Shown here: positions 1 through 64,000 of the stretch, piece by piece | Layout: each line of letters opens with the position of its first letter | Numbering within the stretch: the stretch's first letter is position 1 | Sequence record: PV435126.1 | Direction: 5' to 3' (one strand) | DNA length: 64,000 bases | Source: Escherichia phage EPFV3-03/2025 | The notes under the pieces: model-generated | The model's input: the letters and a program-made list of their open reading frames with translations, nothing else | Told to the model about the DNA's origin: nothing | Databases searched by the model: none | Translations under genes and position numbers: made by a program

Positions 1-373
1 TTGTCACGGTCCGGCGGCGAAAGGATTCGAAATCGATGGTAAACTAATTATTGTCAATGTTGACGGGGAAGAGGTTGCAGTATATCCGGTGGCAGACGTT
101 AAAAGCCGTCTACAATGCCGCATGGATGTTACCGCCTATCAGCTTGATCCGGTCCGCATAGTTGCCCTGGTCCTGGAAGAAGAAATTAAAGCAATGCACC
201 ACAGCAACAAGTTTATTGGTGACGCTCAAGATAATATGAAGGTATGCCGCCATAAAGTTAATGAAGTGCTTAAAGAATATGGCTTTAAAGATCTGATGAT
301 CAAACGTGAGGAAAAATTCCGCTACCGTAACGACCTGGCAAATCGGATTTTTGAAATATACGAATCATTATAA
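1..373 (+). CDS. hypothetical protein, 5' partial (frame open to window start)
   Basis: ORF 89..373 has no in-frame stop upstream to position 2; followed by a hairpin plus T-run terminator. Confidence 0.5.
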   Translation, partial: CHGPAAKGFEIDGKLIIVNVDGEEVAVYPVADVKSRLQCRMDVTAYQLDPVRIVALVLEEEIKAMHHSNKFIGDAQDNMKVCRHKVNEVLKEYGFKDLMIKREEKFRYRNDLANRIFEIYESL

Positions 374-391
374 TTTTTTAACTGAATTATC

Positions 392-416
392 AAGGGGCTT
401 AGGCCCCTTTCTTTTT
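392..416 (+). terminator. rho-independent terminator
   Basis: aaggggc/gcccctt stem with ttag loop followed by T-run, directly after the stop at 373. Confidence 0.6.
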
Positions 417-1167
417 GTCTGCTCTTCCCCATACCATAAACGGCCCTACCTGACAAGTGGAATAATTGACGAGCCATCAATCCCGCACACTGTACAAATA
501 TACATGTAAAATAGCTATTGCATAACCTTTCATTGTGTGGTAGCGGTGCTATTTTTACCCGTTTTCTCTCCCAAAATTGCACGTAATGCAGCTATTGCAC
601 AAAATTTAACCTGATGCACATCTTCAGTATACTGTCAACAATTAAAAATCTTTATAAGTCATACACTTACACAAACCAAAAAGCGTGTCCTACGTGAAAA
701 ATCGGGTGTAACTATAGCCGACAGATCTCAGAATCCACGTACAATCACCATTCTATAGCCTGCAAAGTATTTATTCCAACCACAGAATAACGGAATAGTC
801 AATACTTGTATAAAATAATTATTCGTGTAAACTGCATAACATAAATCTTCTCATGTGTCAACATTTTTCGTAAACAGTCCGAAATTGTCACGATAGGTTA
901 CTATAATCAGAGAAATCTTTAGTCGTCTAATGTTTACTGTACATAACTATACTGACTGGAATCATTAGATGACTAAGAGAAAGATAAGAAATAATTAACA
1001 ATGTAATTGTTTTATCTGCAACAATAAGGCAACTATGCAAACGAATGGCATGGCGCGACGGAGTCGCGACATAATATAAAAGCAGTAACCATCACCCCCG
1101 TGATAGTTTGTCTGCAATCTATTAATCAGATCATAGTTGCCTTGTATTTAGTTAATCATGACATAAC

Positions 1168-1207
1168 AAGCAGGGCAACTATAGATCTTCTAATAGTTGC
1201 CCTGCTT
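1168..1207. repeat. perfect 15-bp inverted repeat with 10-nt spacer
   Basis: aagcagggcaactat / atagttgccctgctt arms around agatcttcta; the GCAACTAT core recurs nearby in both orientations. Confidence 0.8.
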
Positions 1208-2938
1208 TTATATTATGTCATATATTATTAACTTGTCAATTGTCACCTTGCTAATTGTTTTCATGCAAACGAATGTCATGGCTTATCATCTCTGTGTAAA
1301 CTGTCAATGTGTAAACAGTCTACGCAGGAACAATCTATACGTGAACAGTGAAACATGAAATAATAACAGTCGTTATTGTGTCGAAAGTGTCGTATTGTGT
1401 GACATTGTGTCAGACAAGTTTTTCTCCTCTTTGTCAAGTGCTGCATGGAAAATTTACAATCTGGTATGGTAGCATTTTTGCGGCCCCGTTTACATGCATG
1501 AGTGTATGTATAATCCTTGTTGTGTGGGCGTTTAGACGTCTGGACGGTCAGAAGTCCGCAGGTTAATATCTAATCTATTGGTCGCTAACTATATCCACCA
1601 CAAATAATAAGAAATACAATTGTTATATTCGTAAACAGTAACCCATGTTATCAATCCCTGTATGTATCGCCAGTGGTGCGCATAATGGGTATTATGTTAA
1701 ATTGCCCGTAATGATAACGATTCTCACAATGATAAGTATTCTCATTCATCCACACAAAATAGCTTGCAAATGTTGTGCCACTGTGTGAACGGCCTCGCCT
1801 ATTAATTTGCCTCACTGCCCCGATATTTGAGAATTGTTATAAGAATGAGAAGTATTCCCATTCCGTCCGCCTGGCAGCACTCCAGTCGCTACCGGCTCCT
1901 GACAGGGTAGCACTCCTGTAGGACAAGCACAAAATCTGGGCATAACTGGACCTGTTCAGATATTTCTGGCTGACTCTTCAGGTCTGTGTGGGAAAAGCCA
2001 ACCTCTCCGGCGGGGCAGGGGGGGTCTGCATGGCAGATTTCACCTGGAGCGAAACCCTTAAGGGTAAGATGGGGTGGTATTACAGGAAAAATTGCAGGTC
2101 AATTAAAAAATTTACGTGGTGTATGAAGCCCTCTTCAGGCAGGGCGTGTATTATGGGATGAAACCCTCTTCAGGTGATGATATTTGTGGGTGTGATATTT
2201 GCTGGAAAGCCAGATATGACGGGGCTCCCGGCGGGGATGGGGTAGTACAGGCAGGGAAAATGTGGGGATGTGGTGTGGTAAATTGATCAGGCAGGTAGGA
2301 TATGGAATATGTTACAAGTATGTTAAATATGGAGGTAGGATATTTGTAAGATTTGTGTGTAAAATCAAATACTTATGTGGTGTTGTGGTATTTTCTATAA
2401 ATAATTCAAGTTTAATAGGTGATATTTGTCTCCATCTACTTTGTGTGGTAAACAGATTCTAATTGAATTGGTTTACAAGTGTATATAAAGTATACAAATT
2501 AAAGATATAAGAAACCCCCCTCCCCCCTTCGGCTACCATTCACCTTTTCCTCTGACTGGTACTTAAACACTTATTCAGACTCTTCAGGTTATCACCCATA
2601 TATCATATGGCAGTGACTGGTGTCCTCCGGCCCCTCTTTCGTCACCCGTCCGCTTCGCCATGCTAATGCCATAGCTAACTGTTCGGTTGTTCACCCTGTT
2701 CACTCAGGTGTATCTCCATACCCCTTCAAACCGAAGAGAACAGAAAACCCGAATTACTCGGTAAAAGAAAAGAGAAGAACTTAATTTTATCAGGATAGGC
2801 AAGAATGTCAAGGCATGACTGCTCACTAAACAAGCAAACAGTCATGTGTGGGAGGTAAGTGATTGTGGTGGTAGGAAATTTAGTTGAAAGATGTGTTATA
2901 GGTGCTTCCAGCACTTTAGCCTGGCAGCTAATTGTGTG

Positions 2939-3154
2939 TCAGTCCAGCGGTTCATCCTCTACTTCACTGAAATCAATGTTCATGGTCTCTTCCCAACCAT
3001 CGATCTCAGCACAAGAGTGGAGTTCTTTAGGGTTTACTCCCAAAGCCTCAGCAACAGAGTCTATATTTAACACCTCTGGCAGGTATGATTCATCGAATTC
3101 AAGGTAAATCAGGCCACGAGTGTTGTCAGCTCCACCAAATATTTCTATCTTCAT
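2939..3154 (-). CDS. hypothetical small acidic protein
   Basis: 71-aa ORF starting MKIEI; last gene of the minus-strand block. Confidence 0.45.
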   Translation of the reverse strand: MKIEIFGGADNTRGLIYLEFDESYLPEVLNIDSVAEALGVNPKELHSCAEIDGWEETMNIDFSEVEDEPLD

Positions 3155-3274
3155 AAAATCTCCTCTGGGAATGAGAGTGTGAACAGGATTATACGTTCCA
3201 ATGCACTGGAATTTATATACGTTTGCCTCTTCAGGCCATGCTTTAGCATGATAAACTTGTGTGGGCTCGGTGCT

Positions 3275-3610
3275 TCATAGTCTGCCACCTCTGAACTCTT
3301 CGTTCTCAGGCATGATAGAGAACCAGATGGCTATGATGTCCTCCCACGTCAGGTCATCAGCCTCAGGGTCCACCTGGGACGGAGATAGAGAATCCTCAGA
3401 ATTGAAGTTTTTCTCTGCGGTCGCTTCTTCAGATGTCTCTTTAGGTGCATGTGTGTTGGTCATGTTCCACCCGTGAGTATTCCGGCAACAGCCGCTATGG
3501 ACGTAATGATCATCAGGATCACCACCAAAACCTCGGACAATGTTTTCATTGCGTATTCCATATTCTTCAAACGATGTGAGGATACTATCACAGGAGCTGT
3601 AATGTGTCAA
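3275..3610 (-). CDS. hypothetical protein
   Basis: 111-aa ORF; start uncertain (a promoter-like motif overlaps the first codons). Confidence 0.4.
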   Translation of the reverse strand: MTHYSSCDSILTSFEEYGIRNENIVRGFGGDPDDHYVHSGCCRNTHGWNMTNTHAPKETSEEATAEKNFNSEDSLSPSQVDPEADDLTWEDIIAIWFSIMPENEEFRGGRL

Positions 3611-3771
3611 CAGAAACGCCGCGAGGGTTGGTTAAAATCCGAGCGTATGGTGATTTGGGTCAAAACGGACGTGCGTTCTCGCTACGCTCGAAATAGAGAG
3701 TTGTTTGTAAGCAGCTCTTAAACGCTCTGTAATGATATTAACTACCTAAGGTATGGAATCGTGCACCAGAT

Positions 3772-3797
3772 AAAGAAAAGGACGCCACAGAGCGTCC
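3772..3797 (-). terminator. rho-independent terminator (minus strand)
   Basis: ggacgc/gcgtcc hairpin with T-run on the minus strand, just downstream of the gene ending at 3823. Confidence 0.5.
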
Positions 3798-3822
3798 TAG
3801 GTGCCTTAAATTTGATATTTTG

Positions 3823-4134
3823 CTATACCCATGAGGGCTTGTCTAGGTTGGAGTAGCTGAAGGGGGTCAAAAGGTGACTGTCAAAATCTTTCAAACTGTC
3901 CAAGTCTTTTTCCTCGTCCTGACACCATCTGTGCCTGCATTTATTGTTGTAGTGCATGGAATGCATAGCGTTCTGCAACTTAACAGGTACAAGTGATTCA
4001 GGAGTAGATAGAATTGTTGGGTATGCCAGGACTATCTCAAACAATGGAAACACATCGAAACTGAAGTCTATTTCTGCTGAGGTTGCTGGCATATAGGAGT
4101 ATTTAGCTGTCGTTGTAGACATAATCCACCTCAC
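3823..4134 (-). CDS. hypothetical protein
   Basis: 103-aa ORF, abuts the next gene. Confidence 0.5.
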   Translation of the reverse strand: MRWIMSTTTAKYSYMPATSAEIDFSFDVFPLFEIVLAYPTILSTPESLVPVKLQNAMHSMHYNNKCRHRWCQDEEKDLDSLKDFDSHLLTPFSYSNLDKPSWV

Positions 4135-4457
4135 ACAGGCTTGATAATACCTTCACCGAATAACTCTTCATATTTAATCTTATCAGGATCCCACTCCTGG
4201 ATAATTTCGAAGACAATATCCAGCCCAGGGATAATCACTTCTCCGGTATCAAGTCTGGCAAGAACAAAACCGGAAGGTTGAATGGTTTCCCAGTTGCGAC
4301 GATTAGAATAGATAACTTCGAAAATATCGCCAACCGCAATCTGTTGATCAAGGTGTTCAAGATTCTCTTTCATATAAACGCAGCGTATTTTCCGTGCAGG
4401 CCACAGGCCCCCTGCATCACGTTTATTTAGCTCTTTTACAGTAATCGGCATTAGCAT
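4131..4457 (-). CDS. hypothetical protein
   Basis: 108-aa ORF. Confidence 0.55.
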   Translation of the reverse strand: MLMPITVKELNKRDAGGLWPARKIRCVYMKENLEHLDQQIAVGDIFEVIYSNRRNWETIQPSGFVLARLDTGEVIIPGLDIVFEIIQEWDPDKIKYEELFGEGIIKPV

Positions 4458-4480
4458 TTCTGATCTTCTCCATAGATAGT

Positions 4481-4503
4481 AAAAAGAGGGGCCAAGACCC
4501 CTC
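4481..4503 (-). terminator. rho-independent terminator (minus strand)
   Basis: gagggg/cccctc hairpin with T5 run on the minus strand, downstream of the gene ending at 4511. Confidence 0.6.
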
Positions 4504-4510
4504 TTCGTTG

Positions 4511-4816
4511 TTATTCTGCAGAGCGTTTGAACAGAATGTCTGCTTCAGACATGTGCTCAACCTCTTCTTCGATTTTAGCTCGACGTTTTTCAGCTTCGTA
4601 GCGGATATCGAATTCGGTAGCCACCAATGACTTGATAAACTTAGGAGAATACAGGTGATCCTGTTTCTCGACAAGAATAATATCCTTGATAGCGTCTTTC
4701 AGATCTTTAATCTGAAGCTGAAGTTCCACCAGCTCTTCAATTGTTTTACGGAGGCGATCACGCTCTGCAGTGTCAGAAGGCAGAGAGGTGAACAGTTCAA
4801 CTTTAGATTTAGCCAT
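4511..4816 (-). CDS. hypothetical coiled-coil protein
   Basis: 101-aa ORF rich in E/K/L heptad-like sequence. Confidence 0.55.
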   Translation of the reverse strand: MAKSKVELFTSLPSDTAERDRLRKTIEELVELQLQIKDLKDAIKDIILVEKQDHLYSPKFIKSLVATEFDIRYEAEKRRAKIEEEVEHMSEADILFKRSAE

Positions 4817-4844
4817 AGTAAGAGTCTCCTTATATTGTTTTAAA

Positions 4845-5096
4845 TTAACGTTCTACAAAAATACCATTCAGTTCGATAACCAGGAATTTCTGATCTTCAC
4901 TATCGTCACGTGCTAGCACCTCACAGACGTAACGGTCATCTCCGTCATCATCACAGTCAAATACAAGGCTGAGGACTTTATCATGATAAATCTTCGACAC
5001 TACTGCCTCGTAAGTATTGCCGATTGTGAATCCAAGATAATCCCCGATGCATTTGACAACAACATGGTCGCCAGCATTTAAGTCAATCTTCGTCAT
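4845..5096 (-). CDS. hypothetical small acidic protein
   Basis: ORF 4845..5162 trimmed to the internal start MTKIDL, which has an aaggag RBS. Confidence 0.55.
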   Translation of the reverse strand: MTKIDLNAGDHVVVKCIGDYLGFTIGNTYEAVVSKIYHDKVLSLVFDCDDDGDDRYVCEVLARDDSEDQKFLVIELNGIFVER

Positions 5097-5251
5097 TACT
5101 GTGCTCCTTGGGTGATAATATGGTATGTAAAACTTTAACCAGAGATGTGAATAACGCCCCAAAACACACAGATAGCGCTAAAACGGATAAGGCCATCATT
5201 AAAGCTTCAGTAAAATCAGTCATTCCTCACCTCTTGTTAGTAACTATACTA

Positions 5252-5515
5252 TCATTTATCTTCGCCGTCAAGAACTTTTTTAAATATCTCAGGAATATCT
5301 CCTGTTCTTAGATAGCTCATGACCTCCCAAGGTTTCCACTTGAACTTCTTGCACAGTAAGGCAGCCGAGATCGTCTCGTTGCGAAAAGAAAGGATATTAA
5401 TATCCCACTCTGAGAACCCCAATTTCCGAAGAGTGGCTATAGAAATCCTCACAGCAACCCAACAAGAGAGGCACGCAACAAACGCCACTGCCACAACCCA
5501 CATCAGGATGTTCAT
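5252..5515 (-). CDS. hypothetical membrane protein
   Basis: 87-aa ORF with N-terminal hydrophobic segment WVVAVAFVACLSCWVAV. Confidence 0.45.
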   Translation of the reverse strand: MNILMWVVAVAFVACLSCWVAVRISIATLRKLGFSEWDINILSFRNETISAALLCKKFKWKPWEVMSYLRTGDIPEIFKKVLDGEDK

Positions 5516-5604
5516 ACAGCCCCCTTAATGAAATACAAGGCATAGTGTTAAGGTTGCTACCCAGCAAATAATTAACAGTGCCGTTGCAACCTTGGCAAGA
5601 TTTA

Positions 5605-5892
5605 TCATAGTGTCTCTAAAATTTCATACCCTTCGGGTCGGAAAACAAGCCACTCAGGTGCTCCATTTGGTCGATACGCTTTATACAGAACAACCTGATC
5701 TCGGCACATGCACATGGCTACATAGTTTTCATCAACACCTGCCTCCTGCATTGCATCTTCTTCTCCGGCAACAGCCTTGCTTACAACTTCCTTGGTAGGC
5801 AGGTGGGCGATCAGCTCGTCACCATCGTTAATTCCAAAATGACTGAGTTCTCCATTGGTATCTTTAATCTTGATCTTAACCAAATCTTTCAT
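5605..5892 (-). CDS. hypothetical small acidic protein
   Basis: 95-aa ORF starting MKDLVKIKIK; in tandem array. Confidence 0.55.
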   Translation of the reverse strand: MKDLVKIKIKDTNGELSHFGINDGDELIAHLPTKEVVSKAVAGEEDAMQEAGVDENYVAMCMCRDQVVLYKAYRPNGAPEWLVFRPEGYEILETL

Positions 5893-6221
5893 TAGTCTTC
5901 CTCCAGGTTCAAAGGTCCTAAGATTTCATATGCTAGATTAGAAGTTACCAGAGGGTCTTCTGCATCTTTAGTATTATACCATCCGTGAATAACCAGAGTC
6001 CCACTTTGCTTCATGTCTAACTGGAACTGTTCTGCCGTTTCCTCATCCATCTCCAAGATCTCCATGAGGTATTTGATGTTAGGAAGGTATGCAGCTGTTA
6101 CAGTCCCCTCTACCAGGCCTTCAGGCCAACCTACATCCGGATGACAAGTAGGGACCAGAGAGGTCAGCTTGATAGTGTATGCTTTTTCTGCACGAGCCTT
6201 CAGTAACGGATCAATTTTCAT
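5892..6221 (-). CDS. hypothetical small acidic protein
   Basis: 109-aa ORF; start overlaps previous stop. Confidence 0.55.
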   Translation of the reverse strand: MKIDPLLKARAEKAYTIKLTSLVPTCHPDVGWPEGLVEGTVTAAYLPNIKYLMEILEMDEETAEQFQLDMKQSGTLVIHGWYNTKDAEDPLVTSNLAYEILGPLNLEED

Positions 6222-6571
6222 TATTCTTCCTCCTCTTCGGTGCCTGCTTCCAGTAGTAAGTTAAGAACATCTTCAGCAGAAGGTTCGTAGAACTCTTGGC
6301 CTTCGTTGTCGATGATGCGATAGTCATCACCCCGAATAATCAGAGGATCGTCATCAAAACCTTCAAGACCTTTAACAACGACAACACGGTCGATTGCCAT
6401 CATTGTAAGAACTTTATCGACATCTTCCTCTGCTACACCATACTGCAGCAGAATGTCTTTGGTAGGAGGGACAGCATCCACCACAACACCGTTACCAAAA
6501 CCTTCCGGAAGTTTAGCTAAAATATCTTCCGGAACCACATTCATATCAAAACCTGTGATCTCTACTTTCAT
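6221..6571 (-). CDS. hypothetical small acidic protein (MK-V/I-E/K family)
   Basis: 116-aa ORF starting MKVEITG with poly-E C-terminus. Confidence 0.55.
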   Translation of the reverse strand: MKVEITGFDMNVVPEDILAKLPEGFGNGVVVDAVPPTKDILLQYGVAEEDVDKVLTMMAIDRVVVVKGLEGFDDDPLIIRGDDYRIIDNEGQEFYEPSAEDVLNLLLEAGTEEEEE

Positions 6572-6832
6572 TTACAGAACCTCTTCGTCAACTACTTCAT
6601 AAAAATGGCTTGGGATTGCAATGGCGTTCTCGCCTTCACCTAAGAACACTGTCCCACTAACGATTAACATTAGAAGAACGTCTGCGATACCTTCCTCGGG
6701 GACGTTGCCAAAACCTTTAATCAGCTCGTAGGTTGGAAGATTTACCTCTAAGATGTCACCATCTTTGGAGCGGAAATCAACACCATCCTGAATCTCTGCC
6801 GTTTCAAGGTTTTTCAATTTAATCTTCATCAA
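6572..6832 (-). CDS. hypothetical small acidic protein (MK-V/I-K family)
   Basis: 86-aa ORF starting MMKIKL, ending YEVVDEEVL; TTGACA-N17-AATAAT promoter-like motif upstream on the minus strand. Confidence 0.55.
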   Translation of the reverse strand: MMKIKLKNLETAEIQDGVDFRSKDGDILEVNLPTYELIKGFGNVPEEGIADVLLMLIVSGTVFLGEGENAIAIPSHFYEVVDEEVL

Positions 6833-6908
6833 TCAGTCTCCTGTCTTGTTAAGATGAAGGTATTATTGCACACAGGGTTGGTGTTGTCAACACCTGTGTG
6901 GAATAAAA

Positions 6909-7304
6909 TTACTGAAACAGTGCAGATAAATTACCTTCTGGTGGGAACTTATCTGCCAAGAACGGAGTCAGAACAGTGGCCTTCTGAAGATCTGGAGTCC
7001 ACTCGTTGTTCAGAACATCCCAGTAGTACGCAATGTTGCTGTGTGGGTGCCGCATTACGAACTTTTTCCCTTCGTAGTCAGTTGAAACCTCTACAGAAGA
7101 AATAACAACAGAATCTTCAAGAGTTTCTTCATAGAAAGATCCACCCTCGAATTTCCAACGAGATGCAAGAGCTCCTGCCTTAAACGCTGCAGATAACGGA
7201 CTGTCGGCAAGAACATACATTTCTTGCACTCTGTCGCTACGATCTTTGCTTCTTACGTTGTATACAGTATCTGAGCTATACTCAACACGGTATAGACTTA
7301 CCAT
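6909..7304 (-). CDS. hypothetical protein, paralog of 9107..9505
   Basis: 131 aa; shares HPxS..YW..WTP motif with the ORF at 9107..9505. Confidence 0.6.
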   Translation of the reverse strand: MVSLYRVEYSSDTVYNVRSKDRSDRVQEMYVLADSPLSAAFKAGALASRWKFEGGSFYEETLEDSVVISSVEVSTDYEGKKFVMRHPHSNIAYYWDVLNNEWTPDLQKATVLTPFLADKFPPEGNLSALFQ

Positions 7305-7636
7305 TACCGCACCTCCTCAATAACTTCCACATCTGAACCTACCACAAATGCAAAAGGGCAGGTTTCATGAAAGACATCCGGATCGCCGCCAAGCTTGCTA
7401 ACTATTTCTCCACCACTAATAAACACAAGCTCACCGATATTCATCAGATTGCTGAAATAGTATCCATAATGATTAAAGAATGCAGCAGGGTCAGGCAGAC
7501 TAGTAGCCTCAAGCTCTACATCGGTTGAGATTACTTTCTTATCATACCCTCTGGCCTTTTGAGATGCAAGATCTGCAGAATCCTCAGGCGACCGGAGATG
7601 CACAGGAATTGTTTCACCAATAAAGCGTACTTTCAT
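7304..7636 (-). CDS. hypothetical small acidic protein
   Basis: ORF 7304..7663 trimmed to internal start MKVRFIG to avoid overlap; ends VEVIEEVR. Confidence 0.5.
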   Translation of the reverse strand: MKVRFIGETIPVHLRSPEDSADLASQKARGYDKKVISTDVELEATSLPDPAAFFNHYGYYFSNLMNIGELVFISGGEIVSKLGGDPDVFHETCPFAFVVGSDVEVIEEVR

Positions 7637-7640
7637 ATTC

Positions 7641-7904
7641 TCACCCAACAACCATAGCTTCAAAAGGGGTCATAAACGAATAAACAGCATTATCATCTGC
7701 TTCAGGAAATGCCCCCAAAGACTTCATGTCTGAGCCCTTGACAAATACAAGGTTCTGATCAAAAGCTTCTTGTGGATCAATCCGATACATATTTCGTAGG
7801 GTATCACTTACCTCATCATCAAGAGGCGAGTATGCTGTGCACGTTTTTCCAATCAAGCTTTGAGAATCAGGGTATCCACCTGAAGTTTTAAAATAAACAA
7901 TCAT
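7641..7904 (-). CDS. hypothetical small acidic protein
   Basis: 87-aa ORF. Confidence 0.5.
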   Translation of the reverse strand: MIVYFKTSGGYPDSQSLIGKTCTAYSPLDDEVSDTLRNMYRIDPQEAFDQNLVFVKGSDMKSLGAFPEADDNAVYSFMTPFEAMVVG

Positions 7905-7992
7905 ACAGTATCACCTCTGGTAAGAGATGGGGATTCCTTTCCCACAAATAATTACAAACCTTTCTTGTCGAGGAAGTATGGCTAACCCAAGA

Positions 7993-8262
7993 TTACTCCT
8001 CTACAACCTCATACACATCCGGAGTTACAATCAACTCTTCTCCGTTGCCTGGAGCAACAAACACTACCAAACCTTCCGGTGTGTGCTTTTTAGCCATCTC
8101 GATGACATCTTCTCGCAGAGCTGGCTCCATCAAATCAAAACCTTCACCCAGAGCATCACGAACCACCTTCATGTAGTCCACTGGTTGTGCTTCAACGATC
8201 ATGCCTTCAACCAGTCCGCAGTTTTTGTCTGCCAGCTCAGTTTTGAATAATTTAATTTTCAT
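7993..8262 (-). CDS. hypothetical small acidic protein (MK-V/I-K family)
   Basis: 89 aa starting MKIKLF; GMIVEA motif shared with 13415..13648; ends YEVVEE. Confidence 0.55.
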   Translation of the reverse strand: MKIKLFKTELADKNCGLVEGMIVEAQPVDYMKVVRDALGEGFDLMEPALREDVIEMAKKHTPEGLVVFVAPGNGEELIVTPDVYEVVEE

Positions 8263-8399
8263 TTAGAGGTCTCCTCAATTATTTGATATTAATAGCCGTA
8301 ACCTAACACATTAACTACAACTGCGATTGCAAACATAATTTCAAAGCATGCAATCTCTACATTTGGGACTAATTTCTTAATCATACCCATTGTAGCACC

Positions 8400-8717
8400 T
8401 CAATCCCAAAAGTCAATCTTTACTTTACCTTTTCCCTTACCTTTCTTTCCACCGCATTTAGCCAACTGGCGTGCTGCAACATCCACCATACGGTCAGTTG
8501 CCTCGTAAGCATCGCTACCTTTAGCTTTGGCGATAACTTCTTTCCCAGAATTGTCAAAAATAAAAGCCATAACTTCCTGGTGATCATTTTCAACTTTTAC
8601 ACTCACACGTGCATAGTTGGCAGATGGGTGCAAACGCTCCAGTTTGGACATTTTGTGGGAAATGAAAGACACCATACCTTCAGTGATCTCTACGTTGCCA
8701 GTGATTTCAATCTGCAT
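8400..8717 (-). CDS. ribosome hibernation promoting factor / RaiA-like protein
   Basis: MQIEITGNVEITEGM...KLERL...VKVE...RQLAK resembles the HPF/YfiA family N-terminus MQLNITGxNVEITxA..KLE and C-terminal RQL(N/T)K, as recalled from the E. coli proteins; TTGACA-N17-TATCAT promoter upstream. Confidence 0.7.
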   Translation of the reverse strand: MQIEITGNVEITEGMVSFISHKMSKLERLHPSANYARVSVKVENDHQEVMAFIFDNSGKEVIAKAKGSDAYEATDRMVDVAARQLAKCGGKKGKGKGKVKIDFWD

Positions 8718-8798
8718 AACGTGCTCCTTTTAAAGAAGAGGGAACCAAACCCTCTTTGAAAATAATGATACTAAAGATCAAATGTTGTGTCAACAGTT

Positions 8799-9089
8799 TT
8801 ACAGCTTGTCGTCGATAGTTTTTAAAATATCTACTGCAAGATCTGCCATTTTACGAACATACTCTGCAAACTCAACAGGATCCTTGATCAATGAGTTCAC
8901 AGGGTCGTACCCTAGAGCGTTCAAAATGGCTGCAGCATCTACAACCTTCTCATCATTTGCGAAGATCTCTCCGTCAAACTTGTAGGTCCATTTTGAGTCA
9001 ATCTTGGCAGGGAAGGATTGGTCAACGCTTGTTACACCATCCTTTTTAAACGCTCCGGGGTTATCAGTGTCCAGAACTAAATCCATCAT
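8799..9089 (-). CDS. hypothetical protein
   Basis: 96-aa ORF. Confidence 0.5.
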   Translation of the reverse strand: MMDLVLDTDNPGAFKKDGVTSVDQSFPAKIDSKWTYKFDGEIFANDEKVVDAAAILNALGYDPVNSLIKDPVEFAEYVRKMADLAVDILKTIDDKL

Positions 9090-9106
9090 GTTAGTACCTC
9101 ACTGTT

Positions 9107-9505
9107 TCAGTTTAGCTTTTCTTCAACAACCCCATAACTTGGGGCAGAGTCAAGAGCTTTCTGGTTTAAAAGTGGCGTAGCAGAATCTGCAAACGGTGTC
9201 CAAGTTTTTGTTCTGGCATTCCAGTAATGCTTCACTCTAGAATCTGGATGCACTATAACAAAAACTTTTTCACTTGTCAACACATTAATTTCTTCCACAC
9301 CCTTGCTGATAATTTCTCCGTCATATCCTCCGGTCTGGTATCCTTCGTACCAGGTTCTTGCATAGGCATAGCCAGCCTGCCAGCATGCAGCCTCCTCCGA
9401 GGTGGAGACTACGTAGAAGTCTTTCTCAAATTCTGGGATACGCCCTTGCTTTACGCTCCAAGCTCCGCGAATTTTCATTGTAACTTTGAACAGTTTGTTT
9501 TTCAC
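9107..9505 (-). CDS. hypothetical protein, paralog of 6909..7304
   Basis: 132 aa; VIVHPDSRVKHYWNARTKTWTP matches VMRHPHSNIAYYWDVLNNEWTP in 6909..7304. Confidence 0.6.
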   Translation of the reverse strand: MKNKLFKVTMKIRGAWSVKQGRIPEFEKDFYVVSTSEEAACWQAGYAYARTWYEGYQTGGYDGEIISKGVEEINVLTSEKVFVIVHPDSRVKHYWNARTKTWTPFADSATPLLNQKALDSAPSYGVVEEKLN

Positions 9506-9517
9506 AACGGTTACCTA

Positions 9518-9772
9518 TTACAGCTCTACAATATCTGCATCTGACCCTGCCCCAAAGGCATAATAGGACTCTTTCCCGAAATAATATTCAGGTGCACCAG
9601 CGGCGATCAGGTCTGATCCTAAGATAAACACCACGTTGTGGCCTACATAACTATGATGTTGCCGCACAGGATCATCCCACGGTAACCCTTCAAAGTATAC
9701 CGCAGGAACGACCTTTCCCTTCAGGAAGGATTGTCCCAAGTAGACGTTAGAATCAAGAATTTTAACCTTCAT
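9518..9772 (-). CDS. hypothetical small acidic protein (MKVK-L family)
   Basis: 84 aa; MKVKILDSNVYLGQ..GKVV..DLIAAGA..IVEL, paralog of 9762..9989 and 13415..13648. Confidence 0.6.
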   Translation of the reverse strand: MKVKILDSNVYLGQSFLKGKVVPAVYFEGLPWDDPVRQHHSYVGHNVVFILGSDLIAAGAPEYYFGKESYYAFGAGSDADIVEL

Positions 9773-9989
9773 GATCGTCCTCCACTATCTCTACATCCTC
9801 ACCTAGGGCAAAGTTGTAGGTCCACTGACTGTCAAAGCAGTCCTGAGATGCACCAGCGGCAATAAGATCTGCTCCTTTTATTTTTAAAAGGTCAGGGTAA
9901 TCTTCGTTAGGGACAGCAGTAAACACTTTTCCTACTAAAGGCTCCTGACCAATATAGAAGCTTGAATCTAAAACTTTAACTTTCATCAA
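9762..9989 (-). CDS. hypothetical small acidic protein (MKVK-L family)
   Basis: 75 aa; MMKVKVLDSSFYIGQ..GKVF..DLIAAGA..EIVED; overlaps neighbour by about 10 nt. Confidence 0.6.
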   Translation of the reverse strand: MMKVKVLDSSFYIGQEPLVGKVFTAVPNEDYPDLLKIKGADLIAAGASQDCFDSQWTYNFALGEDVEIVEDDHEG

Positions 9990-10273
9990 CGGTCTCCATC
10001 AGGTGGTTGTGGGACGTAAACACTGTTACGAATATCGTCCGCAGTATAGTAATAAGTGTCTCCAACCCTATCTCTGGCTGCAATGTACTCTGCTATACCA
10101 ATAAGTGCCATTGATTTGGTGGCGTATCTTCCCAACTCGTTAGCTCCCCAGTAGAATTTAGACCAATAGGGAATAAGACCGAACAAATATACCTTTTGAC
10201 GAACTTCCCAGTAAGTGCCTTTCCCGACAAGTTTAAACTCGACTTCACCACTGTTAATCTTTTTCATTATCAA
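9986..10273 (-). CDS. hypothetical protein
   Basis: 95-aa ORF, start overlaps previous stop. Confidence 0.5.
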   Translation of the reverse strand: MIMKKINSGEVEFKLVGKGTYWEVRQKVYLFGLIPYWSKFYWGANELGRYATKSMALIGIAEYIAARDRVGDTYYYTADDIRNSVYVPQPPDGDR

Positions 10274-10566
10274 TCTCCCTCCACCGTGGTCGGATTGTCA
10301 GTAAGAAATTGAGCATTAGCTGGAGGCACACCTGACATTTTCCACACAACCATAAGTTTGTAACCCGGAACCCTATTAAGTGCAGATCGAGTAGAGTTTG
10401 TGCACGTATACTTTCGCTTTCCAAACCCGTTCTCCATCATAATCCAGTACCCAGTATCTTTGTCACCAGGTATCGGTAGACCACCTTCATCAACCCACTG
10501 AATGGACCACGGCACGATGGCTACAGCTTTATATTTAAACTTTTTAAACCACTCAAAAAGTTTCAT
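10270..10566 (-). CDS. hypothetical protein
   Basis: 98-aa ORF. Confidence 0.5.
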   Translation of the reverse strand: MKLFEWFKKFKYKAVAIVPWSIQWVDEGGLPIPGDKDTGYWIMMENGFGKRKYTCTNSTRSALNRVPGYKLMVVWKMSGVPPANAQFLTDNPTTVEGD

Positions 10567-10661
10567 AATTCAGCCCCGCATAGACATAATCACTATAAAC
10601 AGGCAAATAATAAATCCGAATGCCACGCCACCCATAAACGTTAATATTGATGCAATCATAG

Positions 10662-10847
10662 TCAATCAGCCTCGCTTGGCAACTCTTCTACCTTAACATG
10701 CCGAAAAGTGTTACCGTAATGGTTGATCCATGACATCAGCTCGCTTTCTTGCTCTTCCTCTGGGATGAACTCTCGAATGCTGACAAGTTTTAAGAAAACC
10801 CAATCACAATCTGCACCCATTCTACCAGACAGGCAATAGTGCTTCAT
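10662..10847 (-). CDS. hypothetical protein
   Basis: 61-aa ORF, weak. Confidence 0.35.
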   Translation of the reverse strand: MKHYCLSGRMGADCDWVFLKLVSIREFIPEEEQESELMSWINHYGNTFRHVKVEELPSEAD

Positions 10848-10865
10848 AAAACCCTCCCGCCTGGT

Positions 10866-11060
10866 TTAGAATATTGCTTCTTCCATTGCACCTGAGAGCA
10901 ACAAAGAGGTGATCTGGCTAACATTCATCTCAGACTCTACTTCCTCCCCTTTGAAAGGTTCGCGGCAGAATAGGACTGTTTCAGGACTTTTACTTCGAAC
11001 AATATAATACAAATCATTCAATGTGTTGTAGTAATAAGTGTTAAAACGTAAGTTTTTCAT
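10866..11060 (-). CDS. hypothetical protein
   Basis: 64-aa ORF. Confidence 0.4.
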   Translation of the reverse strand: MKNLRFNTYYYNTLNDLYYIVRSKSPETVLFCREPFKGEEVESEMNVSQITSLLLSGAMEEAIF

Positions 11061-11344
11061 TTTCTAGTCCCCTTCTTAGATTTTTGTGTAGAAACGCTTT
11101 CTGCAATACGAGACAAACGTTCTTCTGAAGCCTTGCCTATTCCAGGTTTTTTGAGTGGATTATCTTTATGACCACAATCCAATTGGATATTGGATACCTC
11201 TCCAACCTTGTAAGTCAATTCTAGCAAAAGGTTGTCGTCCTTGTCAAATGTTCTTACGATAAATTTTTTATCGTTCTCCTGAACTTCATATCTGGTACCT
11301 GCAGTATACAGCATGGTGCCATCAGCATAGGATATCCAGATCAT
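11057..11344 (-). CDS. hypothetical protein
   Basis: 95-aa ORF with basic C-terminus. Confidence 0.5.
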   Translation of the reverse strand: MIWISYADGTMLYTAGTRYEVQENDKKFIVRTFDKDDNLLLELTYKVGEVSNIQLDCGHKDNPLKKPGIGKASEERLSRIAESVSTQKSKKGTRK

Positions 11345-11706
11345 TGAGCCTCCTTCTGCTGCAACAGCATTAACTCTTTGTTAGAGATCTTTACTGCTGT
11401 TTTTATTGTTCCGTCTTTACGGAACCACGACCAGAACTCTACAGTGTCCCCACTATCAAGCAAAGCATACCCGTGGTAGAAGTCTTTGTCCTTAGACAGT
11501 TTCTCATCTATGTCTGCATCGACACATTCGTGATCCATAGCATTTTGCCTGAATGCATCGGTTATGCCAATGCACGCCTTGCTCTCAAGACTGGTATATC
11601 CGGTATCTTTTAATTCGGTTTCCCAAACCCAGTATCCTGCAAAAGCTACGACAGTTACCAGCCCCATAGCAGCTACCAACTTTAATACCGATTTAATCTT
11701 TGCCAT
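11341..11706 (-). CDS. hypothetical membrane-anchored protein
   Basis: 121 aa with N-terminal hydrophobic segment LVAAMGLVTVVAFAGYWVW. Confidence 0.5.
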   Translation of the reverse strand: MAKIKSVLKLVAAMGLVTVVAFAGYWVWETELKDTGYTSLESKACIGITDAFRQNAMDHECVDADIDEKLSKDKDFYHGYALLDSGDTVEFWSWFRKDGTIKTAVKISNKELMLLQQKEAQ

Positions 11707-11766
11707 TCTCTCTACCTCTTTCTTAACTTATTTAACTATGGCACATCCTTTGTGCCTCATTGCACA

Positions 11767-12228
11767 CTACTTAAACAACAATTCAAAATAGTGAAAAATT
11801 AACAGAAGTTGAATTACGCCCAGCACAACGGCAAGTATGTTAATCTTAGAATCAAAAAACTTCTTAACTTTTACTCTAAAAGGTTCCTTAATGTCCTTTA
11901 CGATCCTATCTATAGATGACCTCATATCTCTGATTACCATCCTGAACATTAAAGACGGATGATCCTTCTCTGTAACGGAATCGAAAACATACTCTCTTTG
12001 ATCATAAGGGCCGCCAGCTCTGCGTATTAACCTCTCCACAGAGACCTCGAACGTCACACCTGTAACGTAATCATCTATGACAAGTAGTGACGGGTCTTTA
12101 CCATCAAGAGGCATCAAAGTTATCTTTCCAGATTTTGTTAAAATTTCTCCTTTTTCAAGTAAGGTGTACCAATGCTCTCTGCCAAGGCTGTTGAGGCACG
12201 TTTTTACATATTTAACAAACATCGTCAC
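11767..12228 (-). CDS. hypothetical protein with C-terminal hydrophobic segment
   Basis: 153-aa ORF; C-terminal ILAVVLGVIQLLLIF. Confidence 0.5.
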   Translation of the reverse strand: MTMFVKYVKTCLNSLGREHWYTLLEKGEILTKSGKITLMPLDGKDPSLLVIDDYVTGVTFEVSVERLIRRAGGPYDQREYVFDSVTEKDHPSLMFRMVIRDMRSSIDRIVKDIKEPFRVKVKKFFDSKINILAVVLGVIQLLLIFHYFELLFK

Positions 12229-12428
12229 CCCTCATCGCACGTCTGATATAACCACTCTATGAAATCTTGATACCATTCGCCCTCTGAGCGCTCCGTAGGC
12301 CAATAATCTTCACCCTCTCGTGCATTAAAATCTGAGTATTCAACTTTCCACTCCTTTACCAGCTCGTGGAGAAGGTTTTCAGCCTGCTCTAAAGATTTAT
12401 TTTTTACCATTGCTGTCTCCTTTTTCAA
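12225..12428 (-). CDS. hypothetical protein
   Basis: 67-aa ORF. Confidence 0.45.
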   Translation of the reverse strand: MKKETAMVKNKSLEQAENLLHELVKEWKVEYSDFNAREGEDYWPTERSEGEWYQDFIEWLYQTCDEG

Positions 12429-12629
12429 GATAGTTATACATCAGAACTGCACCACCTAAGATGGCTACCAGTAACAATATCCCAGATAGCATCTCAATAA
12501 ACATGGCTTGAAACACTGAAAGGTCTCCCTAAATTAACGCACCATTTTAAATACATGCTCTTTTCCCATAAAGGTGCCTGGCTAAGATCTGCGTAGAACG
12601 CAATCTCTTTAAGAACAGTATAGATAGTT

Positions 12630-12857
12630 TTAGGTGCGGTCTCCATCCCTACTCTCCTTCCGGATATTCTTGTAGTAATCGACTAGGCACATTATTACGA
12701 TGAAGATAACAACAGGCCAAAAAGGTGCAGCAGTGATGATGGTGATAAAATCATCAAACTTCACCCTTCGTCTGGACACGATGCATATACCTGTCAAGAA
12801 TACCGCTGTTATAACGGATATTACCAAGTAACCTATTAGCACAACATTTATACTCAT
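12630..12857 (-). CDS. hypothetical small membrane protein (two hydrophobic segments)
   Basis: 75 aa; two predicted TM stretches then a charged C-terminus, a holin-like architecture but not adjacent to lysis genes. Confidence 0.45.
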   Translation of the reverse strand: MSINVVLIGYLVISVITAVFLTGICIVSRRRVKFDDFITIITAAPFWPVVIFIVIMCLVDYYKNIRKESRDGDRT

Positions 12858-12887
12858 TAGCCCTCCCTTTGTAGGTTAAATTTTATA

Positions 12888-13418
12888 CTACAGATGGTTG
12901 CTTATGGTGTCAAGAAAATTATCCCGTTCTTTCTTGGAGTTTTCACGGGTGTAGCTGAAAAACATATCTAGAATAACCTTATTGATATATTCCAGCTCCT
13001 CTGTGTTCAGGTACTTAGCAGGATCTACAATGACATCCCAAGTCTCATACAGACCGCACTCATGATAACCCCAACGCTGCTCAATTGTCAAGCTGAGCGG
13101 CAAATCTTTACCGTCACAAACAACCTTCCATCTACAAATGCTGGTATCTGGGCACACCTGTGTACGGTATACCTGTACAAAATCCAATCTGAATTTGAGG
13201 TACTCGTCATACAATTTAAGCACAAAGCTCTCGATTTGTGGAGACACTTTTGCAGCAAACTGTGCGTATTTATACTTGCACTGGATGATCTTTCTGCGTT
13301 TTGCAGTTAAATTTTTTGCAGCCAGTTGTTCTTCAGTGTATCTCCACCGATCAACAAACGCAACAGGGTCTTTGTCCCCATAAAGGTCTTCCCAGTTAAT
13401 CAGAAGCATACCTGTCAC
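12888..13418 (-). CDS. hypothetical protein
   Basis: 176-aa ORF. Confidence 0.55.
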   Translation of the reverse strand: MTGMLLINWEDLYGDKDPVAFVDRWRYTEEQLAAKNLTAKRRKIIQCKYKYAQFAAKVSPQIESFVLKLYDEYLKFRLDFVQVYRTQVCPDTSICRWKVVCDGKDLPLSLTIEQRWGYHECGLYETWDVIVDPAKYLNTEELEYINKVILDMFFSYTRENSKKERDNFLDTISNHL

Positions 13419-13648
13419 TCCTCCACAACTTCAAGACCTTTACCGCCTCGCTCTGGCAGATTACTTAAAGACAGGTAATACGTATAGTCAGGAGAGATCC
13501 TGCCAGACTCTGCACCTGCAGATAGTAAATCTTTTCCCTTAACCATGACAACATTATCGTTTGCAGATAGTCGTTTTGCTTCCACAATTTTACCAACGCA
13601 GTCAACCAAGGAAGGGTACCCTAAATCTGTAAGAAATTTAACTTTCAT
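13415..13648 (-). CDS. hypothetical small acidic protein (MKVK-L family)
   Basis: 77 aa; MKVKFLTDLGY..GKIVEA..DLLSAGA..LEVVEE. Confidence 0.6.
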   Translation of the reverse strand: MKVKFLTDLGYPSLVDCVGKIVEAKRLSANDNVVMVKGKDLLSAGAESGRISPDYTYYLSLSNLPERGGKGLEVVEE

Positions 13649-13687
13649 GCTACCTCCTACTTCTACCGTCCCTGGTAAGATAAATTA

Positions 13688-14086
13688 TTACTGAACAAAG
13701 CGCGGAGCTGGGAAGGATAACTCTTCTAAAGAGAAGATTTCATTCCCCACAATCCATGTTGCAGGATCATCTGGGTTGACTGGATAGATAATCATCACCT
13801 CGTCAGTGTTACATACCCGCTTTTTACCTGTGGAGTCATCAGCAACCAGCATGCGCGGTTCTTCAGAAATGCACAAGTATCCTCCTCGGCCCACTGTTCC
13901 TTCCACAGGATCTTGTCCTTTGATCACGATGATTATCTTCTCTCCTGAGGCGATATTACCTTGCACACTCACCGTTTGACCAACCTTGGATGTGCCAATC
14001 TTAGTGACTTCGAACATTACATCCCGAATTACTGTTGCATAATCGCCAGACACTTTCTTACCTTCTTTAGTGATCTCAATCTTCAT
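13688..14086 (-). CDS. hypothetical protein
   Basis: 132-aa ORF starting MKIEITKEG. Confidence 0.55.
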   Translation of the reverse strand: MKIEITKEGKKVSGDYATVIRDVMFEVTKIGTSKVGQTVSVQGNIASGEKIIIVIKGQDPVEGTVGRGGYLCISEEPRMLVADDSTGKKRVCNTDEVMIIYPVNPDDPATWIVGNEIFSLEELSFPAPRFVQ

Positions 14087-14322
14087 ACACTGGGCTCCTT
14101 AAATGAATCTATGTAATCAATTAAATCCCAAGCATCCCTATGACCTGTCAGAGGGTATACTTCTCCAAGAGGGATCATAGCAATAAGTCTATCAAAAACC
14201 CAGTCTGGACGCAACATTTTATGATGATATTCCCACTCACCTTCTACAGACTTTTTCTGAGTGATCAGAATCTCTGTGTAGTGTTTTGCCTGTCTTGAGT
14301 AGATTGAAAATGACTTGTACAT
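14083..14322 (-). CDS. hypothetical protein
   Basis: 79-aa ORF. Confidence 0.5.
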   Translation of the reverse strand: MYKSFSIYSRQAKHYTEILITQKKSVEGEWEYHHKMLRPDWVFDRLIAMIPLGEVYPLTGHRDAWDLIDYIDSFKEPSV

Positions 14323-14359
14323 AGATGACCCCCCCTCTTGTTGAAAACAAAATACACTA

Positions 14360-14644
14360 CTACCAGGTTACTGTCAAGTAGGCAACCGTGTTATTTTTCT
14401 CCGGAGAGATGCCAACAACATCCACCTGCAGACCTCCTGCCCTCAAATCCCCAACGATGTGTGGGAAGTAGTCTGAGAGGTGCGATGGGAGATTTATCGA
14501 AAATCCGCATCCCAGAAAGCCTGCTAACGCTTTATTTTGTATCTCCCCTACAATCGCATCATAAATGGAGTTAAGCTCGTCAGGGAGCGTTACAGGGCGT
14601 TTTAGCGCTAACTGGTGCAACTTGTCCTTAGCACTCATTTTCAT
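14360..14644 (-). CDS. hypothetical protein
   Basis: ORF 14360..14713 trimmed to internal start MKMSAKDK, which abuts the upstream stop. Confidence 0.45.
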   Translation of the reverse strand: MKMSAKDKLHQLALKRPVTLPDELNSIYDAIVGEIQNKALAGFLGCGFSINLPSHLSDYFPHIVGDLRAGGLQVDVVGISPEKNNTVAYLTVTW

Positions 14645-15174
14645 TTCAGGTCTACCTCTGGAGGTGCCAACCACATAAATGGCGGCAGGTCTAAACGGTT
14701 CTTCTTGTCCCACACAAAATATGCATATGCTTGCCCGTCAGTTCTGCCATTTGATTGGAATGATGGACGCTTAGATATTGTGATCACAGTGGTAGGTGCA
14801 TTATCAAGCCACCATTCAAATCTGGCTTTGCTTTCCAGAAAATTAAGACGCAAAAGCATAATAACTACGTCAGCATCTTTCAACGCCTTGTCTACAAACT
14901 CACGAGCCAGGCTGTACGGTGGGTTGGTGATAATACAGTCAACATGGTTGTATTCTGTATTCAGATAGTCAACACCTTCTTGGATTTCTCCCCATGCAGA
15001 TCCTAACGGCATACGGGAGTAGAACACACCTGAGGCGCTATTTCTGCAAGGCTCTAGGTAGGTCCAGTCTTCTGGGAACGGAATAAGGTCATACAGCCCT
15101 TCTGCACACCACTCCGGTGTCACATACTCGTCGTAAGCGTTACGTTGTTCATCAGGTTTTCTAGCACAAGTCAT
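14641..15174 (-). CDS. DNA methyltransferase (amino-methyltransferase, NPPY motif)
   Basis: 177 aa containing IITNPPYS, the motif IV of N6-adenine/N4-cytosine methyltransferases. Confidence 0.7.
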   Translation of the reverse strand: MTCARKPDEQRNAYDEYVTPEWCAEGLYDLIPFPEDWTYLEPCRNSASGVFYSRMPLGSAWGEIQEGVDYLNTEYNHVDCIITNPPYSLAREFVDKALKDADVVIMLLRLNFLESKARFEWWLDNAPTTVITISKRPSFQSNGRTDGQAYAYFVWDKKNRLDLPPFMWLAPPEVDLK

Positions 15175-15190
15175 GCAAATCTCCAGATCA

Positions 15191-15214
15191 TAAAAGCCCT
15201 CCGAAGAGGGCTTT
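15191..15214 (-). terminator. hairpin terminator (minus strand)
   Basis: gccctc/gagggc stem with cgaa loop flanked by A/T runs, downstream of the gene ending at 15226. Confidence 0.5.
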
Positions 15215-15225
15215 AGAATTAATGT

Positions 15226-16275
15226 TTAAGCTTCTTCGACAATTCCTGCACCCAGGATTTTTTCATTGAGCTCTTTTGCTGTTTTAATAATATTGTCCAC
15301 CAGACGCTTGCGGGTCTTATCTTTAACCTGAACTTCTTCACCTCCGTTCAGGGTGGTTTTCAATTGGGACAAAATGTCCTGAAGCTCTACCACAGAGAAT
15401 CGCTGCAGATCTTCCGAGGTAATCTCACCAAGTGCAATCTTAACGGTCTCACCGCTCTCCATCTGTAGATTCAGGAACACAGTGTGAACATCACCTTTCA
15501 CACCATTTGCTTTTGCAGACTCAACAGCATGAACCAGCTCGTCCAGAGATGTGCATTGGTGAATCTCTGGCAGGCCTGCTTCACCTAGCACACCTTCTTC
15601 ATCACTTTTTGCCAAAAGCTTTTTCGGTTTCTGTCCATTCTGAATGCGCTGAATGTTTTCATCGTCCAGAATGATAGCACCAGTTCGAGATGCCAGCTCT
15701 TCTCCATCTAACCACACTTCGCCACCAGCTGTGATGGATGCGATTTCATCTTCTGTTAACACCCCACCGTAGTATTTTTCAATCAGGCGTTCAAAACGTT
15801 TCTTCCAGTAGTTGATCTGGGTATTCATGTTCACACCGTTACCATAGGTGCCACCTTGATAGTAGTGGAACATAAATTCTGTGTCCGGAGCTACAGTTCG
15901 TTCTTTGCAACCCAGCCATAAGATTGTTCCTGCCGAGCAGCACATCCCTTCAGCGTGTACAACAACGCTTGCCTGAGACTCGCGGAATGCCTGCAAATAC
16001 GCCATAGCAATGTGAACGCAACCACCGGGGCTGTTAATGATTACACGGATACTTTCTTCTGGCTGTGCCATACGAATTGTTTGCAAACGGGACATATGAT
16101 CCTGCAAATCTTCAAGATCGTCAATATAAAGAACGTGGTCAACAACAGGTGTTGGGTAGCTGTATGTTTCCATAATACCACCCGGCATACCAAACATTTT
16201 GTTACTCATAGGTTCGAAACCGTTCTGTTTTTCTTTCATGCCGTGTACCATGGTGCTGCGAGGTGTTAAATTCAT
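15226..16275 (-). CDS. ClpP-like serine protease with C-terminal extension
   Basis: 349 aa; INSPGGCVHIAMAYLQ...HAEGMCCSAGTILW resembles the ClpP/S14 core; about 150 extra C-terminal residues. Confidence 0.7.
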   Translation of the reverse strand: MNLTPRSTMVHGMKEKQNGFEPMSNKMFGMPGGIMETYSYPTPVVDHVLYIDDLEDLQDHMSRLQTIRMAQPEESIRVIINSPGGCVHIAMAYLQAFRESQASVVVHAEGMCCSAGTILWLGCKERTVAPDTEFMFHYYQGGTYGNGVNMNTQINYWKKRFERLIEKYYGGVLTEDEIASITAGGEVWLDGEELASRTGAIILDDENIQRIQNGQKPKKLLAKSDEEGVLGEAGLPEIHQCTSLDELVHAVESAKANGVKGDVHTVFLNLQMESGETVKIALGEITSEDLQRFSVVELQDILSQLKTTLNGGEEVQVKDKTRKRLVDNIIKTAKELNEKILGAGIVEEA

Positions 16276-16335
16276 GAGAAATCCTTAATATTGGAAGTTG
16301 AAAGCTATTTATTTAAACCTGATTCACATTTACCT

Positions 16336-16695
16336 TTATTTAGCAATCACTATAGAATACTTACGATTGTCAGAAGCATCACAGCTCAATGATTGCCAGT
16401 CTACCACATACCACGTATCATTGTCAACAATTACTTTATCGCCTGTTCTGTAGCAGGTGCTGCTTTCAATAATCCTAGACTCGATAAAGAATCTGTGTCG
16501 GCGCTCACGTAGCAACGCTAAGTTGATTATATTACCACCACTGTCCTTGGTCCACACATTCTTGGATCCTTTATTTGCCAAAATTGTCTCGCCGTTATAT
16601 ACAAACAGGCAGTATATTTTATTCAGTCTCTCTTGTATTGTAGCCATACTGTGTCCTTCTCCTTGTTTTGTCCAATAATAATATCTAAAGCTCAC
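16336..16695 (-). CDS. hypothetical protein
   Basis: 119-aa ORF; TTGACA-N17-TATTAT promoter-like motif upstream. Confidence 0.45.
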   Translation of the reverse strand: MSFRYYYWTKQGEGHSMATIQERLNKIYCLFVYNGETILANKGSKNVWTKDSGGNIINLALLRERRHRFFIESRIIESSTCYRTGDKVIVDNDTWYVVDWQSLSCDASDNRKYSIVIAK

Positions 16696-16750
16696 CTGTT
16701 TGTCAACAACTGTTTTAGATATTTAAGGGTGGAATAACCACCCTTCTGTA

Positions 16751-17539
16751 TTACTCGGAAACAGGAGTCCAAATATGATTTGCACGATCCTCAATAAGAT
16801 TGAGTGCAATCTGACGGCCTAACCCGGAACGAACGACATCGTCTGGACTATCAAAGCTAATCATTCCAACCTCAGGATCTGGATGACGCGTAAAGAAATC
16901 TGTCACCCATGCAAGGCCAGATTTACCAGGGATGTCACGTTGGCTGTTATCGCCCATAATTACAAGGGTGGCCTGATCAGAGATCCTTGTGATAATTGAC
17001 AACATTTCTTCAGGATTGGTTTGCTGTGCTTCATCAATAAGGACAAAGCATCGTTCATCAAAACTACGACCACGAATGCTTTCAACCTCACAAATCTCGA
17101 TACGGCTGTTCTGACCGTCCCCAAGCATTGCTGCAAAAGCACCTTTGCCAACACGACGACAAATCGTGTCCATCATGCTTCTAAGATAGGGCCACAGTTT
17201 CTGCATTGCATTTCCAGGTTTAAATCCTGAAGTCTTTCCTGTCTGAACGTAAGGGCGTGCAACAATGATCTTATCAATCTCGTTCTTGCGCAGAAGATCC
17301 CCCGCATATGCAGATGCCATGAATGTCTTACCGGATCCAAACACACCGTTTACAATGATAATCTTACGCGACCCTAGATAATCAAGATACTTTTGCTGCT
17401 TTTTATTCATTGGTCGGAGAGCTGGAGCGGTGTGCTCTCGTTCGTCAGCAAATTTTTCAGCAGCCTTACGCAGGCGATCAGATTTGCGAGCCTCTCTAGC
17501 TTCATCACGCATGCGTTTTGTTTCTTTAGCTCGACCCAT
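16751..17539 (-). CDS. phoH: PhoH-like ATPase
   Basis: 262 aa; Walker A GVFGSGKT and overall PhoH-like organisation. Confidence 0.85.
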   Translation of the reverse strand: MGRAKETKRMRDEAREARKSDRLRKAAEKFADEREHTAPALRPMNKKQQKYLDYLGSRKIIIVNGVFGSGKTFMASAYAGDLLRKNEIDKIIVARPYVQTGKTSGFKPGNAMQKLWPYLRSMMDTICRRVGKGAFAAMLGDGQNSRIEICEVESIRGRSFDERCFVLIDEAQQTNPEEMLSIITRISDQATLVIMGDNSQRDIPGKSGLAWVTDFFTRHPDPEVGMISFDSPDDVVRSGLGRQIALNLIEDRANHIWTPVSE

Positions 17540-17577
17540 GTTGGGACTCCTTTCAGATTGAGATGTGCCAAGTACTT

Positions 17578-17928
17578 TTACTGCAATAGTTTTTCAATAG
17601 CCGCTTCCATGCTGCTTGCAACAGCCTGAACTCGGATATTCATCTCTTCTTGGTGGATCAGCTCCTTAAGCTCTTTAATGGTAAATTCTTTAGAGAAACC
17701 TTCCACCATAATCTTGTGTAAGGCTTCTTGCGTATCTACCTGCAAGAACTTTTCCAGTTTGTTGGCAGAGGCTTCTAAATCAGCCCGAATACGAGGGTCA
17801 TCTGTGCGATTCAGCATCAGGCGTAAGCCATCAAGATTAGTAGAAATAGCGTCTGCATGTTGAGTAACTAACCGTGGCAAAATGAGATCTACAAACTTAT
17901 TAGCCAAATCGATACGTTCTTGTGTCAC
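17578..17928 (-). CDS. hypothetical protein
   Basis: 116-aa ORF, probably GTG-initiated. Confidence 0.5.
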   Translation of the reverse strand: MTQERIDLANKFVDLILPRLVTQHADAISTNLDGLRLMLNRTDDPRIRADLEASANKLEKFLQVDTQEALHKIMVEGFSKEFTIKELKELIHQEEMNIRVQAVASSMEAAIEKLLQ

Positions 17929-18038
17929 TGTTGCACCCCCTCTTCATCCTCATGATGTTTCTTTTCACGCTTGTGTTTTTTCTTAAGCTCAAGCGCAATC
18001 TCTTTTTTGTACGCCTTCTTCAAGGCCTTTTTAGCCAT
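17926..18038 (-). CDS. small lysine-rich protein (about 37 aa, below the ORF-track cutoff)
   Basis: ATG preceded by gaggagg RBS; translation MAKKALKKAYKKEIALELKKKHKREKK..; consensus TTGACA-N17-TATAAT promoter upstream on the minus strand. Confidence 0.4.
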
Positions 18039-18100
18039 TTGGCACCTCCTCTGCTTTCATTACGCTAATTATAACCAACTTAACAAGACTTTGTCAACAA

Positions 18101-18592
18101 TTAGTCAACCTGAACCCAACCGCCTGCTACCTTTTTAAACATTCTTTGGTTATCGCTGCCTCGGAATGGTTTCTTGGTTGGTAAATCTTTTACATACTTT
18201 CCATCAATGACGATATCAGCCAGTTTAAGAACATCACTAGAGATATGCTCAAATGTGAACCCAGTATACACAAGAATAGTTTTCTTGTCACCAAACTTTT
18301 CCTTAATTCTCCTCATAAGGTCAATAATACCTGGCTCATTATAAGTAGCCAAAGGCTCTCCACCAAGTAAAGAAATACCGCATACAGATTCATTGTCTAA
18401 ATCCAACAAAATTTTCTGCAAATCTTCTTCGGTGAACTCTCTTCCTTTATCTTTTGACCAAAATGCTTGATTAAAGCAACCAGGACAAGCGTGTGGGCAC
18501 CCAGATACCCACAAAGCTGTCCTAATACCTGGTCCCTCGGTGTAAGATATCTCTGTATACCCGACAATATTCATACATACTCCGCATCGCAT
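18101..18592 (-). CDS. nrdG: anaerobic ribonucleotide reductase activating protein
   Basis: 163 aa; radical-SAM-type cysteine cluster GCPHACPGC; directly downstream of nrdD. Confidence 0.8.
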   Translation of the reverse strand: MRCGVCMNIVGYTEISYTEGPGIRTALWVSGCPHACPGCFNQAFWSKDKGREFTEEDLQKILLDLDNESVCGISLLGGEPLATYNEPGIIDLMRRIKEKFGDKKTILVYTGFTFEHISSDVLKLADIVIDGKYVKDLPTKKPFRGSDNQRMFKKVAGGWVQVD

Positions 18593-18750
18593 TTAGGACA
18601 ATGCCAAATAAAATCGTCCAGTGCCTTACACCAACGAAGATTGCAATGACAACCACACTTGCAAATTTTATAAATACCTGTAGACATACTGCACCTCCTA
18701 GTTTACTGTGTAACAACAATATGCCACATCCTTGTGACTTTTGTCAAGTA

Positions 18751-19713
18751 TCAGCAACCACAACTTCCGTAGTGCTTAACCCGTTCTATAACCTCCGCTT
18801 GCTTACCTTTATTGTAAGGACGAGAGTTTGGACTGGACAGATACCCGGATACGCGTCTGATCACACTGATCGTTCCTTCTTCATGGTTTCCACATTCTGG
18901 GCATACAAAGCCTTTAGCTGTTGCACTGAACTCACCAGAGAATCCACACTTAAGACATTTATCCACAGGCTGGTTAATACCAAAATACATAATGTGTTTA
19001 TATCCGAAATCAACAAGAGCTTCCAAAGCATCTAAGTTGTTTTTCAGATTTGGTGTCTCTATGTACCCAATGTTGCCACCAGAGGAGATCATAGCAAAAC
19101 CTTCCTCATACTTCCACTTATCAAAAGGCGAGCTATTGATCCATACTGGCTGATGGAAACTGTTGGTGAGGTATTCATGCTCGTGCTTCAACACTTCTGG
19201 GTATTCACGATCCAGACAGGTTGCAGCTTTATAGCATAAACTCTCAGAAGGTGTGCCGTACAAGCTAAATGCTAGTCCACTTTCCTTCTTGTATCGCTCA
19301 CAAGCATCTTTCATGTGCTGAAGGATTCCAAGAGCTAAAGCCTTGTCACCCTCTCTGCCCAAAATCTGACAGGTTTCATACACACCAATATACCCAATAC
19401 TGATGGAAGCGTACCCGTCATAGAAGAGTTTATCGATACTCTCTTCAGGATCCAGGCGAGCAAGAGCTCCTTCACACCACATGATAGGGTTCTGCCCTGC
19501 CTTTGTTCCTTTTAGACGGTTAACCCTTACAAGGTGAGCCTCATATGCCAAATCCAAATATTCGTCAAGAACTGCAAAGAAATCAACACCTTCCGTTTTA
19601 GCTTTTGCCGCAATCATTGGTAGGTTAAGGCTAACAACACCCAAGTTGAATCTGCCAAGGTATTTCTCCTCGCCTGTTACAGGGTCGCTATATTTCGATA
19701 AGAAACTTCTACA
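18751..19713 (-). CDS. nrdD: anaerobic ribonucleotide reductase, exon 2
   Basis: Begins at CRSFLS; C-terminal glycyl-radical motif RVSGY and cysteine tail CGC. Confidence 0.8.
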   Translation of the reverse strand, partial: CRSFLSKYSDPVTGEEKYLGRFNLGVVSLNLPMIAAKAKTEGVDFFAVLDEYLDLAYEAHLVRVNRLKGTKAGQNPIMWCEGALARLDPEESIDKLFYDGYASISIGYIGVYETCQILGREGDKALALGILQHMKDACERYKKESGLAFSLYGTPSESLCYKAATCLDREYPEVLKHEHEYLTNSFHQPVWINSSPFDKWKYEEGFAMISSGGNIGYIETPNLKNNLDALEALVDFGYKHIMYFGINQPVDKCLKCGFSGEFSATAKGFVCPECGNHEEGTISVIRRVSGYLSSPNSRPYNKGKQAEVIERVKHYGSCGC

Positions 19714-20475
19714 CATTATGTTCAAGGTGGTTCGCAAGGCCACCCCCGCACCTTTACGTGCTGCTGCATGTCCCCATGCAGATCAGACTATATCTTCACA
19801 CTTAGTGTGTCTACCATTTCGAGTGTCATCAGCTTACACCCTACACCGCTACATTCATCACGGTTAGTCGTTAGGCATTTCGTAACAGAACTCGTAATCA
19901 TAGTTATTAGGTGCACCACGTTTCAGGATAGCAGATATTCTTTTTCTATCTATTCCTAAAACATCAGCACAACATCTCAGACTCTTAAAGTGAATAACCA
20001 CACCAGTTAATTTGTGGGTGGCTTTCACCCCGTGACATCTTGTGTAAAAAGCATAACAGTTGTTGTCGTATCCTTCTTGAGTATTGTCTGGGCAAGCTCC
20101 CCACTCAAGGTTGTATACGCTGTTATCTTTCCTGTTGTCACCTTTGTGCTTAACATATGGTAAATTGTCTGGATTTGGTAAAAACGCTTCAGCAACAAGT
20201 CTGTGAACCCTTAGGCAAACAGTCTTTTTGTTCTTGCGTATCCTGACAAGACGGTAACCTGTGTTTATCTCTTCCCACGAATGAATAATTCTTTCATTTT
20301 CGTATCGGGTGCAATAAACATTGCCCATCTCGTCAATTTCATAACCTTCAAAATCACGAATTTGTTTTCTCATTTCAGGACTCCTCTTAGTCAGGAGTTC
20401 TGTTACGTTTAGCACGGGATTGTCCGTTCTGGAGTTTCCCCGTTTAGATAGATTTTACATGAGCAGTTATAGTTT
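19714..20475 (-). mobile_element. candidate group I intron in nrdD carrying an HNH homing endonuclease
   Basis: nrdD reading frame is interrupted; exon 1 ends in U (..atgggt) and the intervening sequence ends in G before tgt(Cys); free-standing HNH ORF inside; same arrangement as the T4 nrdD intron. Confidence 0.6.
19864..20415 (-). CDS. HNH homing endonuclease
   Basis: 183 aa; VHRLVAEAFLPNP...KHKGDNRKDNSVYNLEWG, typical HNH_3-type motif. Confidence 0.8.
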   Translation of the reverse strand: MLNVTELLTKRSPEMRKQIRDFEGYEIDEMGNVYCTRYENERIIHSWEEINTGYRLVRIRKNKKTVCLRVHRLVAEAFLPNPDNLPYVKHKGDNRKDNSVYNLEWGACPDNTQEGYDNNCYAFYTRCHGVKATHKLTGVVIHFKSLRCCADVLGIDRKRISAILKRGAPNNYDYEFCYEMPND

Positions 20476-21636
20476 ACCCATGCTTGTTACTTTGCCGTCT
20501 GTTGAACCTGTCACTTTACGATTCAGCGGAACAGAAACAAAGTCAGGATAAATCCGCTCTGCAGAACATTCTAGAGCCAATCGTTTCAAATCGTAGTTAG
20601 GATCCCCAGGGTTCATGTTGACACCCTCCTCTAAGAAGAACAGCACTTTAGGGAACACAGGTGTGATCCGTTCTTCACCAAGACCCATTTTGTGAACTTT
20701 CAAGTAGTTTTTGGTAATCATTCTACCAAAGACCGAGGTATCTAGCCCTAAACTTAATGTGATGAATGGAGTTTGCCCGTTGACAGAAGTTAACGTATTG
20801 ATTTGGTAGAGCAAAGTTTGCATACTATCAAACACGTCTTTATCTGTCATTTGCATTGCAACAGTCTCAGCATCTGGCAACCAATGTTCCTGACAAAATT
20901 TAAGGTTCTTCTCGTAGGTTGCTTCAGCATACTGTGCCAGATAATGATCAATATGGCTCATGGTCTGACCACCATATTGAGCACTAGCTACTGCACTAGA
21001 GATTTGGCTAAGGATTGTTGTTGCAACCCCTATTGACTTCGGCTTACTGACATGGGCGTTGCCAATGTTGAATCCGTTTTCCAGCATATCCGGATAATTT
21101 ACCAAACAACAGTTTGTTAACGGACTGATCAGGTAGTCAAGATCATGCACATGGATGAAGCCTTTGTTGTGCTCTTCGGAGACACGGTCTGGCAGGATCT
21201 GTGTTGATGCAAGATGTTTGCTAAGGATTCCTGCAAGCAGGTCACGATGAGTGTGTACATGATTAGTAGGCTTATTTGCGTTTTCTTTTGTAAATTCATC
21301 ACAAGTACGATCCAAGAAGCCGCTAATATCTGCAAGCAGTTTTCCACCTGCCTCTCTGTTATTATCCCTTGTCTGTCTATACTGGATGTATTCTCTGGCT
21401 GCACATTTTAAACCCATATCCATAAGAGCATCTTCAACAAGGATATGGATATTTTTTACAGAGATCGTGCACTGGTCAGTTGGCAGATTGTTGGCAACAA
21501 CTTCATTAACCGCACAGGCAATCCGGTAAGCTTCTTCTTCAGTATGTCCAGACTCAAGTAAGGCGGACTCTGCCGCCTTGATCACCTTAATTCCGTTATA
21601 AAACTCTTCTCTACCGTCCCGTTTTACAACTTTCAC
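20476..21636 (-). CDS. nrdD: anaerobic ribonucleotide reductase, exon 1
   Basis: N-terminal ATP-cone-like start MKVVKRDGREEFYNGIKV and GFIHVHDLD region; ends ..VTSMG. Confidence 0.8.
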
Positions 21637-21911
21637 TTTTTCTCTCCAAAACCATTCTTAACAAAAGAGATGAAATCGTCAGCACCACCTATGTGGATAC
21701 TGTCAAGGTTGCTTTCCAAGAAGATCTGAGGCAACGTTCTGGGAACAAATGGGCTACACTTCTCGATAAGCTCTTCTTTTGTGTATCCTTCACCTAGCGT
21801 CTTGTATACGAAAGGTATGCCTTTACTGACTGCAAATTCTTTTGCTCTTACACAATGTGGGCAGTTATCCTTACCGTAAATGATGATGAAAAAAGATTTT
21901 TCGCAGCTCAT
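21633..21911 (-). CDS. glutaredoxin-like protein
   Basis: 92 aa with CPHC redox motif (YGKDNCPHCVRAK); adjacent to nrdB. Confidence 0.7.
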   Translation of the reverse strand: MSCEKSFFIIIYGKDNCPHCVRAKEFAVSKGIPFVYKTLGEGYTKEELIEKCSPFVPRTLPQIFLESNLDSIHIGGADDFISFVKNGFGEKK

Positions 21912-21914
21912 ATA

Positions 21915-23003
21915 TTAAAACTCCCAAATTTCTTCTTCAGCGTCGTTAACAGTTGTGTTGACGCGGTAGTCAGTGTTCGACATTTCTTGGTTCGCCGTCT
22001 GTTGCAATGAAGGTTTCATCCACACCTGCATAAACGGTAGCGGGTCCTTTGTTGGCGGCACAAAGTCTTTGTCGATGTCGTAATAATCATAAATCGGTGA
22101 GCAGTTATAGTCAACCCATTCTTTAAGCAACGGTGAATTAAGACCTATAATCGCTCTTCCTTCGCTGAAAATATAGTCACTCCAACCGTACTCCTTGGTC
22201 CGCACTTCGTCAAGAATTTCTTTTAACTCACCCTTAATCTCAAGAAAGCTTTGCTCCCATGCAGGATCATCAAGCAGGATATCGATGATAGCAAAATCAC
22301 CTTTCGAATGCAGCATTTCATCAAGCATAATTTTTTGAACAAGTTGTGCCACTTGAACAAAAATACCTTGCTCAGCTACTGCGAACGTACATGCAAAACT
22401 TGCAATAAACTCAATACTTTCTAGAGCTAAAAGTGCAAAAAGTGCTCTAAGGATACATTTCCGTACAACATCTTCTTCAACACTGGAAGGATCCAGTCGG
22501 TATTTTGCACCAATAACCTCAAGCTCTTGCATATATTTGACAATAACTCCAGATCTGCTCAGCACGTTCTGGTTTTCCTGAATCTCTTCTATAATCTCGC
22601 GAGCATTAGGAAGGCATTGTCTAACAATCTCTGAGTAAGTTAGTGCATGAAGAACCTCAATCTCAGACTGCTTCATCAACAAGGTGAAAAGCTCACTGTT
22701 GGTGATAAATGGTGAAAACAGACAAATGATAGATCTTGCTGCAACACTGTCTGCCTCCCATTGCCACATCAGTGTCTGCACCATCACATCGTAAGTTGAC
22801 TTTGAGCATGTTACGAAATCAGAAATAGACTGTGACAAATCTACTTCGTCCTCTGCCCAATCTTGTTCTTTTTGTTTTTTGTATAGTTCAAACAGCTGTG
22901 GATACTTTTTGTTAATAGAGTCGTACATCCCCATCTGCTGTCCTAGAAACAGCGGATAATCACCAGTTTTATGAGCAGTGTTCTCAGTATTAAATACGGA
23001 CAT
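21915..23003 (-). CDS. nrdB: ribonucleotide reductase small subunit
   Basis: 362 aa, ferritin-like di-iron protein directly downstream of nrdA. Confidence 0.85.
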   Translation of the reverse strand: MSVFNTENTAHKTGDYPLFLGQQMGMYDSINKKYPQLFELYKKQKEQDWAEDEVDLSQSISDFVTCSKSTYDVMVQTLMWQWEADSVAARSIICLFSPFITNSELFTLLMKQSEIEVLHALTYSEIVRQCLPNAREIIEEIQENQNVLSRSGVIVKYMQELEVIGAKYRLDPSSVEEDVVRKCILRALFALLALESIEFIASFACTFAVAEQGIFVQVAQLVQKIMLDEMLHSKGDFAIIDILLDDPAWEQSFLEIKGELKEILDEVRTKEYGWSDYIFSEGRAIIGLNSPLLKEWVDYNCSPIYDYYDIDKDFVPPTKDPLPFMQVWMKPSLQQTANQEMSNTDYRVNTTVNDAEEEIWEF

Positions 23004-23013
23004 TATTCTACCT

Positions 23014-23036
23014 CTAAAATGGGGCCGAAGCCCCTT
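23014..23036 (-). terminator. intergenic hairpin (attenuator or terminator)
   Basis: ggggc-cgaa-gcccc hairpin flanked by A/T runs between nrdA and nrdB. Confidence 0.4.
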
Positions 23037-23041
23037 TTAAA

Positions 23042-25357
23042 TTACAGTGCACAACTTTCGCAATACGGATCTTCAACTGAACTATCTGCAATCAAAGGAT
23101 AGTTCTTTCTTGTTTCATCTTCAGCCTGTTTCTTCGCGTGAAGCTCCTCTGTCAAAGAGTCACCAGCACCAACCCTAGAGTTTAAGTAATACCATGTCTT
23201 CATCCCGAATTTAGTAGCACGGATAAGATACCCAAGCTGCTCCTTCATTGAAATTTTACCATCTTTCAACTTGGTGTAATCAATATATAGGTCAGCACTG
23301 ATTGCCTGTCCTGTGAATTTTTGAATCACAGCATACATATCAATCATGTCGTTAGTATCAACGTCCCAAGCCGAGGTATAATACTCTTTCAGTTCATCAT
23401 ATTCAGGAACGATAAACAGCACCTGTCCTTGTGGCGACTTTTTAAAGATAATGTGCTCACGGACAGGATAAACCCCGTTAGTTGTGTTTGTTGCCAACGA
23501 GGAGCTTTCATTAGGCATATATGCTTCAAGAACGCTATTACGTAGTCCACCGTTTTCAATAATTTCTTTACGTAACCCTTCCCAATCCTGCTTAAGAGAA
23601 GGATCTTTCACCACACTATCGACCTCTTTGTTATAAGTGTCGATTGGTAACCAACCCTCTGGGTATTTTGTTTTATGCATCCACTCGCAGACACCACGCT
23701 CTTTTGCCAATCGTAAACTTGCCTTATGCAAGCTGTAGCTGTGAAGCTCTGCAAGATCGTGAACAAGCTGTTTACTTTCAGGAGACCCGTAAGCAACCTT
23801 GTGGCTGGCAATAAAATGTGCAATATTGGTAAGGCCAACCCCGATGGATCTGCGTTTTTTAACAGTGCTCTCCATATTTTCATACGGATATGTCATGATT
23901 TCCATAACATTGTCAATCATAAGCACAGTGTAGTATGCAACATCCTCATACTCCTCTGGGGTAACCCTTCCAGCTACAAGGGATGATAGGAAGCACAATG
24001 CAACCTCACCATCATCAGCATCGTACTTGAAGATATTACGCATATCTGAATAGCCTTTTGTCGGAAGGGCTATCTCTGCACACAGATTACTTGAATAGAT
24101 TACATCTTTAAAAGGTGTATGCCTATTCATCTCATCTGTCCAGTACACATACAGCCTGCCTACCTCGGTACGCTGCGTGATCAGTTCAACAGCAAGGTCT
24201 CTAGCACGGATCCATGTTTTAGGAATGCTGTCATCTTTAGCGATACGATCAACCTCTGCATCAAACTCCTCCATAGACATGGTGAAGATACCCTCGTGCA
24301 GTTGAGGTGCGTGCTTATAAGAAACAAGCATCCAATCTAAATTCTTAGCCACACGGTTGATAAATGATCTATTAATACCTATAGAGTAGTCCATAGTGTT
24401 GATTCTTTTTGAAGCAACAGTCATAGGGTTTCTCAAACGGATCAGTTCATCAATCTGTGGATCTAGCGCAAGGAATGATACCGTTGCCGAACCTCCACGT
24501 GATTGTTGTCTATTCTCCTTAACCCCAGCATCAATACCTCGATAATATGGAAGCTTGCCCATATGTTTAATAGTGTTACCACGAACACCATCACCTGCAG
24601 ATCTTGATGATAGATAGTAGCCAATACCTGCTTGGTTAACCGTCATTGTGTACGCAACTTCACGTGCCACACCAATAGATTTTGCTGTATCGTCAGCTTT
24701 TATTACGCAACAAGATGCATACCCTGTCTTACCTGTGCGTAGACCGTTTAAGTACGGTGTCGGGGCATTAATCTTCAAGTCCGACAGATAAGTGTATAAT
24801 TTTACAACATCGTTGATACGACGTTCTTTCGGCATATTCTTCATGACAGCCATTGCTATCCCCATAAACATCATCTGGGGAGATTCAAACAGGGTGTCTT
24901 TAAGAGTATCCTTGATCCCGTATTTGTCGCGAAACTGTTTAAGGACTGCATAGCCATAACCGAGATCTTTACTGTGATCAACAACAGCGTCTAAAGTGTT
25001 TAACTCGGTAAAGCTATAACCCATATCCTCCCAATACCCTTTATCAACCATGGTATTGTAAAATGAGGGTAAGGAAGGGATCTTTGTAAATCCTCCAAAA
25101 GCCTCTTTATAAATCTGACCGATAAGAACACGACCAGCCATACGAGAATGAGCTTCGTCTTTACGGCTAACACAGGAGTCTATGATAGCTTGGTTAACTT
25201 CTTTGGTTGTACACCCATCATACAGCCGTTTGTATGCATCAAGTGCAATATGTGACCAATTGCCGTTACCGTCGTCACCGAAAATAGCTGCCTTATTTAA
25301 ACGTTCTGGGTCGAATGCCACTTCACATCCGTTGCTTTTAATTACCTTGGTGATCAA
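23042..25357 (-). CDS. nrdA: ribonucleotide reductase large subunit (class Ia)
   Basis: 771 aa; N-terminal ATP cone, C-terminal CESCAL tail. Confidence 0.9.
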   Translation of the reverse strand: MITKVIKSNGCEVAFDPERLNKAAIFGDDGNGNWSHIALDAYKRLYDGCTTKEVNQAIIDSCVSRKDEAHSRMAGRVLIGQIYKEAFGGFTKIPSLPSFYNTMVDKGYWEDMGYSFTELNTLDAVVDHSKDLGYGYAVLKQFRDKYGIKDTLKDTLFESPQMMFMGIAMAVMKNMPKERRINDVVKLYTYLSDLKINAPTPYLNGLRTGKTGYASCCVIKADDTAKSIGVAREVAYTMTVNQAGIGYYLSSRSAGDGVRGNTIKHMGKLPYYRGIDAGVKENRQQSRGGSATVSFLALDPQIDELIRLRNPMTVASKRINTMDYSIGINRSFINRVAKNLDWMLVSYKHAPQLHEGIFTMSMEEFDAEVDRIAKDDSIPKTWIRARDLAVELITQRTEVGRLYVYWTDEMNRHTPFKDVIYSSNLCAEIALPTKGYSDMRNIFKYDADDGEVALCFLSSLVAGRVTPEEYEDVAYYTVLMIDNVMEIMTYPYENMESTVKKRRSIGVGLTNIAHFIASHKVAYGSPESKQLVHDLAELHSYSLHKASLRLAKERGVCEWMHKTKYPEGWLPIDTYNKEVDSVVKDPSLKQDWEGLRKEIIENGGLRNSVLEAYMPNESSSLATNTTNGVYPVREHIIFKKSPQGQVLFIVPEYDELKEYYTSAWDVDTNDMIDMYAVIQKFTGQAISADLYIDYTKLKDGKISMKEQLGYLIRATKFGMKTWYYLNSRVGAGDSLTEELHAKKQAEDETRKNYPLIADSSVEDPYCESCAL

Positions 25358-25584
25358 TTTGCTTCCTCCACTTCATCAACGTATTTATCAAGGCAGGTAT
25401 CAGTATCTTGTTGGATAAAGGTATCCTCTTCTACAGAGATATTTATAATTTTACCTGTATATTCATCATAATAAACATCATCATACATTTTAATATCGTT
25501 TGTCAGACCGTTGAACCAAAGCCAACCAACATACTCTGCCCGACTTGCAAAACCAAGATCCTTCCACTTGGAGTTATGACTCAT
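25354..25584 (-). CDS. hypothetical protein
   Basis: ORF 25354..25662 trimmed to internal start MSHNSK, which has an aaggtgg RBS. Confidence 0.45.
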   Translation of the reverse strand: MSHNSKWKDLGFASRAEYVGWLWFNGLTNDIKMYDDVYYDEYTGKIINISVEEDTFIQQDTDTCLDKYVDEVEEAN

Positions 25585-25594
25585 CTTCACCACC

Positions 25595-26095
25595 TTAGCT
25601 TTCAATACCGAATAATTTTTCCAGGCGATGCAGATCTTCAAAATTGAAAGGTTCATCAACAATATGAATATCTTCAGCCTTTTCAGATTGTTTTGTATAC
25701 TTTCTCACATTAACACGATCTTCTACTGGGATATCATACGGAAGATCTTGAACAAGCATTGCCTCACCGGGTGCTTTATCTACATCTAAAATATCTACAC
25801 CGTTATACATCTGCGGGTATCTAAAGTCTGCACGCATGACACCAGCAAATACATCTGCCTTTCGATAATGGGTTGGCTTATTTTTGCATCTAACGTTTTT
25901 TCCACGAAGAACATCAATATTTTTTAAATCAAACCCTACGGCGAAGAGTGCAGCTCGGAGACCGTTTCGTGTGCGAACGTTAAATCCGGGAACAGTAGAT
26001 AGGAAATCTAAAGTAACTGAAATAAATGTCTTTTTAGGAATCATAACATTACTCATATCTGTCTCCATTTCTGGCTCACCAACAAAGTGAGCCAT
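25595..26095 (-). CDS. hypothetical protein
   Basis: 166-aa ORF; TTGACT-N17-TATAAT promoter-like motif upstream. Confidence 0.5.
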   Translation of the reverse strand: MAHFVGEPEMETDMSNVMIPKKTFISVTLDFLSTVPGFNVRTRNGLRAALFAVGFDLKNIDVLRGKNVRCKNKPTHYRKADVFAGVMRADFRYPQMYNGVDILDVDKAPGEAMLVQDLPYDIPVEDRVNVRKYTKQSEKAEDIHIVDEPFNFEDLHRLEKLFGIES

Positions 26096-26154
26096 TATTA
26101 TAGATTATCTGATGCTATTAGTCAACACAAAAGTTACCTATCGCTGTGATAGGA

Positions 26155-27138
26155 TTAACCTTTCATGAAGTGGTTATTAAGCAGCTGTCTGTGCTGAACC
26201 CACCCACAAAAGTTGGCAGACCAGAATTTACCATCACGGTCTTGATGGGTTACACCTTCCTGCCAAACACAGCTGTCCTGTGTGATTTCACATGAAGACA
26301 GGTAGTAGTTTAAACGTTCCATTGCGTTATCGTGATCCATAGGTGTTGCCTGATGCTCGTAAGGGCTTGCATGAATACGATCCCCACCGATCAATTTTTT
26401 AGCCACACTGTCTGCCTTTTCAAACGTGCTGTCAATATTGCGATAAGATACTTGTGCACAGCAACTAGCACTAATAGACAGAGCTTCTCCAGTGTCGAGA
26501 ATACATAGCTTCCCTTCTGTGTCACGTACAGCATAGTTAAACTCACCGTCCAAATAAACGTGCTCCACATATGGGGTGTGCCATTGACCCGGTTTAAGGA
26601 TTTCAGGAGTGCTATTTACAAGAGCCTCCCACATACAATTAGCCAACATCTGAATCGTAGGATCCGCATCGTGCCAGCAACGGAGGTGGAAAAAATTATT
26701 CCACTCGGTGCTTGTTACAACTGTTTTCATGCGTTGAAACGGCTCTACTAGGCGGTTACATACTTGCTTATGGTAACCAGCAAGGGCGAACTTCTCTGCA
26801 TGCCAAGCGGCGTTTTTTGCAGCTTCTTTCCAAAACTCTTCAGGGGTTAGCTCCATGTCAGTGTATTCTACACGGATCTTTTGATCGTGTTCCCCTCCAT
26901 CTTCCATTCCTCGCTTATTTACACCGAAGCGAACTGGCATTGCCGGATTCTCCACAATCTGCTGCAGCATCTTGCTGACAGGCACTGCACGAGAAGACAT
27001 AGCGTTTCGGCTGAACATTCGATGTGTCATAAGCTCTGAGTGAATAATTCGAGGATATTCTAGCTCAAAAGTGGTGATACGCTTACCTTTCTCTGAAATG
27101 CTGTCGGCAATAATCTTTGCAGTGCACAGTTTTAGCAT
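26155..27138 (-). CDS. thyX: flavin-dependent thymidylate synthase
   Basis: 327 aa; ThyX signature region RIIHSELMTHRMFSRNAMSSRA. Confidence 0.8.
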   Translation of the reverse strand: MLKLCTAKIIADSISEKGKRITTFELEYPRIIHSELMTHRMFSRNAMSSRAVPVSKMLQQIVENPAMPVRFGVNKRGMEDGGEHDQKIRVEYTDMELTPEEFWKEAAKNAAWHAEKFALAGYHKQVCNRLVEPFQRMKTVVTSTEWNNFFHLRCWHDADPTIQMLANCMWEALVNSTPEILKPGQWHTPYVEHVYLDGEFNYAVRDTEGKLCILDTGEALSISASCCAQVSYRNIDSTFEKADSVAKKLIGGDRIHASPYEHQATPMDHDNAMERLNYYLSSCEITQDSCVWQEGVTHQDRDGKFWSANFCGWVQHRQLLNNHFMKG

Positions 27139-27338
27139 TATTTAGCTCTCCTTGTTTTAATTTTGGAAATTTCGTCTGGGTTTATGTTGGCCTTAAATGC
27201 GAGGTATCTGTTAAACATATCGGAGCACATATCTTGGGTGATCCTAGAGGCATACACCAGCTTACCGCCCAGATCATACACCTCTAGCCAGTCACCGTAT
27301 CTGACTACAGGATCGCCACCTTTAGAACATCTGCCCAT
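27138..27338 (-). CDS. hypothetical protein
   Basis: 66-aa ORF. Confidence 0.4.
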   Translation of the reverse strand: MGRCSKGGDPVVRYGDWLEVYDLGGKLVYASRITQDMCSDMFNRYLAFKANINPDEISKIKTRRAK

Positions 27339-27339
27339 T

Positions 27340-27933
27340 TCAAATACCTTCTAAAAACTTCCCTATTTTATACCAGCTGTTAGCGGTATAGTCAACACTA
27401 ACCTTCAACTCCTCGAATTGCTCATAAGGAGTGTCTTTTAAGATTTTAATAACTTCAGGACGTGAAGCGAATTGGTTCAGGTATTCATGCCTGTCGTCAA
27501 TTATAACATCTACAGCCACATTACCTTTGAAATGTGTGGCGTAGAAGCCGTGACCCTGGGTGTGATCGTCCAGATCCATAAAATCGCTGGTCCAACGCTT
27601 TAAGAACCTTGATTTAGATGCAAGGTGACCTTTCTTACATACAGAGATAAATGCAAGCTTGTGACCACGAGCCACCAAATCTTTCATAACCTCAATAGCC
27701 CCCTCTTCAGGCTTAAGAAAGTCGTAGAGGAACGGGTCACTCCAGAAATCAAAAGGCCCTATGATGTTTTCTTTGGGGCGATCAGGCCAATACTTTGACA
27801 GATCGTAATACATCAGTCCGTTAGAAGGTTTAGCGACTGTCTTGCTGGCTGGACCATATAAACGCTCTAGCCACTCCCACCATGCTGTTCCTGAGTCTAC
27901 CAGTGTTAAATCTACATCAATTCCGATCAGCAT
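27340..27933 (-). CDS. HAD-family 5'(3')-deoxyribonucleotidase-like phosphatase
   Basis: 197 aa; N-terminal DxDxT motif (IGIDVDLTLVD) and later IIDD. Confidence 0.65.
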   Translation of the reverse strand: MLIGIDVDLTLVDSGTAWWEWLERLYGPASKTVAKPSNGLMYYDLSKYWPDRPKENIIGPFDFWSDPFLYDFLKPEEGAIEVMKDLVARGHKLAFISVCKKGHLASKSRFLKRWTSDFMDLDDHTQGHGFYATHFKGNVAVDVIIDDRHEYLNQFASRPEVIKILKDTPYEQFEELKVSVDYTANSWYKIGKFLEGI

Positions 27934-27938
27934 TGTTC

Positions 27939-28541
27939 TCAGCCCTCTTTAGCATCAATATACTTGCACACAATCTCAGATGCGCACTCCCAAGGAGCTC
28001 CCTCAGGGTTAATAACATCAAACTCGATACCTTTTATCCCGTTCTTCTCTAGGCTAAGGTAAGTTCTGGAATCATTTCCCCAATCATATCCTGCACGGTG
28101 GATACGGAACAGTAGAAGATCGCCACCTGTGCTGTATGCGTACTCGCCAAGGCATGCCAGCTCCTCTTTGAAGCCACCATCGGAGTAAACAACAACCCCT
28201 TTACCTTCAGGGAAATCTTTCTTCAAGGATGCGACTGCGGCCTTACCGAAAGCATCTTCACCAAAGATAGGTTTAATCAGATTTTCACTACAATGGATCA
28301 TCCATTCTCGCGGAGAAACATGCTTGCCGTCTATAATTAAGAACGGGCACGGTTCTTCTTTGTAGCGGCGATCATAAAGTGCATTCCACAACTGTGGTGA
28401 AATACCAGCTGCCTTAATTGCCACACTGAATAGCATTTCCTTTACCTCGCGGTGATGCGAGTTTGGAATGGCTTCCAACAAAAGATCTGCGATATGGTCT
28501 TTTCCAGAACTTGGTGGAGCATTAAGAACAATAATATCCAT
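27939..28541 (-). CDS. P-loop kinase, possible dNMP kinase
   Basis: 200 aa; P-loop LNAPPSSGKD near the N-terminus; sits among nucleotide metabolism genes. Confidence 0.5.
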   Translation of the reverse strand: MDIIVLNAPPSSGKDHIADLLLEAIPNSHHREVKEMLFSVAIKAAGISPQLWNALYDRRYKEEPCPFLIIDGKHVSPREWMIHCSENLIKPIFGEDAFGKAAVASLKKDFPEGKGVVVYSDGGFKEELACLGEYAYSTGGDLLLFRIHRAGYDWGNDSRTYLSLEKNGIKGIEFDVINPEGAPWECASEIVCKYIDAKEG

Positions 28542-28744
28542 TAAAAACCTCCGTGGTATTCTTCAACTGCATCAATAATACTTTTACACTTATCTACCAG
28601 CTCGTTAGCTACTACAGCATCGTCTTCCCAAACAGCCTCCTCAATCTGATCAAGCAATGATCGCATCTTATTCATCATTTCTGGGATAAAGCTTTCTGAA
28701 AAGCTGTCTGGAATTGTTAACTCTGGTGTCATTGCGGTCTCCAA
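28541..28744 (-). CDS. hypothetical acidic protein
   Basis: 67-aa ORF. Confidence 0.4.
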   Translation of the reverse strand: METAMTPELTIPDSFSESFIPEMMNKMRSLLDQIEEAVWEDDAVVANELVDKCKSIIDAVEEYHGGF

Positions 28745-28759
28745 TCATACTGTGCGTTA

Positions 28760-29218
28760 TTAGAAGTTTGTTTTTACACGTCCCTTTTCATCTACTTCGT
28801 TGTTAGCTAAAAGCGTTACAAAGTCTGTAAAACGAACATGAAGAACTCTTTTCTTATCCAGGTATCCTAAAGCCACACCTGAGAAATTTACCATCAAAGG
28901 TGCTAAAGAAGCTCTAGCACTGAAATGCTGCTGTTCCACTCTTCCAACACCCTTAGTATAAGAAGGGTTGAGATTGTAAGTTCTGAATCCAAGTTTTGTT
29001 GGGGCTTTAGAATTAAAAACAACTTTATAACGTTTCTTACTCAACTTATGTTCCAGAATAAGCATACCCTTTTCACCACGGATAAGCTGAAAATCTGTAA
29101 AATGCTCTTTTAAGACAAAAGGTAGTGCCAGCCCCATAGCCTGTCCCCTTTGCACGGCTGTTTCACCAAAAGCCTTTGCATCAGTAAGCTCTTTAGTCAA
29201 GTCTATACTTTTGATCAT
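28760..29218 (-). CDS. hypothetical protein
   Basis: 152-aa ORF. Confidence 0.5.
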   Translation of the reverse strand: MIKSIDLTKELTDAKAFGETAVQRGQAMGLALPFVLKEHFTDFQLIRGEKGMLILEHKLSKKRYKVVFNSKAPTKLGFRTYNLNPSYTKGVGRVEQQHFSARASLAPLMVNFSGVALGYLDKKRVLHVRFTDFVTLLANNEVDEKGRVKTNF

Positions 29219-29999
29219 ACCTGGTCTCCAAAATGTATTGTAGTTCTTTCTTGCCTATACTCTTCATTCCAGCAGTCTTACCTGCTTCTTCTTGAAAAGA
29301 AGAATAGCATTCAGCAAACACTCTGTCAACACCCTCAACTAAAGATTTTATGAAATATGTTGATTCTTCAGATTTTGGGTCATCATCTCCCAATACTTTT
29401 CCAGCATTATACCCAACACGTCTTATGCAGAAGTCGTAGTCATCCGGTGTGCTAAAAGAAAATAGCTTATTCTCTCCAATCTCTACAGGATCCCTATTGC
29501 ACACCTTTTTCTCCCAAATTTGGAAAACACATGGCACGTCATAAGGTTTGTCGTTAAGTAAAAACGAGTTCTTGGGGCACCTTTCGCTGTAGATAAGGTG
29601 CATTGACATGTCCAACTTGTTTGCAAAAAATATTTTTTCAAATGTCCGTGGCAAGATGAAGGCTATAGCCCCGCCAGGCTCTAGCAATGATGCACAGTGG
29701 TTAAAGAACTTGCAAGCTAAAGACGAATTTTTGCCGAATGGAGGATTACCTATGAAGACATCAGCCTTAGGGTACACCTCTAAGAAGTTTGCCTTAATAC
29801 ACGGTGTTGGGCCTTCAAATTCAGGATCTGGTACCAAATCGTACGACAGTATCTCTGAAAATAGTTTTGAAAAAGAACCCTTTCCAGCAGAAGGCTCAAC
29901 GTATGCACAATTCCCATACCTAGCTTTTACTTTACCAACAAGATATTCTGCATACTCAGGGTCTGTGTAATATTTGTCGTTGGACTCTTTCTTGCTCAA
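29193..29999 (-). CDS. DNA methyltransferase (NPPF motif)
   Basis: 268 aa containing VFIGNPPFGK, amino-methyltransferase motif IV. Confidence 0.65.
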   Translation of the reverse strand: MSKKESNDKYYTDPEYAEYLVGKVKARYGNCAYVEPSAGKGSFSKLFSEILSYDLVPDPEFEGPTPCIKANFLEVYPKADVFIGNPPFGKNSSLACKFFNHCASLLEPGGAIAFILPRTFEKIFFANKLDMSMHLIYSERCPKNSFLLNDKPYDVPCVFQIWEKKVCNRDPVEIGENKLFSFSTPDDYDFCIRRVGYNAGKVLGDDDPKSEESTYFIKSLVEGVDRVFAECYSSFQEEAGKTAGMKSIGKKELQYILETRYDQKYRLD

Positions 30000-30045
30000 G
30001 GTGCCTCCAAAATGAAAAGGGGAGGCGCAAGCCTCCCTCTACTTG

Positions 30046-31029
30046 TCAGATTATCTGAATCAGGGTGTTTTTCATCTCTTCTCGGGTACGGATGTTGTTA
30101 CGATCACGAACAACAGATCCACAACCTTCGCAGCGGTAGGTTTTAAATGCACTCAGTTGAGTATACGCCAAAGCCTCTTCCTCGTGAAGGTGTTCTCCAC
30201 CACAACGTGGGCAACGAACTTTTGACTCCTCATCTTGGTAGTACAACGACATGTTGGGGTGCTGCTTAGCAAACGGACGCGCCAGCAAATACAGACCTTC
30301 CAGAGACAAGATGTCCCCAACATTATACTCCCGCATCTGTTTAAACGCCTCAAGATCACCATGAACACACTTGATCCACATTTCAAATGTGTGGTCAATT
30401 AGTTTCTGTCGGGCCAGCTGGAAGTATTTACATGCATACTCTAACGTGTTTGCATTCAAACGGAATGCCTTTTTAATCATCTTGAGGGTGTCAACCTCTT
30501 TGTATGGGCTTGTTGGCGGCAAACCGTGAAATGCAAATCGTTGGTTGGCCCACCCACAGTCAAAACCAGAGTTGTGTGCTACTGCGACATCACATTTATC
30601 CAGATAATACCACAAATCTTGAATCAGCTCAAGATCGTTGTGGATATCCTCGCCCCACATTTTGTAATCAGGAAGAGCACAGTCAACCACACTGGGGCTG
30701 TCTAACCATTTACCTGCGAAAGTTAGCATATAGGGCATAATTTCAATACCGCAGGTTTGAATGTTGGTCTTATAATGCCCAAAGAACCAGCCGTTTGTTG
30801 GGGATGTCTCTGTATCATACACCCAAACTTTAGCACCTTTGTGTTCTTCAAGGAAGCGCTCCGTTGCCTCTCCTACAATCTCTGACATATTCTCTTGTGC
30901 ACGTTTAAGCTGTAGCCGGATCCAGCTCTCACGTGACTCACGACCTAGAAATTCACGAGCAATTTGTCTATTGGTGTATCCTTGTTGCTTTAGTGTTAAA
31001 ATTTGCTCAAGAGTTAACTTTGTCATCAT
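30046..31029 (-). CDS. DEDD-type 3'-5' exonuclease with N-terminal HTH and C-terminal zinc ribbon
   Basis: 327 aa; exo motifs VYDTETS, AHNSGFD, YNVGDI; N-terminal LEQILTLKQQGYTNRQIA; C-terminal CPRCGG..CEGCG. Confidence 0.6.
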   Translation of the reverse strand: MMTKLTLEQILTLKQQGYTNRQIAREFLGRESRESWIRLQLKRAQENMSEIVGEATERFLEEHKGAKVWVYDTETSPTNGWFFGHYKTNIQTCGIEIMPYMLTFAGKWLDSPSVVDCALPDYKMWGEDIHNDLELIQDLWYYLDKCDVAVAHNSGFDCGWANQRFAFHGLPPTSPYKEVDTLKMIKKAFRLNANTLEYACKYFQLARQKLIDHTFEMWIKCVHGDLEAFKQMREYNVGDILSLEGLYLLARPFAKQHPNMSLYYQDEESKVRCPRCGGEHLHEEEALAYTQLSAFKTYRCEGCGSVVRDRNNIRTREEMKNTLIQII

Positions 31030-31041
31030 CGTTAAGATTCC

Positions 31042-31263
31042 TTAGTAAAACTGAAGAATGTCTTTTAAAGCGAAGTCACGATATTCGCCCTTGTCTACAT
31101 CAAATGCATGCATCAACCACTGCTCTTCTTTATGATACTCTGTAGATCCAAACCATAAACTAGGCTCAGTAACGCAGCGATCTGCAACAACACCTTTCCA
31201 GTTACGGTATTTCATTCTGATCAGAACTGAATCGCAAGGATTGAATACCTTTTTCATCCCCAT
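31042..31263 (-). CDS. hypothetical protein
   Basis: 73-aa ORF. Confidence 0.4.
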   Translation of the reverse strand: MGMKKVFNPCDSVLIRMKYRNWKGVVADRCVTEPSLWFGSTEYHKEEQWLMHAFDVDKGEYRDFALKDILQFY

Positions 31264-31807
31264 AGAAATCTCTCTCCTCAGTTTTCTTTATAAACTCCTG
31301 CATGTATGCCTCAATAGCCTCATGCTTGGTGTACTCTGAATTAATGACAAGATCGAGATCCGATTCTGCCCGTGCAATAATCGTAGCCTTAGAGCATCTC
31401 CTCAAGAACTTTGTCATATCATCTCTGTAGTTTTTGTGGAGCGGGAAGTCGCTGTAGTCTTTCTCCAGATAGTCAGCCATCCGGCGCAACGCCTCTGATA
31501 AACTGCAATCTGTATACTCGTTACAGTATTTCATCCAGTATTTAAGCACATACCCCTCAAAGGTATTAGTGCATTGGGACAAAACACCTCTACAACGACC
31601 AGTCAGATGATCATGATCTAAACAAGGCTTACGAAGTGGTTCGCACAAGATCGGATCAAGACCATCCTGCTCTTCTGACAATTCTTTCCGAAAGTTGGCT
31701 ATGTCCTTAGAATCTTTTAGCCACCCTCTATTAACGGGGGCTTTGACAGCTTTCTTTCTTATTTTACGCTTTGCGATAATCCCTCCAGATGCGCCCTGCC
31801 TATCCAA
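31202..31807 (-). CDS. endonuclease VII-like junction-resolving enzyme
   Basis: CEPLRKPCLDHDHLTGRCRGVLSQCTN matches the T4 gp49 zinc/HLDHDH core; start uncertain because the ORF overlaps both neighbours. Confidence 0.7.
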   Translation of the reverse strand: MDRQGASGGIIAKRKIRKKAVKAPVNRGWLKDSKDIANFRKELSEEQDGLDPILCEPLRKPCLDHDHLTGRCRGVLSQCTNTFEGYVLKYWMKYCNEYTDCSLSEALRRMADYLEKDYSDFPLHKNYRDDMTKFLRRCSKATIIARAESDLDLVINSEYTKHEAIEAYMQEFIKKTEERDFYGDEKGIQSLRFSSDQNEIP

Positions 31808-32388
31808 TAAGCATCTGCGAGATCGGCCTTACCTTGTACCAAATTGATCCCATCTAGGAACCCAGGTTCAGATACTTCACAGGCCTTAACCATCAACTTT
31901 TTATCCATCGTAACAGGCTTCTTCACAGTATGCTCTTTACCCGTCCTTTTGTCAAGCTTTTTCTTCTCCTCAAAAGCAAGTTCTTCAGGAAGATGACTAC
32001 GAGCAAACTTTTTGGCAGTTGTTGGTGTCACTGTGTGGACCTTAAACAGGCCGTCATTTTCACAATCAGCTAAGGCATCCCAAAGCATAACTTCAAGACC
32101 GTAAAACAACCCAGCCAGTTCACGTGTGGCATCCCCGCGTGATCCAAAGGAAAGCCCTTCCATAACTACGGTGTCAACGCCGTGCGTGTGGATATAATAT
32201 CTGACCTGTTTGCAGATCCAGTCAATACGCTCAGCAGCTGTTGCAAAAGAAACCGTCCCTGGTTTCTTCTCTTTTGCAGATGAGCTTTGAGTTCGTAACA
32301 CAACCTTATGAACAGGCTTTCCATCGTCCCATACAACGCAAGCTGTGTGTGTCAACGACTGGTCTATGGATAATAGACGCTCTCTCAT
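31759..32388 (-). CDS. RuvC-like Holliday junction resolvase
   Basis: 209 aa; LSIDQSLTHTA, VVMEGLSFGSRGD and KADLADAYWIG resemble RNase H-fold resolvase catalytic motifs. Confidence 0.55.
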   Translation of the reverse strand: MRERLLSIDQSLTHTACVVWDDGKPVHKVVLRTQSSSAKEKKPGTVSFATAAERIDWICKQVRYYIHTHGVDTVVMEGLSFGSRGDATRELAGLFYGLEVMLWDALADCENDGLFKVHTVTPTTAKKFARSHLPEELAFEEKKKLDKRTGKEHTVKKPVTMDKKLMVKACEVSEPGFLDGINLVQGKADLADAYWIGRAHLEGLSQSVK

Positions 32389-32720
32389 GCTTCCTCATCC
32401 TCCTCTCCTTCATCAGGAGCATAAGCCTTATCTTTGAACAAGACGAGAGAGCAAAGCTTAACATCTGTTTCCACACTGGTGAACATGCATAACCGCTCGC
32501 CCTCAATCAGCTCACAATCCTCTTTTAAAACAGCAGACCATACACGGTCATCTGCGTAATCATCAGTGTACAGGATGTATGAAATGGTGTCATCTTCATA
32601 CAACCGCCACATACCTGTGGCAACAACGAATGTGTTTTTTGTTTTAAGTGTCCCTGTTGTATGATCATCCTCAAAAACAGCTTCCATAATTGCGTTATCT
32701 ACAGCATTTTTAGTCATCAA
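32385..32720 (-). CDS. hypothetical protein
   Basis: 111-aa ORF. Confidence 0.45.
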   Translation of the reverse strand: MMTKNAVDNAIMEAVFEDDHTTGTLKTKNTFVVATGMWRLYEDDTISYILYTDDYADDRVWSAVLKEDCELIEGERLCMFTSVETDVKLCSLVLFKDKAYAPDEGEEDEEA

Positions 32721-33856
32721 ATTGCTCCAACATTTCTAAGAACGTTAACAAGTTTTGTTTGATCATTGAATGTTCGCTTCATATACAAACAGTCAAAAAT
32801 TATACTCATCCATTGACCTACGGAAATTCTGCGATCAATACCATTGAAGTCAGTATACTTAACAACACCTTTCGGGAACCACTTCTTGTACTGATCAATA
32901 ATAGCCACCCACATCTCCTTTGGAGTGCTGCACTGAGACAGTAGGTAGAATGCTGAGGCATCCCCGAACTTACCCTTACCGATAAGTCCTTGATACGGCT
33001 TGATATTGTCAGCAGAGTCACCACACAGCATTTGGTATCCGAAGAACAGCATCCCGTAACCACCAACCTCTCCATTAGGCTTCATGAAGATGTTCCCCAT
33101 ACCGTTATCGATCAGCATAGGGGTTTCCCTTACAAAATCTCCCTTATCGTTTCGCATGGGATCGAACACAAGCCCCGGTAGTGTTCTTTGGTCCTTATCA
33201 ATAGAGATAATAAACTTGTTGAACTTACCCGTTTTTTGGTAGTGGTTCCAACCTTCAAATTGCTGGATAGCTAACCAGTCGTCAGCCTCGATACCGTTGA
33301 TCACTTGAGCATTATACTGCTTTTGGAGATACTGTCTTGCATCTCCAAGCAGCAGTGGTCGAAGAGTATTGTTACGGTTGGCTTTATATCTTTCCGGCAT
33401 GGGAAGATCTAGTCTGAAATTACCTGTGCCTCCAAGTACCCCCACGCACCGATCTTCCGGAATACCGAGATAATTAAGGACTGCATTAGCTTTACACTTA
33501 ATTGTGTGCAAGCAGTTCTCTACAGGATCAGGGGTTTGGATATCCAAGACATCGAAATCTTCTCGTGTCCACGGAATAAACTCCTTGCCAGCCTTTTTAC
33601 ATGCAGCTTCACGGTTGGTATTCTCAGCTTTTAACCAACCACCAACGGTGTTCTTCTGCCGCCCCCAGAACTCTGTTCGTGTTTTAAACATCTTCTTACG
33701 TCCGGAGGCTTTGTGTGTTACCTCAATTGTCCTTTTTTCACAACTTGCTGCAGCTTGATATGCAACCTGATCGAAGTCATAATAAACTATAGCGTCAGGT
33801 TCAAGAAGATCAGCCAGACAATCTATGGACTCAATAAGTGGATATTCTCTACTCAA
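32717..33856 (-). CDS. 5'-3' exonuclease / flap endonuclease (T4 RNase H-like)
   Basis: 379 aa; VYYDFDQVAYQAAAS parallels T4 RNase H CLIDFSQIALSTA; GDSADNI matches the FEN GDxxDNI motif. Confidence 0.75.
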   Translation of the reverse strand: MSREYPLIESIDCLADLLEPDAIVYYDFDQVAYQAAASCEKRTIEVTHKASGRKKMFKTRTEFWGRQKNTVGGWLKAENTNREAACKKAGKEFIPWTREDFDVLDIQTPDPVENCLHTIKCKANAVLNYLGIPEDRCVGVLGGTGNFRLDLPMPERYKANRNNTLRPLLLGDARQYLQKQYNAQVINGIEADDWLAIQQFEGWNHYQKTGKFNKFIISIDKDQRTLPGLVFDPMRNDKGDFVRETPMLIDNGMGNIFMKPNGEVGGYGMLFFGYQMLCGDSADNIKPYQGLIGKGKFGDASAFYLLSQCSTPKEMWVAIIDQYKKWFPKGVVKYTDFNGIDRRISVGQWMSIIFDCLYMKRTFNDQTKLVNVLRNVGAI

Positions 33857-34157
33857 AGACCCTCCTGTTAGTTATTCTGCAAGATGGTTGGATGCTGTAA
33901 TGGAATGCATCATCACTCTCTGCAATAAGTGACTCAACATCCCAATACTTTTCAAAAAGGAACGGATTAGACCCCCAGTGGTGGGTTATTTTCATCAAGG
34001 AGTCTGGTATCATATAACCACAGATCTTAATTACATCGCCAGGTTGAATTGTGTTTTCATGAAGGTTGCTTGCCTTCTTCAGAATCATACCTTTATGATT
34101 CTCGTTTGCATACAACTGGACAATATCTTTATCTTCAACAATAAAAATTTTAAGCAT
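33849..34157 (-). CDS. hypothetical protein
   Basis: 102-aa ORF. Confidence 0.45.
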   Translation of the reverse strand: MLKIFIVEDKDIVQLYANENHKGMILKKASNLHENTIQPGDVIKICGYMIPDSLMKITHHWGSNPFLFEKYWDVESLIAESDDAFHYSIQPSCRITNRRVFE

Positions 34158-34216
34158 ATCTAGTTCTCCTAGTTTATAGATATCTGACCGATAATATCAG
34201 ATTAATAACACTTTTG

Positions 34217-34510
34217 TCAAGACTTTTTAGTCTTTCTTGGAGAGCTTTTTGTTGATCTTTTCCTTTTGTGGTAGATTCCAAGTGCAGCGTTTTCTTGGGC
34301 GCACGTTTTAACAGTTCTCAGACAAGAACTTTCAGCTTTAGGCAGGTTTAACTCCCACCAACCAAGCCAGTAAAGTTCTGATTCAGACAACTGCTCAGAT
34401 TCAGCCTTACGATACAAGGCTTGCATACCTCTGATGATATCGTCCAGAGGTGTATCGAATACAAAAGCTGTCTTATCGAATTTCTCTTTTACAGGTTTCT
34501 TAGCCATCAA
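34217..34510 (-). CDS. hypothetical protein
   Basis: 97-aa ORF with basic C-terminus. Confidence 0.45.
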   Translation of the reverse strand: MMAKKPVKEKFDKTAFVFDTPLDDIIRGMQALYRKAESEQLSESELYWLGWWELNLPKAESSCLRTVKTCAQENAALGIYHKRKRSTKSSPRKTKKS

Positions 34511-34964
34511 GGTAACCCTCTATCCACGAAAAGTCAGTCTTCCATTCTGGAACTTTACTAAGCTCGCGCCACTCTGCAAAGCAGTCTCGGTAATACGCCT
34601 CTGCCATACCTCTGGTGATCTTATTCACCTTAGCCAACTGATTAACTGCCTGAGCATACTTTCCACGGATATTTGCTAACCCAGGATGCACCGATGTGTG
34701 ACAATCTGGGCACAACGCTATCAGTCCGACAAGCCGGATCACTCCCTCTTCGAAAGTGTAAAGTTCATGACACTCCACTGGGTGTTTGCTGCCTTTACCG
34801 CCGCACACCTCACAAGTGTAGTTGGCTTCTCTATAGCACTTCTTGCGGATCTTATCCCACTCACTCTTCTTCACAGCGTTTCGGAGGTTATTATACCAAG
34901 CTGTTTCTGGGATCAGTTGTACGATAAGCCTGCGTTCAGACTTCATTAAACGTCCGTCTTCCAC
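34500..34964 (-). CDS. HNH-like zinc-finger nuclease
   Basis: 154 aa; CEVCGG..HPVECHE..CPDCH. Confidence 0.5.
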   Translation of the reverse strand: MEDGRLMKSERRLIVQLIPETAWYNNLRNAVKKSEWDKIRKKCYREANYTCEVCGGKGSKHPVECHELYTFEEGVIRLVGLIALCPDCHTSVHPGLANIRGKYAQAVNQLAKVNKITRGMAEAYYRDCFAEWRELSKVPEWKTDFSWIEGYLDG

Positions 34965-34973
34965 GTATCCTCC

Positions 34974-35180
34974 TCATTCAAAGAAATGGGTGCGAGGGCA
35001 GGAACCTGCCTCACCTTGTTTCACAAGCTCATATAGCTCACCTTGGCTTGTCTCATAAAGGCAAATACGTTTACCATTGTCCCGATATACATCCACAAGA
35101 TACGCTGTTTCACCTGCAAACACGACACCACAGACAAGGCATGCTGCCATGAACAAAATTGCCAACAGAAAATCTTTCAT
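34974..35180 (-). CDS. small secreted or lipoprotein-like protein
   Basis: 68 aa; N-terminal signal-like LLAILFMAACLVCGVVFA; immediately downstream of the endolysin gene. Confidence 0.45.
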   Translation of the reverse strand: MKDFLLAILFMAACLVCGVVFAGETAYLVDVYRDNGKRICLYETSQGELYELVKQGEAGSCPRTHFFE

Positions 35181-35243
35181 GGTTAAACCCTCCTGAACAT
35201 TCTATGAGGCAACAATACCACGTCCGTGTGGTTATGTCAATGA

Positions 35244-35714
35244 TTAATCCAGGACAACGCCGCCTGACTTTTTGAACACCTCGATCAACTTTTCAATCTT
35301 CTGTTCGTGCTGACCGTACCCTGCACCTGGAAGGCTTGCCCATCGGGATCGGCAAAGATGGATGGCCTGGTGAATACGACCTTCATCAATATCATCGAGC
35401 GCCTTACACTCACGGATCAGTTGCAACGCAATCTTGTCCTGACTGGTAGGGCCAAAATCTGGTAATCCTAACTGCTCCATATAGTGTTTAGCAAACTTCT
35501 CCAAAATCTGGTAACGCCCAGCAGCAGAGGAGGTAAGTTTAGCATTTAACTTAACGTAAACACCTGGATGCTTACTGTAATCGCTAAACAGCTTGCCACC
35601 GACTATGACATCATAGCCCCGATCCTTGGTAGGTTGTCTACCGTTATCTGTACCTTCTGAATATGCGATCATATCCAAGAAAGCTTTTCGTTGAACATTT
35701 TTATCAAGTTTCAT
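35244..35714 (-). CDS. endolysin (lambda R-like lytic transglycosylase)
   Basis: 156 aa; QRKAFLDMIAYSEGTDNGRQ...YDVIVGG...AGRYQ...WASLPGAGYGQ closely parallels lambda R. Confidence 0.9.
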   Translation of the reverse strand: MKLDKNVQRKAFLDMIAYSEGTDNGRQPTKDRGYDVIVGGKLFSDYSKHPGVYVKLNAKLTSSAAGRYQILEKFAKHYMEQLGLPDFGPTSQDKIALQLIRECKALDDIDEGRIHQAIHLCRSRWASLPGAGYGQHEQKIEKLIEVFKKSGGVVLD

Positions 35715-35865
35715 TTTTCATACTCTCCAGTTCACTCATAACGAGCCCGATCAGCACCACTACATAGTGTGGCTATGTTGCACAGTGCATACATCAGAGC
35801 ATATGTAGGTGCCAATTGAAAACACTCATTCAATTGGCTACCGTTATCTACTAAACATACCTACA

Positions 35866-37149
35866 CTATTCCAGAACCTCCCAAGTGTCTGGATTAACAT
35901 TTCGGACGCAGATACCGACAGGGAATTGGTAGTTGTTGTCTTCTGTCCTTGCTTGATATTTAAAGGTGACAAACTTGCCGATCATTTCCTGCATCCTGCC
36001 ATAGCTACGCTCCTCGTGCGTGCCTTTCATCTTCATTTTAACAACGATGCCTTCCTTGTCAACGCAGATAAGAACACCCTCATCATTCTTATCTTTCTCA
36101 ACGTCAATAACTTTCACCTCTGCGTCGTTGAACTTTTTCCATTTCAATGCTTCAGATGTTCGCTGACCGTATTCGTATTTACCACAGAAGTTACGCATGA
36201 TAGTACCTTCATACCCTTCGGACATGAATACACCAACAGATTCTTCGCAATGATCAACTGTGTACGCAATCTCTGCGTCAACAACCCTGATATGGTCAAG
36301 CATCAGAGTGGTAATGGTATCTTCTGCATCCATAAGATCCTTGCAGCGTCCAGACTCTGTTTCTGGATCCCACCACACCTTGTCACTAGGGATATCAAAA
36401 ATGTGATACTCTAAGTCATAGCTACAGTACCCTCCGTAACGCAAATCATCACGAACAGGCTCAACATCAACAGGAATATCTACCTTATTGAAGTTTTTGT
36501 ATGTTGATAAGCCTGCCTTAATTGCGGCATGACGGCGTTTTTTATCTGCCTCGTAGTCTTTATCGATCTCGGCCTGAATCTCTTCCTGTGTGCGCCACCG
36601 TTTAGCAAGAGACACTATTTTCTGCAGAGGCAGACCATGAATATAGATCTCTCCGTCGAGCTGTTTAATCCCGGTGGTGAAGTGGAAAGAACGAAGTTGC
36701 TCCAGAAGCTTTCCTTGAATAGGGTAGGACTTATTACCACGGGAAATAAATTTAGGCTCCCCATTTTGGAAAACAACAAGTAGACGAAGGCCATCTAACT
36801 TACGCAAGATCCAGCAAGGTAATTTAAGTGCCTTTCCACGCTTCAGGTAGTCATGCACCAGCATGGGTAAAAGGTCAACGCCCTGCTCGCAATCTTCCAT
36901 ATTTTCAACATACCCCAGACGGACTTGTTTTTCCCACTTACTGATCGCTTCCAGCTCAGCCTGTTGCTCAGCTGTAGTTTCATTGGCACGACCCACGTTC
37001 TTAGGTGTGCAGATCGTCTCTTTGTATTGCAGTTTACCATCAAGCTTGCCAAACTCTACGATAACCTTATCACCATCCGTGAATACTTTCCACTGTTGGT
37101 AGCTGTCATCTTTGTTCAGTGCGTACAGTGTTGTTTTGATCTGATGCAT
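35866..37149 (-). CDS. ATP-dependent DNA ligase
   Basis: 427 aa; adenylation motif KLDGLR, EGTIMR and KWKKF-type downstream motifs. Confidence 0.75.
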   Translation of the reverse strand: MHQIKTTLYALNKDDSYQQWKVFTDGDKVIVEFGKLDGKLQYKETICTPKNVGRANETTAEQQAELEAISKWEKQVRLGYVENMEDCEQGVDLLPMLVHDYLKRGKALKLPCWILRKLDGLRLLVVFQNGEPKFISRGNKSYPIQGKLLEQLRSFHFTTGIKQLDGEIYIHGLPLQKIVSLAKRWRTQEEIQAEIDKDYEADKKRRHAAIKAGLSTYKNFNKVDIPVDVEPVRDDLRYGGYCSYDLEYHIFDIPSDKVWWDPETESGRCKDLMDAEDTITTLMLDHIRVVDAEIAYTVDHCEESVGVFMSEGYEGTIMRNFCGKYEYGQRTSEALKWKKFNDAEVKVIDVEKDKNDEGVLICVDKEGIVVKMKMKGTHEERSYGRMQEMIGKFVTFKYQARTEDNNYQFPVGICVRNVNPDTWEVLE

Positions 37150-37418
37150 TACTCAGCCTCTTCCTTAAAAATTTTAAACATCTCTTCTTTGCTCATTACC
37201 AACCAGTCTCCCATAAAGTCAACTAACCAATCCCCTTGGTACAAGACCAGGTTACCAAACGGCTCGACAAGCTCACACATGCGAAGAATATCTCTGGTTC
37301 GAACAGGTGACGATGTAAACACACCTGTATCAATCCACCGTTGCAGATCAGATACTGATGAAGAGCTTCCGTCAAACTGGTGTGCTTCTACAGGTTTAGC
37401 AAGATTAAATAACGGCAT
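37149..37418 (-). CDS. hypothetical protein
   Basis: 89-aa ORF. Confidence 0.45.
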   Translation of the reverse strand: MPLFNLAKPVEAHQFDGSSSSVSDLQRWIDTGVFTSSPVRTRDILRMCELVEPFGNLVLYQGDWLVDFMGDWLVMSKEEMFKIFKEEAE

Positions 37419-37713
37419 TGCAGTCCTCCTTCTCTAATAGGTCTTTTATCGGGTAAACAAGCAGGTGCGGATCGTAATAACTTATAGTCTTATTCTGCCA
37501 CACTATGAACTTAATTACAACTAAATTTACCACATCTTTATCCCCATGTAGTCCAACACACAAATTTGTCCATATTTTGTGGTTGAATACTTTGCTGTCG
37601 ATGTAGATCTTAGTGTCAAACTTATCCTCTATCCTACCTATAAGTTTAACCAATTCTTTCATCTGATCACCAAACACAGCATCGTTTTCAAGATCTCTAG
37701 AGTGCTTGTACAT
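37405..37713 (-). CDS. hypothetical protein
   Basis: 102-aa ORF. Confidence 0.45.
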   Translation of the reverse strand: MYKHSRDLENDAVFGDQMKELVKLIGRIEDKFDTKIYIDSKVFNHKIWTNLCVGLHGDKDVVNLVVIKFIVWQNKTISYYDPHLLVYPIKDLLEKEDCNAVI

Positions 37714-37777
37714 AACTTTCTACCTCACTTGCATACTTTCCGAAACAAGTAAAGCCGGGATCGCCCCGGCTATGTTA

Positions 37778-38491
37778 TTAAATATATTCTGTTACATCCT
37801 TGAAGCTCGAAGGCTTCATAATCTTACCTTTACTGTCGAGGAATATGATAACTTTATTTCCGTTGTAGAATTCTTCTTTAGCAACAAAACCTTCATAGCG
37901 ACCATCAAAGCGTCGCTCAAGATCTTTAATCTCCAACTCGATGAGTTGTTCAGCAGGCATATCTGCACTGGCACCGTGTGAATACCGCAGATGGTTGACG
38001 CGTGCAAACTTGCTGTCATTAGATTTTAGAACCTTCCGCATCATCCCGCACACATCACCGCGAAGCTGGAACAGCAAAGCTGTTGACAACTCTGCTAAGC
38101 GGTAAGCAGACGCTCTTTGCTTAGAGGTATTTTTCGCAGCGATCAGTGTATCATAAAATTCACCGATCTTAAACTTAAGACCTCGCGGATTATCAAACAG
38201 GTTTGACCACTTTTCATGGTTATCGTTAACAAGATAAGCGGCATAACTTGTGACAACGTGAAGATCGCAGGCCTCTTTTAGGAGATGATCCCCACCATCA
38301 CCTTTCTCCAACTCTTCCAAAACTTCATTGAACTCTTCCTCAATGAAACTCAGCTGAAGTTCGAATGGTGTGTATGATTTTTTCACTTTAGCTGCTACAC
38401 GGTTCCAATTTTCCACCCAGTTGGCAGACCAAAGGTAGTTTTCAGGCTGAGACAGTTTTTCCAGGTTGTCGATCAGTTTAGTATTCAGCAT
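37778..38491 (-). CDS. MazG-like nucleotide pyrophosphohydrolase domain protein
   Basis: 237 aa; EEEFNEVLEELEKGD...HLLKEACDLHVV resembles the MazG helical core; C-terminal domain unknown. Confidence 0.5.
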   Translation of the reverse strand: MLNTKLIDNLEKLSQPENYLWSANWVENWNRVAAKVKKSYTPFELQLSFIEEEFNEVLEELEKGDGGDHLLKEACDLHVVTSYAAYLVNDNHEKWSNLFDNPRGLKFKIGEFYDTLIAAKNTSKQRASAYRLAELSTALLFQLRGDVCGMMRKVLKSNDSKFARVNHLRYSHGASADMPAEQLIELEIKDLERRFDGRYEGFVAKEEFYNGNKVIIFLDSKGKIMKPSSFKDVTEYI

Positions 38492-38505
38492 TAAAAGGCC
38501 TCCGC

Positions 38506-39267
38506 TTACAGTTCCATAAAGTTTTCTACGATGTCAATAAATGTTTTATCAGAGAAAGCGTCAACCGCCCCGTTAAACCAAACTGGGATGCCGCGATCCT
38601 CATACTGGTAAATGTCACTACGTGAAATGCCATTCTCCCCTAAATGCTGTGAGTCGTATTTGTTAACGATCAGTAGTTTAGTCCCCTTATTACAGGCAGG
38701 GAATAGCTCCCAGTTAAAATTGATAACTGTGTTGGAGCACCCTACAAGGATAACCATATCATTGCTCGTCAGAGAAGTCAACAGGTCATACATGTCTACA
38801 TACTTTGGAGCTACTTCTCCGAAGAACACTACATTAGGCTTGACCCAAGTATACTCGCTTGCATCTACCTCAGAGTATCCAATGTCTTTAATTACGTCAT
38901 TCCCTTCATCATCCTCATAAACTATTTCTGGCAAATACCCGTGGACATGCAAAATATCTTCATGTTTTACACCAGCACGCTCCAGCAAATCATCTACATT
39001 GGTGGTCAGGTTGATCACACGACCAGACCAGCGGGAATACCACTCAGCGATCCGGAGATGTGCAAGGTTAGGCTCAACACTCCCCAAAGCTACACGCCGT
39101 GCATTGTAAAAGTCATGTACCTTATAGTAGTTCTTGGCAAAGGTGTGGATGTTACACACCTCATCGATGCTGAAATTCTCCCACATTGCAGTGCCACCAG
39201 ATCGGAAAGTTGGGATACCAGATTCAGCGCTCAAACCAGCACCGGAGATAATGATCAGTCGTCGCAT
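38506..39267 (-). CDS. Sir2-family (sirtuin-like) NAD-dependent protein
   Basis: 253 aa; GAGLSAESGIPTFRS, NLTTNVDDLLERAG..HVHG and KPNVVFFGE match the three Sir2 signature regions; no CxxC zinc module seen. Confidence 0.75.
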   Translation of the reverse strand: MRRLIIISGAGLSAESGIPTFRSGGTAMWENFSIDEVCNIHTFAKNYYKVHDFYNARRVALGSVEPNLAHLRIAEWYSRWSGRVINLTTNVDDLLERAGVKHEDILHVHGYLPEIVYEDDEGNDVIKDIGYSEVDASEYTWVKPNVVFFGEVAPKYVDMYDLLTSLTSNDMVILVGCSNTVINFNWELFPACNKGTKLLIVNKYDSQHLGENGISRSDIYQYEDRGIPVWFNGAVDAFSDKTFIDIVENFMEL

Positions 39268-39275
39268 AAGTGTCC

Positions 39276-39626
39276 TCAGTAGATGTTTTGTTTAATCTCT
39301 ATTCCAAACTTTTTAAACGAGTCAGCAGCAAGCATGAATTTACGAGCCGCTGATGGGTTAGAAGTATGCACGAAAATCTTCACGTTGTCAACTACAGGAG
39401 GCTTACCAAATACAAATTTTTCTTCCAGCATAGATAGGCAATCGTACCCTTCAAATACCTCTCCAAGGTCGTTGTCCATGTGCCACTCAGAAACGCGCCT
39501 GTAGAGCTTTCCCTTATCGTTAATAAAATCAATAAACTCAGAGGAATTCTTTAGCCAAAGAGCATCTGGGAGCCCATAATTTGACGGATCTCTCAAGTCA
39601 TCCAGCCACACAATCAACTTCTTCAT
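39276..39626 (-). CDS. hypothetical protein, possible receiver-like RNA-repair accessory domain
   Basis: 116 aa; N-terminal KLIVWLDDLRDP strand-loop; translationally coupled to the RNA ligase gene. Confidence 0.4.
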   Translation of the reverse strand: MKKLIVWLDDLRDPSNYGLPDALWLKNSSEFIDFINDKGKLYRRVSEWHMDNDLGEVFEGYDCLSMLEEKFVFGKPPVVDNVKIFVHTSNPSAARKFMLAADSFKKFGIEIKQNIY

Positions 39627-40558
39627 TGCATATAGTCCTCGTTGTGGAAATAGCAGTCAAGTATCTCACGGCGTTCCTGCTCCAGGAGGCAATTCCACAC
39701 ATCTTCTGTGTAGTTTCTACGAATGAAGTTTACCATGCCGTAAAACTCTTCGTCAACACGTTTAAAGATATCATCATCCCAAATCTTCCAAGCTCTACCC
39801 CTCATTACGACCTTCCGTGCCAGATAGTAGGGAGACTTGATCTTTAGTTGCAGGTCATAAGGGTAGTAAGACTTACGGATCATATACCCTTCGCCCCTTG
39901 TTTCTGCAGCCAACTCTTTTGCATAGCTGAACGGAATTTCACGCACAGTGTGAGGACGTTTTGCACCAAGGTATTTGGCAATACCGTCTAAAGCTGCTTC
40001 TGGTAGCATTATTCCAGAATCATTGTATCGGCAACCGATCAAATAGGCACCATGATCTTCCTGAACAATATGCGGGTCTGAAGGGTGACAAATTTCAAAC
40101 ATGAATGTCATGTTTTCATGGCCCATAACCTTCTTGATAAGATCTAAATTACCACATTGCTCCTGGATTGTTTCCTTTGCGAGGTTACAATATGGAGAAT
40201 CAAGAGACCCTGTTGTTGAGAACAACAGTTCACCTTTGTGAGATGATACCACACCAAGGAATCCGTTCTTTTTCTCTACCGCCGTCACAAGTTTATTGTC
40301 AGGCAGGTTGGTGGAATTTTCTCCCAAGTTAAATACTTTTGTGAAGGGCCATGCCACAACATTTCCTTCATTACCGACAACAATTCCTCGGCACTCTAGT
40401 AAACGCGGAGACAAATGCCATAGATTGTTGTAAAATACTTTTCTGGCATATTTATAGATCTTTAACCCAAGATCTGGATAATACCGACTGGTTACAAGAC
40501 CTTTATCCACTAAATCATCTGCATTAAAATACTTCATCATACATTCCTCGTTTGTCAT
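39623..40558 (-). CDS. RNA ligase-like nucleotidyltransferase
   Basis: 311 aa; candidate motif I KKNG, motif IV EGYMIRK, motif V LKIK; separate from the DNA ligase; next to the Pnkp-like genes. Confidence 0.6.
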   Translation of the reverse strand: MTNEECMMKYFNADDLVDKGLVTSRYYPDLGLKIYKYARKVFYNNLWHLSPRLLECRGIVVGNEGNVVAWPFTKVFNLGENSTNLPDNKLVTAVEKKNGFLGVVSSHKGELLFSTTGSLDSPYCNLAKETIQEQCGNLDLIKKVMGHENMTFMFEICHPSDPHIVQEDHGAYLIGCRYNDSGIMLPEAALDGIAKYLGAKRPHTVREIPFSYAKELAAETRGEGYMIRKSYYPYDLQLKIKSPYYLARKVVMRGRAWKIWDDDIFKRVDEEFYGMVNFIRRNYTEDVWNCLLEQERREILDCYFHNEDYMQ

Positions 40559-40601
40559 TTTGTCACTCTATCTTGCCACACAAATAAACTAGTGTCAACA
40601 C

Positions 40602-40630
40602 TTGAAATGAACAAAAGAGTTATGTATACT
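40602..40630 (+). promoter_or_regulatory. sigma70-like promoter
   Basis: TTGAAA-N17-TGTATACT upstream of the first plus-strand gene. Confidence 0.5.
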
Positions 40631-40658
40631 ACCATTAAAATTAAAACGGAGGATTACT

Positions 40659-41069
40659 ATGTCTAAAATGCTGTATATCGTGCGTGGTCTACCAGGTTCT
40701 GGCAAATCAACACTGGCAAATGCACTATCTTTAGAGGGGCTGTACCCACATTTTGAGAACGACATGTTCTGGTACGACGACGATGGAAATTACAACTGGG
40801 ATGCAAGTAAAGTAACACTTGCAGCAAAATGGTGCAAAGATAACGTAGAAGATATGATGCGTATGGGATACGACCGTGTCGTGGTAAGTAATACGTTTAC
40901 AAAAGAAAAACATGTGCAAGAATATGTTGACATGGCAATCAGTCATGGGTATAGTTATACTGTGATCGTGGTTGAAAACCGCCACGGTAATAAGAGCATT
41001 CATGATGTTCCAGATAGGGTTGTGGACCGTATGGAGCGTGAGCTTAAAAACTGCATTAAACTAAAATGA
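40659..41069 (+). CDS. polynucleotide 5'-kinase (Pnkp kinase-domain-like)
   Basis: 136 aa; P-loop GLPGSGKST and VSNT resemble the T4 Pnkp kinase domain. Confidence 0.7.
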   Translation: MSKMLYIVRGLPGSGKSTLANALSLEGLYPHFENDMFWYDDDGNYNWDASKVTLAAKWCKDNVEDMMRMGYDRVVVSNTFTKEKHVQEYVDMAISHGYSYTVIVVENRHGNKSIHDVPDRVVDRMERELKNCIKLK

Positions 41070-41076
41070 GGGATGT

Positions 41077-41631
41077 ATGAAATATTTTGTAACAAGCGAT
41101 ACACACTTTCTCCACCAGCGAGTCATGGAGTTTGATTCATGTCAAAAACACAGATCTCAGTATGATCACAATCTTGACAGTATGAACGAAGGAATCATTG
41201 CAGAGTGGAACTCTGTTGTATCACCAGAAGACACTGTGTTTCACTTGGGCGATATTGCATGCACTAAGGATAAGAATATCAACAACTTATTTCCAGATAT
41301 TCTAAATATGTTGAACGGACATATTATTCTTGTTCGTGGTAACCATGACACAAGGACGACTGTCAGAATTATGAAAGAGTTCGGTCATGAGGTTGTAGAT
41401 TATTACGAGCTTCGCCACAACAAGAATTTGATCTGTATGAGCCATTACCAGTTTGCAAAGTGGAACAGAAAGCCTCACGGATCAGTCCAACTGTTCGGTC
41501 ATGCTCACGGAACCACACAGCAGTTGTTTGGCAGGCAGTTTGATGTCGGTTGGGATGTGTGGGGGAGACTCTTACCATTAGAAGAGGCATACCGTATTGC
41601 AATGAGTCTTGCTATTGACAGCGGGGAGTAA
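41077..41631 (+). CDS. calcineurin-like metallophosphoesterase (candidate 2',3' end-healing phosphatase)
   Basis: 184 aa; SDTHF, GDI, GNHD, GHAH motifs. Confidence 0.8.
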   Translation: MKYFVTSDTHFLHQRVMEFDSCQKHRSQYDHNLDSMNEGIIAEWNSVVSPEDTVFHLGDIACTKDKNINNLFPDILNMLNGHIILVRGNHDTRTTVRIMKEFGHEVVDYYELRHNKNLICMSHYQFAKWNRKPHGSVQLFGHAHGTTQQLFGRQFDVGWDVWGRLLPLEEAYRIAMSLAIDSGE

Positions 41632-41678
41632 TCCCTGCTATTTTAAAGAAAATTGCCACACAAGGAGAATCAGGAGAT

Positions 41679-42029
41679 ATGAAAGAGGAGGATAAGCTGC
41701 CATACCTTAAAGTCCCATTTGGAATACTGTCTATGTCAAAAGTTTTGAATGATACAACTGGAGAGGTTGTTGTTCTTGACTTGTATGACAAGATCGTATA
41801 CTGCTACCTGCACAACTGGTATAAGCTTGGAGGAAATTCACGCTTCACACCCAGCACAAGGAAAATTGCAGCAGATGTTGGGATAAAGAAAACAAAAGCA
41901 GCAGCGTGCGTTAAAACTTTAGAATGTGCAGGCGTGGTTGAAATATCCACACAAGGGAGAGGTAAAAGATGCACATTTTCCAAAGTTTTGCCACCAGAAG
42001 AGGTTATTCGAATGTCAACAACTGGTTAG
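41679..42029 (+). CDS. winged-helix DNA-binding protein, candidate initiator or repressor
   Basis: 116 aa; STRKIAADVGIKKTKAAACVKTLECAGVV helix-turn-helix-like segment; followed by an iteron array. Confidence 0.5.
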   Translation: MKEEDKLPYLKVPFGILSMSKVLNDTTGEVVVLDLYDKIVYCYLHNWYKLGGNSRFTPSTRKIAADVGIKKTKAAACVKTLECAGVVEISTQGRGKRCTFSKVLPPEEVIRMSTTG

Positions 42030-42090
42030 ACCAGTAAAAACTTAAATATCTGTACTATAAGGATTCGTATGTTTTATGTCCATCCAAGAG

Positions 42091-42176
42091 CAGAGGGTAG
42101 TAACTGTCCGTAATACGGACACTACTGCCCGTCACGCGGACACATCTGCCCGTAATACGGACACTAACTGTCCGCA
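42091..42176. repeat. four tandem 21-22 bp repeats each containing the dyad GyCCG-N5-CGGAC
   Basis: taactgtccgtaatacggacac / tactgcccgtcacgcggacac / atctgcccgtaatacggacac / taactgtccgcaatacggacac, directly abutting. Confidence 0.85.
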
Positions 42177-42690
42177 ATACGGACACATAAAGAATATAAC
42201 TAAAATAACTAAATAATAAAAAATAAAAGATCTAGTACTTATGGTACTAAAGTACATATACTTAACTTATGTAGAATATACTAGATCCTAAGTACCATGT
42301 TTTAAATTTATTACTTACTATTGGTAGTGTCGGCCCTTCATTGGCACTCGCCTACGAGGGGCGAGATGCCGGGCCTCCATAGTGCACACAATAACAGGAG
42401 TGCATACATGCAGGACTGTTAACATGTGTGGGAGCGAAGCGATAGCGCAGGCCAAAGGCCGAGCACTAATGTGGACCACCGACGAAAGCTTGCCAGCGCC
42501 GTAAGGAGTCGGTTGAGAGCCTCCCGCGAGAGTTTAGTTAAAGTTTATGTGTGGAAACGGACAGGAAGGCCCCTAAATCGCCACACAGCTGCGTAAACTA
42601 TACCAAGTAAGGCAATCGCACCAGTTTGATAGAAAAGCTCGTTACAAAGCGATACAGTGAGTTTTTCTATAACTTGAAGAGGAGGCAGTT

Positions 42691-43269
42691 ATGAGTTCAC
42701 GCAAAGATGACCGCGAAAAGATTGCAAAACGTTATCAGAATGAAGAACAGATGGAGAAAACTTTCAAGTGGAAGCCAGGTTTCCAGCGTAATCATTCTAA
42801 CGCTCGTGATCGTAAGCATCCGGATAAGTGGCTAACACCGCCAAATGATGGCATGCAGGTTGGTGATGAGAAGGAGCTATCGCCTGGAAAAGATGGCAAC
42901 TACATTCGCACTAAGGACGCTGGTCCAAAGGATGACAGCTATCTTGTAGATAAGGTTCTTGATGGTATTGATGTAGATGTTGACACCACACGGAACTTTT
43001 TTCTTGGGTGGTATCGCACAGGTTTTTTCGACATCAAGGCCATTCGTCGTGTTTGTGATATTAAAAAGTCTGCATATGATGACGACTCGTTACATCGCAC
43101 CCTGAGGCAATATTCAGAAAGATATGGTCATCCGGTTATCACTCTTGACGATGTTGACGAAGTGATGTATCATGCAGAGGTTGTTGCAGGCAGATTTGGT
43201 GATGCATATCTTGATATCCTTTCTGCAAACGATGAGGTAATGTTGAATAAGATTTACTACGAACGTTGA
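42691..43269 (+). CDS. hypothetical protein
   Basis: 192-aa ORF with ggagg RBS. Confidence 0.5.
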   Translation: MSSRKDDREKIAKRYQNEEQMEKTFKWKPGFQRNHSNARDRKHPDKWLTPPNDGMQVGDEKELSPGKDGNYIRTKDAGPKDDSYLVDKVLDGIDVDVDTTRNFFLGWYRTGFFDIKAIRRVCDIKKSAYDDDSLHRTLRQYSERYGHPVITLDDVDEVMYHAEVVAGRFGDAYLDILSANDEVMLNKIYYER

Positions 43270-43279
43270 GGAGAGCTTA

Positions 43280-43468
43280 ATGAACAATCCGGTAGCAAAG
43301 AACTGTAATAAGTTCAACAAGTCTGCAATTCACACTGACAGGAAAAAGAGCTGGTCACCGGACATTGACGAGGAGCTTGAGAATTACTTTGAAGATCTGG
43401 TTACCAATGCAGGTGAGGTTGCGATTAAAGAATACGCAGACAGGAGGGATAAGGCCGGAATCTGTTGA
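43280..43468 (+). CDS. hypothetical protein
   Basis: 62-aa ORF. Confidence 0.4.
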   Translation: MNNPVAKNCNKFNKSAIHTDRKKSWSPDIDEELENYFEDLVTNAGEVAIKEYADRRDKAGIC

Positions 43469-43493
43469 CAAAAATAATGTTACCTGATAAGAT
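43465..43493 (+). promoter_or_regulatory. sigma70-like promoter
   Basis: TTGACA-N17-TAAGAT. Confidence 0.5.
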
Positions 43494-43544
43494 CTGCAAT
43501 ATGATGTGATACAATTTTAACTTACGAGGTCTACAGGTAATGCT

Positions 43545-43787
43545 ATGTTTAAGGTTAAGCTCGTTTTCCGTTCCATGAATGAGGATTATTTAGAAGATGA
43601 AGGTGAATTTCGTGCACTAGATGATGCAATAGATTTTGCCAACGACTTAGCTTGTATGAACACGGGTTATGGGTTGTGTTGTTGGGACGGTGGTATTCAG
43701 ATCGGTGATAGCAAAATCTTCTACTTCTACCCTGAGCCGGATAACAAACAAATTAAGTATGTTTTATTTATTTGTGCTTTACAATGA
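43545..43787 (+). CDS. hypothetical acidic protein
   Basis: 80-aa ORF. Confidence 0.45.
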   Translation: MFKVKLVFRSMNEDYLEDEGEFRALDDAIDFANDLACMNTGYGLCCWDGGIQIGDSKIFYFYPEPDNKQIKYVLFICALQ

Positions 43788-44074
43788 GGTTGTTTTCGTG
43801 TATCATGATGAATATCCAATTTAAAGATGAATTTGATGGCTTTATCTCCGGATGCTTTGAAACAGGGTTCGGAGAATGCTGAGTTCCCCTTAGAGGGCTT
43901 GATAGTGCACCACACTTAAAATGGTAGGGGCAGCCAGCACATGACGATGTGACCCCAGCCAACCTGTAATAAGGTCGAGCCAAAGCGCGGTAATGGGTCT
44001 CTGGTAACCCACTTGTTGGGTCTTGTGGTCCAGGACGCTGGGCAAGTCGCAGGGAATACCACCCTGCGGCGAAC

Positions 44075-44103
44075 TTGACAATCAGTATTTGCCGTGATAA
44101 AAT
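44075..44103 (+). promoter_or_regulatory. sigma70-like promoter
   Basis: TTGACA-N17-TAAAAT upstream of the gene at 44132. Confidence 0.5.
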
Positions 44104-44131
44104 CCACCTATCACGTGATAATGGAGGAAAC

Positions 44132-44470
44132 ATGGCGGATACAACTAAAAAGCGTCGCCGTAGAGGCAGACCTCTGAAAGAGGAGTCCAACGCCATTCAG
44201 CTAGAGAAGAACATTCTTGATATGAAGGAATCTTTTATAGCGATGGTTCCAGAAGCTCACAAAGTTTTAAGAGAGCTGATGTTGGATCCGAAAACCAAGC
44301 AAAATATTCGTCAAAGCATTGCAGAGTATGTCCTTGATAAGGCAGACCGAATGCAGGAAGAATATGATGAGATGTTTGGTGAAGAGGAAGAGGTAGTAGT
44401 AGAAGAGGCTGAAAAACCAGCACCTTTTATGCCATTTACCACAGAGATACAGCCTGTTGGCAATAGTTAA
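44132..44470 (+). CDS. hypothetical DNA-binding-like protein (basic KKRRRRGRP N-terminus, acidic C-terminus)
   Basis: ORF 44075..44470 trimmed to MADTTKKRRRRGRP, which has a ggagg RBS. Confidence 0.5.
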   Translation: MADTTKKRRRRGRPLKEESNAIQLEKNILDMKESFIAMVPEAHKVLRELMLDPKTKQNIRQSIAEYVLDKADRMQEEYDEMFGEEEEVVVEEAEKPAPFMPFTTEIQPVGNS

Positions 44471-44479
44471 AATATTTTC

Positions 44480-44508
44480 TTGACAAACTTTGCTTAACAG
44501 TGTAATAT
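44480..44508 (+). promoter_or_regulatory. sigma70-like promoter for the tRNA cluster
   Basis: TTGACA-N17-TAATAT about 60 bp upstream of the first tRNA. Confidence 0.55.
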
Positions 44509-44566
44509 TGTAAACATGGTCTCCCACCTTTTCTGGCGGCTCAGGTGTAAAAGAAAGCCACCCAGT

Positions 44567-44641
44567 GCCCTGTTAGCTTAGTGGATAAAGCAGCGGCCTT
44601 CTAAGCCGTTGACACTGGTTCGAGTCCAGTACGGGGTGCCA
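44567..44641 (+). tRNA. tRNA-Arg (anticodon UCU)
   Basis: Cloverleaf by eye: acceptor gccctgt/acggggt, anticodon loop cttctaa, T-loop ttcgagt, encoded CCA. Confidence 0.75.
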
Positions 44642-44645
44642 AATT

Positions 44646-44732
44646 GGGGAGTTATCCCGTAGAGGTAGCGGTGTAGACTGTAAATCTATTGTCATTGCGA
44701 CTCGGGTGGTTCGACTCCACCACTCCCCACCA
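44646..44732 (+). tRNA. tRNA-Tyr (anticodon GUA)
   Basis: Acceptor ggggagt/actcccc, anticodon loop ctgtaaa, long variable arm, T-loop ttcgact, CCA. Confidence 0.75.
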
Positions 44733-44856
44733 AATTTATATTTTTAAATGCATAAATCATACAGATAATGACATTGATATTTATCGTCGTTTATACTAGT
44801 CACTAACTGCTCGAAAATCAGTGTCATTATCAGTGTAATTTATAAAGGAGGGTAGG

Positions 44857-44947
44857 GAGCAATGGTGCTCAAGCGGTCTTGAAAACCGTCCCGTTGAGGA
44901 TGACTCGATGATGGTTCGATTCCATTACTCTCCGCCACATTGTTGAC
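44857..44947 (+). tRNA. tRNA-Ser (anticodon UGA)
   Basis: Acceptor ggagggt/actctcc, anticodon stem-loop gcggt-cttgaaa-accgt, long variable arm, T-loop ttcgatt, CCA; exact 5' end uncertain. Confidence 0.6.
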
Positions 44948-45035
44948 CTTGTAATTAAGCGAAAGCCGGAAGCAGAACCGGATTATCAAATGTTACAGTC
45001 GTCATCGCCGACTAGCCACATGGTCAACATATTGC

Positions 45036-45134
45036 GCTAGGTAAGCCCTTTGGCAAGGGCGAGGATTTTTAATCCTGAAAATAGACGAGGTAGTCGTTGA
45101 ATACATAGGTGGTTCGATTCCATCACCTAGCACC
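45036..45134 (+). tRNA. atypical oversized tRNA-like element (about 99 nt; anticodon uncertain, loop candidate tttttaa)
   Basis: Perfect 7-bp acceptor pairing gctaggt/acctagc, D-arm gccc-tttggcaa-gggc, T-arm ggtgg-ttcgatt-ccatc, but about 30 nt between anticodon arm and T-arm. Confidence 0.4.
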
Positions 45135-45139
45135 TTTTT

Positions 45140-45215
45140 GCTGATGTAGCACAATTGGCAGTGCAATTGATTTGTAATCAATAGGTTGCAGGTTCGAGTC
45201 CTGCCATCAGCACCA
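45140..45215 (+). tRNA. tRNA-Thr (anticodon UGU)
   Basis: Acceptor gctgatg/catcagc, anticodon stem-loop attga-tttgtaa-tcaat, T-loop ttcgagt, CCA. Confidence 0.75.
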
Positions 45216-45216
45216 T

Positions 45217-45291
45217 GGCCCTGTAGCTGGAAGGTTCAAGCAAGCGACTCATAATCGCCAGACGGTGGTTCAATTCCACCCAGGGCCACCA
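45217..45291 (+). tRNA. tRNA-Met or Ile2 (anticodon CAU)
   Basis: Acceptor ggccctg/cagggcc, anticodon loop ctcataa, T-loop ttcaatt, CCA. Confidence 0.7.
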
Positions 45292-45303
45292 AATAATAAA
45301 TAC

Positions 45304-45379
45304 TCCGCGTAGCTCAGCTTGGTAGAGCGCCTGATTTGGGATCAGGAGGTCGAGTGTTCGAATCACTCCGTGGAGACCA
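45304..45379 (+). tRNA. tRNA-Pro (anticodon UGG)
   Basis: Acceptor ctccgcg/cgtggag with C1-G72, anticodon stem-loop cctga-tttggga-tcagg, T-loop ttcgaat, CCA. Confidence 0.7.
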
Positions 45380-45425
45380 CCTTTAGTTATACTTTAAATA
45401 TATACACACAAAAGGAACCTTTAAA

Positions 45426-45695
45426 ATGTATACACTTAAAATTGTAGAGCGTGTAAATCCAACCCATACTGTAGATTTTCGTGACGATTTCAACCCTCTT
45501 GCTGTAAATCTTCGAGAGTCGTATCATGAACTAAGCTGCGATGCAGTTGTGGTCTTCTTTGAAGACAACTCTGAAGGGGCAGTGGCTTGTGTTGTTGATA
45601 GCGAGCAGAAGTTTTATATTTACAGAGATGTGGATGCTTACTTGATGAATGAGAATGCGGTTACTGTCAGAATCATCCACCGAGTGCCTCGATAA
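45426..45695 (+). CDS. hypothetical protein
   Basis: 89-aa ORF after the tRNA cluster. Confidence 0.45.
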   Translation: MYTLKIVERVNPTHTVDFRDDFNPLAVNLRESYHELSCDAVVVFFEDNSEGAVACVVDSEQKFYIYRDVDAYLMNENAVTVRIIHRVPR

Positions 45696-45751
45696 GTATT
45701 AGTCTCCTTTTAGTTAGTTTCGATCTATTTAGGTTACTCAATTTTAACCCG

Positions 45752-45783
45752 CCCCGTTAGCTGTATAGCTGCGGGGTTTTTTC
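45752..45783 (+). terminator. rho-independent terminator
   Basis: GC-rich hairpin ccccg..cgggg followed by TTTTTT. Confidence 0.6.
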
Positions 45784-45800
45784 GTTTCTGGAGCCTTAAA

Positions 45801-46199
45801 ATGATTTCAGTTTTAACATTGATGAGTAAATACAGAGGGATCATAAAAGGTTTAGTTTTTGCAGCTGCTCTAGGCACAGCATACTTGGGGGCCGTGTATT
45901 GGTTTAACTCTAAGCTCAACGCTGCTTATCAGGAAGGCGTAACAGCAACAGAGTTAAAGTGGGAACGGATCCTTGACCAGCAACAAAAGCAGGCCGACAA
46001 AATTAAAATGGGCCACGCAGAGGAGGTTAAAAACCTTGAAAAATCTCTTTCTGACCTACAGGATAAATTAAATATGGCTGAGAAGGCAGGTAAAGAAAAG
46101 CAGATTATCTACCTCCAATCACCTGAAGGTAAGAAGTCAACACTCCCTGACCAGCTTATAGATATCTATAATGAGAGCATTAATCAGGAGGGCAGATGA
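45801..46199 (+). CDS. i-spanin (Rz-like)
   Basis: 132 aa; N-terminal TM LVFAAALGTAYLGAVYWF followed by coiled-coil-like region; stop overlaps the o-spanin start. Confidence 0.6.
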   Translation: MISVLTLMSKYRGIIKGLVFAAALGTAYLGAVYWFNSKLNAAYQEGVTATELKWERILDQQQKQADKIKMGHAEEVKNLEKSLSDLQDKLNMAEKAGKEKQIIYLQSPEGKKSTLPDQLIDIYNESINQEGR

Positions 46200-46483
46200 G
46201 AGCCACCGTATTATTAGTTGCTTGCTTGCTGCTGTGCGGGTGTGCGACAAGTGTCGAAAAAGAATACAAGATTGACCCTCCGGATGTAGGAAGGTTGATT
46301 GTTAAACCTCCCGAGGGTGCTATGAAACCACCTGCTAAAGCTATCCCTTTGAAGAAAGGTGCGCCAGATGCGGTGAATTCTGGCATTATGAGGGATAATA
46401 ACCTGTCTTGTAGTAATGATAGAGCTAAATTGATCATTTTGCAAGACTATATAAGAACACTGTTTCCAAAGGAGAGAGGTTAA
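46196..46483 (+). CDS. o-spanin (Rz1-like lipoprotein)
   Basis: 95 aa; signal plus lipobox-like LLLCGCA, proline-rich mature region. Confidence 0.65.
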   Translation: MRATVLLVACLLLCGCATSVEKEYKIDPPDVGRLIVKPPEGAMKPPAKAIPLKKGAPDAVNSGIMRDNNLSCSNDRAKLIILQDYIRTLFPKERG

Positions 46484-48030
46484 TGTCTAAGATTTACGGA
46501 CCGTGTTCTGAAAAGCAGAAGATGATCCTTGAGAACGATGCAGATATTTTGGTGATCGGAGGTGCAGCAGGTTCTGGCAAGTCGTTCCTCTTGCAGCTAA
46601 TGCCACTTAAAATTATTGATGACCCACACAGCTCTGTGGTTATGTTCCGAAGAACAACTCCACAGTTGGAAGGTGAGGGTGGGCTATGGCCTAAAGCAGT
46701 AGCTATTTACAGTGATCTGCCTGAAAACATTAAACCAAAGTTCAGAGAGAAGGATCATAAGTTTATTTTTCCACGGTTTGATCCGAGCACTGGCAAGTGG
46801 GACAGGAGCAAAAAAGGGGCCGTTGTAAAATACTGCCACATGGAGTATGTCCAAGATAAGCTTAACCATCAAGGCCTTGAGTACACCATGGTTTGCTTCG
46901 ATGAAGGCACGCAATTCGAATGGGAGCAGATAGACTATTTGATGTCTCGTCTGCGATCTCAGTCAAAGTATCCATCAAGAATGGTTATCAGTTGTAACCC
47001 CGACTCAGAACACATGCTTGCCAAACTGGTTAGGTGGTGGTTGGACGATGAAGGGTATCCAGATCCGGAGAAATGTGGTAAGAAAAGATATTTTATCCGA
47101 CGCGACGGTGAGTTTATCTGGGGAGACTCTAAAGAGGAGTTAATAGAGAAATACACCACGGTTAACGGACTGGGTGTGGAGATCAAGCCAAGACCGTTGT
47201 CATTCTCGTTTATAGGTGCAACAATTTTCGATAATCCTGTCTGCTTGAGAGACAACCCAGAATACCTTGCTTTCCTTGAAGGTCTACCAGAGCTTGAAAA
47301 AGCCCAGCTTCTTCATGGCAACTGGTTTGCCAAACCTGAGGGTGCAAACTATTTCCAAAGATCTTTCCTTCGTGATGCCGATAGAGTACCTCTTGGATCA
47401 GTATCTTGCAGGGCATGGGATAAGGCAGGAACCGAGAGAACTTCCGGTAATAAATTTCCTGACTTTACTGCCAGTGTTAAGGTAAGTAAAGATAGCGACG
47501 GTTTTTATTACCTGTCCGGGGATTATTGTCCTGAGAACGTGGATGACGGTAGGTATTCCACAGGTCTGGAAGGTAAGTTCTGTAAAAAGGCTGGGGAACG
47601 AGATGTGATCATCAGGAAACAGGCGCAGTTTGATGGAGATGATTGCATAATCGTATTTTCTGTGGACCCCGGTCAGGCAGGTAAGAGTGAGTTCTTAACC
47701 TCGTCCAGATCCTTGCTCGCCGAAGGGTTCAGGGTTGAAGAAGATCCGATGCCTTCCAACAAATCTAAACTGACAAGGTTCTCACCTTTTGCCAATCTTG
47801 CCCAACAAGGAATGGTGAGGATTGTAAAATCCAGTTTCCATCCTGACACTCTGGAAGCATTTCTGACTGAACTTGAAAAGTTCAACGGGGAAAGATCAAC
47901 ATTTAACAGAAAAGACGACTGGGCCGACTGTGTAGCTTCTGCGATTAATTTCTTGGAGAAAGAGGAGGTAGCACTGCCTTGTGTGATTCCATCAATCTCA
48001 TCACCTTCTATGTTCAAGCGTTTTATCTAA
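46483..48030 (+). CDS. terminase large subunit
   Basis: 515 aa; Walker A VIGGAAGSGKS, Walker B-like MVCFDEG; followed by the portal gene. Confidence 0.85.
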   Translation: MSKIYGPCSEKQKMILENDADILVIGGAAGSGKSFLLQLMPLKIIDDPHSSVVMFRRTTPQLEGEGGLWPKAVAIYSDLPENIKPKFREKDHKFIFPRFDPSTGKWDRSKKGAVVKYCHMEYVQDKLNHQGLEYTMVCFDEGTQFEWEQIDYLMSRLRSQSKYPSRMVISCNPDSEHMLAKLVRWWLDDEGYPDPEKCGKKRYFIRRDGEFIWGDSKEELIEKYTTVNGLGVEIKPRPLSFSFIGATIFDNPVCLRDNPEYLAFLEGLPELEKAQLLHGNWFAKPEGANYFQRSFLRDADRVPLGSVSCRAWDKAGTERTSGNKFPDFTASVKVSKDSDGFYYLSGDYCPENVDDGRYSTGLEGKFCKKAGERDVIIRKQAQFDGDDCIIVFSVDPGQAGKSEFLTSSRSLLAEGFRVEEDPMPSNKSKLTRFSPFANLAQQGMVRIVKSSFHPDTLEAFLTELEKFNGERSTFNRKDDWADCVASAINFLEKEEVALPCVIPSISSPSMFKRFI

Positions 48031-48033
48031 GTG

Positions 48034-48062
48034 TTGCCAATCTTAATTAGATGTGGTAGAAT
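48034..48062 (+). promoter_or_regulatory. sigma70-like promoter
   Basis: TTGCCA-N17-TGgTAGAAT upstream of the portal gene. Confidence 0.45.
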
Positions 48063-48132
48063 AGAGTAATCGGAGATACTAGCCCTCTGACACGAGGGCT
48101 ATTTTGTTATACTGTTTTGAGGGGTAAAGCTT

Positions 48133-49689
48133 GTGTCCAAAAAGAACCGCAGGAAACACAACGCCACAGCCAAAACTGTGAATAAATCTGGGAACGCAGG
48201 CGCACCAACTCATAATGTTCGTATGAGTGAGATCGGTTCTGGCGCACTTTCCCAAATTATGGCAGAATCACAATCTATGATGGTTGAGGAATTGCGTTGG
48301 CCTCAGCTGATTGCCACAGTGGAGACTATGAAATGTGATTCCACAGTTGCTACTGCCTTAGATACAAAATATGTTTTCATCACGAAAGCATTTAATGATT
48401 TTAAGATCCTTTATAATGTTAAAAGTGAAGACTCTAAGAAAGCTGCCGAGCTTATAGAGTATTCTTTGCGTAATTTGGCAAACCAGCAAACTCTTCGAGA
48501 TATTGCAAGAAGCGCAGCTACCTTTAACGAGTATGGTTTTTCACTGTTTGAGAAAGTATACCGCAGAGAGAAAGAAGGTAAATATGCCGGGATGCTTCTT
48601 ATTGATAAAATTGCATTCCGACCTCAGGCCAGTTTGTCCAGATCAGAGCCGTTTGTCTTTGACAAGAATAGTAGAACACTGACAGGTATTTATCAATCAC
48701 CTAATGCATTTCTAAACACGCAGAATGCACGCTGGGCTGGCCCTCTTGCTGCAATGCCTTCAAAAGGCTTTAATGAGCCTGAAATTTTCATCCCTGCCAA
48801 GAAGCTTATGCTCATGACCTTGTCAGGAACAGAGTCTAATCCTGCAGGTGTGTCACCGATGATAGGTTGCTACAGATCTTTCCGTGAGAAAGTTCTGATT
48901 GAAAACCTTGAGGTTGTTGGCTGCTCCAAAGACCTTGGTGGTGTGCTTGAGCTGAAAATTCCTTCCAATATTCTGAACAAGGCCAGCATTGACCCGAATT
49001 CAATGGAAGGGAGAATGGTTGCAGATCTTATGCTTGACGCAGCAAATGCCCACAGTGGGGAGCAAAGTTTCTTTATACTTCCGTCTGATAGAGATAAGTC
49101 TGGTAAAGAGCTTTACTCCATGACCCTGAAGGGGGTTGACGGCATGGGTAAGCAGTATTCCACTAAAGATTTGATTGATGCCCGTAAGAAGGCGATTCTT
49201 GACCGTTTCGGTGCTGGCTTTATTAACCTCGGTAACGATAACGTTGGATCCTTCTCTCTGTCTGAGTCAAAACAATCTATCCATGGTCATTTTGTTCAGC
49301 GTGATATAGATATTATCACTGAGGCCTTCAATAAAGATCTTATTCCACAGCTTCTGGCATTGAATGGTATCATCCTTGAAGATGATGATATGCCTAAACT
49401 GAAACCTGGTCTGATTGAAGAAGTGGACATGGAGAGCTTCTCCAAGTTTGTCCAGAGGATCGGTGCTGTAGGTTACTTGCCAAAAACTCCTGCAGTAATT
49501 AATAAGATTCTTGAAGTAGGCGGGTTTGATGAAAGATTTGACGAAGACATGGATCAGGAAGAGCTGATGAAGCTCTTGGGCCAGGATATCAGCAGGGCTG
49601 GTGATGGTATGGCTGCAGGATCCACTGGCAACGGCACTTCTAAGATGTCATCAACCAGAGATAATTCCATATCTAACATGGAAAATTAA
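48133..49689 (+). CDS. portal protein (by position and size)
   Basis: 518-aa ORF, GTG start, immediately after the large terminase. Confidence 0.6.
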   Translation: MSKKNRRKHNATAKTVNKSGNAGAPTHNVRMSEIGSGALSQIMAESQSMMVEELRWPQLIATVETMKCDSTVATALDTKYVFITKAFNDFKILYNVKSEDSKKAAELIEYSLRNLANQQTLRDIARSAATFNEYGFSLFEKVYRREKEGKYAGMLLIDKIAFRPQASLSRSEPFVFDKNSRTLTGIYQSPNAFLNTQNARWAGPLAAMPSKGFNEPEIFIPAKKLMLMTLSGTESNPAGVSPMIGCYRSFREKVLIENLEVVGCSKDLGGVLELKIPSNILNKASIDPNSMEGRMVADLMLDAANAHSGEQSFFILPSDRDKSGKELYSMTLKGVDGMGKQYSTKDLIDARKKAILDRFGAGFINLGNDNVGSFSLSESKQSIHGHFVQRDIDIITEAFNKDLIPQLLALNGIILEDDDMPKLKPGLIEEVDMESFSKFVQRIGAVGYLPKTPAVINKILEVGGFDERFDEDMDQEELMKLLGQDISRAGDGMAAGSTGNGTSKMSSTRDNSISNMEN

Positions 49690-49744
49690 AAATTATCAAC
49701 ACAGGGGGTTGCAAAACCTCCTTTGGCGTGATAAAATAATCCAC

Positions 49745-50176
49745 ATGGGGAATAAGATGCCACAGGAAGAAATGATTTCCTACGAAATCATCTACGAACC
49801 TGACACTAAAGATGCTCACGGTGAGTGGATGAGTAAAGACACCATCAAAAAGGCTAAAGATAACTGGGACGCAGCATACGCCGCAGGCCTAGTTTCTGAA
49901 AACCTTTTTCACTTGACCTCTACAGATGCTTTCACCATTGAAAAGACGTGGATTCAAGAAGAGTTTGATGTTGTAGTGATTGGCACTGAGCAGGTCATCA
50001 AGGCTGGCTCTTGGGTTGCTAAAGTTAAATACAATAATCCTGAATTATGGGAAGCTAAGAAGGCTGGCATTGTTGGTGGCCTAAGCATTCAGGCAACAGG
50101 TAATGTTGATGAAGAGACTGGTGAAATTACCAACGTAAACTTCGGAATCAGTGTTGTAGAAGAGGGCAATGAATAA
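49745..50176 (+). CDS. hypothetical head-module protein
   Basis: ORF 49601..50176 trimmed to a start beyond the portal stop. Confidence 0.4.
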   Translation: MGNKMPQEEMISYEIIYEPDTKDAHGEWMSKDTIKKAKDNWDAAYAAGLVSENLFHLTSTDAFTIEKTWIQEEFDVVVIGTEQVIKAGSWVAKVKYNNPELWEAKKAGIVGGLSIQATGNVDEETGEITNVNFGISVVEEGNE

Positions 50177-51153
50177 TGTCTGAAAAAACGATTACTATTA
50201 AAGAGAAGGGGATTGCCCTGTGCCATAAGGCGCAAGGCTATAGCGCTAACAACAGACCTGTATCTCTTTTGATGAAGAGTGATCTTCAGCCTGAGCAGTT
50301 AACAGAAGATATTGTTAAGGCACTTCGCCAAGTTACTGTGGAGCTTAGTTTTGAAGAATACCTGCGTCGTTTCTTCGATATGTGGTATGACGATGCCAAG
50401 GCACTTGCACACATGCTTGGTTTTGAGGTTGAAGAGGAAGCTTGGGCTAAAGAGCATCCTGATTGGGAATGGGCGCAAGCTGACGCAGAGTCTTGTATTG
50501 CATGGCTGGAAGAGCGTTGTGATAACGTGACCATTCATAAAGCTGCAAAAGAAGGCAAGCAGCTTAGTGTGGTAGATCAGTACAGCCTGTTAAAAACACA
50601 ACAGATTTTTGAACAAGTAACCGCTGATCTCTTCGATAAAGAAGGGAACCTGATCAAGGCGGTACAGGAACCTACTGAGGTAGATAAAACTACCGAGGTG
50701 GATGATGTTGCAAAATCCGCAAATACCGAGGAGAATCCGGTGGACGTAACCAAAACTAAAGAGTATCTGGATCTGCTGAAGCAAGTAGAAGAGCTGAAAG
50801 CAACCCAGAGTAAAGCTGAAGAAATCATCAAGGCCCAGGTTGAAGTTGAAAAAGCTAAAATGCTGACTAAAGCTCAAGCTTTAAGCTTTGTTGGTGAAGA
50901 AGATCATGCAACCCTGGTTGACTTCATGCTGGAAAAAGCTAACGAACCTATTGTAGCTATGCTGGAGAAAGCTCAAGCCAAAATTGAAGAGCTGGAAGCA
51001 GAGGTGCATAAAACCAAAGAAGAGTTTGCCACCACTGAACATGGTAATGATGGCGAACCTGTTGTGGATGATATTGCAAAATCCGCAGAAGAAATTCTTG
51101 CTGAAAACGTTGCAAAAGCACTTGCTCGTGCACGTGCAGAATCTACCAAATAA
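50176..51153 (+). CDS. putative scaffolding protein
   Basis: 325 aa, acidic and helix-rich (EELKATQSKAEEIIKAQVEVEKAK); between portal and capsid genes. Confidence 0.5.
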   Translation: MSEKTITIKEKGIALCHKAQGYSANNRPVSLLMKSDLQPEQLTEDIVKALRQVTVELSFEEYLRRFFDMWYDDAKALAHMLGFEVEEEAWAKEHPDWEWAQADAESCIAWLEERCDNVTIHKAAKEGKQLSVVDQYSLLKTQQIFEQVTADLFDKEGNLIKAVQEPTEVDKTTEVDDVAKSANTEENPVDVTKTKEYLDLLKQVEELKATQSKAEEIIKAQVEVEKAKMLTKAQALSFVGEEDHATLVDFMLEKANEPIVAMLEKAQAKIEELEAEVHKTKEEFATTEHGNDGEPVVDDIAKSAEEILAENVAKALARARAESTK

Positions 51154-51173
51154 GACATTAACGGGGGAAATAA

Positions 51174-51563
51174 ATGATTACCGCTCAATATTCTGATATC
51201 GTGCTCGGCAAAGTTGATTCTAGCGATGCTGGCTACAATTTTAAAGAGATGGAAATTACACTGACAGAGCATCACCACGCTGGCACGGTTGTGACCAAAG
51301 ATGGTAGCATTGCCAATCAGGACGGTTCAGACGCTTACGGCGTTCTGGTGGATCGTGCTTTAATTCCAGACTCTGCTGGTAAAGTGCATATCGCTGAACC
51401 TCTTGGCACAAAGAAATATAAACTGGTTGTTGCCGTGCGTGGTGTTACTTTTGCCAAGGATAAATTGCTGGCAACTGGTGGCGCTAAAGCAGCACAGGCT
51501 GTGTTAGACAAGCTTGAGGCTCTGGGTAACAAGGTTCAAGTCCAGACCCTTGGTGATGAGTAA
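51174..51563 (+). CDS. putative head decoration protein
   Basis: 129-aa ORF directly upstream of the putative major capsid gene, as with lambda D before E. Confidence 0.4.
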   Translation: MITAQYSDIVLGKVDSSDAGYNFKEMEITLTEHHHAGTVVTKDGSIANQDGSDAYGVLVDRALIPDSAGKVHIAEPLGTKKYKLVVAVRGVTFAKDKLLATGGAKAAQAVLDKLEALGNKVQVQTLGDE

Positions 51564-51611
51564 GCCCTAAATTGTTCGGGAAAATATTTAAGTTTTACTT
51601 TGGAGAAATAA

Positions 51612-52622
51612 ATGATTACTCGTAAAGATGAATTTGGCATTGTTGATTTAGGTGCTACTCTGGACCTTGTTCCGCGTCAATTTCGCCTGATCACTGGTAT
51701 GGATCTGTTCGAAACCCGTCTCGGCACCTCAACAATTGCTCAGATCGAGCGTGTTGATGAAGTTGTAACCGACATTCCGGCACGCCGTCGTGGTGGTGAG
51801 CGTAACTACGTTGGTAGTGAACGTGCTCAGGTTAAAAACCTGAACATCCCGTTCTTCCCTCTGGACAAAGGCATCACTGCCGCAGATGTTCAGAACTTCC
51901 GTCGTTACTTCACCCCTGATGCTCCGAAAACTGTTCAGGACGTAGTAACCCGCGTTGTTCGCCGTATCCGTGTTTCTCATGAAGCACTGCGTGAGAAAGC
52001 GCTGTTCCAGGCTATTCTGGGTAAATCCTATGCACCGGGTGACACAACCTGTCAGTATGACTATTACACTCTGTGGGGTGTGACTCAGAAGTCTGTTGAG
52101 ATTGACCCTGCAAAAGCAGATCAGGATCCTATGGAGGTTCTGGAAGAAGCTCGTCTGCACATCGCACTGCAAGCTGGTGATAACGCAGCTGGCTATCGTA
52201 TTGTAGCTCTGTGCTCACCAGAGTTCTTCAGCGCTATTACCCATCACCCGCTGGTAGAACTGGCATACACCTACTACGGCTCTGCTCAGGAACCTCTGCG
52301 TCGCCGTCTGGGTGCTGGCGGTCAAGACAGCGTATACCGTGTGTTTGAACATAAAGGTATCACCTTTATCGAAGATATCTCTGGCAATATTCCTAAGAAA
52401 GAAGCTCGCATTCTGCCGATGGGTATTGATCAGATGTTCCAGCTGCACTTTGCTCCGGCAGATGATGTTAACGAAGCAAACACCCCAGCACAGGAACTGT
52501 ACATGTGGTATAAACACTCTGCATACCTGCGTGAAGAGAAGATTGAATCTGAAACTTCCATGCTGGCAGTTAACACCCGTCCAGAGCTGGTTGTTAAAGT
52601 AACTCTGAAAAACGGTGGCTAA
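51612..52622 (+). CDS. putative major capsid protein
   Basis: 336 aa; position in head module; codon usage strongly biased (ctg, cgt, ggt); followed by a strong terminator. Confidence 0.6.
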   Translation: MITRKDEFGIVDLGATLDLVPRQFRLITGMDLFETRLGTSTIAQIERVDEVVTDIPARRRGGERNYVGSERAQVKNLNIPFFPLDKGITAADVQNFRRYFTPDAPKTVQDVVTRVVRRIRVSHEALREKALFQAILGKSYAPGDTTCQYDYYTLWGVTQKSVEIDPAKADQDPMEVLEEARLHIALQAGDNAAGYRIVALCSPEFFSAITHHPLVELAYTYYGSAQEPLRRRLGAGGQDSVYRVFEHKGITFIEDISGNIPKKEARILPMGIDQMFQLHFAPADDVNEANTPAQELYMWYKHSAYLREEKIESETSMLAVNTRPELVVKVTLKNGG

Positions 52623-52646
52623 TCACTAAGGTGATTCATCCCATAT

Positions 52647-52679
52647 GGGGAGGGGGTTCTCCCCCTCCCCTTTTTATTT
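52647..52679 (+). terminator. rho-independent terminator
   Basis: Perfect 10-bp stem ggggaggggg/ccccctcccc with ttct loop, then TTTTT. Confidence 0.75.
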
Positions 52680-52703
52680 ATTAGGGTTTAACAGGAGTGT
52701 CCC

Positions 52704-53519
52704 GTGAAGAGAGCCGTATATCCAGTTGAGTATGATCCTCTATTAAGAGTTTTCAACAATCAGTTAAGTTTCTATCAATTTTTAGCACAATATAACCCAG
52801 AAATCAATGTTGGTTTATCAGCCCTGCTGCCACCAACAGAATTCGTTATTGGCAGTGTTCACTATCCGTGCAGAACTATTGTAGACTTCTTCGAGAAGAT
52901 TGCAAAACATACAGGCCTGCCAATTGATACTGGTATTTCAACTATCCGTATGGGTGTTATTCTTCTGTTCTTCACAGAGAACCTTGATGAAAGCACTTTA
53001 ACACTGCAAAGCGGGGATGTCAATATCACACTCACTCCGTCAGTGTTTAAAGAGGTAGATGCTGCTTTCAAAGTTTCCGTGGCAGAGGGACATCTGTGGG
53101 ACCCTGTAGGGATGCCTAAAAAAGTGACCATAAACGATGAGCAATGCAGCATTGTTTATGAAGAAGATACTCAAACTTTCACTATTGAGTGGCCTAAGAA
53201 ACGTTCTCAGGTTGTAAATCTTGGACTGACCTCTACAGTGGCTCCAGAGCCTGAACCTGAAGTGCCGGAACCACCTCTTGAGGGTGACAGTGAAGGTCCT
53301 GTAGCAGATCCACAAGATGTGGCTGTAGCCTCTTTCGCATCTGCAGCTGTTGAGAATAAGGATGAAATCCTTAAACAGGCCGCAGCTCTTAACAACGAAG
53401 ATGACAAAAGTGGTTCAAAAGATGCACTCCAAACCTTTGCTAAAGAGTACGGTGTTACCTTAAGTAAGGCAAAAACTTTCCAAAATATGATGAAAGATTT
53501 TGAGGCTGCACTGGCATAA
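52704..53519 (+). CDS. hypothetical structural protein
   Basis: 271-aa ORF with proline/glutamate-rich linker (PEPEPEVPEPP). Confidence 0.5.
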   Translation: MKRAVYPVEYDPLLRVFNNQLSFYQFLAQYNPEINVGLSALLPPTEFVIGSVHYPCRTIVDFFEKIAKHTGLPIDTGISTIRMGVILLFFTENLDESTLTLQSGDVNITLTPSVFKEVDAAFKVSVAEGHLWDPVGMPKKVTINDEQCSIVYEEDTQTFTIEWPKKRSQVVNLGLTSTVAPEPEPEVPEPPLEGDSEGPVADPQDVAVASFASAAVENKDEILKQAAALNNEDDKSGSKDALQTFAKEYGVTLSKAKTFQNMMKDFEAALA

Positions 53520-53578
53520 TTTTGTTAAGGCCCCTTCCAAATCAGGAATGGGGCTTTATTTTTACGAGGTATTTTCAA

Positions 53579-54199
53579 ATGGCATGGTATGAAGATGAAG
53601 AGATTATCCCGTCCCCGCCTAACCAGGATGGTGTAGTCGATACCCCAGAAGAACCACCAAAAGAAGATCCTGCACCTTCTGAACCTGATCCAGACCAACC
53701 TCTTATTGATATTATGAGGTTATTGCTTGGCAATGTTGATGAGGAAACACTTCCTGATGAGGTAATTAAAACATTCCTTGACATGGAGAAGCTGAAACTA
53801 AATTATCCGGCAGATCCTGATAAGCTACCTCTTCTTAAATACAATGTGCTTGTGCAGCTTGTGCGGTGGCTGATGATGCAGGAAGTGTCCAGCGGTAATG
53901 CAAGTATAACTTCTCGTCTGGAAAAAATAGGTGATGAGACCATAGAGATTCGTGGCGGGTCTTCTTACGCCCAGTGGAAAGATTTCCTTGATTGGCTGCT
54001 GGCACATCCGGATTATGTAGACTCTGAGCTAGACGCTTACAGCAGAATGATTATCATCGGTGGTGTTCGTGTAGACGAAGGTATTCGGGTTAAATTTAAT
54101 GAAAACAGTAACGGCCCGTTCGATGTTCAGGGAATTACACCTATCAGTGGTCTAAATAATCAACCTCCTCGCCACCCAAGACGCAAACGCAGTTTTTAA
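53579..54199 (+). CDS. hypothetical head-tail connector protein
   Basis: ORF 53522..54199 trimmed to internal start MAWYEDEE. Confidence 0.45.
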   Translation: MAWYEDEEIIPSPPNQDGVVDTPEEPPKEDPAPSEPDPDQPLIDIMRLLLGNVDEETLPDEVIKTFLDMEKLKLNYPADPDKLPLLKYNVLVQLVRWLMMQEVSSGNASITSRLEKIGDETIEIRGGSSYAQWKDFLDWLLAHPDYVDSELDAYSRMIIIGGVRVDEGIRVKFNENSNGPFDVQGITPISGLNNQPPRHPRRKRSF

Positions 54200-54205
54200 A
54201 AATTG

Positions 54206-54234
54206 TTGCTTTTGATGTATCTTTGTGGTAAAAT
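54206..54234 (+). promoter_or_regulatory. sigma70-like promoter
   Basis: TTGCTT-N17-TGgTAAAAT; the -10 context tggtaaaatac is shared with the promoter at 57727. Confidence 0.45.
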
Positions 54235-54252
54235 ACATTAGTGAGGAATATA

Positions 54253-54717
54253 ATGCTAAAGGTTAAATGTCAAACCAGGTTCAACCTAAAGCGTTTAGAT
54301 CGCTTTTACAAAGACCTTGTGAAACTCGAAAGCAAAACAATAACCTACGGCTTTTATGATGAACCTCACCCGTCAGGCTTAAATATGGCAACATTGGCAG
54401 CTATTCACAACTTCGGTTGGAACGGACTGCCTGTTCGCAATTTCATGGAGACGGCCTTTGCATTTCACAGCACGCAACTGCAGACCTTGACAGAAAAATT
54501 GTTGAGAGCTATGGCTAGAGGATCAAGTGCAGAGGCTGTTCTTAAGCAGATGGGAGACACAGGGGCCAAAGCTATCCAGTTTGTTATTGAGGCTGGGCAG
54601 TTTAGTAACCCTACTGTTAGTGAGCAGTGGGCACAAGAGAAGGGCTTCAACGAGGCTATGCGGCATTACGATGTGCTGCTGGAATCTGCAACCTTTAAAA
54701 TTGGACAGCAAAAATAA
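54253..54717 (+). CDS. hypothetical virion morphogenesis protein
   Basis: ORF 54241..54717, start probably MLKVKCQ. Confidence 0.5.
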   Translation: MLKVKCQTRFNLKRLDRFYKDLVKLESKTITYGFYDEPHPSGLNMATLAAIHNFGWNGLPVRNFMETAFAFHSTQLQTLTEKLLRAMARGSSAEAVLKQMGDTGAKAIQFVIEAGQFSNPTVSEQWAQEKGFNEAMRHYDVLLESATFKIGQQK

Positions 54718-54726
54718 GGGGGTTGA

Positions 54727-55152
54727 GTGGCAGCAGGTTATAAGCTGATAGGAAAGAACAGGCTAATACCCCGTAAAACATTCAAAGGTCGCCACAGAGT
54801 GTATAACAAAACAGTTGGTGGTCCTTTTGCTAACGAGGGGTTAGAACTTGAGTATGAAGAGTTTGATGTCTTAGAGTGTGTTGTGCAGCCGTTGACAGGA
54901 AGGGCAGCTAAAGACTACTCCTCTCAAATAAATCCTGAAGGTGACAGACAGTACGAGGCTTTTACGGTTTACTCCTCAACCAAGTTGTATAGTCCAGATG
55001 AAGGAACATATGCAATGGCTGATCAAATTCAACTACCTGACATCCGTGGTGACTTGAAATGGTTTACCGTTTTAAAATGCGATGCATATGTCACGTCTGG
55101 TGGTGGAAGATATAGATTTTTTGTGGTAGAAGAGCCTGAAGGAGAAAACTGA
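54727..55152 (+). CDS. hypothetical structural protein
   Basis: 141-aa ORF, GTG start. Confidence 0.5.
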   Translation: MAAGYKLIGKNRLIPRKTFKGRHRVYNKTVGGPFANEGLELEYEEFDVLECVVQPLTGRAAKDYSSQINPEGDRQYEAFTVYSSTKLYSPDEGTYAMADQIQLPDIRGDLKWFTVLKCDAYVTSGGGRYRFFVVEEPEGEN

Positions 55153-55703
55153 TGGAAGCTTTCGAAAAAGTTTTTTCTGATCTTGAAACAACCATTGCTA
55201 AGCTTGTCAAGGTTGCCACAGGAAGAACTGTAGTTCTGGCAGAAAGCTCTACCATACCGAAGCCGGAAGGTGAGTTTGTACTTTTACAAACCTTGGCGAT
55301 CAATCCCACCACTTGGGAAGATAATGAGTTTCAAGATGCGGAGGGTAATGCTTACGTAACACACAGTTACACTGTTACCTATCTGTTAACAGCTTATCGT
55401 GGCAGGGCACATGCTGCACTTAGCAGAGTATTGCAAGCAATAAATCTTCCAATGTTTTATGACAAGTATTTCCCTCTGGGATCGTGCTTTGCTTACTCTA
55501 ACAATTCAACAATCTCCCCTCAAAGGGTGCCGTTGAATAAGCAGACGTATGAAAATAGAGCCACGGTAATGCTGACATTTAACGTAAGGTTTGTTGAGAC
55601 AGACATTGGGGCTTTTGAGGATCTTCAGGGAATTAAGGCTGAAATAACCACGCACTTCCCTTCACCCAATTCTGATAAATCGGTTACAGACAGTGGTCAG
55701 TAA
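55152..55703 (+). CDS. hypothetical structural protein
   Basis: 183-aa ORF, start overlaps previous stop. Confidence 0.5.
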   Translation: MEAFEKVFSDLETTIAKLVKVATGRTVVLAESSTIPKPEGEFVLLQTLAINPTTWEDNEFQDAEGNAYVTHSYTVTYLLTAYRGRAHAALSRVLQAINLPMFYDKYFPLGSCFAYSNNSTISPQRVPLNKQTYENRATVMLTFNVRFVETDIGAFEDLQGIKAEITTHFPSPNSDKSVTDSGQ

Positions 55704-55775
55704 TCGTTATAATTGTGTAGTGTAATGATTACACTGCGTGTTTGATATCCGTGCACAGATATTAAGAGGAAACAA

Positions 55776-57152
55776 ATGCCATATTTAGATAAAGTGGTAG
55801 ATGTTACAGTTAACCTCGGAACCCAGCCTATTGACACTGTAGGTTTCGAAACCCCGCTGTTCATCGCTATCCACAACAACTTTACTGAGCGAGCTCGCGT
55901 ATATGCTGAGCTGGATCAGATGGTGGAAGACGGTTTCGCACAAGGCTCTGCAGCGTATGAGTTTGCAGCAAAAGCTTTTGGTGGTGTATTCCCTCCACAA
56001 TACGTTATAATCGGCAGACAGGCTAAAGAAAAAACCACTGTAGATTTTAAAGGTATTGCTGCCGCAGCTGATACCGATGTCGTAATGACTATTGCAAAAG
56101 GTAGCTACAATACTTCTCTGATAGTGCCTATCTCTGGTGGAACAGGTGCAACTCAGATTGCAGAGTCAATGAAGACTAAAATTGAAGCAGATGATAGCTT
56201 GAACGATATCACTGTAGCGGCTGAAGACGGTGTTCTCACCATCACGGGTGACTGTACTGTTGGTTATCATACTGGTAACTATACAATCAAAAATATCGCA
56301 AATGCTGAAAAACCTTCTACAGTAGTTGATAAGATCAATGCTGAGCGTGACAATTGGTACTTCCTGTGCCATGAAGACCACACCGACATTGAAGCATGTG
56401 CGAAGTGGGCTCAGGCTAACTACAAGCTGCATGTCTACTCTACTGCAGAAGATGTTACTGGTAAAGATAATAACATCGCCACCAAACTAATGGCTGCACA
56501 ATATGACAGTGTTGGCATGTACGATCCTCGTGCTGATAAAGATTTTCCAGAGGGTGGTATCGTAGGCGCTATGGCATCCAACGATCCGTCTTACGGTGAC
56601 AGCTTGCATTTAAAACAGATGCCAGGTGTGATTGCACCGTCTCTGACTTTAACTCAGCGTATGGCTATTTGGGAAAACCACGTTAACTTCTACAGAATGA
56701 TTAACGGTGTTGGCGCTTTCTGGGAAGGTAAGTGTGCTTCAGGTCAGTATGCAGACGCTATTCGTTTTGCACACTGGATCAAGTTCAGATCTGAAGAATC
56801 TATGTTTGGGTACATGCATCGTCGCTCCAACATGGGTTTAAGCATGAAGATGTCTGATGATGATCTTCCGGTTATCAAGTCTGTCCTGATGAACAACCCG
56901 ATCAACACTGGCATTAAGAATGGCGCGATCCTGACAGGTTTTGACGAAGACAACAATGTGTTCTACGACCCGATCATCACAGTTCCTAAACGTGCAGAGA
57001 TCCCAACCAATCAGCTGGCTGCTCGTGTTCTGGAAGGTGTGAAAGTAGAACTGGTGTATAACAACGCCCTGCACTTCGTTCGTATCCGGATCAACGTCCT
57101 CTTGGACAAAGTTGGTTCTAAATCCACCAATGCTGTTGCAATGACTGAATAA
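55776..57152 (+). CDS. putative tail sheath protein
   Basis: 458-aa ORF immediately upstream of a 157-aa tube-sized ORF, chaperone pair and tape measure. Confidence 0.55.
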   Translation: MPYLDKVVDVTVNLGTQPIDTVGFETPLFIAIHNNFTERARVYAELDQMVEDGFAQGSAAYEFAAKAFGGVFPPQYVIIGRQAKEKTTVDFKGIAAAADTDVVMTIAKGSYNTSLIVPISGGTGATQIAESMKTKIEADDSLNDITVAAEDGVLTITGDCTVGYHTGNYTIKNIANAEKPSTVVDKINAERDNWYFLCHEDHTDIEACAKWAQANYKLHVYSTAEDVTGKDNNIATKLMAAQYDSVGMYDPRADKDFPEGGIVGAMASNDPSYGDSLHLKQMPGVIAPSLTLTQRMAIWENHVNFYRMINGVGAFWEGKCASGQYADAIRFAHWIKFRSEESMFGYMHRRSNMGLSMKMSDDDLPVIKSVLMNNPINTGIKNGAILTGFDEDNNVFYDPIITVPKRAEIPTNQLAARVLEGVKVELVYNNALHFVRIRINVLLDKVGSKSTNAVAMTE

Positions 57153-57162
57153 GGAAGACTAG

Positions 57163-57636
57163 ATGGAAACTCAAATTTTAACTCCTTATGCGTATGACCC
57201 TAAAAAGGTCAAACTGTATCTGATGCAGCAGCGTGTCACTGGCTTCGCTGCTGACACCAAGATCGTTGTTTCAAGAAACGAAGACAACATCTACCCTCAC
57301 GTTGGTGTGGATGGTGAAATGTCTGCGGCACTGTCTCGTAACCAATCTGGTGTTATGACTGTATCCTTGCAGAACACTTCTGTATGGAACGCTTACCTTT
57401 CTGACTGGCAGAAACAGGCATCGATTACTGGTCTGGTATTCTTCCCGGTTCTGCTGGAAGGTAGCCAAGGCCCTGGTATTTCTACAATCGGTTGGATCCA
57501 GAAACAGCCTGACCTGACTTACGGAACCGAAGTAGGTCAGTTGGACTGGGATATCGGTATTCTGGATGCATGGCTCAACCGTGACAACATCACTGGTGCT
57601 CTCACTGGCCTCGCAGGTCTTGCAGGTATTATCTAA
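57163..57636 (+). CDS. putative tail tube protein
   Basis: 157-aa ORF between sheath-sized gene and chaperones. Confidence 0.55.
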   Translation: METQILTPYAYDPKKVKLYLMQQRVTGFAADTKIVVSRNEDNIYPHVGVDGEMSAALSRNQSGVMTVSLQNTSVWNAYLSDWQKQASITGLVFFPVLLEGSQGPGISTIGWIQKQPDLTYGTEVGQLDWDIGILDAWLNRDNITGALTGLAGLAGII

Positions 57637-57654
57637 GGGCACACTCTAGCATAG

Positions 57655-57685
57655 GCCTCACCTTCGGGTGGGGCTTTTTGCTTTT
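57655..57685 (+). terminator. rho-independent terminator
   Basis: gcctcacc-ttcg-ggtggggc hairpin then TTTTT. Confidence 0.7.
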
Positions 57686-57726
57686 AGGGTTTTGACACAC
57701 GTTCTTGAATTGCTTGAAAGGTTAAA

Positions 57727-57755
57727 TTGACAATGCACCATAATCATGGTAAAAT
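57727..57755 (+). promoter_or_regulatory. sigma70-like promoter with extended -10
   Basis: TTGACA-N17-TGgTAAAAT. Confidence 0.55.
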
Positions 57756-57798
57756 ACACAAATATGGTGCACAACATGACTAATAAGGATGCTATAAA

Positions 57799-58272
57799 AT
57801 GGCTATAAACTTTAGACCTACAACAGAGATTGATTTAGCAGGGCACAACTTTGTGATCACCCACTGGGGACCGATGAAAGCAATGAAAAACATGCCTAAA
57901 ATCGGTAAGATTGTAGCTGTCCCGCTAGGTGCTATCGGTGGATCTATTCTCTCAGGCGGTCAGAATATGGCAGAGGTCCTTCCTACAGCCCTGGCTTACC
58001 TGTTCCAAGAACTTGATGATAACTCTATCGAAGAGTTATTTAAAATCTTGTTCGAAGATATTACCGTGGATGGTGTGGATAAGCTTAACCCTGATGTTGT
58101 GTTTGCAGGGCATCTGCTGGAGATGATTAAGCTGGCAGGTAAGGTTCTGGAGGTTAACTACGGCTGTTTTTTCACACAAGACGGTTTAGGAAGCCTTCTG
58201 GAGATGTTACAGCAGATGGGTATGATTCAGCAGGTGAACAATCTGGATCAGACTCCGGAAGAGCAGGAATAA
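57799..58272 (+). CDS. tail assembly chaperone
   Basis: 157-aa ORF immediately upstream of the tape measure gene; contains slippery heptamer T_TTT_TTC at 58167-58173. Confidence 0.6.
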   Translation: MAINFRPTTEIDLAGHNFVITHWGPMKAMKNMPKIGKIVAVPLGAIGGSILSGGQNMAEVLPTALAYLFQELDDNSIEELFKILFEDITVDGVDKLNPDVVFAGHLLEMIKLAGKVLEVNYGCFFTQDGLGSLLEMLQQMGMIQQVNNLDQTPEEQE

Positions 58273-58532
58273 GCAAGGTTGTTGTGAGGGCCAGTGAGTG
58301 GGCAGCCAAGAACAGTTCACTCAACTGGTTCGACTTTCTTTGGTGCAGGGTGCTCAAGAATTTCAAAGGGGAAAATTTTGAATCGCTAAATCTTGCAGAT
58401 ATGGCGTATTTCCTGAAGCTCTGTGAGTATCTTGATATCGAAGAATTCCTAGATACCGTCCAAAACAGGGAAATGGAGCGGGAGCAGAAGGCTGCCGCAG
58501 CTGCTGCGAAAGCTAAGCGCAGGAGAGGATAA
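58158..58532 (+). CDS. -1 frame extension of the tail assembly chaperone (frameshift product C-terminal part)
   Basis: The -1 frame is open from 58158 to 58532 and overlaps the chaperone 3' end; slippery site 58167-58173 lies in the overlap. Confidence 0.55.
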   Translation, partial: LRLFFHTRRFRKPSGDVTADGYDSAGEQSGSDSGRAGISKVVVRASEWAAKNSSLNWFDFLWCRVLKNFKGENFESLNLADMAYFLKLCEYLDIEEFLDTVQNREMEREQKAAAAAAKAKRRRG

Positions 58533-58537
58533 TCTAA

Positions 58538-58573
58538 GGGCCGGATTCCTTTTCTGGGATCTGGCCCTTTTTA
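58538..58573 (+). terminator. hairpin terminator
   Basis: gggccggat..atctggccc hairpin then TTTTT. Confidence 0.55.
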
Positions 58574-58586
58574 TTATGAGGAAAGC

Positions 58587-60926
58587 ATGGCTACAAACAA
58601 AATAGTTGCCACAACAGTCAACAAGATTGGCTTTGAGATAGAGAACTCCTCCTACAAAAAAGCTGTAGAGAAAATTCGCAGTATTGGGAGGGAGTTCAGA
58701 AAACTGGGCGAGGATTTTAACTCAGCCAACCCAATGAGTAGATGGCAGGCAGTGGCTGTTAAAACCCAGCAAACAATGCAGCGGGTTGCCAGACAGCAAT
58801 CTCAGGCAAATGCTAAACTGCACAGGGAGAGCGTAGCACAAGCCAAGAAAGAGGCTGCAGTAAGGGCTGCAATAGAACGTAGGGAGAACGCAAGACGTAA
58901 ACAAGCTGTGGGTAATCTTACCGCTAAAAATCCAGAAATGGCTAGGATGCGTAAGTTCTACCAGCAGCAAGCTAAAGAGGCCAAAAAGGCTGCCAAATCT
59001 GCACCAGTGTCTTACGGCGGTTATAAGGCACCCAAGGCAAGAGTTTTGGCTAATGCCAAATCTTTCAAGTATATCCCTGGTAACCCTAATATGGGTGGTG
59101 TGGCTTCCGACCCTAACCTTGTGAAAGCTCAGACAGCTGCTATGAATCGTTATCATAGACAGCTAAGAAGAGACAGTAAAGCTGGTATGGATAATAAGCT
59201 TATGTCTGATCGTGAGGCAAGGAGAACCCACCTCTACAACTCTGCGATAAGACTTTCTGCCAAGTATGGAGCCGGATTCCGTGGAAGCTTGCCAGGATAC
59301 TCAGAGTTAGAGTCCAGGTTTGCTCGCGGAGAGATGAAAAAGTCAACCTTTAACGCCCACCTGTCAGCTCTGCAGTCTGGATTTAAAAGCGCCACCAGCC
59401 AAACGCTTACACTAGGCGATGCCATGAGAGACTTACGTAGATCTGTTATTAATGCAACAGCTGCGTATACGGCTTTCTCTGGATTTACTGCTGTGAACAG
59501 ATCTGGTCACATGATGGAGGGGGCAAGTGCTGCTCTTACTGCTGTTACTGGAGATCCAAACAAAGCCAACAGTGAGGTTGCGTTTGTCCAGCAAGAGGCT
59601 ATGCGTCTTGGTTTTGATCTCAAATCTGGTCTTCAAGGTTACGCCCAGATGGCGGTAAACGCCAAAAACCAGATGACAAATCAGGAAGTGCATGAGCTAT
59701 TCTCTGCATACTCACAGTATGCTGCTGCTTATGGTGCGGATGAGGTAAAATACCAGCGCGGTATTATGGCAATCCAGCAAATGCTTGGTAAAGGACAGGT
59801 AATGTCCGAAGAACTGAAGCAACAACTTGCTGAAGCATTGCCCGGTGCATACGAACCTTTTATCAAAGCCACCAAAGAGGCTTTTGGTCTTTCTGAACTA
59901 TCCATGGATCAGTTCATGGACATGATGAAGAAAGGTGAGGTTAAGACAGCCAAGATCATGAAGTATGTAGCTAAGTACATGAACGAGGCATCTGCAGCTG
60001 GTTATGAAAGAATGCAGAAGTCTAACGTACTGGCAGAAAACAGACTGAAAACCTTCATCGAACTATCTCGTCAGAAGCTGTTCACCCGTTGGGCTGATGA
60101 ATTAACAGAGTTCTATTATACACTGATTCGCACAGGTGAGACTTTGCAATTTGTGTGGGATGCCTCTGGTGATTTTGTTAGCGGTTTTGTGAGAGGTCTC
60201 AACTGGGTAGTTGGCGAACTAAACAATACCATAGTCAAGATCCGCATGTTTTTCCTTGAATGGGGGATTAAATGGGGATTCATAACAGCTAAGACGAAGG
60301 AATATTCTGAAGAGCTTAATGACACCTTTAGCTATGCTAAATGGGCAGGGTTTGCTGCTGCCATCATGCTGGTAGTGAACGCCCTGACAAAAGGTTTTGT
60401 CATGGCATCTATGCTTGTAAAAACCTTCAAATTCCTTAGTTCTATAAGAGGCGCAGCTGGAGCAGCAGGTGCAGGTGCAGCTACCACAGAAGGATCTGGT
60501 GGTGGTGCGGCAGGAAAAGGGGGAGGTGGCCTCAAGACACCTGGTGGTAAAGTTGGCCTGCTTGGGAAGCTTGGTATTATCGGTACAATATTAAGTGCCG
60601 GGGAGTTATTTAATGACCGTTTCAACCCGCTAAGTGAGAGAAATCAGCAACTGGATACTATCAGTGATATGATTCGCAAAGATATCATATCGGGAGGTAA
60701 CGGATTTGTTGATCCTTTGGACACCTTGCCGGGAGGAACTCTTCCGTTGCCGGGTGGTCCTGGTTTTGCTTCTCAATTAAGAACTATGGAAATGCTACCT
60801 TTAGAGATCAGCGATGGGAAAATCACGATTTCAATAGATGAGGGTGAGTTTAGCAAAATACTTGATGCAAAACTTGAGTGGGAGAATAACAAAGATATTA
60901 ACTTTATGTCAACAGATCTTTGGTAA
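58587..60926 (+). CDS. tail tape measure protein
   Basis: 779 aa; long helical N-terminal half, Gly/Ala-rich segment and hydrophobic segments in the C-terminal half; follows the chaperone pair. Confidence 0.75.
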   Translation: MATNKIVATTVNKIGFEIENSSYKKAVEKIRSIGREFRKLGEDFNSANPMSRWQAVAVKTQQTMQRVARQQSQANAKLHRESVAQAKKEAAVRAAIERRENARRKQAVGNLTAKNPEMARMRKFYQQQAKEAKKAAKSAPVSYGGYKAPKARVLANAKSFKYIPGNPNMGGVASDPNLVKAQTAAMNRYHRQLRRDSKAGMDNKLMSDREARRTHLYNSAIRLSAKYGAGFRGSLPGYSELESRFARGEMKKSTFNAHLSALQSGFKSATSQTLTLGDAMRDLRRSVINATAAYTAFSGFTAVNRSGHMMEGASAALTAVTGDPNKANSEVAFVQQEAMRLGFDLKSGLQGYAQMAVNAKNQMTNQEVHELFSAYSQYAAAYGADEVKYQRGIMAIQQMLGKGQVMSEELKQQLAEALPGAYEPFIKATKEAFGLSELSMDQFMDMMKKGEVKTAKIMKYVAKYMNEASAAGYERMQKSNVLAENRLKTFIELSRQKLFTRWADELTEFYYTLIRTGETLQFVWDASGDFVSGFVRGLNWVVGELNNTIVKIRMFFLEWGIKWGFITAKTKEYSEELNDTFSYAKWAGFAAAIMLVVNALTKGFVMASMLVKTFKFLSSIRGAAGAAGAGAATTEGSGGGAAGKGGGGLKTPGGKVGLLGKLGIIGTILSAGELFNDRFNPLSERNQQLDTISDMIRKDIISGGNGFVDPLDTLPGGTLPLPGGPGFASQLRTMEMLPLEISDGKITISIDEGEFSKILDAKLEWENNKDINFMSTDLW

Positions 60927-60939
60927 TAAACAGCACACA

Positions 60940-60965
60940 GGGGGCTCCGGCCCCCTTTATTTTAT
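60940..60965 (+). terminator. rho-independent terminator
   Basis: gggggc-tccg-gccccc hairpin then T-rich run. Confidence 0.6.
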
Positions 60966-61032
60966 CGGTGTTGTAAAAACGGCTATTTTATGATACAATA
61001 TTTAGATGGTATCGGAGTGTCCTGGAGAGGTT

Positions 61033-61917
61033 ATGCCAAGCAATATAGTTGATGAAAAAGACCTGTACAAGCCTCAAGAGGTTAAATCTCCAAAGGCTGA
61101 AAAGGCAGAGCAGCAAGCTGAAAGCGATGTAAAATACACTATGTTTGTCAGCGGTCTTAACTATGGTGGTCGCAATACGGAGATGAAGGGTAAAAACTTT
61201 ACTAACGATCTTGCCATCATCTTCGATCAGATTGAGAACTACTCTTTCAAACATACGGTTGATAAGACTGATTTTGCGGTGGAAGATAAATCTACCCTGT
61301 CAGACCACGCTGTAATTAAAGATGGTGTATTTTCTTTTACTGGTAGGGTAAATACATCACCACATATAATCTATGAGCAAAACTACATTGACAGGAATAC
61401 TGACTCTAAAAACCCTGCAGCATCTATGCGACCAGGCGCTGCACTAGAGGCTTTGACTGAGATCATTAATAAGCGCCAGTTGGTTTCTTTGGTTACCGAG
61501 GAGAGACTCCTTGAGAACTACATCATAACCAGCCTTTCTGCCAACAAGTCTGTTGGTGAAGGTGCTGCGATGGTGTTTGATGTAGAACTTACAGAGTTCC
61601 GCACATTCTACTTGAACAAGGTTGTTAATGCAACTGTATACAGCAACCCTAAGAAAGTAGGCAAGACCCAGCAAAAAGGTGCTGTCAACGACTGTAAGAA
61701 TGGCAGCAACGTAGGTAACAAGAGGGACACAGGGGCATTTGCAGACACTGCATCCACAAATGCCGCAGAAGAGTGGCAGCCATACAAATCTATGATGTGG
61801 ACGGATGAAAACGGTGTTACTCAATCTGCTGCGGATTGGTATTATCAGGAATATGGAAGACCTTCTACCATAGTCCCATCTGAGCAGGGAAACTACAACA
61901 AAGTTAACGGAAAATAA
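61033..61917 (+). CDS. hypothetical tail or baseplate protein
   Basis: ORF 61006..61917, start probably MPSNIV. Confidence 0.5.
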   Translation: MPSNIVDEKDLYKPQEVKSPKAEKAEQQAESDVKYTMFVSGLNYGGRNTEMKGKNFTNDLAIIFDQIENYSFKHTVDKTDFAVEDKSTLSDHAVIKDGVFSFTGRVNTSPHIIYEQNYIDRNTDSKNPAASMRPGAALEALTEIINKRQLVSLVTEERLLENYIITSLSANKSVGEGAAMVFDVELTEFRTFYLNKVVNATVYSNPKKVGKTQQKGAVNDCKNGSNVGNKRDTGAFADTASTNAAEEWQPYKSMMWTDENGVTQSAADWYYQEYGRPSTIVPSEQGNYNKVNGK

Positions 61918-61932
61918 TAAGGGGAGCGTGTA

Positions 61933-62313
61933 ATGGAACTTAAAGATTGGTGCATAATCACCTTTGTGTGGGACATTGACGGCTTTCCTGATCAAACCAT
62001 GCGTGTTGTTTTAGACAATGAGACGTATGAAATGCGTATGCAATGGAATGAGAGGGATGAGTCCTGGTGGTTATCTCTTGGTCCGGTAGGTGACAGCCCT
62101 TTAGTAACCAGAAAAGTAACAGCCTGTCAAGATATTTTAGACGGACTGCATTACAGAGACGATTTACCGAAAGGTAGATTGATGGCGCTGTCGTTTAAAG
62201 ACGATCAATATTGGGGAAGGGTTGGAAGATACAACCTTGGAGCAAGATCTGAGCTGCAACTTGTATACGGCACCCCAGTTGATCTTTACAAGGAACAGCA
62301 AGGGTTAGAGTAA
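61933..62313 (+). CDS. hypothetical tail or baseplate protein
   Basis: 126-aa ORF. Confidence 0.5.
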   Translation: MELKDWCIITFVWDIDGFPDQTMRVVLDNETYEMRMQWNERDESWWLSLGPVGDSPLVTRKVTACQDILDGLHYRDDLPKGRLMALSFKDDQYWGRVGRYNLGARSELQLVYGTPVDLYKEQQGLE

Positions 62314-63311
62314 TGGCAGAGTACAGACGTAGAACATGGCGATTGCTATTTGGTCGTCCTGTAGAGCATGGCGGTAAATCAAAAACCAATATCCCAAAAT
62401 CTGTTGAAAAGAAAGGAGAGAGTGATTCCGGAGTTTATGAGATTAGCTCGGACACTGGTGCTGCCAATATAGAGTTTGACATACAAAAGGACAATACCAA
62501 AGAGCCAAACAAAGGCTATGTGACAGTTTACAACCTGTCTGACGATACAGTTAACTATCTGGATATGCATCAAGCTGATGCTCTTGCAGTTATGTTTGAG
62601 GCTGGCTATGATAATGAGAACCAGTTAATATTCTCCGGAACTGTAGAGTTTGTTGAGGACAGATGGGAAGGCCCGACCAGAAAAACTAAGTTCATCTTTG
62701 GGGATGGCACTGAGAACATTATTAAGTGCCAAAGCACAAGATCTTATCAGAAAGGTACACCTCTGAACTCTGTGCTTAATGACCTGCTGAAGGATATGAA
62801 CTTGCCAAAAGGTAGGGTTGTTGGTTTTGGAAACCAGACTTTGCAATACTCTATGGCTTTCTCCGGAAACACCGCAGAAAACCTCCGCAGGTTTGCAAGG
62901 CTGACAAACTCAACATTCAGCGTTCAGGACGGTGCTTTATATTGGACCAAGGTTGGAAAAAGGTTCAAGGACTCTGTGTTTGAAATAAGTGCAGAGTCTG
63001 GGATGCACGGATCACCTACCCCTAAAAACCCAGAACCTGCTAAAAAGCGAAAAGCTAAAGCTGCTGCGAAAGGCGGCACAAGTAAGAAAAAGAAAAACCC
63101 GAGAGAGGATGTTGGTCTTACTGTAACCACATGTCTTAACGGGGCTATCCTCCCAGAGTCCACCATTTATCTTAAAAGCAGGCAATACACAGGCTTCTAT
63201 AAGGTGATCACAGTGCATCATAAGGGCACCATAGAAGGTGGTGATTACACTACGGAGCTTGGCCTTGGGGAAACAGTGGGTGGAGTTGTTGACAAAACTG
63301 AGGAGGTATAA
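62313..63311 (+). CDS. hypothetical baseplate or tail protein
   Basis: 332-aa ORF, start overlaps previous stop. Confidence 0.5.
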   Translation: MAEYRRRTWRLLFGRPVEHGGKSKTNIPKSVEKKGESDSGVYEISSDTGAANIEFDIQKDNTKEPNKGYVTVYNLSDDTVNYLDMHQADALAVMFEAGYDNENQLIFSGTVEFVEDRWEGPTRKTKFIFGDGTENIIKCQSTRSYQKGTPLNSVLNDLLKDMNLPKGRVVGFGNQTLQYSMAFSGNTAENLRRFARLTNSTFSVQDGALYWTKVGKRFKDSVFEISAESGMHGSPTPKNPEPAKKRKAKAAAKGGTSKKKKNPREDVGLTVTTCLNGAILPESTIYLKSRQYTGFYKVITVHHKGTIEGGDYTTELGLGETVGGVVDKTEEV

Positions 63312-63988
63312 TGGCAATAAATAGGAAAGATGCTGCTGTAAGATCCTTTATAGAAAAAATAATGAGGGACTACCACACCAGTATCAGGGCCAGAGTTGTC
63401 AGTGTAGATTACAGTATCCCCTCCGCAGCAGTGCAGCCAATAGCTGAAACCACGTTTGATGACGGGGATGTTGAGAGGTACCCTCTTATTTATGACGTTC
63501 CGATCCAGGTAATGTCTGCAAACAGCGGGAAGGCAAGGTTAACACTCCCTATTAAGGCTGGTGATGTTGTAGGGTTGCAGTTTTCAGAGAGAAATGAAAA
63601 CAATAACGACGATCAACAAACTCACGGCCTGTTTCCAGGGTGGGCAATAACCTCTGTTCATTCAGACTCGAACGCTCTGCAGATCGATCCTGATAATGTA
63701 GAGTTATGGAATGATAGGGTTTATTTTAAACTGACACCTTCTGGTGATTTTGAGCTTCAAACACCTGGTGGGACATTACGGTGCGACAGTAGCGGGGAGT
63801 TTTCTTTCACTAACGGGGCTGCCAATTTACGAGCTGCTGTGGATGGGAATATTAGAATGAATGGTGCCACAATAGACCCATCGGGTAGAATCATAACTGC
63901 TGCTGGTGTGGATTTGGACTCATTCTATGCAGAATATAAAGGTCATACCCACTCTTGCCCTGATGGTGAGACAAGTGGACCGCACTAA
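63311..63988 (+). CDS. putative baseplate spike/assembly protein
   Basis: 225-aa ORF in baseplate position. Confidence 0.45.
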   Translation: MAINRKDAAVRSFIEKIMRDYHTSIRARVVSVDYSIPSAAVQPIAETTFDDGDVERYPLIYDVPIQVMSANSGKARLTLPIKAGDVVGLQFSERNENNNDDQQTHGLFPGWAITSVHSDSNALQIDPDNVELWNDRVYFKLTPSGDFELQTPGGTLRCDSSGEFSFTNGAANLRAAVDGNIRMNGATIDPSGRIITAAGVDLDSFYAEYKGHTHSCPDGETSGPH

Positions 63989-64000
63989 TAGAGGGCTTGC

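Follow-up and report, generated by a model that had tools for sequence, protein, structure and literature searches.

The small-gene array

The window analysed here, the 64,000 nucleotides of record PV435126.1, belongs to an rV5-like Vequintavirus with ∼94% identity to phage EmilHeitz. Confined to 5.6-13.6 kb of this window is an array of ten small acidic genes which, by sequence comparison, fall into two families of five members each, G1 and G2. Their products are stand-alone proteins of 74-116 aa and, as predicted, all ten are acidic, with pI values of 4.05-5.39 compared with a mean of 6.5 in neighbouring genes. The original prediction described a single family in one tandem array spanning 4845-14086 and named seven of its ORFs. 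The seven are all real paralogs, but of two families rather than one, and three members were missing from the list: 7641-7904 (G1), 5605-5892 (G2) and 5892-6221 (G2). Likewise, the members do lie inside the predicted range, but ∼20 unrelated genes lie there too, and the ORFs at its two ends (4845-5162 and 13688-14086) are rejected as members by family HMM, sequence and profile comparisons. No further member of either family is found in the remaining window or in the remaining rV5 genome. The two internal motifs thought to unite the array, GK[VI]V..A and DL[LI][SA]AGA, are restricted to G1, where 7641 and 7304 (genes are named by their lower coordinate) have degenerate forms and the other three members complete ones, and are not a feature of G2; proteins that begin with MK[VI]K and end in a [VI]VEE-type sequence occur in both families. 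The clustered expansion of small acidic proteins is therefore borne out as described, including its unfamiliarity: Pfam contains no match to G1 or G2 proteins, no solved structure is related to them by sequence, neither search links them to any named protein family, and a literature search found no paper mentioning them.

All array genes are on the minus strand, the coding strand of this region, which also carries 12 of the 13 best sigma-70-like promoter sites; in total, the region has 43 such sites compared with 26.2 ± 4.5 in shuffled sequences. The site at 8765..8793 (−), with TTGACA and TATCAT separated by 17 nt, is the annotated rV5 promoter P144. The site at 6862..6890 (−), which has an extended −10 element and stands upstream of the four adjacent G2 genes, is P150; the rV5 annotation also has a promoter P156. 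This enrichment fits transcription by the host RNA polymerase. Downstream of the array, a terminator-like hairpin at 3779..3798 (−), bidirectional with 3792-3804 (+), probably closes the transcription unit; in the rV5 paper, a terminator acting in both directions was expected between rV5 genes 163 and 164 but was not located. In the virion mass spectrometry of rV5, gp133 is the only protein reported from the array region. Two neighbouring genes at 6909..7304 (−) and 9107..9505 (−), unrelated to G1 and G2, are paralogs of each other (phrog_7379; BLASTP E 4e-10), and each sits directly downstream of a G1 pair, 7641/7304 and 9762/9518, respectively. This order occurs twice in the window, and the G1 identity matrix gives no confirmation of a block duplication.

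Family G1

The core of G1 consists of three genes linked by BLASTP E-values of 6e-15 and 3e-7, all of which match the phrog_5009 profile (E 1e-31 to 1e-38): 13415..13648 (−; 77 aa, rV5 ORF 127; phrog_5009 E 8.5e-36), 9762..9986 (−; 74 aa, rV5 ORF 140; phrog_5009 E 1.1e-38; BLASTP E 6e-15 to 9518-9772) and 9518..9772 (−; 84 aa, rV5 ORF 141; phrog_5009 E 1e-31). The first two represent the minimal scaffold, whereas 9518 has, by alignment, an insertion of ∼14 residues between strands 2 and 3. Membership required that a candidate match an HMM from which it had been left out and that it reach a profile-profile P < 0.01 to the other members. An HMM built from the three core members and searched against 594 ORFs recovers 7641..7904 (−; 87 aa, rV5 ORF 147; E 3.6e-6) and 7304..7636 (−; 110 aa, rV5 ORF 148; E 9e-5), with no other ORF below E 1; these two have insertions of ∼21 and ∼50 residues, respectively, in the strand 2-3 loop. 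Their orthogroups align with the three core orthogroups at hhalign P 6e-7 to 4e-4 (7641) and with the remaining G1 orthogroups at P 8e-7 to 9e-3 (7304). Support for G1 is robust overall: HMM E-values range from 1e-5 to 1e-41, and 20 of 20 G1-G1 orthogroup pairs have profile-profile P < 0.01. Part of this family has been grouped before: phrog_5009, which carries no function, holds 9518, 9762 and 13415 and weakly 7641 (E 1.4e-4, partial profile coverage), but matches neither 7304 nor any G2 member tested.

The G1 copies have diverged to 19-51% identity over core columns. Seven residues are nonetheless near-invariant across distant phages (Y11, G19, K20, G38, D40, G45 and Y57), which suits a shared ligand or a structural function more readily than separate targets for the individual copies.

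Family G2

The second family is more divergent. Inside the window alone similarity is marginal, with phmmer E-values of 0.05-1.6 and leave-one-out E-values of 3e-4 to 0.1, and the pair 5892-6572 taken alone is not significant (P 0.1). The family becomes recognisable when orthologues from L014, a divergent relative, are added to the HMMs: each left-out orthogroup is then the only match of the HMM built from the other four, with E-values between 1.3e-9 and 4.8e-3 across the copies from the window and from L014, and nothing else scores below E 0.1. On this criterion, the members are 7993..8262 (−; 89 aa, rV5 ORF 146; E 1.5e-5 and 2.9e-4), 6572..6829 (−; 85 aa, rV5 ORF 150; E 5.6e-6 and 1.7e-4), 6221..6571 (−; 116 aa, rV5 ORF 151; E 1.3e-9 and 3.2e-7), 5892..6221 (−; 109 aa, rV5 ORF 152; E 3.5e-6 and 5.7e-5) and 5605..5892 (−; 95 aa, annotated as two ORFs, 153/154, in rV5; E 5.7e-6 and 4.8e-3). 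The product of 6221-6571 has an acidic C-terminal extension and a net charge of −22. In the searches made here, G2 occurs in Vequintavirus-like phages only.

Orthologues of 7993-8262 carry the GenBank label ‘sigma 54 modulation factor’, a mis-annotation that has been propagated and can now be corrected. Assignment to Ribosomal_S30AE/HPF is rejected: there is no PF02482 match, Pfam searches yield nothing for 7993 up to E 0.1 and nothing for its orthologues up to E 5, and the predicted fold is a barrel with helices rather than the expected beta-alpha-beta-beta-beta-alpha arrangement. The true HPF homologue in the window is 8400-8717 (PF02482 E 1.8e-12).

A probable shared barrel scaffold

AlphaFold2 models of one protein from each family are of high confidence. 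The 13415 model (pLDDT 95.9) is a barrel of five strands, and the 7993 model (pLDDT 91.6) combines a five-stranded barrel with a three-helix insertion that separates strand 2 from strand 3 (strands 2-5, 22-27, 66-69, 76-79 and 84-88; helices within 30-60). Both models have their five strands in the same order. The G1 model resembles SH3-like small barrels in its five strands, long first loop and short helix after strand 3; the examples compared were SH3, KOW, the C-terminal domain of PhnA/YjdM and OapB. Its best matches among solved structures are the SH3 domains of Sho1 and Grb2, OapB, PhnA-like proteins and the KOW domains of Spt5. The main difference between members is the strand 2-3 insertion, which varies from 0 to ∼50 residues and forms a three-helix subdomain in G2. 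Most likely, G1 and G2 share one SH3-like five-stranded beta-barrel scaffold.

Whether the two families also share an ancestor is less clear, as the sequence link between them is weak. They may instead be unrelated families that happen to be adjacent, the product of two independent five-gene expansions whose likeness is convergent or compositional. This is a real possibility, if a somewhat doubtful one. Both families are small, beta-rich and acidic with a lysine-rich start, HMM-to-sequence searches fail to cross-detect (E 0.6-10), and orthogroup-level G1-G2 pairs reach P < 0.05 no more often than controls (6% versus 7%). PHROGs places 7304 and the five G2 members in phrogs 13661, 11868, 12359, 12155, 12794 and 12457, with each G2 member in a family of its own. 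Moreover, membership of the same fold class says little about ancestry, given how widespread SH3-like barrels are. Against independent expansions stand the family-level profiles, which align colinearly over strands 1, 2, 3 and 5 (hhalign P 0.016, 0.0044, 0.0025 and 0.0077) ahead of all 42 controls (best control P 0.022), and the distribution of cross-pair P-values, which is shifted lower than that of controls (Mann-Whitney p 4e-4). The G1 insertions (9518, 7641 and 7304) sit in the same loop as the G2 helical subdomain, and the families are interleaved within 4.4 kb. In addition, seven BFVD Foldseek matches are common to the two models, including A0A514CYF5 (TM 0.80/0.86 to the G1 model and 0.52/0.63 to the G2 model).

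Similar barrels occur in other enterobacterial phages. BFVD models from RB49 (Q76ZG7), Shigella phage Sf20 (A0A2K9VNT9) and Citrobacter phage Merlin match the G1 model with Foldseek probability 0.96-1.00 and query TM 0.63-0.67; they are similar in size and equally unannotated, at 20-23% identity, and an exhaustive HMM search did not establish their homology to G1. For the 7993 model, the top Foldseek match comes from phage ECP32 (95 aa, E 3.9e-3) and is a candidate for the 5605-5892 orthogroup by its equal length only.

Old duplications, stably retained

The array was expected to show rapid divergence under arms-race selection. Purifying selection is seen instead: across nine Vequintavirus genomes, pN/pS is 0.04-0.24 per paralog, and the pooled values for G1 (0.146) and G2 (0.125) are close to that of neighbouring genes (0.121). 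Nine of the ten members lie in the interval 5600-9990, which 116 of 120 records contain at near full length with 92-98% nucleotide identity. In L014, all ten orthologues are syntenic at 29-74% amino-acid identity; mean identity to this relative is 52% for members compared with 62% for neighbours, with overlapping ranges. Purifying selection, near-universal retention and synteny with L014 together indicate that the duplications are old and the copies stably maintained. Neither elevated pN/pS nor presence/absence variation relative to neighbours is seen for G1 or G2, and the ten genes give no sign of current arms-race evolution at the sequence level. Typical anti-defence islands are hypervariable, whereas this set is fixed in nearly all genomes. 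One exception is phage EduardKellenberger, a natural phage lacking ∼3.7 kb that spans 9518 and 9762; this deletion suggests that members are partly dispensable and accessory in nature.

The amplification of tifA in T4 against toxIN is, by one account, a case of a repeated small accessory counter-defence gene in a virulent coliphage (PMC9391042). That case underlies the arms-race interpretation of the original prediction, and the copies in the array differ from it in their low identity (19-51% over core columns) and purifying selection. The tifA amplifications were reportedly recent, near-identical segmental events selected in the laboratory, whereas the G1 and G2 copies predate the split from L014.

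G1 in other phages

G1 is a rare phage family that, according to homology searches, is found in lambdoid prophages of E. coli as well. Over core columns, 13415 is 51-54% identical to the prophage homologues, a figure that falls to 34-35% for its paralogs within the same phage. Some polypeptides contain G1 in two or three tandem copies, and P0024 is a 9762/9518 recombinant. From the prophage copies, the tandem-copy polypeptides and this recombinant, G1 appears to be mobile and prone to duplication. The family would have grown through old duplications and at least one exchange with temperate phages.

Two adjacent G1 genes followed by an HTH_3 gene are present in contig L015, which is podovirus-like and unrelated, with operator-like inverted repeats upstream and a strong terminator after the HTH_3 gene. 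In acr-aca operons, anti-CRISPR genes are followed by the gene for an HTH autorepressor. The L015 operon is a single instance that resembles them in its gene pair, HTH_3 gene, inverted repeats and terminator. The window array differs in that no HTH gene abuts G1 or G2, the nearest candidate regulator being 4511-4816 (phrog_639).

Possible functions

The best guess is that the ten proteins are diversified protein binders or inhibitors. More specifically, and tentatively, with a chance that falls somewhat short of even, they may be host-transcribed accessory modules, SH3-like and acidic in both families, that bind and block host proteins. Transcription would be by the host sigma-70 RNA polymerase, with the array as the distal portion of the unit on the replication side (rV5 genes 82-163), and the products would act as non-virion accessory factors forming a set of protein-binding modules. 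The strand 2-3 loop, which under the assumed mapping of the topology would be the counterpart of the SH3 n-Src loop, could combine with the acidic surfaces to make every copy specific for a partner of its own. Host proteins would be the likeliest partners, for instance defence proteins, nucleic-acid-binding proteins or other basic ones, blocked by stoichiometric binding.

Partial dispensability, sharing with temperate phages and the one acr-aca-like operon in an unrelated phage are the only pointers towards the putative roles in host takeover or anti-defence and towards different host targets. Searched by keyword, the main text of a compendium of 268 anti-defence proteins contains no mention of SH3 or barrel folds, which counts against the proposal. 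The boldest version of the proposal is rather unlikely: that vequintaviruses carry a repertoire of ten SH3-like mini-binders, whose variable loops or helical subdomains would let each one neutralise a separate host factor or immune system, with G1 as a mobile anti-defence module in temperate E. coli phages and acr-aca-like operons and thereby a new structural class of phage inhibitors.

If the proteins are inhibitors, an SH3-like class would be added to the counter-measures of phages, and the array would be a repertoire that diversified long ago and has been kept stably, unlike an island with rapid turnover; without any effect on the host, it would be one more ordinary case of small phage genes multiplying within a lineage. 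Phages of the rV5 type are common candidates for therapy and biocontrol. Some 30 genes in a row in this region carry no annotation beyond ‘hypothetical’, and a third of them now fall into two families with probably one fold. The ten confidently modelled proteins make a compact target set for interaction and anti-defence screens; a search for the transcriptome of an rV5-like phage found none.

It is improbable that the proteins serve the phage's own programme, as adaptors, regulators or chaperones for its replication or transcription proteins or for the nearby ClpP-like protease. The host Clp protease has an adaptor, SspB, with a small SH3/Sm-like barrel, and the array shares its unit with DNA-metabolism genes and lies a few kb from genes for the ClpP-like protease (15226-16275) and a PhoH-like ATPase. 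Fixation of all ten in nearly all genomes, under purifying selection like that of core neighbours, would also suit such a role. However, EduardKellenberger is viable without two members, G1 is present in lambdoid prophages and the podovirus-like contig without a ClpP neighbourhood, and adaptor families give no sequence or profile match. Binding of small molecules or nucleic acids at the conserved G1 site, as in Tad/Acb-like sponges for immune nucleotides or KOW/OapB-like RNA binders, is very improbable, as strongly acidic proteins are poor nucleic-acid binders, the conserved motif is absent from G2, and sequence and fold searches find no likeness to known sponge families.

A separate observation concerns timing. 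In lambdoid phages, the G1 gene sits between the Q antiterminator and the holin, an interval that is usually transcribed late, and this position counts against an early role.

Two families of small acidic proteins

The tandem array of small acidic paralogs in the original prediction is largely right, but it comprises two families, G1 and G2, rather than one. For G1, an all-against-all BLASTP comparison of minus-strand ORFs joins 9518-9772 to 9762-9989 (E 6e-15) and 13415-13648 to 9762-9989 (E 3e-7), and PHROGs places these three in phrog_5009. An HMM of this core brings in 7641-7904 (E 3.6e-6) and 7304-7663 (E 9e-5), with no other match at E < 1 among 594 ORFs from the window and two other loci. 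Between the five orthogroups, each of the 20 pairwise profile comparisons gives P < 0.01. The consensus keeps Y11, G19, K20, G38, D40, G45 and Y57, along with a turn and helix of the form G-x-[DE]-L-I-x-A-G-A; the internal motifs first described for the array hold in G1 only.

Within the window, four G2 genes (5605-5892, 6221-6571, 6572-6832 and 7993-8262) are mutual top matches at only E 0.05-1.6, and leave-one-out HMMs (E 3e-4 to 0.1) bring in a fifth, 5892-6221. The family is settled by adding orthologues from a divergent relative, L014, a 128-kb metagenome scaffold with the gene order of the window and one orthologue for each of the ten genes (29-74% identity): each left-out G2 orthogroup is then the sole match, at E 1e-9 to 3e-4.

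Counted together, G1 and G2 number ten genes, all on the minus strand, and make up the phage's largest paralog family; neither the window nor L014 nor the remainder of the rV5 genome holds another member. The members lie inside the predicted range of 4845-14086, but the ORFs at its two ends (4845-5162 and 13688-14086) do not belong; these, like 4131-4457 and 8799-9089, reach a best P of 0.02-0.07, inside the control range. All ten proteins are acidic (pI 4.05-5.39, net charge -1 to -22); the mean pI of neighbouring genes is 6.5.

The family had been reported as unrecognised, and it is uncharacterised: neither single G1 and G2 proteins nor any member of their alignments match Pfam, sequence searches find no solved structure, and a literature search found no paper describing either family. 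Some GenBank records use the label ‘ATP-dependent protease La’, which belongs to the hibernation factor (HPF) gene and not to a member. Many orthologues of 7993-8262 (e.g. MN850578 nomo_102, PQ014731) carry the label ‘sigma 54 modulation factor’, which is unsupported by a Pfam match or by the predicted fold and looks like a propagated annotation error.

Word-indexed homologue searches with a single protein and the two family alignments return little besides Vequintavirus orthologues and copies in E. coli prophages, G2 being seen only in Vequintavirus-like contigs in the family-alignment search. Searched exhaustively with an HMM, 1.84 billion representative proteins yield only 86 G1 clusters at E <= 1e-3, mostly stand-alone proteins of 63-90 aa; several are polypeptides with the unit repeated twice or three times in tandem, and a fusion to DUF3310 in one cluster is the sole informative fused domain among the 86. 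A degenerate DNA pattern for G-x-DLIAAGA recovers ~30 true copies, nearly all from one lambdoid lineage and in contexts that are not new. The contexts of distant homologues come from contigs mostly < 6 kb long.

The small acidic protein of 4845-5096 (minus strand) weakly resembles window ORF 32385-32720 (minus strand; E 0.01) and a gene in a lambdoid phage array (L003 6292-6552; E 6e-4), and may represent a further small family common to rV5-like and lambdoid phages. Outside the window, rV5 ORFs 219/220 (L079 21646-22224) are an adjacent small paralog pair with 31% identity (E 9e-6).

Predicted folds and probable common ancestry

On balance, G1 and G2 are somewhat more likely than not to share a common ancestor. 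Family-level hhalign comparisons give P values of 0.016, 0.0044, 0.0025 and 0.0077, colinear over strands 1, 2, 3 and 5, which beat 42 of 42 controls drawn from unrelated neighbouring orthogroups (best control P 0.022). That the two are unrelated families, a matter of ancestry and not of function, is a lesser possibility that still carries weight: between single orthogroups the signal mostly vanishes, cross pairs having a median P of 0.2, with 6% below 0.05, as in controls. The orthogroup cross-pair distribution as a whole is still shifted towards lower P relative to controls (Mann-Whitney p 4e-4).

The structural models can be read in favour of common ancestry. The model of 13415-13648 (G1; pLDDT 95.9) combines two short helices with strands at residues 2-5, 21-27, 30-37, 56-60 and 72-76, and that of 7993-8262 (G2; pLDDT 91.6) has three helices at 30-60 in addition to strands at 2-5, 22-27, 66-69, 76-79 and 84-88. 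From this layout, G2 looks like the predicted G1 barrel into which a helical subdomain has been inserted after strand 2 and before strand 3. Insertions at the same site occur within G1, of ~14 residues in 9518-9772, ~21 in 7641-7904 and ~50 in 7304-7663. The two models share seven matches in a viral model library, to small uncharacterised enterophage proteins; the G2 model matches best a Vequintavirus protein of 95 aa, which is as long as members of the 5605-5892 orthogroup.

Genomic setting and expression

The region (window 4800-14100) aligns over its full length, at 94-95% identity, with >100 rV5-like myoviruses that infect E. coli and belong to Vequintavirus; phage EmilHeitz/Bas49 is the best match. 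Eighteen ‘Campylobacter phage’ records (GenBank MG065635-MG065690; host C. jejuni) also have ~94% identity to it and are probably mislabelled or contaminated. Related records show ~33 small one-strand genes here, nearly all annotated ‘hypothetical protein’ except an HPF/RaiA homologue (ribosome hibernation factor; 8400-8717, minus strand; PF02482, E 1.8e-12), which lies mid-array, has its own sigma-70-like promoter and is conserved in L014. The genes treated here are rV5 ORFs 127, 140, 141 and 146-154. Just upstream of the array, on the same strand, are genes for a 349-aa ClpP-like protease (15226-16275) and a small N6-adenine methyltransferase-like protein (14641-15174), beyond which related genomes have a PhoH-like ATPase. 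Close to where the transcription unit ends, 4511-4816 (minus strand) matches phrog_639, ‘transcriptional regulator’; it is the region's most conserved small gene (pN/pS 0.01; 85% identity in L014).

The rV5 paper treats genes 82-163, along with genes of nucleotide metabolism, as a single transcription unit and leaves the paralogs unmentioned. The region has more sigma-70-like promoter matches than shuffled sequence (43 vs 26.2 +/- 4.5), 12 of the best 13 lie on the coding strand, and three correspond to the rV5-paper predictions P144, P150 and P156. A literature search found no transcriptome of an rV5-like phage, so early expression is presumed. Virion mass spectrometry of rV5 reported gp133 as the only protein from this region. 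Phage EduardKellenberger/Bas59 (MZ501061), isolated on E. coli K-12, has a natural deletion of ~3.7 kb corresponding to about 9.1-12.9 kb of the window, which removes ~14 genes including 9518-9772, 9762-9989 and 9107-9505; at least these are therefore dispensable in the laboratory. A shortened ‘putative glycosidase’ gene remains at the deletion site (L008 7496-7981).

Retention, probable exchange and recombination

The available variation does not support the rapid arms-race divergence originally proposed. Nei-Gojobori pN/pS values, computed from the window together with eight further Vequintavirus genomes, are 0.04-0.24 for members, and the pooled values of 0.146 (G1) and 0.125 (G2) compare with 0.121 for 20 neighbouring genes. 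All but one of the ten members lie in the stretch 5600-9990, and 116 of 120 records have that stretch intact, with 92-98% identity. Orthology with L014 is one-to-one for 10/10 members; the expansion is therefore older than the split from L014, and each copy has been retained since. Mean identity to L014 is 52% for members vs 62% for neighbours, with overlapping ranges. Together these results argue against ongoing arms-race diversification, without addressing the distant past. In phage V18 (L013, NC_041937; 6705-7303), the orthologues of 7304-7663 and 7641-7904 are truncated or frameshifted, the genes called there being only 141 and 180 nt long; the cause is pseudogenisation or a sequencing error.

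Some copies may have arisen otherwise than by duplication in place. In the core columns, 13415-13648 has 51-54% identity to its homologue in E. coli lambdoid phages and prophages vs 34-35% to its own paralogs, which points to exchange with temperate phages. In lambdoid phages and prophages the G1 gene sits in a variable small-gene array between the Q antiterminator and the holin. Neighbouring copies do recombine: P0024 (contigs up to 133 kb) joins the N-terminal half of 9762-9989 to the C-terminal half of 9518-9772 at the DLIAAGA motif. In a separate recombinant, P0087, the C-terminal half of the 5892-6221 orthologue follows an N-terminus from the unrelated PF24132.

In a further paralog pair (6909-7304 and 9107-9505, minus strand; phrog_7379, E 4e-10), each copy immediately follows two G1 genes, and this twice-found order hints at duplication of a three-gene block. 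In the G1 identity matrix 7304-7663 does not pair with 9518-9772, nor 7641-7904 with 9762-9989, and block duplication is neither confirmed nor excluded. Of the phrog_7379 gene, L014 has one clear copy only; the rV5 record describes it as similar to a protein of Listeria phage A118.

Possible functions

The best-supported functional reading, as a prediction, is that these proteins bind host proteins: they would be stand-alone small-barrel modules whose specificity is varied by the strand 2-3 loop and the acidic surfaces. The more specific suggestion of a different target for each copy is countered by the conserved G1 site, by a gene set that is constant across almost every genome and by the position, probably late, of the lambdoid genes. 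Adaptors acting within the phage itself are an unlikely alternative to host-protein binding, and binders of small molecules or RNA are less likely still. Overall, G1 and G2 are a moderately interesting, well-defined set of targets for study, not a new kind of system.

The sole contextual pointer to anti-defence, a hint by analogy, comes from an unrelated phage contig (L015 3787-4866). A compact operon here has two adjacent G1 genes followed by an HTH_3 gene. Operator-like CCATTTGTC/GACAAATGG inverted repeats recur upstream of it, and downstream lies a strong terminator with a 10-bp stem; acr-aca operons have the same layout.

Follow-up and report, generated by a model that had tools for sequence, protein, structure and literature searches.

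Described relatives of the gene pair

The closest described relatives of the two genes analysed here are those of gp137 and gp144 of phage rV5, whose products belong to phrog_7379, a family without functional annotation. The window, a 64,000-nucleotide stretch of Escherichia phage EPFV3-03/2025 (PV435126.1), comes from a Vequintavirus (rV5-like myophage), and its paralogues A and B (Table 1) belong to this same family with no difference. A is the orthologue of rV5 gp144/ORF149 (YP_002003646; 95.7% nucleotide identity to rV5 99613..100008) and B that of gp137/ORF142 (YP_002003639), with both proteins 97-99% identical to their rV5 counterparts. For the virion proteome, the supplementary tables of rV5 list no entries under the names gp137 and gp144, bare gene numbers being used there. 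The rV5 paper (PMC3606486) describes neither the paralogy nor the two clades and the cassettes set out below. PHROGs already places A and B together in this family, so that the finding of a pair is correct yet ordinary; these are lineage-restricted hypothetical proteins, annotated so in more than 100 GenBank records, and nothing unusual for a large lytic phage.

A more distant likeness was found in gp155 of Escherichia phage 4MG (Seunavirus), a hypothetical protein of 185 aa, which was the second-best structural match in BFVD (probability 0.98, TMq 0.54) and has phrog_7379 as its sole PHROG match (E 0.009). In the register of a full-length MAFFT alignment it keeps Y30, G44, R49, P87, W95, W102, T110 and G124, and its neighbourhood is like that of A and B, downstream of ClpP and methyltransferase genes. 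It differs from the A/B family in that identity is only 17-21% (hhalign probability 12.7%), His86 and Ser89 are replaced, and its C-terminus is lengthened by a tail of some 50 aa that is strongly basic.

Table 1. Features of the A and B locus, in coordinates of the window.
Feature	Coordinates	Strand	Details
Paralogue A	6909..7304	-	131 aa, pI 4.85; ORF call and phrog_7379; A-type clade
Paralogue B	9107..9505	-	132 aa, pI 7.8 (7.78); ORF call and phrog_7379; B-type clade
Motif block in A, residues 83-104	6993..7058	-	VMRHPHSNIAYYWDVLNNEWTP; translation
Motif block in B, residues 83-104	9194..9259	-	VIVHPDSRVKHYWNARTKTWTP; translation and alignment
Gene directly upstream of A	7304..7663 (probable start 7636, 110 aa)	-	phrog_13661, residues 10-119
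phrog_13920 gene, upstream of A cassette	7641..7904	-	87 aa, pI 4.1; weakly phrog_5009-like
Gene directly upstream of B	9518..9772	-	84 aa; phrog_5009, E 1e-31
Second phrog_5009 gene, upstream of B cassette	9762..9989	-	75 aa, pI 4.05
HPF/RaiA ribosome hibernation factor (S30AE), between A and B	8400..8717	-	Pfam PF02482
Sigma-70-type promoter-like site, upstream of HPF	8765..8793	-	TTGACA-17-TATCAT; equals rV5 P144
Sigma-70-type promoter-like site, just downstream of A	6862..6890	-	TTGACA-17-AATAAT with TG; equals rV5 P150

Gene calls and homology of A and B

The first-pass annotation had placed a reading frame of about 131 aa at each of the two loci, and both were present, on the minus strand, at 131 and 132 aa. 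A starts with ATG, with a Shine-Dalgarno sequence GAGGAGG, and its start codon overlaps the stop codon of the upstream gene as TAATG, while B starts with GTG at 9505, preceded by the Shine-Dalgarno sequence AGGT. Some records annotate B in a shorter form that begins at an internal ATG (M10); the homology of B to A and to the related protein P0006 starts at residue 4-5, upstream of M10.

The proposal that A and B are paralogues was borne out by BLASTP, which aligned 118 aa of the two at 28% identity (E = 2e-11 as a single comparison), past the limits of the motif, and by a Smith-Waterman score of 113 where 2000 shuffles gave 28 +/- 5 (z = 16.7). With the motif excluded, the N-terminal 80 residues scored 47, a value reached by 2 of the 2000 shuffles, and both proteins matched the phrog_7379 profile from end to end (A, E 4.2e-66, covering 1-131 of 131 positions; B, E 4.3e-74, covering protein residues 2-132). 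As the score between A and B, the N-terminal part and the full-length profile matches were all significant, the identity is not restricted to the short motif. Strong purifying selection was seen on both genes, with dN/dS of 0.033 for A (against rV5) and 0.06-0.09 for B. No DNA-level repeat was found between genes A and B, no Rfam family matched in 6000..10500, and the antisense ORFs opposite A and B were without support from any family.

That the similarity is a short motif shared by chance, or that the ORFs are not genes, might be argued from the identity of just 28% and from the annotation of both as hypothetical only, and we regard its probability as negligible. A chance motif is contradicted by the shuffle z of 16.7, by an N-terminal part that is significant by itself and by the full-length profile matches, and the non-gene reading by dN/dS of 0.03-0.09, by the maintenance of the ORFs in more than 115 genomes and by the empty results for antisense ORFs and Rfam. 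Judged from their sequences, A and B are two functional protein-coding genes descended from one old duplication.

Spread of the family and age of the duplication

A comparison of presence and absence across related phages had also been proposed, and in it both copies were found in about 115 of the 118 sequenced Vequintavirus records, and 116-118 phage records carry orthologues of A and B at above 95% identity. Apart from fragments, an exhaustive HMM scan of 1.84 billion representatives recovered nothing but the clusters of A and B and the proteins P0005 and P0006, both of which match phrog_7379 (E 1e-25). The three large proteins P0008-P0010 matched through short repeats and were judged spurious as relatives. 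By these searches, phrog_7379 is a small soluble protein family restricted to Vequintavirinae phages.

A-type and B-type sequences formed two clades (0.99 bootstrap support each), and for each clade an orthologue that is ~38% identical occurs in uncultured relatives that are divergent (L002; L003-L006). Because the clades are so well separated and each extends into distant phages in this way, the duplication is ancient and not recent. The A-type relatives are acidic (pI 4.9-5.1) and the B-type neutral. Each of the divergent relatives showed one type only (A or B) within 8-10 kb, and in the viable phage EduardKellenberger/Bas59, B is deleted together with about 13 adjoining genes. As a family of two clades, phrog_7379 has clear limits and is strongly conserved although dispensable, and the structural model of it is a reasonable one.

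Neighbouring genes and promoter-like sites

The pair had been described as a second duplicated family within an accessory block, interleaved with a family of small acidic proteins. The genes around and between A and B are indeed small, their products mostly of pI 4.0-5.1 and several of them in the phrog_5009 superfamily, and full-length homology by pairwise, shuffle and profile statistics upholds the second duplicated family. The gene directly upstream of A is a remote member of the phrog_5009 superfamily (hhalign against a phrog_5009 alignment, probability 96%, E 4.8e-9; BLASTP to 9762..9989, E 3e-6), with a spacing of -1 nt to A compared with 12 nt between B and its upstream gene. Since A and B both directly follow a gene of this superfamily, what was duplicated is probably a cassette of two genes, in which a phrog_5009-like gene is followed by a phrog_7379 gene. 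Duplication of a three-gene unit (5009-5009-7379) was rejected: 9762..9989 is closer to 9518..9772 (42% identity) than either is to any other gene, which points to a later tandem duplication, so that only the two-gene version is supported. The phrog_13920 gene upstream of the A cassette matches phrog_5009 at E 1.4e-4 and 13415..13648 at E 7e-5 (BLASTP), and its orthologue in L003 matches phrog_5009 at E 2e-6.

Between A and B lies a gene for a ribosome hibernation factor, identified by its match to PF02482 (E 1.8e-12, 48 bits with a cut-off of 23.7), whose rV5 counterpart is annotated RaiA; PF02482 matched only this gene and neither A nor B. The two promoter-like sites, read as 8793..8765 and 6890..6862, each have 11/12 consensus matches, the promoter calls being consensus matches only, and they delimit a block in which the HPF gene is first and A is last. 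A further promoter-like site is internal, at 9280..9252. A is therefore placed, by prediction, in a unit with the phage ribosome-hibernation factor, with which it would probably be co-transcribed. In rV5, host-type promoters occur genome-wide and these genes are assigned to transcription unit 82-163 (PMC3606486). A and B would sit in a long array of small genes that ends the replication/accessory transcription unit. Promoters in this array fit the host-type sigma-70 consensus, and for that reason both genes are probably transcribed by the host RNA polymerase in its unmodified form, in the non-structural phase. Literature searches on Vequintavirus transcriptomics, expression timing or studies of the A and B genes found nothing relevant.

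Motif block and predicted fold

The block V[IM][VR]HP[DH]S-x4-YW-x6-WTP that had been noticed in both proteins does occur at the same residue numbers in each (83-104), as VMRHPHS-NIAY-YW-DVLNNE-WTP in A and VIVHPDS-RVKH-YW-NARTKT-WTP in B. H86, P87, W95 and W102 were invariant in a 7-sequence alignment, and the invariant residues of the family are mostly aromatic, Gly or Pro, with one conserved His. The near-invariance of H86, P87 and S89 across phrog_7379 members would suit a small enzyme, such as a hydrolase or modifying enzyme, that uses the His-Pro-x-Ser block, but 4MG gp155 has Thr for His86 and Gly for Ser89, and yet both Trp are kept, as are the Pro, Thr and Gly. In the 7-sequence alignment no Cys or acidic residue was conserved that might supply the rest of a catalytic or metal site, and no enzyme fold was included among the strong structural matches. 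A missing catalytic motif is compatible with a new enzyme; on this evidence we consider an enzymatic role very unlikely.

An AlphaFold model of A, built with A as the query on the 7-sequence alignment, had a pLDDT of 76 overall and of 82-91 in the motif block of A, while an earlier prediction with B as the query on a 3-sequence alignment gave a pLDDT of 51 and was unusable. An N-terminal beta-beta-alpha-beta domain is predicted to pack against a Trp-rich C-terminal beta-meander that bears the HPxS..YW..WTP block. No hydrophobic segment was found in phrog_7379 proteins. The small alpha/beta scaffold subunits PurS and PaaB aligned with the model over just 55-58 residues and have no sequence relationship to A and B, near which purine or phenylacetate genes are absent.

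The small beta-beta-alpha-beta fold and the acidity would also be shared with RNA-polymerase-binding transcription modulators such as T7 Gp2 or the Gram-positive epsilon subunit (YkzG), which itself resembles T7 Gp2. YkzG (4njc) was among the Foldseek matches with a TM of 0.60 normalised to the target, but at E 1.9 and a probability of 0.41 this is a weak match. Many phage proteins of 60-85 aa in BFVD match the N-terminal domain and A is acidic, as such a modulator would be, but Gp2 lacks the additional C-terminal domain that is conserved in the A/B family, and there is no sequence match in Pfam. Although rV5 appears to be without late-transcription factors of its own (PMC3606486), we find it quite unlikely that A and B are RNA polymerase modulators.

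The same domain resembles eL20/L18Ae/LX (Ribosomal_L18A), and with an HPF gene so close A and B could be thought of as ribosome or translation factors that work with the phage HPF, the N-terminal domain mimicking eL20/LX and docking on rRNA or ribosomal proteins. This is quite unlikely. The resemblance is of fold only, with sequence similarity and a Pfam Ribosomal_L18A match both absent, the Foldseek E values were at least 0.1 (not significant) with a TM of about 0.4, and beta-beta-alpha-beta is a common small fold that is also found in PurS, PaaB, YkzG and portal-vertex proteins. The rRNA-binding eL20 and LX are strongly basic whereas the A-type proteins, with a pI of 4.85-5.1, are acidic and the B-type neutral, and the Trp-rich C-terminal half of A and B differs from them. 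We know of no eL20 site in bacteria, and no S30AE gene lies within 8 kb of the B-like gene of L002. The fuller form of this proposal, that phrog_7379 proteins are eL20/LX-fold ribosome-binding factors which with the co-transcribed HPF remodel or protect host ribosomes, A and B serving different ribosomal states, is very improbable. If it were true that A and B act on ribosomes with the phage HPF, they would represent a new kind of viral translation control.

Proposed role of the pair

Searches of A and B against Pfam (E up to 1), NCBIfam, PADLOC (E up to 1) and PDB sequences gave nothing significant, the best matches being at noise level (PDB, E 0.26; NCBIfam, E 0.042 and 12.6 bits with a cut-off of 100), and P0005, P0006 and P0012 had no match in Pfam at E up to 1. 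The account that we favour, with a probability of about 0.55, is that A and B are paralogous non-enzymatic accessory binding modules of phrog_7379, carried in cassettes and subject to host-type transcription. Their probable action would be to tune infection by binding to a macromolecule of the host or of the phage. A non-enzymatic and soluble nature is argued for by the lack of database matches and of any hydrophobic segment, by invariant residues that are mostly aromatic, Gly or Pro, and by replacement of the His in 4MG. An accessory role, putatively in host takeover or counter-defence, is suggested by the viability of Bas59 without B and by the single type seen in divergent relatives; counting against it, the near-universal retention of both genes at more than 95% identity suggests a greater importance than dispensable accessory genes typically have. 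The acidic A-type and the neutral B-type would, in diverging, have become suited to different partners or conditions.

One specific counter-defence role, as a homologue of AcrIIA3 of Listeria phage A118, is raised for B by the RefSeq note for rV5, which calls ORF142 similar to A118 NP_463491, a protein of 125 aa now annotated AcrIIA3, which is similar to B in size and in its accessory location. Significant similarity was absent, with BLASTP giving E 0.037 over 42 aa (single comparison) and family-profile hhalign a probability of 0.4%, and the candidate was rejected. To our knowledge, E. coli has no type II-A CRISPR system on which such a protein could act. Gene 142 was given no homologue in the 2013 rV5 paper (PMC3606486), and homology to AcrIIA3 is exceedingly improbable. 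The binding-module account includes a possible general role against defences that has no relation to AcrIIA3. With its linkage to phrog_5009 and to the phage HPF, phrog_7379 lends itself to screens for host takeover or counter-defence with the BASEL Vequintavirus phages.

A and B are full-length paralogues

The two open reading frames that the first-pass annotation had proposed as a duplicated pair, A (131 aa; gp144 of phage rV5) and B (132 aa; rV5 gp137/ORF142), are both present (see table), and the motif V[IM][VR]HP[DH]S-x4-YW-x6-WTP occupies residues 83-104 in each. BLASTP aligned 118 residues of A and B at 28% identity (E 2e-11, single comparison), and the Smith-Waterman score was 113 against 28 +/- 5 in 2000 shuffles (z = 16.7). 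The N-terminal 80 residues, which lack the motif, scored 47 by themselves, a value reached by just 2 of 2000 shuffles. Both proteins matched the 131-position profile of the catalogued family phrog_7379 end to end (A, E 4e-66; B, E 4e-74), and the pair gave one of just three matches below 1e-3 in an all-against-all BLASTP of window ORFs of at least 50 aa. From the full-length alignment and the shuffle and profile statistics, the similarity therefore reaches beyond the motif, and A and B are almost certainly paralogous members of a hypothetical-protein family that has already been catalogued, from a phage genus with many sequenced genomes. No DNA-level repeat was found between the two genes.

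The start codon of A is an ATG sharing bases with the stop codon of the gene before it (TAATG), and a GAGGAGG Shine-Dalgarno sequence precedes it. B starts at a GTG with AGGT before it; an internal methionine, Met10, is annotated as its start in some records, and the GTG was preferred because homology of B to A and to its B-like relative P0006 starts at residue 4-5, upstream of Met10, covering the first predicted beta-strand. A and B are shown to be constrained paralogous genes, with dN/dS values (against rV5 and phage VB-EcoM-WM) of 0.033 for A and 0.06-0.09 for B. Antisense ORFs had no family support, and no Rfam family matched in the A/B region.

Distribution and age of the duplication

By tblastn against 50,697 phage records, A was found in 118 and B in 116, all of them Vequintavirus and more than 95% identical; with divergent queries, both copies were recovered, in two places, in about 115 of the 118. 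The records without the full pair are partial, short entries and phage EduardKellenberger (Bas59; MZ501061.1, 3635..4102), whose genome has lost about 3.7 kb, so that the gp123 homologue ('putative glycosidase') now runs in frame into the final 33 codons of B. This deletion takes out B and about 13 neighbouring small genes in a viable phage of the BASEL collection, showing B to be dispensable in one viable phage. Eighteen GenBank records (MG0656xx) named 'Campylobacter phage', with Campylobacter jejuni as host, match rV5-like phages of E. coli at 95-96% identity over the region, which suggests misassigned hosts or contaminating coliphages.

An exhaustive HMM search of 1.84 billion protein representatives returned the A and B clusters and fragments and, beyond these, just two other clusters, one A-like (P0005, 38-40% identity to A) and one B-like (P0006, 37-38% identity to B); three large repeat proteins were discarded as noise, and a word-indexed search added the A-like P0012. 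The family's distribution is shown to be narrow and confined to Vequintavirinae. The relatives' contigs (52-139 kb) share a gene order of PhoH (seen on L006 only), a ClpP-like protease and a long run of small ORFs, and the sequenced phages nearest to them belong to Vequintavirus (about 71% nucleotide identity across 5-25% of the query). Within 8-10 kb, contig L002 carries a B-type gene only and L003-L006 an A-type gene only, with an unrelated 96-aa gene at the expected B position in L003; a second copy could sit elsewhere on the same contigs. In a neighbour-joining tree rooted on the remote homologue from phage 4MG, the A-clade and the B-clade each had a bootstrap of 0.99. From these two clades and the distribution in the relatives, the duplication is old: it took place before these lineages diverged, with differential retention of the copies afterwards. 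In L002, a divergent B-type relative (JGI contig of 138.7 kb), the same accessory array also contains an inserted gene for an IS605 OrfB/TnpB protein, Cas12f-like (11532..12644).

Genomic setting and linkage to phrog_5009 genes

Across 6500..10000 the window shares 95-97% DNA identity with about 120 rV5-like phage genomes (genus Vequintavirus, ~137 kb), the best match being VB-EcoM-WM and the next FV3, and every gene in this part lies on the minus strand. The small acidic genes said to be interleaved with the pair were confirmed, most neighbours being small with pI 4.0-5.1. According to the rV5 paper (PMC3606486), transcription unit 82-163 includes the A/B genes, and E. coli-type promoters occur throughout the genome; the A/B genes are not discussed in that paper, and gene 142 has no listed homologue in its Table S3.

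Features around A and B, in transcription order
Feature	Coordinates	Strand	Basis or remark
phrog_5009-superfamily gene	13415..13648	-	
phrog_5009 gene	9762..9989	-	PHROG profile; superfamily member
phrog_5009 gene	9518..9772	-	PHROG profile; superfamily member; directly upstream of B
B	9107..9505	-	phrog_7379
Promoter-like site within B	9252..9280	-	
phrog_12029 gene	8799..9089	-	PHROG profile
Promoter-like site	8793..8765	-	equivalent to rV5 P144
HPF/RaiA gene	8400..8717	-	Pfam S30AE, E 1.8e-12
Small membrane ORF (ORF145, 33 aa)	between 8400 and 8262		annotated in rV5 and VB-EcoM-WM; below the 40-aa cut-off of the window ORF list, hence unlisted there
phrog_11868 gene	7993..8262	-	PHROG profile; second very acidic set
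phrog_13920 gene	7641..7904	-	PHROG profile; weakly 5009-like; superfamily member
phrog_13661 gene	7304..7636	-	PHROG profile; superfamily member; directly upstream of A
A	6909..7304	-	phrog_7379
Inverted repeat	6862..6905	-	
Promoter-like site	6890..6862	-	equivalent to rV5 P150
Second very acidic set	6572..6829	-	
Second very acidic set	6221..6571	-	
Second very acidic set	5892..6221	-	
Second very acidic set	5605..5892	-	

The gene upstream of A proved homologous to phrog_5009 (hhalign probability 96%, E 4.8e-9; BLASTP E 3e-6), and each phrog_7379 gene is therefore directly preceded by a phrog_5009-superfamily gene (spacing -1 nt for A, 12 nt for B), an arrangement that fits duplication of a two-gene cassette. 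The duplicated-family interpretation was supported, and it was refined by this linkage and by the age of the duplication. The small acidic superfamily (phrog_5009, phrog_13920 and phrog_13661) has at least five members scattered through the block, sharing an MKVK... N-terminus and a C-terminus of the form G(S/A)DL..AGA...F..G.DVEIVE. Small, very acidic genes form a second set (pI 4.0-4.6; 5605..6832 and 7993..8262), which shows only weak mutual similarity (shuffle z 3-5) and may be another eroded paralogue family.

Between the two paralogues lies the ribosome hibernation factor gene (HPF), kept in 118/118 Vequintavirus records and in L003-L006, whose nearest non-phage match is a Salmonella ribosomal subunit interface protein (42% identity). 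GenBank annotations across the block formed by this gene and 7993..8262 are inconsistent: some records call the HPF gene 'ATP-dependent protease La Type I', an 89-aa neighbour is named 'sigma 54 modulation factor' and an 86-aa gene 'non-specific endonuclease' in VB-EcoM-WM, all labels without Pfam support here.

Predicted structure and a distant relative

The model of B, from a 3-sequence alignment, was poor (pLDDT 51); that of A, from 7 sequences, reached pLDDT 76 and pTM 0.69, with 82-91 in the motif region. A is predicted to begin with a long beta-hairpin (3-16, 21-33), to continue through a helix at 36-54 and a strand at 65-73, and to end in a beta-meander (81-85, 94-96, 101-103, 125-129) bearing the conserved block. 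No hydrophobic segment was found.

The second-best match in a viral structure library was 4MG gp155 (Seunavirus, 185 aa; 35925..36482; probability 0.98, TMq 0.54), whose sole PHROG match is phrog_7379 (E 0.009); hhalign was weak (probability 12.7%). MAFFT placed it in register over the full length with Y30, G44, R49, P87, W95, W102, T110 and G124 kept, and it is a probable distant family member, differing from the Vequintavirus proteins in an additional C-terminal tail of about 50 aa that is strongly basic and rich in Lys, Arg and Glu. As it keeps the Trp pair and replaces His86 by Thr and Ser89 by Gly, it speaks for a structural role of the Trp pair and against a catalytic one of the His and Ser.

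Possible function

Searches of Pfam, NCBIfam, PADLOC and PDB sequences with A and B gave no match. The rV5 RefSeq note (NC_011041.1, 7409..7807) likens ORF142 to Listeria phage A118 NP_463491, now annotated AcrIIA3; this homology was rejected for B (E 0.037 over 42 aa; hhalign probability 0.4%), and automated annotation could be misled by the note, given a similarity that lacks significance.

In Foldseek, eL20 chains ranked top, yet with E of at least 0.1 and TM of about 0.4. The match covered only the N-terminal domain, a small alpha/beta unit of a kind seen in many unrelated proteins, and was treated as fold resemblance, not homology. eL20 is basic, whereas the A-type proteins have acidic pI values (4.85-5.1) and the B-type proteins near-neutral ones (7.0-7.8). 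A ribosome-associated role of A and B alongside the phage HPF, the most interesting alternative, would draw on the weak fold match and on synteny and is, in our estimate, very improbable. We favour, at a probability of roughly 0.55 for the statement as a whole, the reading that A and B are accessory proteins which bind a host or phage macromolecule in the course of infection, with the two clades specialised for different partners. They would be expressed by host RNA polymerase from consensus promoters, A probably being co-transcribed with HPF; with conserved residues that are mainly aromatic, Gly or Pro, the two-domain protein would serve in binding and not as an enzyme.

Promoter-like sites

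The near-consensus sigma-70 promoter-like site within the B coding sequence (TTGACA-17-TATAGT, extended -10 TG, 11/12 matches) lies at codons 76-85 and overlaps the beginning of the conserved motif; it has no annotation in rV5 and could drive the downstream phrog_12029 gene. Downstream of A, an 8-bp inverted repeat, CACACAGG...CCTGTGTG, encloses the -35 hexamer of the P150-equivalent site. No T-run follows this repeat, which is therefore not a typical terminator; it may act as an operator or as a hairpin for RNA processing.

What the first reader, a model, noticed from the sequence alone, without database searches (positions are those of the whole stretch)
8400..8717. Phage-encoded ribosome hibernation factor (HPF/RaiA) homolog
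The 105-aa product starts MQIEITGNVEITEGM and carries KLERL, a VKVE strand and C-terminal RQLAK, which I recognise as matching the N- and C-terminal signatures of the HPF/YfiA family (ribosomal S30AE fold). It has its own TTGACA-N17-TATCAT promoter. A phage copy could stall or stabilise host ribosomes during takeover, or act as a decoy.
Basis: partly seen in the sequence, partly recalled or inferred. Interest (0 to 1): 0.7.

Follow-up and report, generated by a model that had tools for sequence, protein, structure and literature searches.

The report
Known rV5-phage HPF ribosome-factor homolog
The gene is a real, well-conserved phage copy of the bacterial ribosome hibernation factor HPF, but it is already annotated in over 100 rV5-like coliphages and was published and tested in 2019, so only its role in infection remains open.

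Summary
Observation confirmed. Window 8400-8717 (minus strand) encodes a 105-aa protein. It passes the curated cut-offs of Pfam Ribosomal_S30AE (48.3 vs 23.7 bits) and TIGR00741 HPF/YfiA (45.9 vs 40.9). It matches E. coli HPF in the PDB (E 6e-12, about 40% identity). [quoted passage not shown] The TTGACA-N17-TATCAT promoter is present and conserved.

The window is an rV5-like Vequintavirus. The protein is identical to phage FV3's and 98% identical to rV5 gp139. The gene and promoter P144 are annotated in the rV5 GenBank record. Mizuno et al. 2019 (Nat Commun) described and tested this protein: expressed in E. coli, it was absent from salt-washed 70S/100S ribosomes and did not change 100S levels.

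What I add:
- Strong purifying selection (pN/pS 0.03-0.18).
- A syntenic copy in an uncultured sister lineage (64% identity).
- Composition matching the phage background.
- Only about half of the published HPF-ribosome contact residues are kept (K80, K89, T53, H55, R33 and H95 are lost).
- A lysine/glycine-rich C-terminal tail that is prone to frameshifts.

Verdict: already known, ordinary as a discovery. Its role in infection is unresolved.

The parts
8400..8717 (-). hpf-like CDS, 105 codons plus a TGA stop. It is the ortholog of rV5 ORF144/gp139 and is identical to the FV3 protein.
   Evidence: ORF list. Pfam, NCBIfam and PDB hits. 100% identity to FV3 and HMD-6, 98% to rV5.
8454..8717 (-). 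Residues 1-88, the S30AE/HPF core domain (beta1-alpha1-beta2-beta3-beta4-alpha2).
   Evidence: AF2 with a 116-sequence alignment gives block-mean pLDDT of 83-98 across residues 1-90, with elements E2-7, H13-29, E33-43, E46-55, E60-67 and H70-88. Foldseek: 4hei TM 0.91-0.93, 6h4n_x rmsd 1.2 A.
8403..8453 (-). Residues 89-105, GGKKGKGKGKVKIDFWD. This is a lysine/glycine-rich, predicted-disordered C-terminal tail, 10 residues longer than the E. coli HPF tail. It is encoded by a purine-rich low-complexity tract.
   Evidence: pLDDT <50 for residues 91-105. Tail pI is 10.0 against 5.9 for the core. Frameshift or indel variants occur in Murica (99 aa), APECc02 (101 aa) and YN3 (103 aa). The sister lineage also has a basic tail with an aromatic/acidic end...KRTAKWDY.
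8724..8729 (-). Shine-Dalgarno sequence AAGGAG, 6 nt upstream of the ATG.
   Evidence: Read directly from the sequence.
8765..8793 (-). Sigma-70-type promoter TTGACA-N17-TATCAT, equivalent to rV5 promoter P144.
   Evidence: Consensus scan, 11/12 match. Annotated as 'Sigma70-type promoter; P144' in NC_011041. Hexamers are conserved while the spacer varies.
8736..8756 (-). AAGAGGG/CCCTCTT inverted repeat in the 5' UTR. Judged not to be a functional element.
   Evidence: The fold is no more stable than shuffles (z = -0.38). The stem is disrupted in L007, L009, L010, L013 and L014 and absent in L002.

Best explanation
SHOWN: this is the Vequintavirus (rV5-like coliphage) ortholog of rV5 gp139. It is a diverged member of the HPF/YfiA (Ribosomal_S30AE) family and is closest to the short HPF of gammaproteobacteria. 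An ancestor of Vequintavirus and its sister lineage captured it long ago. It now has the phage's own base composition, is kept under strong purifying selection in essentially every genome of the genus, and sits behind a conserved host-type sigma-70 promoter with a good ribosome-binding site.

INFERRED: it is made by host RNA polymerase during the pre-late part of infection, together with the nucleotide-metabolism and small-gene block. Like its cellular relatives, it inserts its alpha-helical face into the 30S decoding channel (the A/P-site mRNA/tRNA path) of ribosomes that carry no mRNA. The core contacts K25(=Ec K26), R83, K87, K91, D75 and E60 would mediate this, and the lysine-rich tail would run along the mRNA path toward the E-site and the RMF site.

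The protein lacks several E. coli HPF contacts (K80, K89, T53, H55, R33, H95). Binding is therefore probably weaker or more salt-sensitive than that of host HPF. The likely outcome is YfiA-like: idle 70S ribosomes are reversibly parked and shielded from RNases, rather than dimerised into 100S with RMF. This would preserve the ribosome pool for phage late-protein synthesis in nutrient-limited hosts.

My confidence by level: family identity about 0.97; binding at the canonical ribosome site about 0.6; the specific 'parking/protection' benefit about 0.3. The single confidence value of 0.55 refers to the ribosome-binding, HPF/YfiA-like mechanism as a whole.
For: Family membership:
- Pfam 48.3 bits against a gathering cut-off of 23.7.
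- TIGR00741 45.9 bits against a cut-off of 40.9, and the best NCBIfam hit is the HPF equivalog.
- PDB phmmer to E. coli HPF, E 5.5e-12.

Fold:
- The top 37 PDB matches are all hibernation factors, including ribosome-bound 6h4n_x (rmsd 1.2 A, 42% identity).

The gene is functional, not a relic:
- 118 of about 120 Vequintavirus records carry it.
- pN/pS is 0.03-0.18 within the genus and 0.29 against the sister lineage, where synonymous sites are saturated.
- A syntenic copy exists in an uncultured lineage at 64% identity.
- GC is 42.8% against 43.0% for the window.

Contact residues kept:
- 3 of the 4 basic residues defined by mutagenesis in S. aureus HPF.
- 3 of the 4 ribosome-contact basic residues shared by E. 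coli HPF and YfiA: R83, K87, K91.

Expression signals.

Family functions taken from the literature: HPF occludes the A/P sites; YfiA antagonises 100S formation; abstracts stating that hibernation factors block ribonucleases (PMC7913689, PMC8406268).
Against: The only experiment is Mizuno et al. 2019, PMC6375957. rV5 HPF expressed from pBAD24 in E. coli was detected in crude extract but not by MS in high-salt-purified 70S/100S ribosomes, and 100S levels did not change. The authors themselves list growth phase, salt stripping or genuine loss of binding as possible causes.

About half of the published HPF-ribosome contact positions are changed:
- K80->V
- K89->G
- T53->F (the m2G966 platform)
- H55->F (the uS9 contact)
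- R33->S and H95 (the E-tRNA and G693 contacts)
.

The score is well below the HPF equivalog cut-off (55.8 vs 125). Expression timing is inferred from a promoter motif only. The structural model used an alignment of HPF homologs, so the fold match is not independent of the sequence homology.
Confidence: 0.55

Rival explanations
1. Anti-hibernation competitor, the hypothesis of Mizuno et al. The phage protein occupies the HPF/YfiA site only transiently, and its longer basic tail obstructs the RMF site. Host RMF and HPF therefore cannot lock ribosomes into 100S dimers, and ribosomes stay recruitable for phage mRNAs in starved or stationary hosts.
For: - Contacts that give E. coli HPF its tight binding and its E-tRNA link are lost, which would fit a fast off-rate.
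- The tail is longer than HPF's. Like YfiA's tail, it could run toward the RMF site.
- YfiA is a natural antagonist of 100S formation.
- The protein is not retained on salt-washed ribosomes.
- The hypothesis is stated in PMC6375957.
Against: Any occupant of the A/P channel also blocks initiation, so a net activating effect needs finely tuned kinetics. Mizuno et al. saw no effect on 100S, although their cells had almost no 100S to begin with. The distal tail is truncated by frameshift in some isolates, which argues against a critical tail function.
Confidence: 0.2
2. Host translation shut-off factor. Early, abundant expression blocks 30S decoding sites to suppress host protein synthesis, including induced defences, during takeover.
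For: - Canonical family activity is inhibition of translation by occluding the mRNA/tRNA sites.
- The promoter is strong and host-type, which implies expression before late genes.
- S. aureus HPF represses some mRNAs differentially.
Against: There is no evident way to spare phage mRNAs. HPF-type factors bind vacant ribosomes, not translating ones. Arabinose-induced expression in E. coli was compatible with normal 70S profiles, and no toxicity was reported.
Confidence: 0.08
3. Neofunctionalised fold. [quoted passage not shown]
For: - Absent from purified ribosomes.
- Multiple contact residues that are highly conserved among enterobacterial HPFs are replaced, and the replacements are shared with or similar in the sister lineage: V/T80, F54, F/R52.
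- Strong purifying selection nevertheless.
- Weak structural resemblance to T7 Gp1.2 and to dsRNA-binding domains.
Against: The most critical ribosome-contact residues (R83, K87, K91, K26 equivalent, D75) are retained. V or T at position 80 also occurs in some cellular homologs. The non-HPF structural matches are weak (TM 0.45-0.55).
Confidence: 0.15
4. Decaying passenger gene or mis-called ORF with no function.
For: Frameshifted C-termini in a few isolates. No phenotype is known.
Against: - pN/pS is 0.03-0.18.
- The gene is present in 118 records and in a sister lineage with saturated synonymous divergence.
- The promoter and RBS are conserved.
- Peptides were detected when the protein was expressed.
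Confidence: 0.02

Closest known systems
rV5 gp139 / ORF144 (YP_002003641, ABI79209) and FV3 AEZ65272. These are the phage 'HPF' of Mizuno et al. 2019, Nat Commun 10:752.
   Same: This is the same gene. The protein is 100% identical to FV3's and 98% to rV5's. It has the same synteny and the same annotated sigma-70 promoter P144.
   Different: Only the last two residues differ from rV5 (FWD vs FGE), plus synonymous changes (pS about 0.27).
Short HPF (YhbH) of E. coli and other Enterobacterales (NF007780; PDB 2RQL, 4V8H, 6H4N)
   Same: - Single S30AE domain of about 95-105 aa.
- About 40% identity and the same fold (rmsd 1.2 A).
- K26, E44, N57, E60, D75, R83, Q84, K87 and K91 equivalents are kept.

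   Different: - Score is below the equivalog cut-off (55.8 vs 125).
- K80, K89, T53, H55, R33, Y30, K93 and H95 are not conserved.
- The Lys/Gly tail is 10 residues longer.
- It sits in a phage small-gene block behind a sigma-70-type promoter, whereas cellular hpf lies in the rpoN operon (my own knowledge, not tested here).
- No effect on 100S when expressed.
YfiA / RaiA (protein Y) of E. coli (NF007654; PDB 4V8I, 1N3G)
   Same: Same fold and same expected binding site. Like the phage protein, it has a C-terminal extension beyond the HPF length. RefSeq names the phage protein 'RaiA'.
   Different: Much weaker sequence match (17.6 bits vs a cut-off of 158; 22% identity). The YfiA tail is longer and ends acidic, whereas the phage tail is Lys/Gly-rich. 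The RaiA label in RefSeq is therefore imprecise.
S30AE proteins of other phages (Cronobacter phage GAP32, Escherichia phage PBECO4; phrog_8990)
   Same: Phage-encoded single-domain HPF-fold proteins in large myoviruses.
   Different: Only 20-23% identical and placed in a different PHROG (phrog_12469 vs phrog_8990). Mizuno et al. place the Cronobacter phage protein apart from the E. coli-phage proteins in their HPF tree.
Long HPF of Firmicutes and Thermus (S. aureus, B. subtilis, T. thermophilus)
   Same: Homologous N-terminal domain. [quoted passage not shown]
   Different: There is no C-terminal dimerisation domain, so it cannot dimerise ribosomes by that mechanism. The K84 equivalent is Val.

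Membership tests
HPF/YfiA (Ribosomal_S30AE) superfamily | Significant match to the PF02482 / TIGR00741 profiles above the curated cut-offs | tested here: met
   PF02482 48.3 bits (cut-off 23.7), residues 3-88. TIGR00741 45.9 bits (cut-off 40.9).
HPF/YfiA (Ribosomal_S30AE) superfamily | [quoted passage not shown] | tested here: met
   AF2 model with pLDDT 85 and the expected order of elements. The top 37 Foldseek PDB hits are all HPF/YfiA/pY, with TM up to 0.93. The model depends on an alignment of HPF homologs.
HPF/YfiA (Ribosomal_S30AE) superfamily | Conserved basic residues on alpha1 and alpha2 that contact 16S rRNA (SaHPF K27, R30, K84, R87; E. coli K80, R83, K87, K91) | tested here: inconclusive
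   3 of 4 are kept in each set (K25, R28, R83; and R83, K87, K91). The K80/K84 equivalent is Val, or Thr in the sister lineage. V or T at this site also occurs in a few cellular homologs.
HPF/YfiA (Ribosomal_S30AE) superfamily | Binds the 30S decoding channel of vacant ribosomes | not testable with these tools
   The published test found no peptides in high-salt-purified 70S/100S, although the protein was present in crude extract. It is inconclusive by the authors' own account.
Short HPF (YhbH) equivalog, gammaproteobacteria | Score above the NF007780 equivalog cut-off | tested here: not met
   55.8 bits against a cut-off of 125. It is the best-scoring model but not at ortholog level.
Short HPF (YhbH) equivalog, gammaproteobacteria | Promotes the 90S-to-100S conversion together with RMF | not testable with these tools
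   Published: no discernible effect on 100S upon expression in E. coli.
Short HPF (YhbH) equivalog, gammaproteobacteria | C-terminal contacts R33/K93 to E-site tRNA, and H95 stacking on G693 | tested here: not met
   Aligned residues are S32 and G93, and G95 lies within a longer tail.
RaiA/YfiA equivalog | Score above the NF007654 cut-off | tested here: not met
   17.6 bits against a cut-off of 158. PDB YfiA hits have E 0.35-0.77.
Long HPF | C-terminal dimerisation domain | tested here: not met
   The protein is 105 aa with a 17-residue disordered tail only.
Vequintavirus gp139 orthologs (phrog_12469) | Full-length match and conserved synteny in rV5-like genomes | tested here: met
   phrog_12469 E 4.5e-71, residues 1-105 of 105. 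118 records at >=94% identity. Same neighbours as in rV5.

The most novel reading that the evidence does not exclude
The phage protein is not a hibernation factor in effect but an anti-hibernation or ribosome-guarding device. It would be a deliberately weak, fast-exchanging HPF mimic. Its Lys/Gly tail would occupy the mRNA-exit/RMF region, which keeps host RMF, HPF and YfiA (or decoding-centre-targeting defence nucleases) off the ribosome. Ribosomes of starved gut E. coli would then stay intact and immediately usable for phage mRNAs. That would be a new class of phage counter-measure aimed at host translational dormancy.
Probability: 0.18. Interest if true: 0.65.

Novelty: already known. Interest (0 to 1): 0.25.

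Why it matters
As a discovery it adds nothing new. The gene has been annotated since the rV5 genome record and was analysed and tested in a 2019 Nature Communications paper.

What still matters is the unanswered question of why a strictly lytic coliphage genus keeps a ribosome hibernation-factor homolog under strong purifying selection. The answer would show whether phages manipulate ribosome dormancy, which is the normal state of their hosts in the gut. The residue-level differences and tail variants listed here give concrete mutants and assays for that test.

Tried and rejected
1. 5'-UTR hairpin AAGAGGG/CCCTCTT (8736-8756) as a regulatory element. Rejected. The fold is no better than shuffles (z -0.38). 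The stem is broken without compensation in several relatives and is absent from the sister lineage.

2. Loss of K80 as proof of lost ribosome binding. Weakened, because V or T at that position also occurs in a minority of cellular homologs.

3. Single-sequence AF2 model. It had pLDDT 61 and was unreliable, including an apparent C-terminal strand. I replaced it with the alignment-based model, in which the tail is disordered.

4. Anti-phage-defence libraries: no PADLOC hit.

5. Rfam: no RNA family in window 1-12000 at E<0.1.

6. Search for a closer cellular donor. An exhaustive phmmer search over 1.84 billion representatives found nothing above 45% identity outside the phage cluster. The donor therefore cannot be narrowed beyond gammaproteobacterial short HPF. 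The 1160-aa hit P0006 is a repeat-driven artefact.

7. IMG/VR scan with a degenerate peptide pattern. It returned only two more Vequintavirus contigs and was not informative.

8. Literature searches for a functional follow-up on phage HPF after 2019 found none in the held library.

9. Contact positions versus the rest of the protein. Identity to E. coli HPF at published contact positions (about 8 of 20) is no different from the overall 40%, so this gives no statistical signal for or against interface erosion.

Full report
1. THE OBSERVATION

Upstream on the same strand there is a TTGACA-N17-TATCAT promoter-like site at 8793..8765, matching 11 of 12 consensus positions. An AAGGAG Shine-Dalgarno sequence lies 6 nt before the ATG.

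2. WHAT IT IS

The sequence evidence for family membership is strong:
- It passes the curated cut-off of Pfam Ribosomal_S30AE: 48.3 bits vs 23.7, E 1.8e-12, residues 3-88.
- It passes the cut-off of TIGR00741 'HPF/YfiA family': 45.9 vs 40.9 bits.
- Its best NCBIfam model is the short-HPF equivalog NF007780, at 55.8 bits but below the ortholog cut-off of 125.
- The RaiA equivalog scores only 17.6 bits.
- Against PDB sequences the best hits are E. coli HPF (2rql, 4v8h, 6h4n), at E about 6e-12 to 2.5e-11 over residues 1-89. YfiA entries are at E 0.35-0.8.

The structure prediction agrees:
- A single-sequence AlphaFold model was poor, with pLDDT 61.
- With a 116-sequence alignment the model reached pLDDT 85. 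[quoted passage not shown] The tail from residue 91 to 105 is disordered.
- Foldseek against the PDB gave 37 hits at E<=1e-3, and all are HPF/YfiA/protein Y. Examples are V. cholerae HPF (TM 0.91-0.93, rmsd 1.0 A) and E. coli HPF bound in the hibernating ribosome (6h4n_x, rmsd 1.2 A, 42% identity).
- The model relies on an alignment of HPF homologs, so it corroborates the sequence result rather than testing it independently.

3. WHERE IT COMES FROM

The window is an rV5-like Vequintavirus, a group of virulent E. coli myoviruses of about 137 kb. It is 96% identical in nucleotide sequence to 120 phage records.

The protein is 100% identical to that of phages FV3 and HMD-6 and 98% identical to rV5 gp139. 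118 phage records encode it at >=94% identity. These records already name it 'sigma 54 modulation factor', 'ribosome hibernation promoting factor' or 'RaiA'. The rV5 RefSeq record annotates ORF144 and the same 'Sigma70-type promoter; P144'.

In rV5 the gene lies in the transcription unit of genes 82-163. That unit holds the nucleotide-metabolism and replication genes, followed by a long run of small ORFs of unknown function.

4. PRIOR PUBLICATION

Mizuno et al. 2019 (Nat Commun 10:752, PMC6375957) list the rV5 and FV3 proteins among virus-encoded ribosomal proteins. They place the coliphage HPFs among gammaproteobacterial sequences. They hypothesise that viral HPF might compete with host HPF to prevent ribosome dimerisation, and they tested the rV5 protein.

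Expressed from pBAD24 in E. coli, the protein was detected in crude extract. It was not detected by MS in 70S/100S ribosomes purified under high-salt conditions, and 100S levels were unchanged. The authors note that growth phase, salt stripping or real loss of binding could each explain this.

Mathieu et al. 2020 also record hpf in five new rV5-like phages. I found no later functional study in the held library. The finding is therefore a rediscovery of a known, published gene.

5. WHAT I CAN ADD

(a) Selection.
- Within Vequintavirus, pairwise pN/pS is 0.03-0.18. The window's allele differs from rV5 at 18 synonymous but only 2 non-synonymous sites.
- An exhaustive HMMER search of 1.84 billion cluster representatives shows that the phage proteins form one isolated 50%-identity cluster.
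- The representative of that cluster, P0004, is 64-65% identical. It comes from an uncultured phage lineage with contigs of about 125-137 kb.
- The gene sits in the same syntenic position there. The flanks align with Vequintavirus over only about a third of the stretch, at about 73-76% identity.
- Between the two lineages synonymous sites are saturated and pN/pS is 0.29.
- The next relatives are gammaproteobacterial short HPFs at 31-45% identity.
- Gene GC (42.8%) equals the window GC (43.0%).
- The capture is therefore old and the gene is functional. It is not a recent passenger.

(b) Expression signals.
- Across ten relatives the -35 and -10 hexamers are invariant, or TATCAT becomes TATTAT, while the 17-nt spacer accumulates substitutions.
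- The -35 context AAACTGTTGACA is also kept in the sister lineage.
- An inverted repeat in the 5' UTR is not conserved and not unusually stable.

(c) Ribosome-contact residues. I mapped published contacts through alignment A2. The sources were Basu & Yap 2016, Beckert et al. 2018 and bioRxiv 2025.10.07.680626.
- Kept (E. coli numbering): K26, E44, N57, E60, D75, R83 (the m4C1402 contact), K87 and K91. Q29 is replaced by Arg, which is the family consensus 'KLER'.
- Changed: K80 to V (T in the sister lineage), K89 to G, T53 to F (the m2G966 platform), H55 to F (the uS9 contact), R33 to S, and K93/H95 (the E-tRNA and G693 contacts).
- About 8 of 20 contact positions are identical, which is the same as the overall 40% identity. 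V or T at position 80 also occurs in a few cellular homologs.
- The interface is therefore partly remodelled but not obviously destroyed.

(d) The tail.
- Residues 89-105 (GGKKGKGKGKVKIDFWD) form a Lys/Gly-rich, disordered tail. Its pI is 10.0, against 5.9 for the core. It is 10 residues longer than the E. coli HPF tail.
- The sister lineage also has a basic tail ending in an aromatic/acidic motif (KWDY).
- The coding tract is low-complexity. It carries a frameshift in Murica (99 aa) and in APECc02 (101 aa), and an in-frame 6-nt deletion in YN3 (103 aa).
- The distal tail is therefore either dispensable or error-prone in sequencing.

(e) Other phages. HPF-fold proteins exist in other large phages such as GAP32 and PBECO4. 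They are only 20-23% identical and belong to another PHROG, and Mizuno et al. place the Cronobacter phage protein apart from the E. coli-phage proteins in their HPF tree.

6. HOW IT MOST LIKELY WORKS

Shown: family membership, fold, conservation, and host-type expression signals.

Inferred: the protein is made by host RNA polymerase before late genes. It binds the decoding channel of vacant 30S/70S particles like its relatives. Binding is probably weaker or more salt-sensitive than that of host HPF, because several contacts are missing. Its basic tail would run along the mRNA path.

It has no long-HPF dimerisation domain, it lacks the HPF-specific C-terminal contacts, and it showed no 100S effect in the published test. 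I therefore favour a YfiA-like outcome: reversible parking and RNase-shielding of idle 70S ribosomes. This would preserve the ribosome pool in nutrient-limited hosts.

My estimates for this explanation:
- Binding at the canonical ribosome site: about 0.6.
- This specific benefit: about 0.3.

Rival explanations and their estimates:
- Anti-hibernation competitor, the model of Mizuno et al.: 0.2.
- Host translation shut-off: 0.08.
- Neofunctionalised non-ribosomal binder: 0.15.
- Decaying gene, effectively refuted: 0.02.

The published negative result does not discriminate among these. High salt is the standard way to strip such factors (methods), and the cells used had almost no 100S to lose.

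7. COMPARISON, NOVELTY AND VERDICT

The protein is a member of the HPF/YfiA superfamily. It is nearest to short HPF, but it is not an ortholog-level equivalog of either HPF or RaiA. The RefSeq name 'RaiA' is not supported by the scores.

The element itself (gene plus promoter) is already known, annotated and published.

Interest as a scan finding is low, at 0.25. The residual interest lies in the unresolved biological role, for which I list specific experiments.

Noticed in passing
window ~600-2900: A stretch of about 2.3 kb has no ORF longer than 72 aa on either strand. It corresponds to the 2.6-kb 'non-coding' box between ORF163 and ORF164 of rV5. It contains an 18-nt perfect inverted repeat (1068-1085 / 1202-1219), a 20-nt direct repeat (1035 / 1263) and two AATTGTTGACA promoter-like motifs (633, 856, minus strand). 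There is no Rfam match. It could be an origin of replication or encode non-coding RNA.
   Followed up: partly
GenBank MG0656xx records (e.g. L014 = MG065672): Eighteen records are named 'Campylobacter phage' with host C. jejuni, and the one record inspected (MG065672) is flagged UNVERIFIED. They are 95-96% identical to this E. coli Vequintavirus, and that record is classified as Vequintavirus. The host label looks doubtful.
   Followed up: no
window 44567-45379 (+): A tRNA cluster: Arg-TCT, Tyr-GTA, Ser-TGA, Thr-TGT, Met-CAT and Pro-TGG. ARAGORN also makes an odd 99-nt call with a 4-base anticodon at 45036-45134, which the rV5 record does not annotate.
   Followed up: no
window 5892-10566 (-): The hpf gene is embedded among what look like paralogous small-protein families. 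Several 75-116-aa ORFs begin MK[IV]K[IVL] (6221-6571, 6572-6832, 7993-8262, 9518-9772, 9762-9989). A 131/132-aa pair (6909-7304 and 9107-9505) shares a 'YW...W-TP' motif. All are of unknown function.
   Followed up: no
window ~8290-8391 (-), just downstream of hpf: A 33-aa hydrophobic mini-ORF (MGMIKKLVPNVEIACFEIMFAIAVVVNVLGYGY) starts 9 nt after the hpf stop. It is annotated as ORF145 in rV5 and several relatives. It is preceded by a TTGACT-N16-TACAAT site with an extended -10 that overlaps the hpf 3' end. It is absent from the sister lineage L002.
   Followed up: partly
GenBank annotations of relatives (L008 APECc02, L010 A6-1; OR062528, MT884009): Annotation slips. Some records put the label 'sigma 54 modulation factor' on the next gene, the 89-aa ORF146 homolog. 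Others call hpf 'ATP-dependent protease La type I'.
   Followed up: no
L002-L005 (Logan/ENA metagenome contigs, 15-125 kb): An uncultured phage lineage is syntenic with Vequintavirus. It aligns over only about one third of an 8-kb stretch at about 73-76% nucleotide identity, and no phage record covers 80% or more of that stretch. It carries a 103-aa HPF homolog at 64% identity.
   Followed up: partly
window 8403-8453 (-) and relatives L007, L008, L013: The purine-rich tract that encodes the Lys/Gly tail (GGAAAGAAAGGTAAGGGNAAAGG) shows 1-nt indels and a 6-nt deletion among isolates, giving alternative C-termini. These may be real tail polymorphism or homopolymer sequencing errors.
   Followed up: partly
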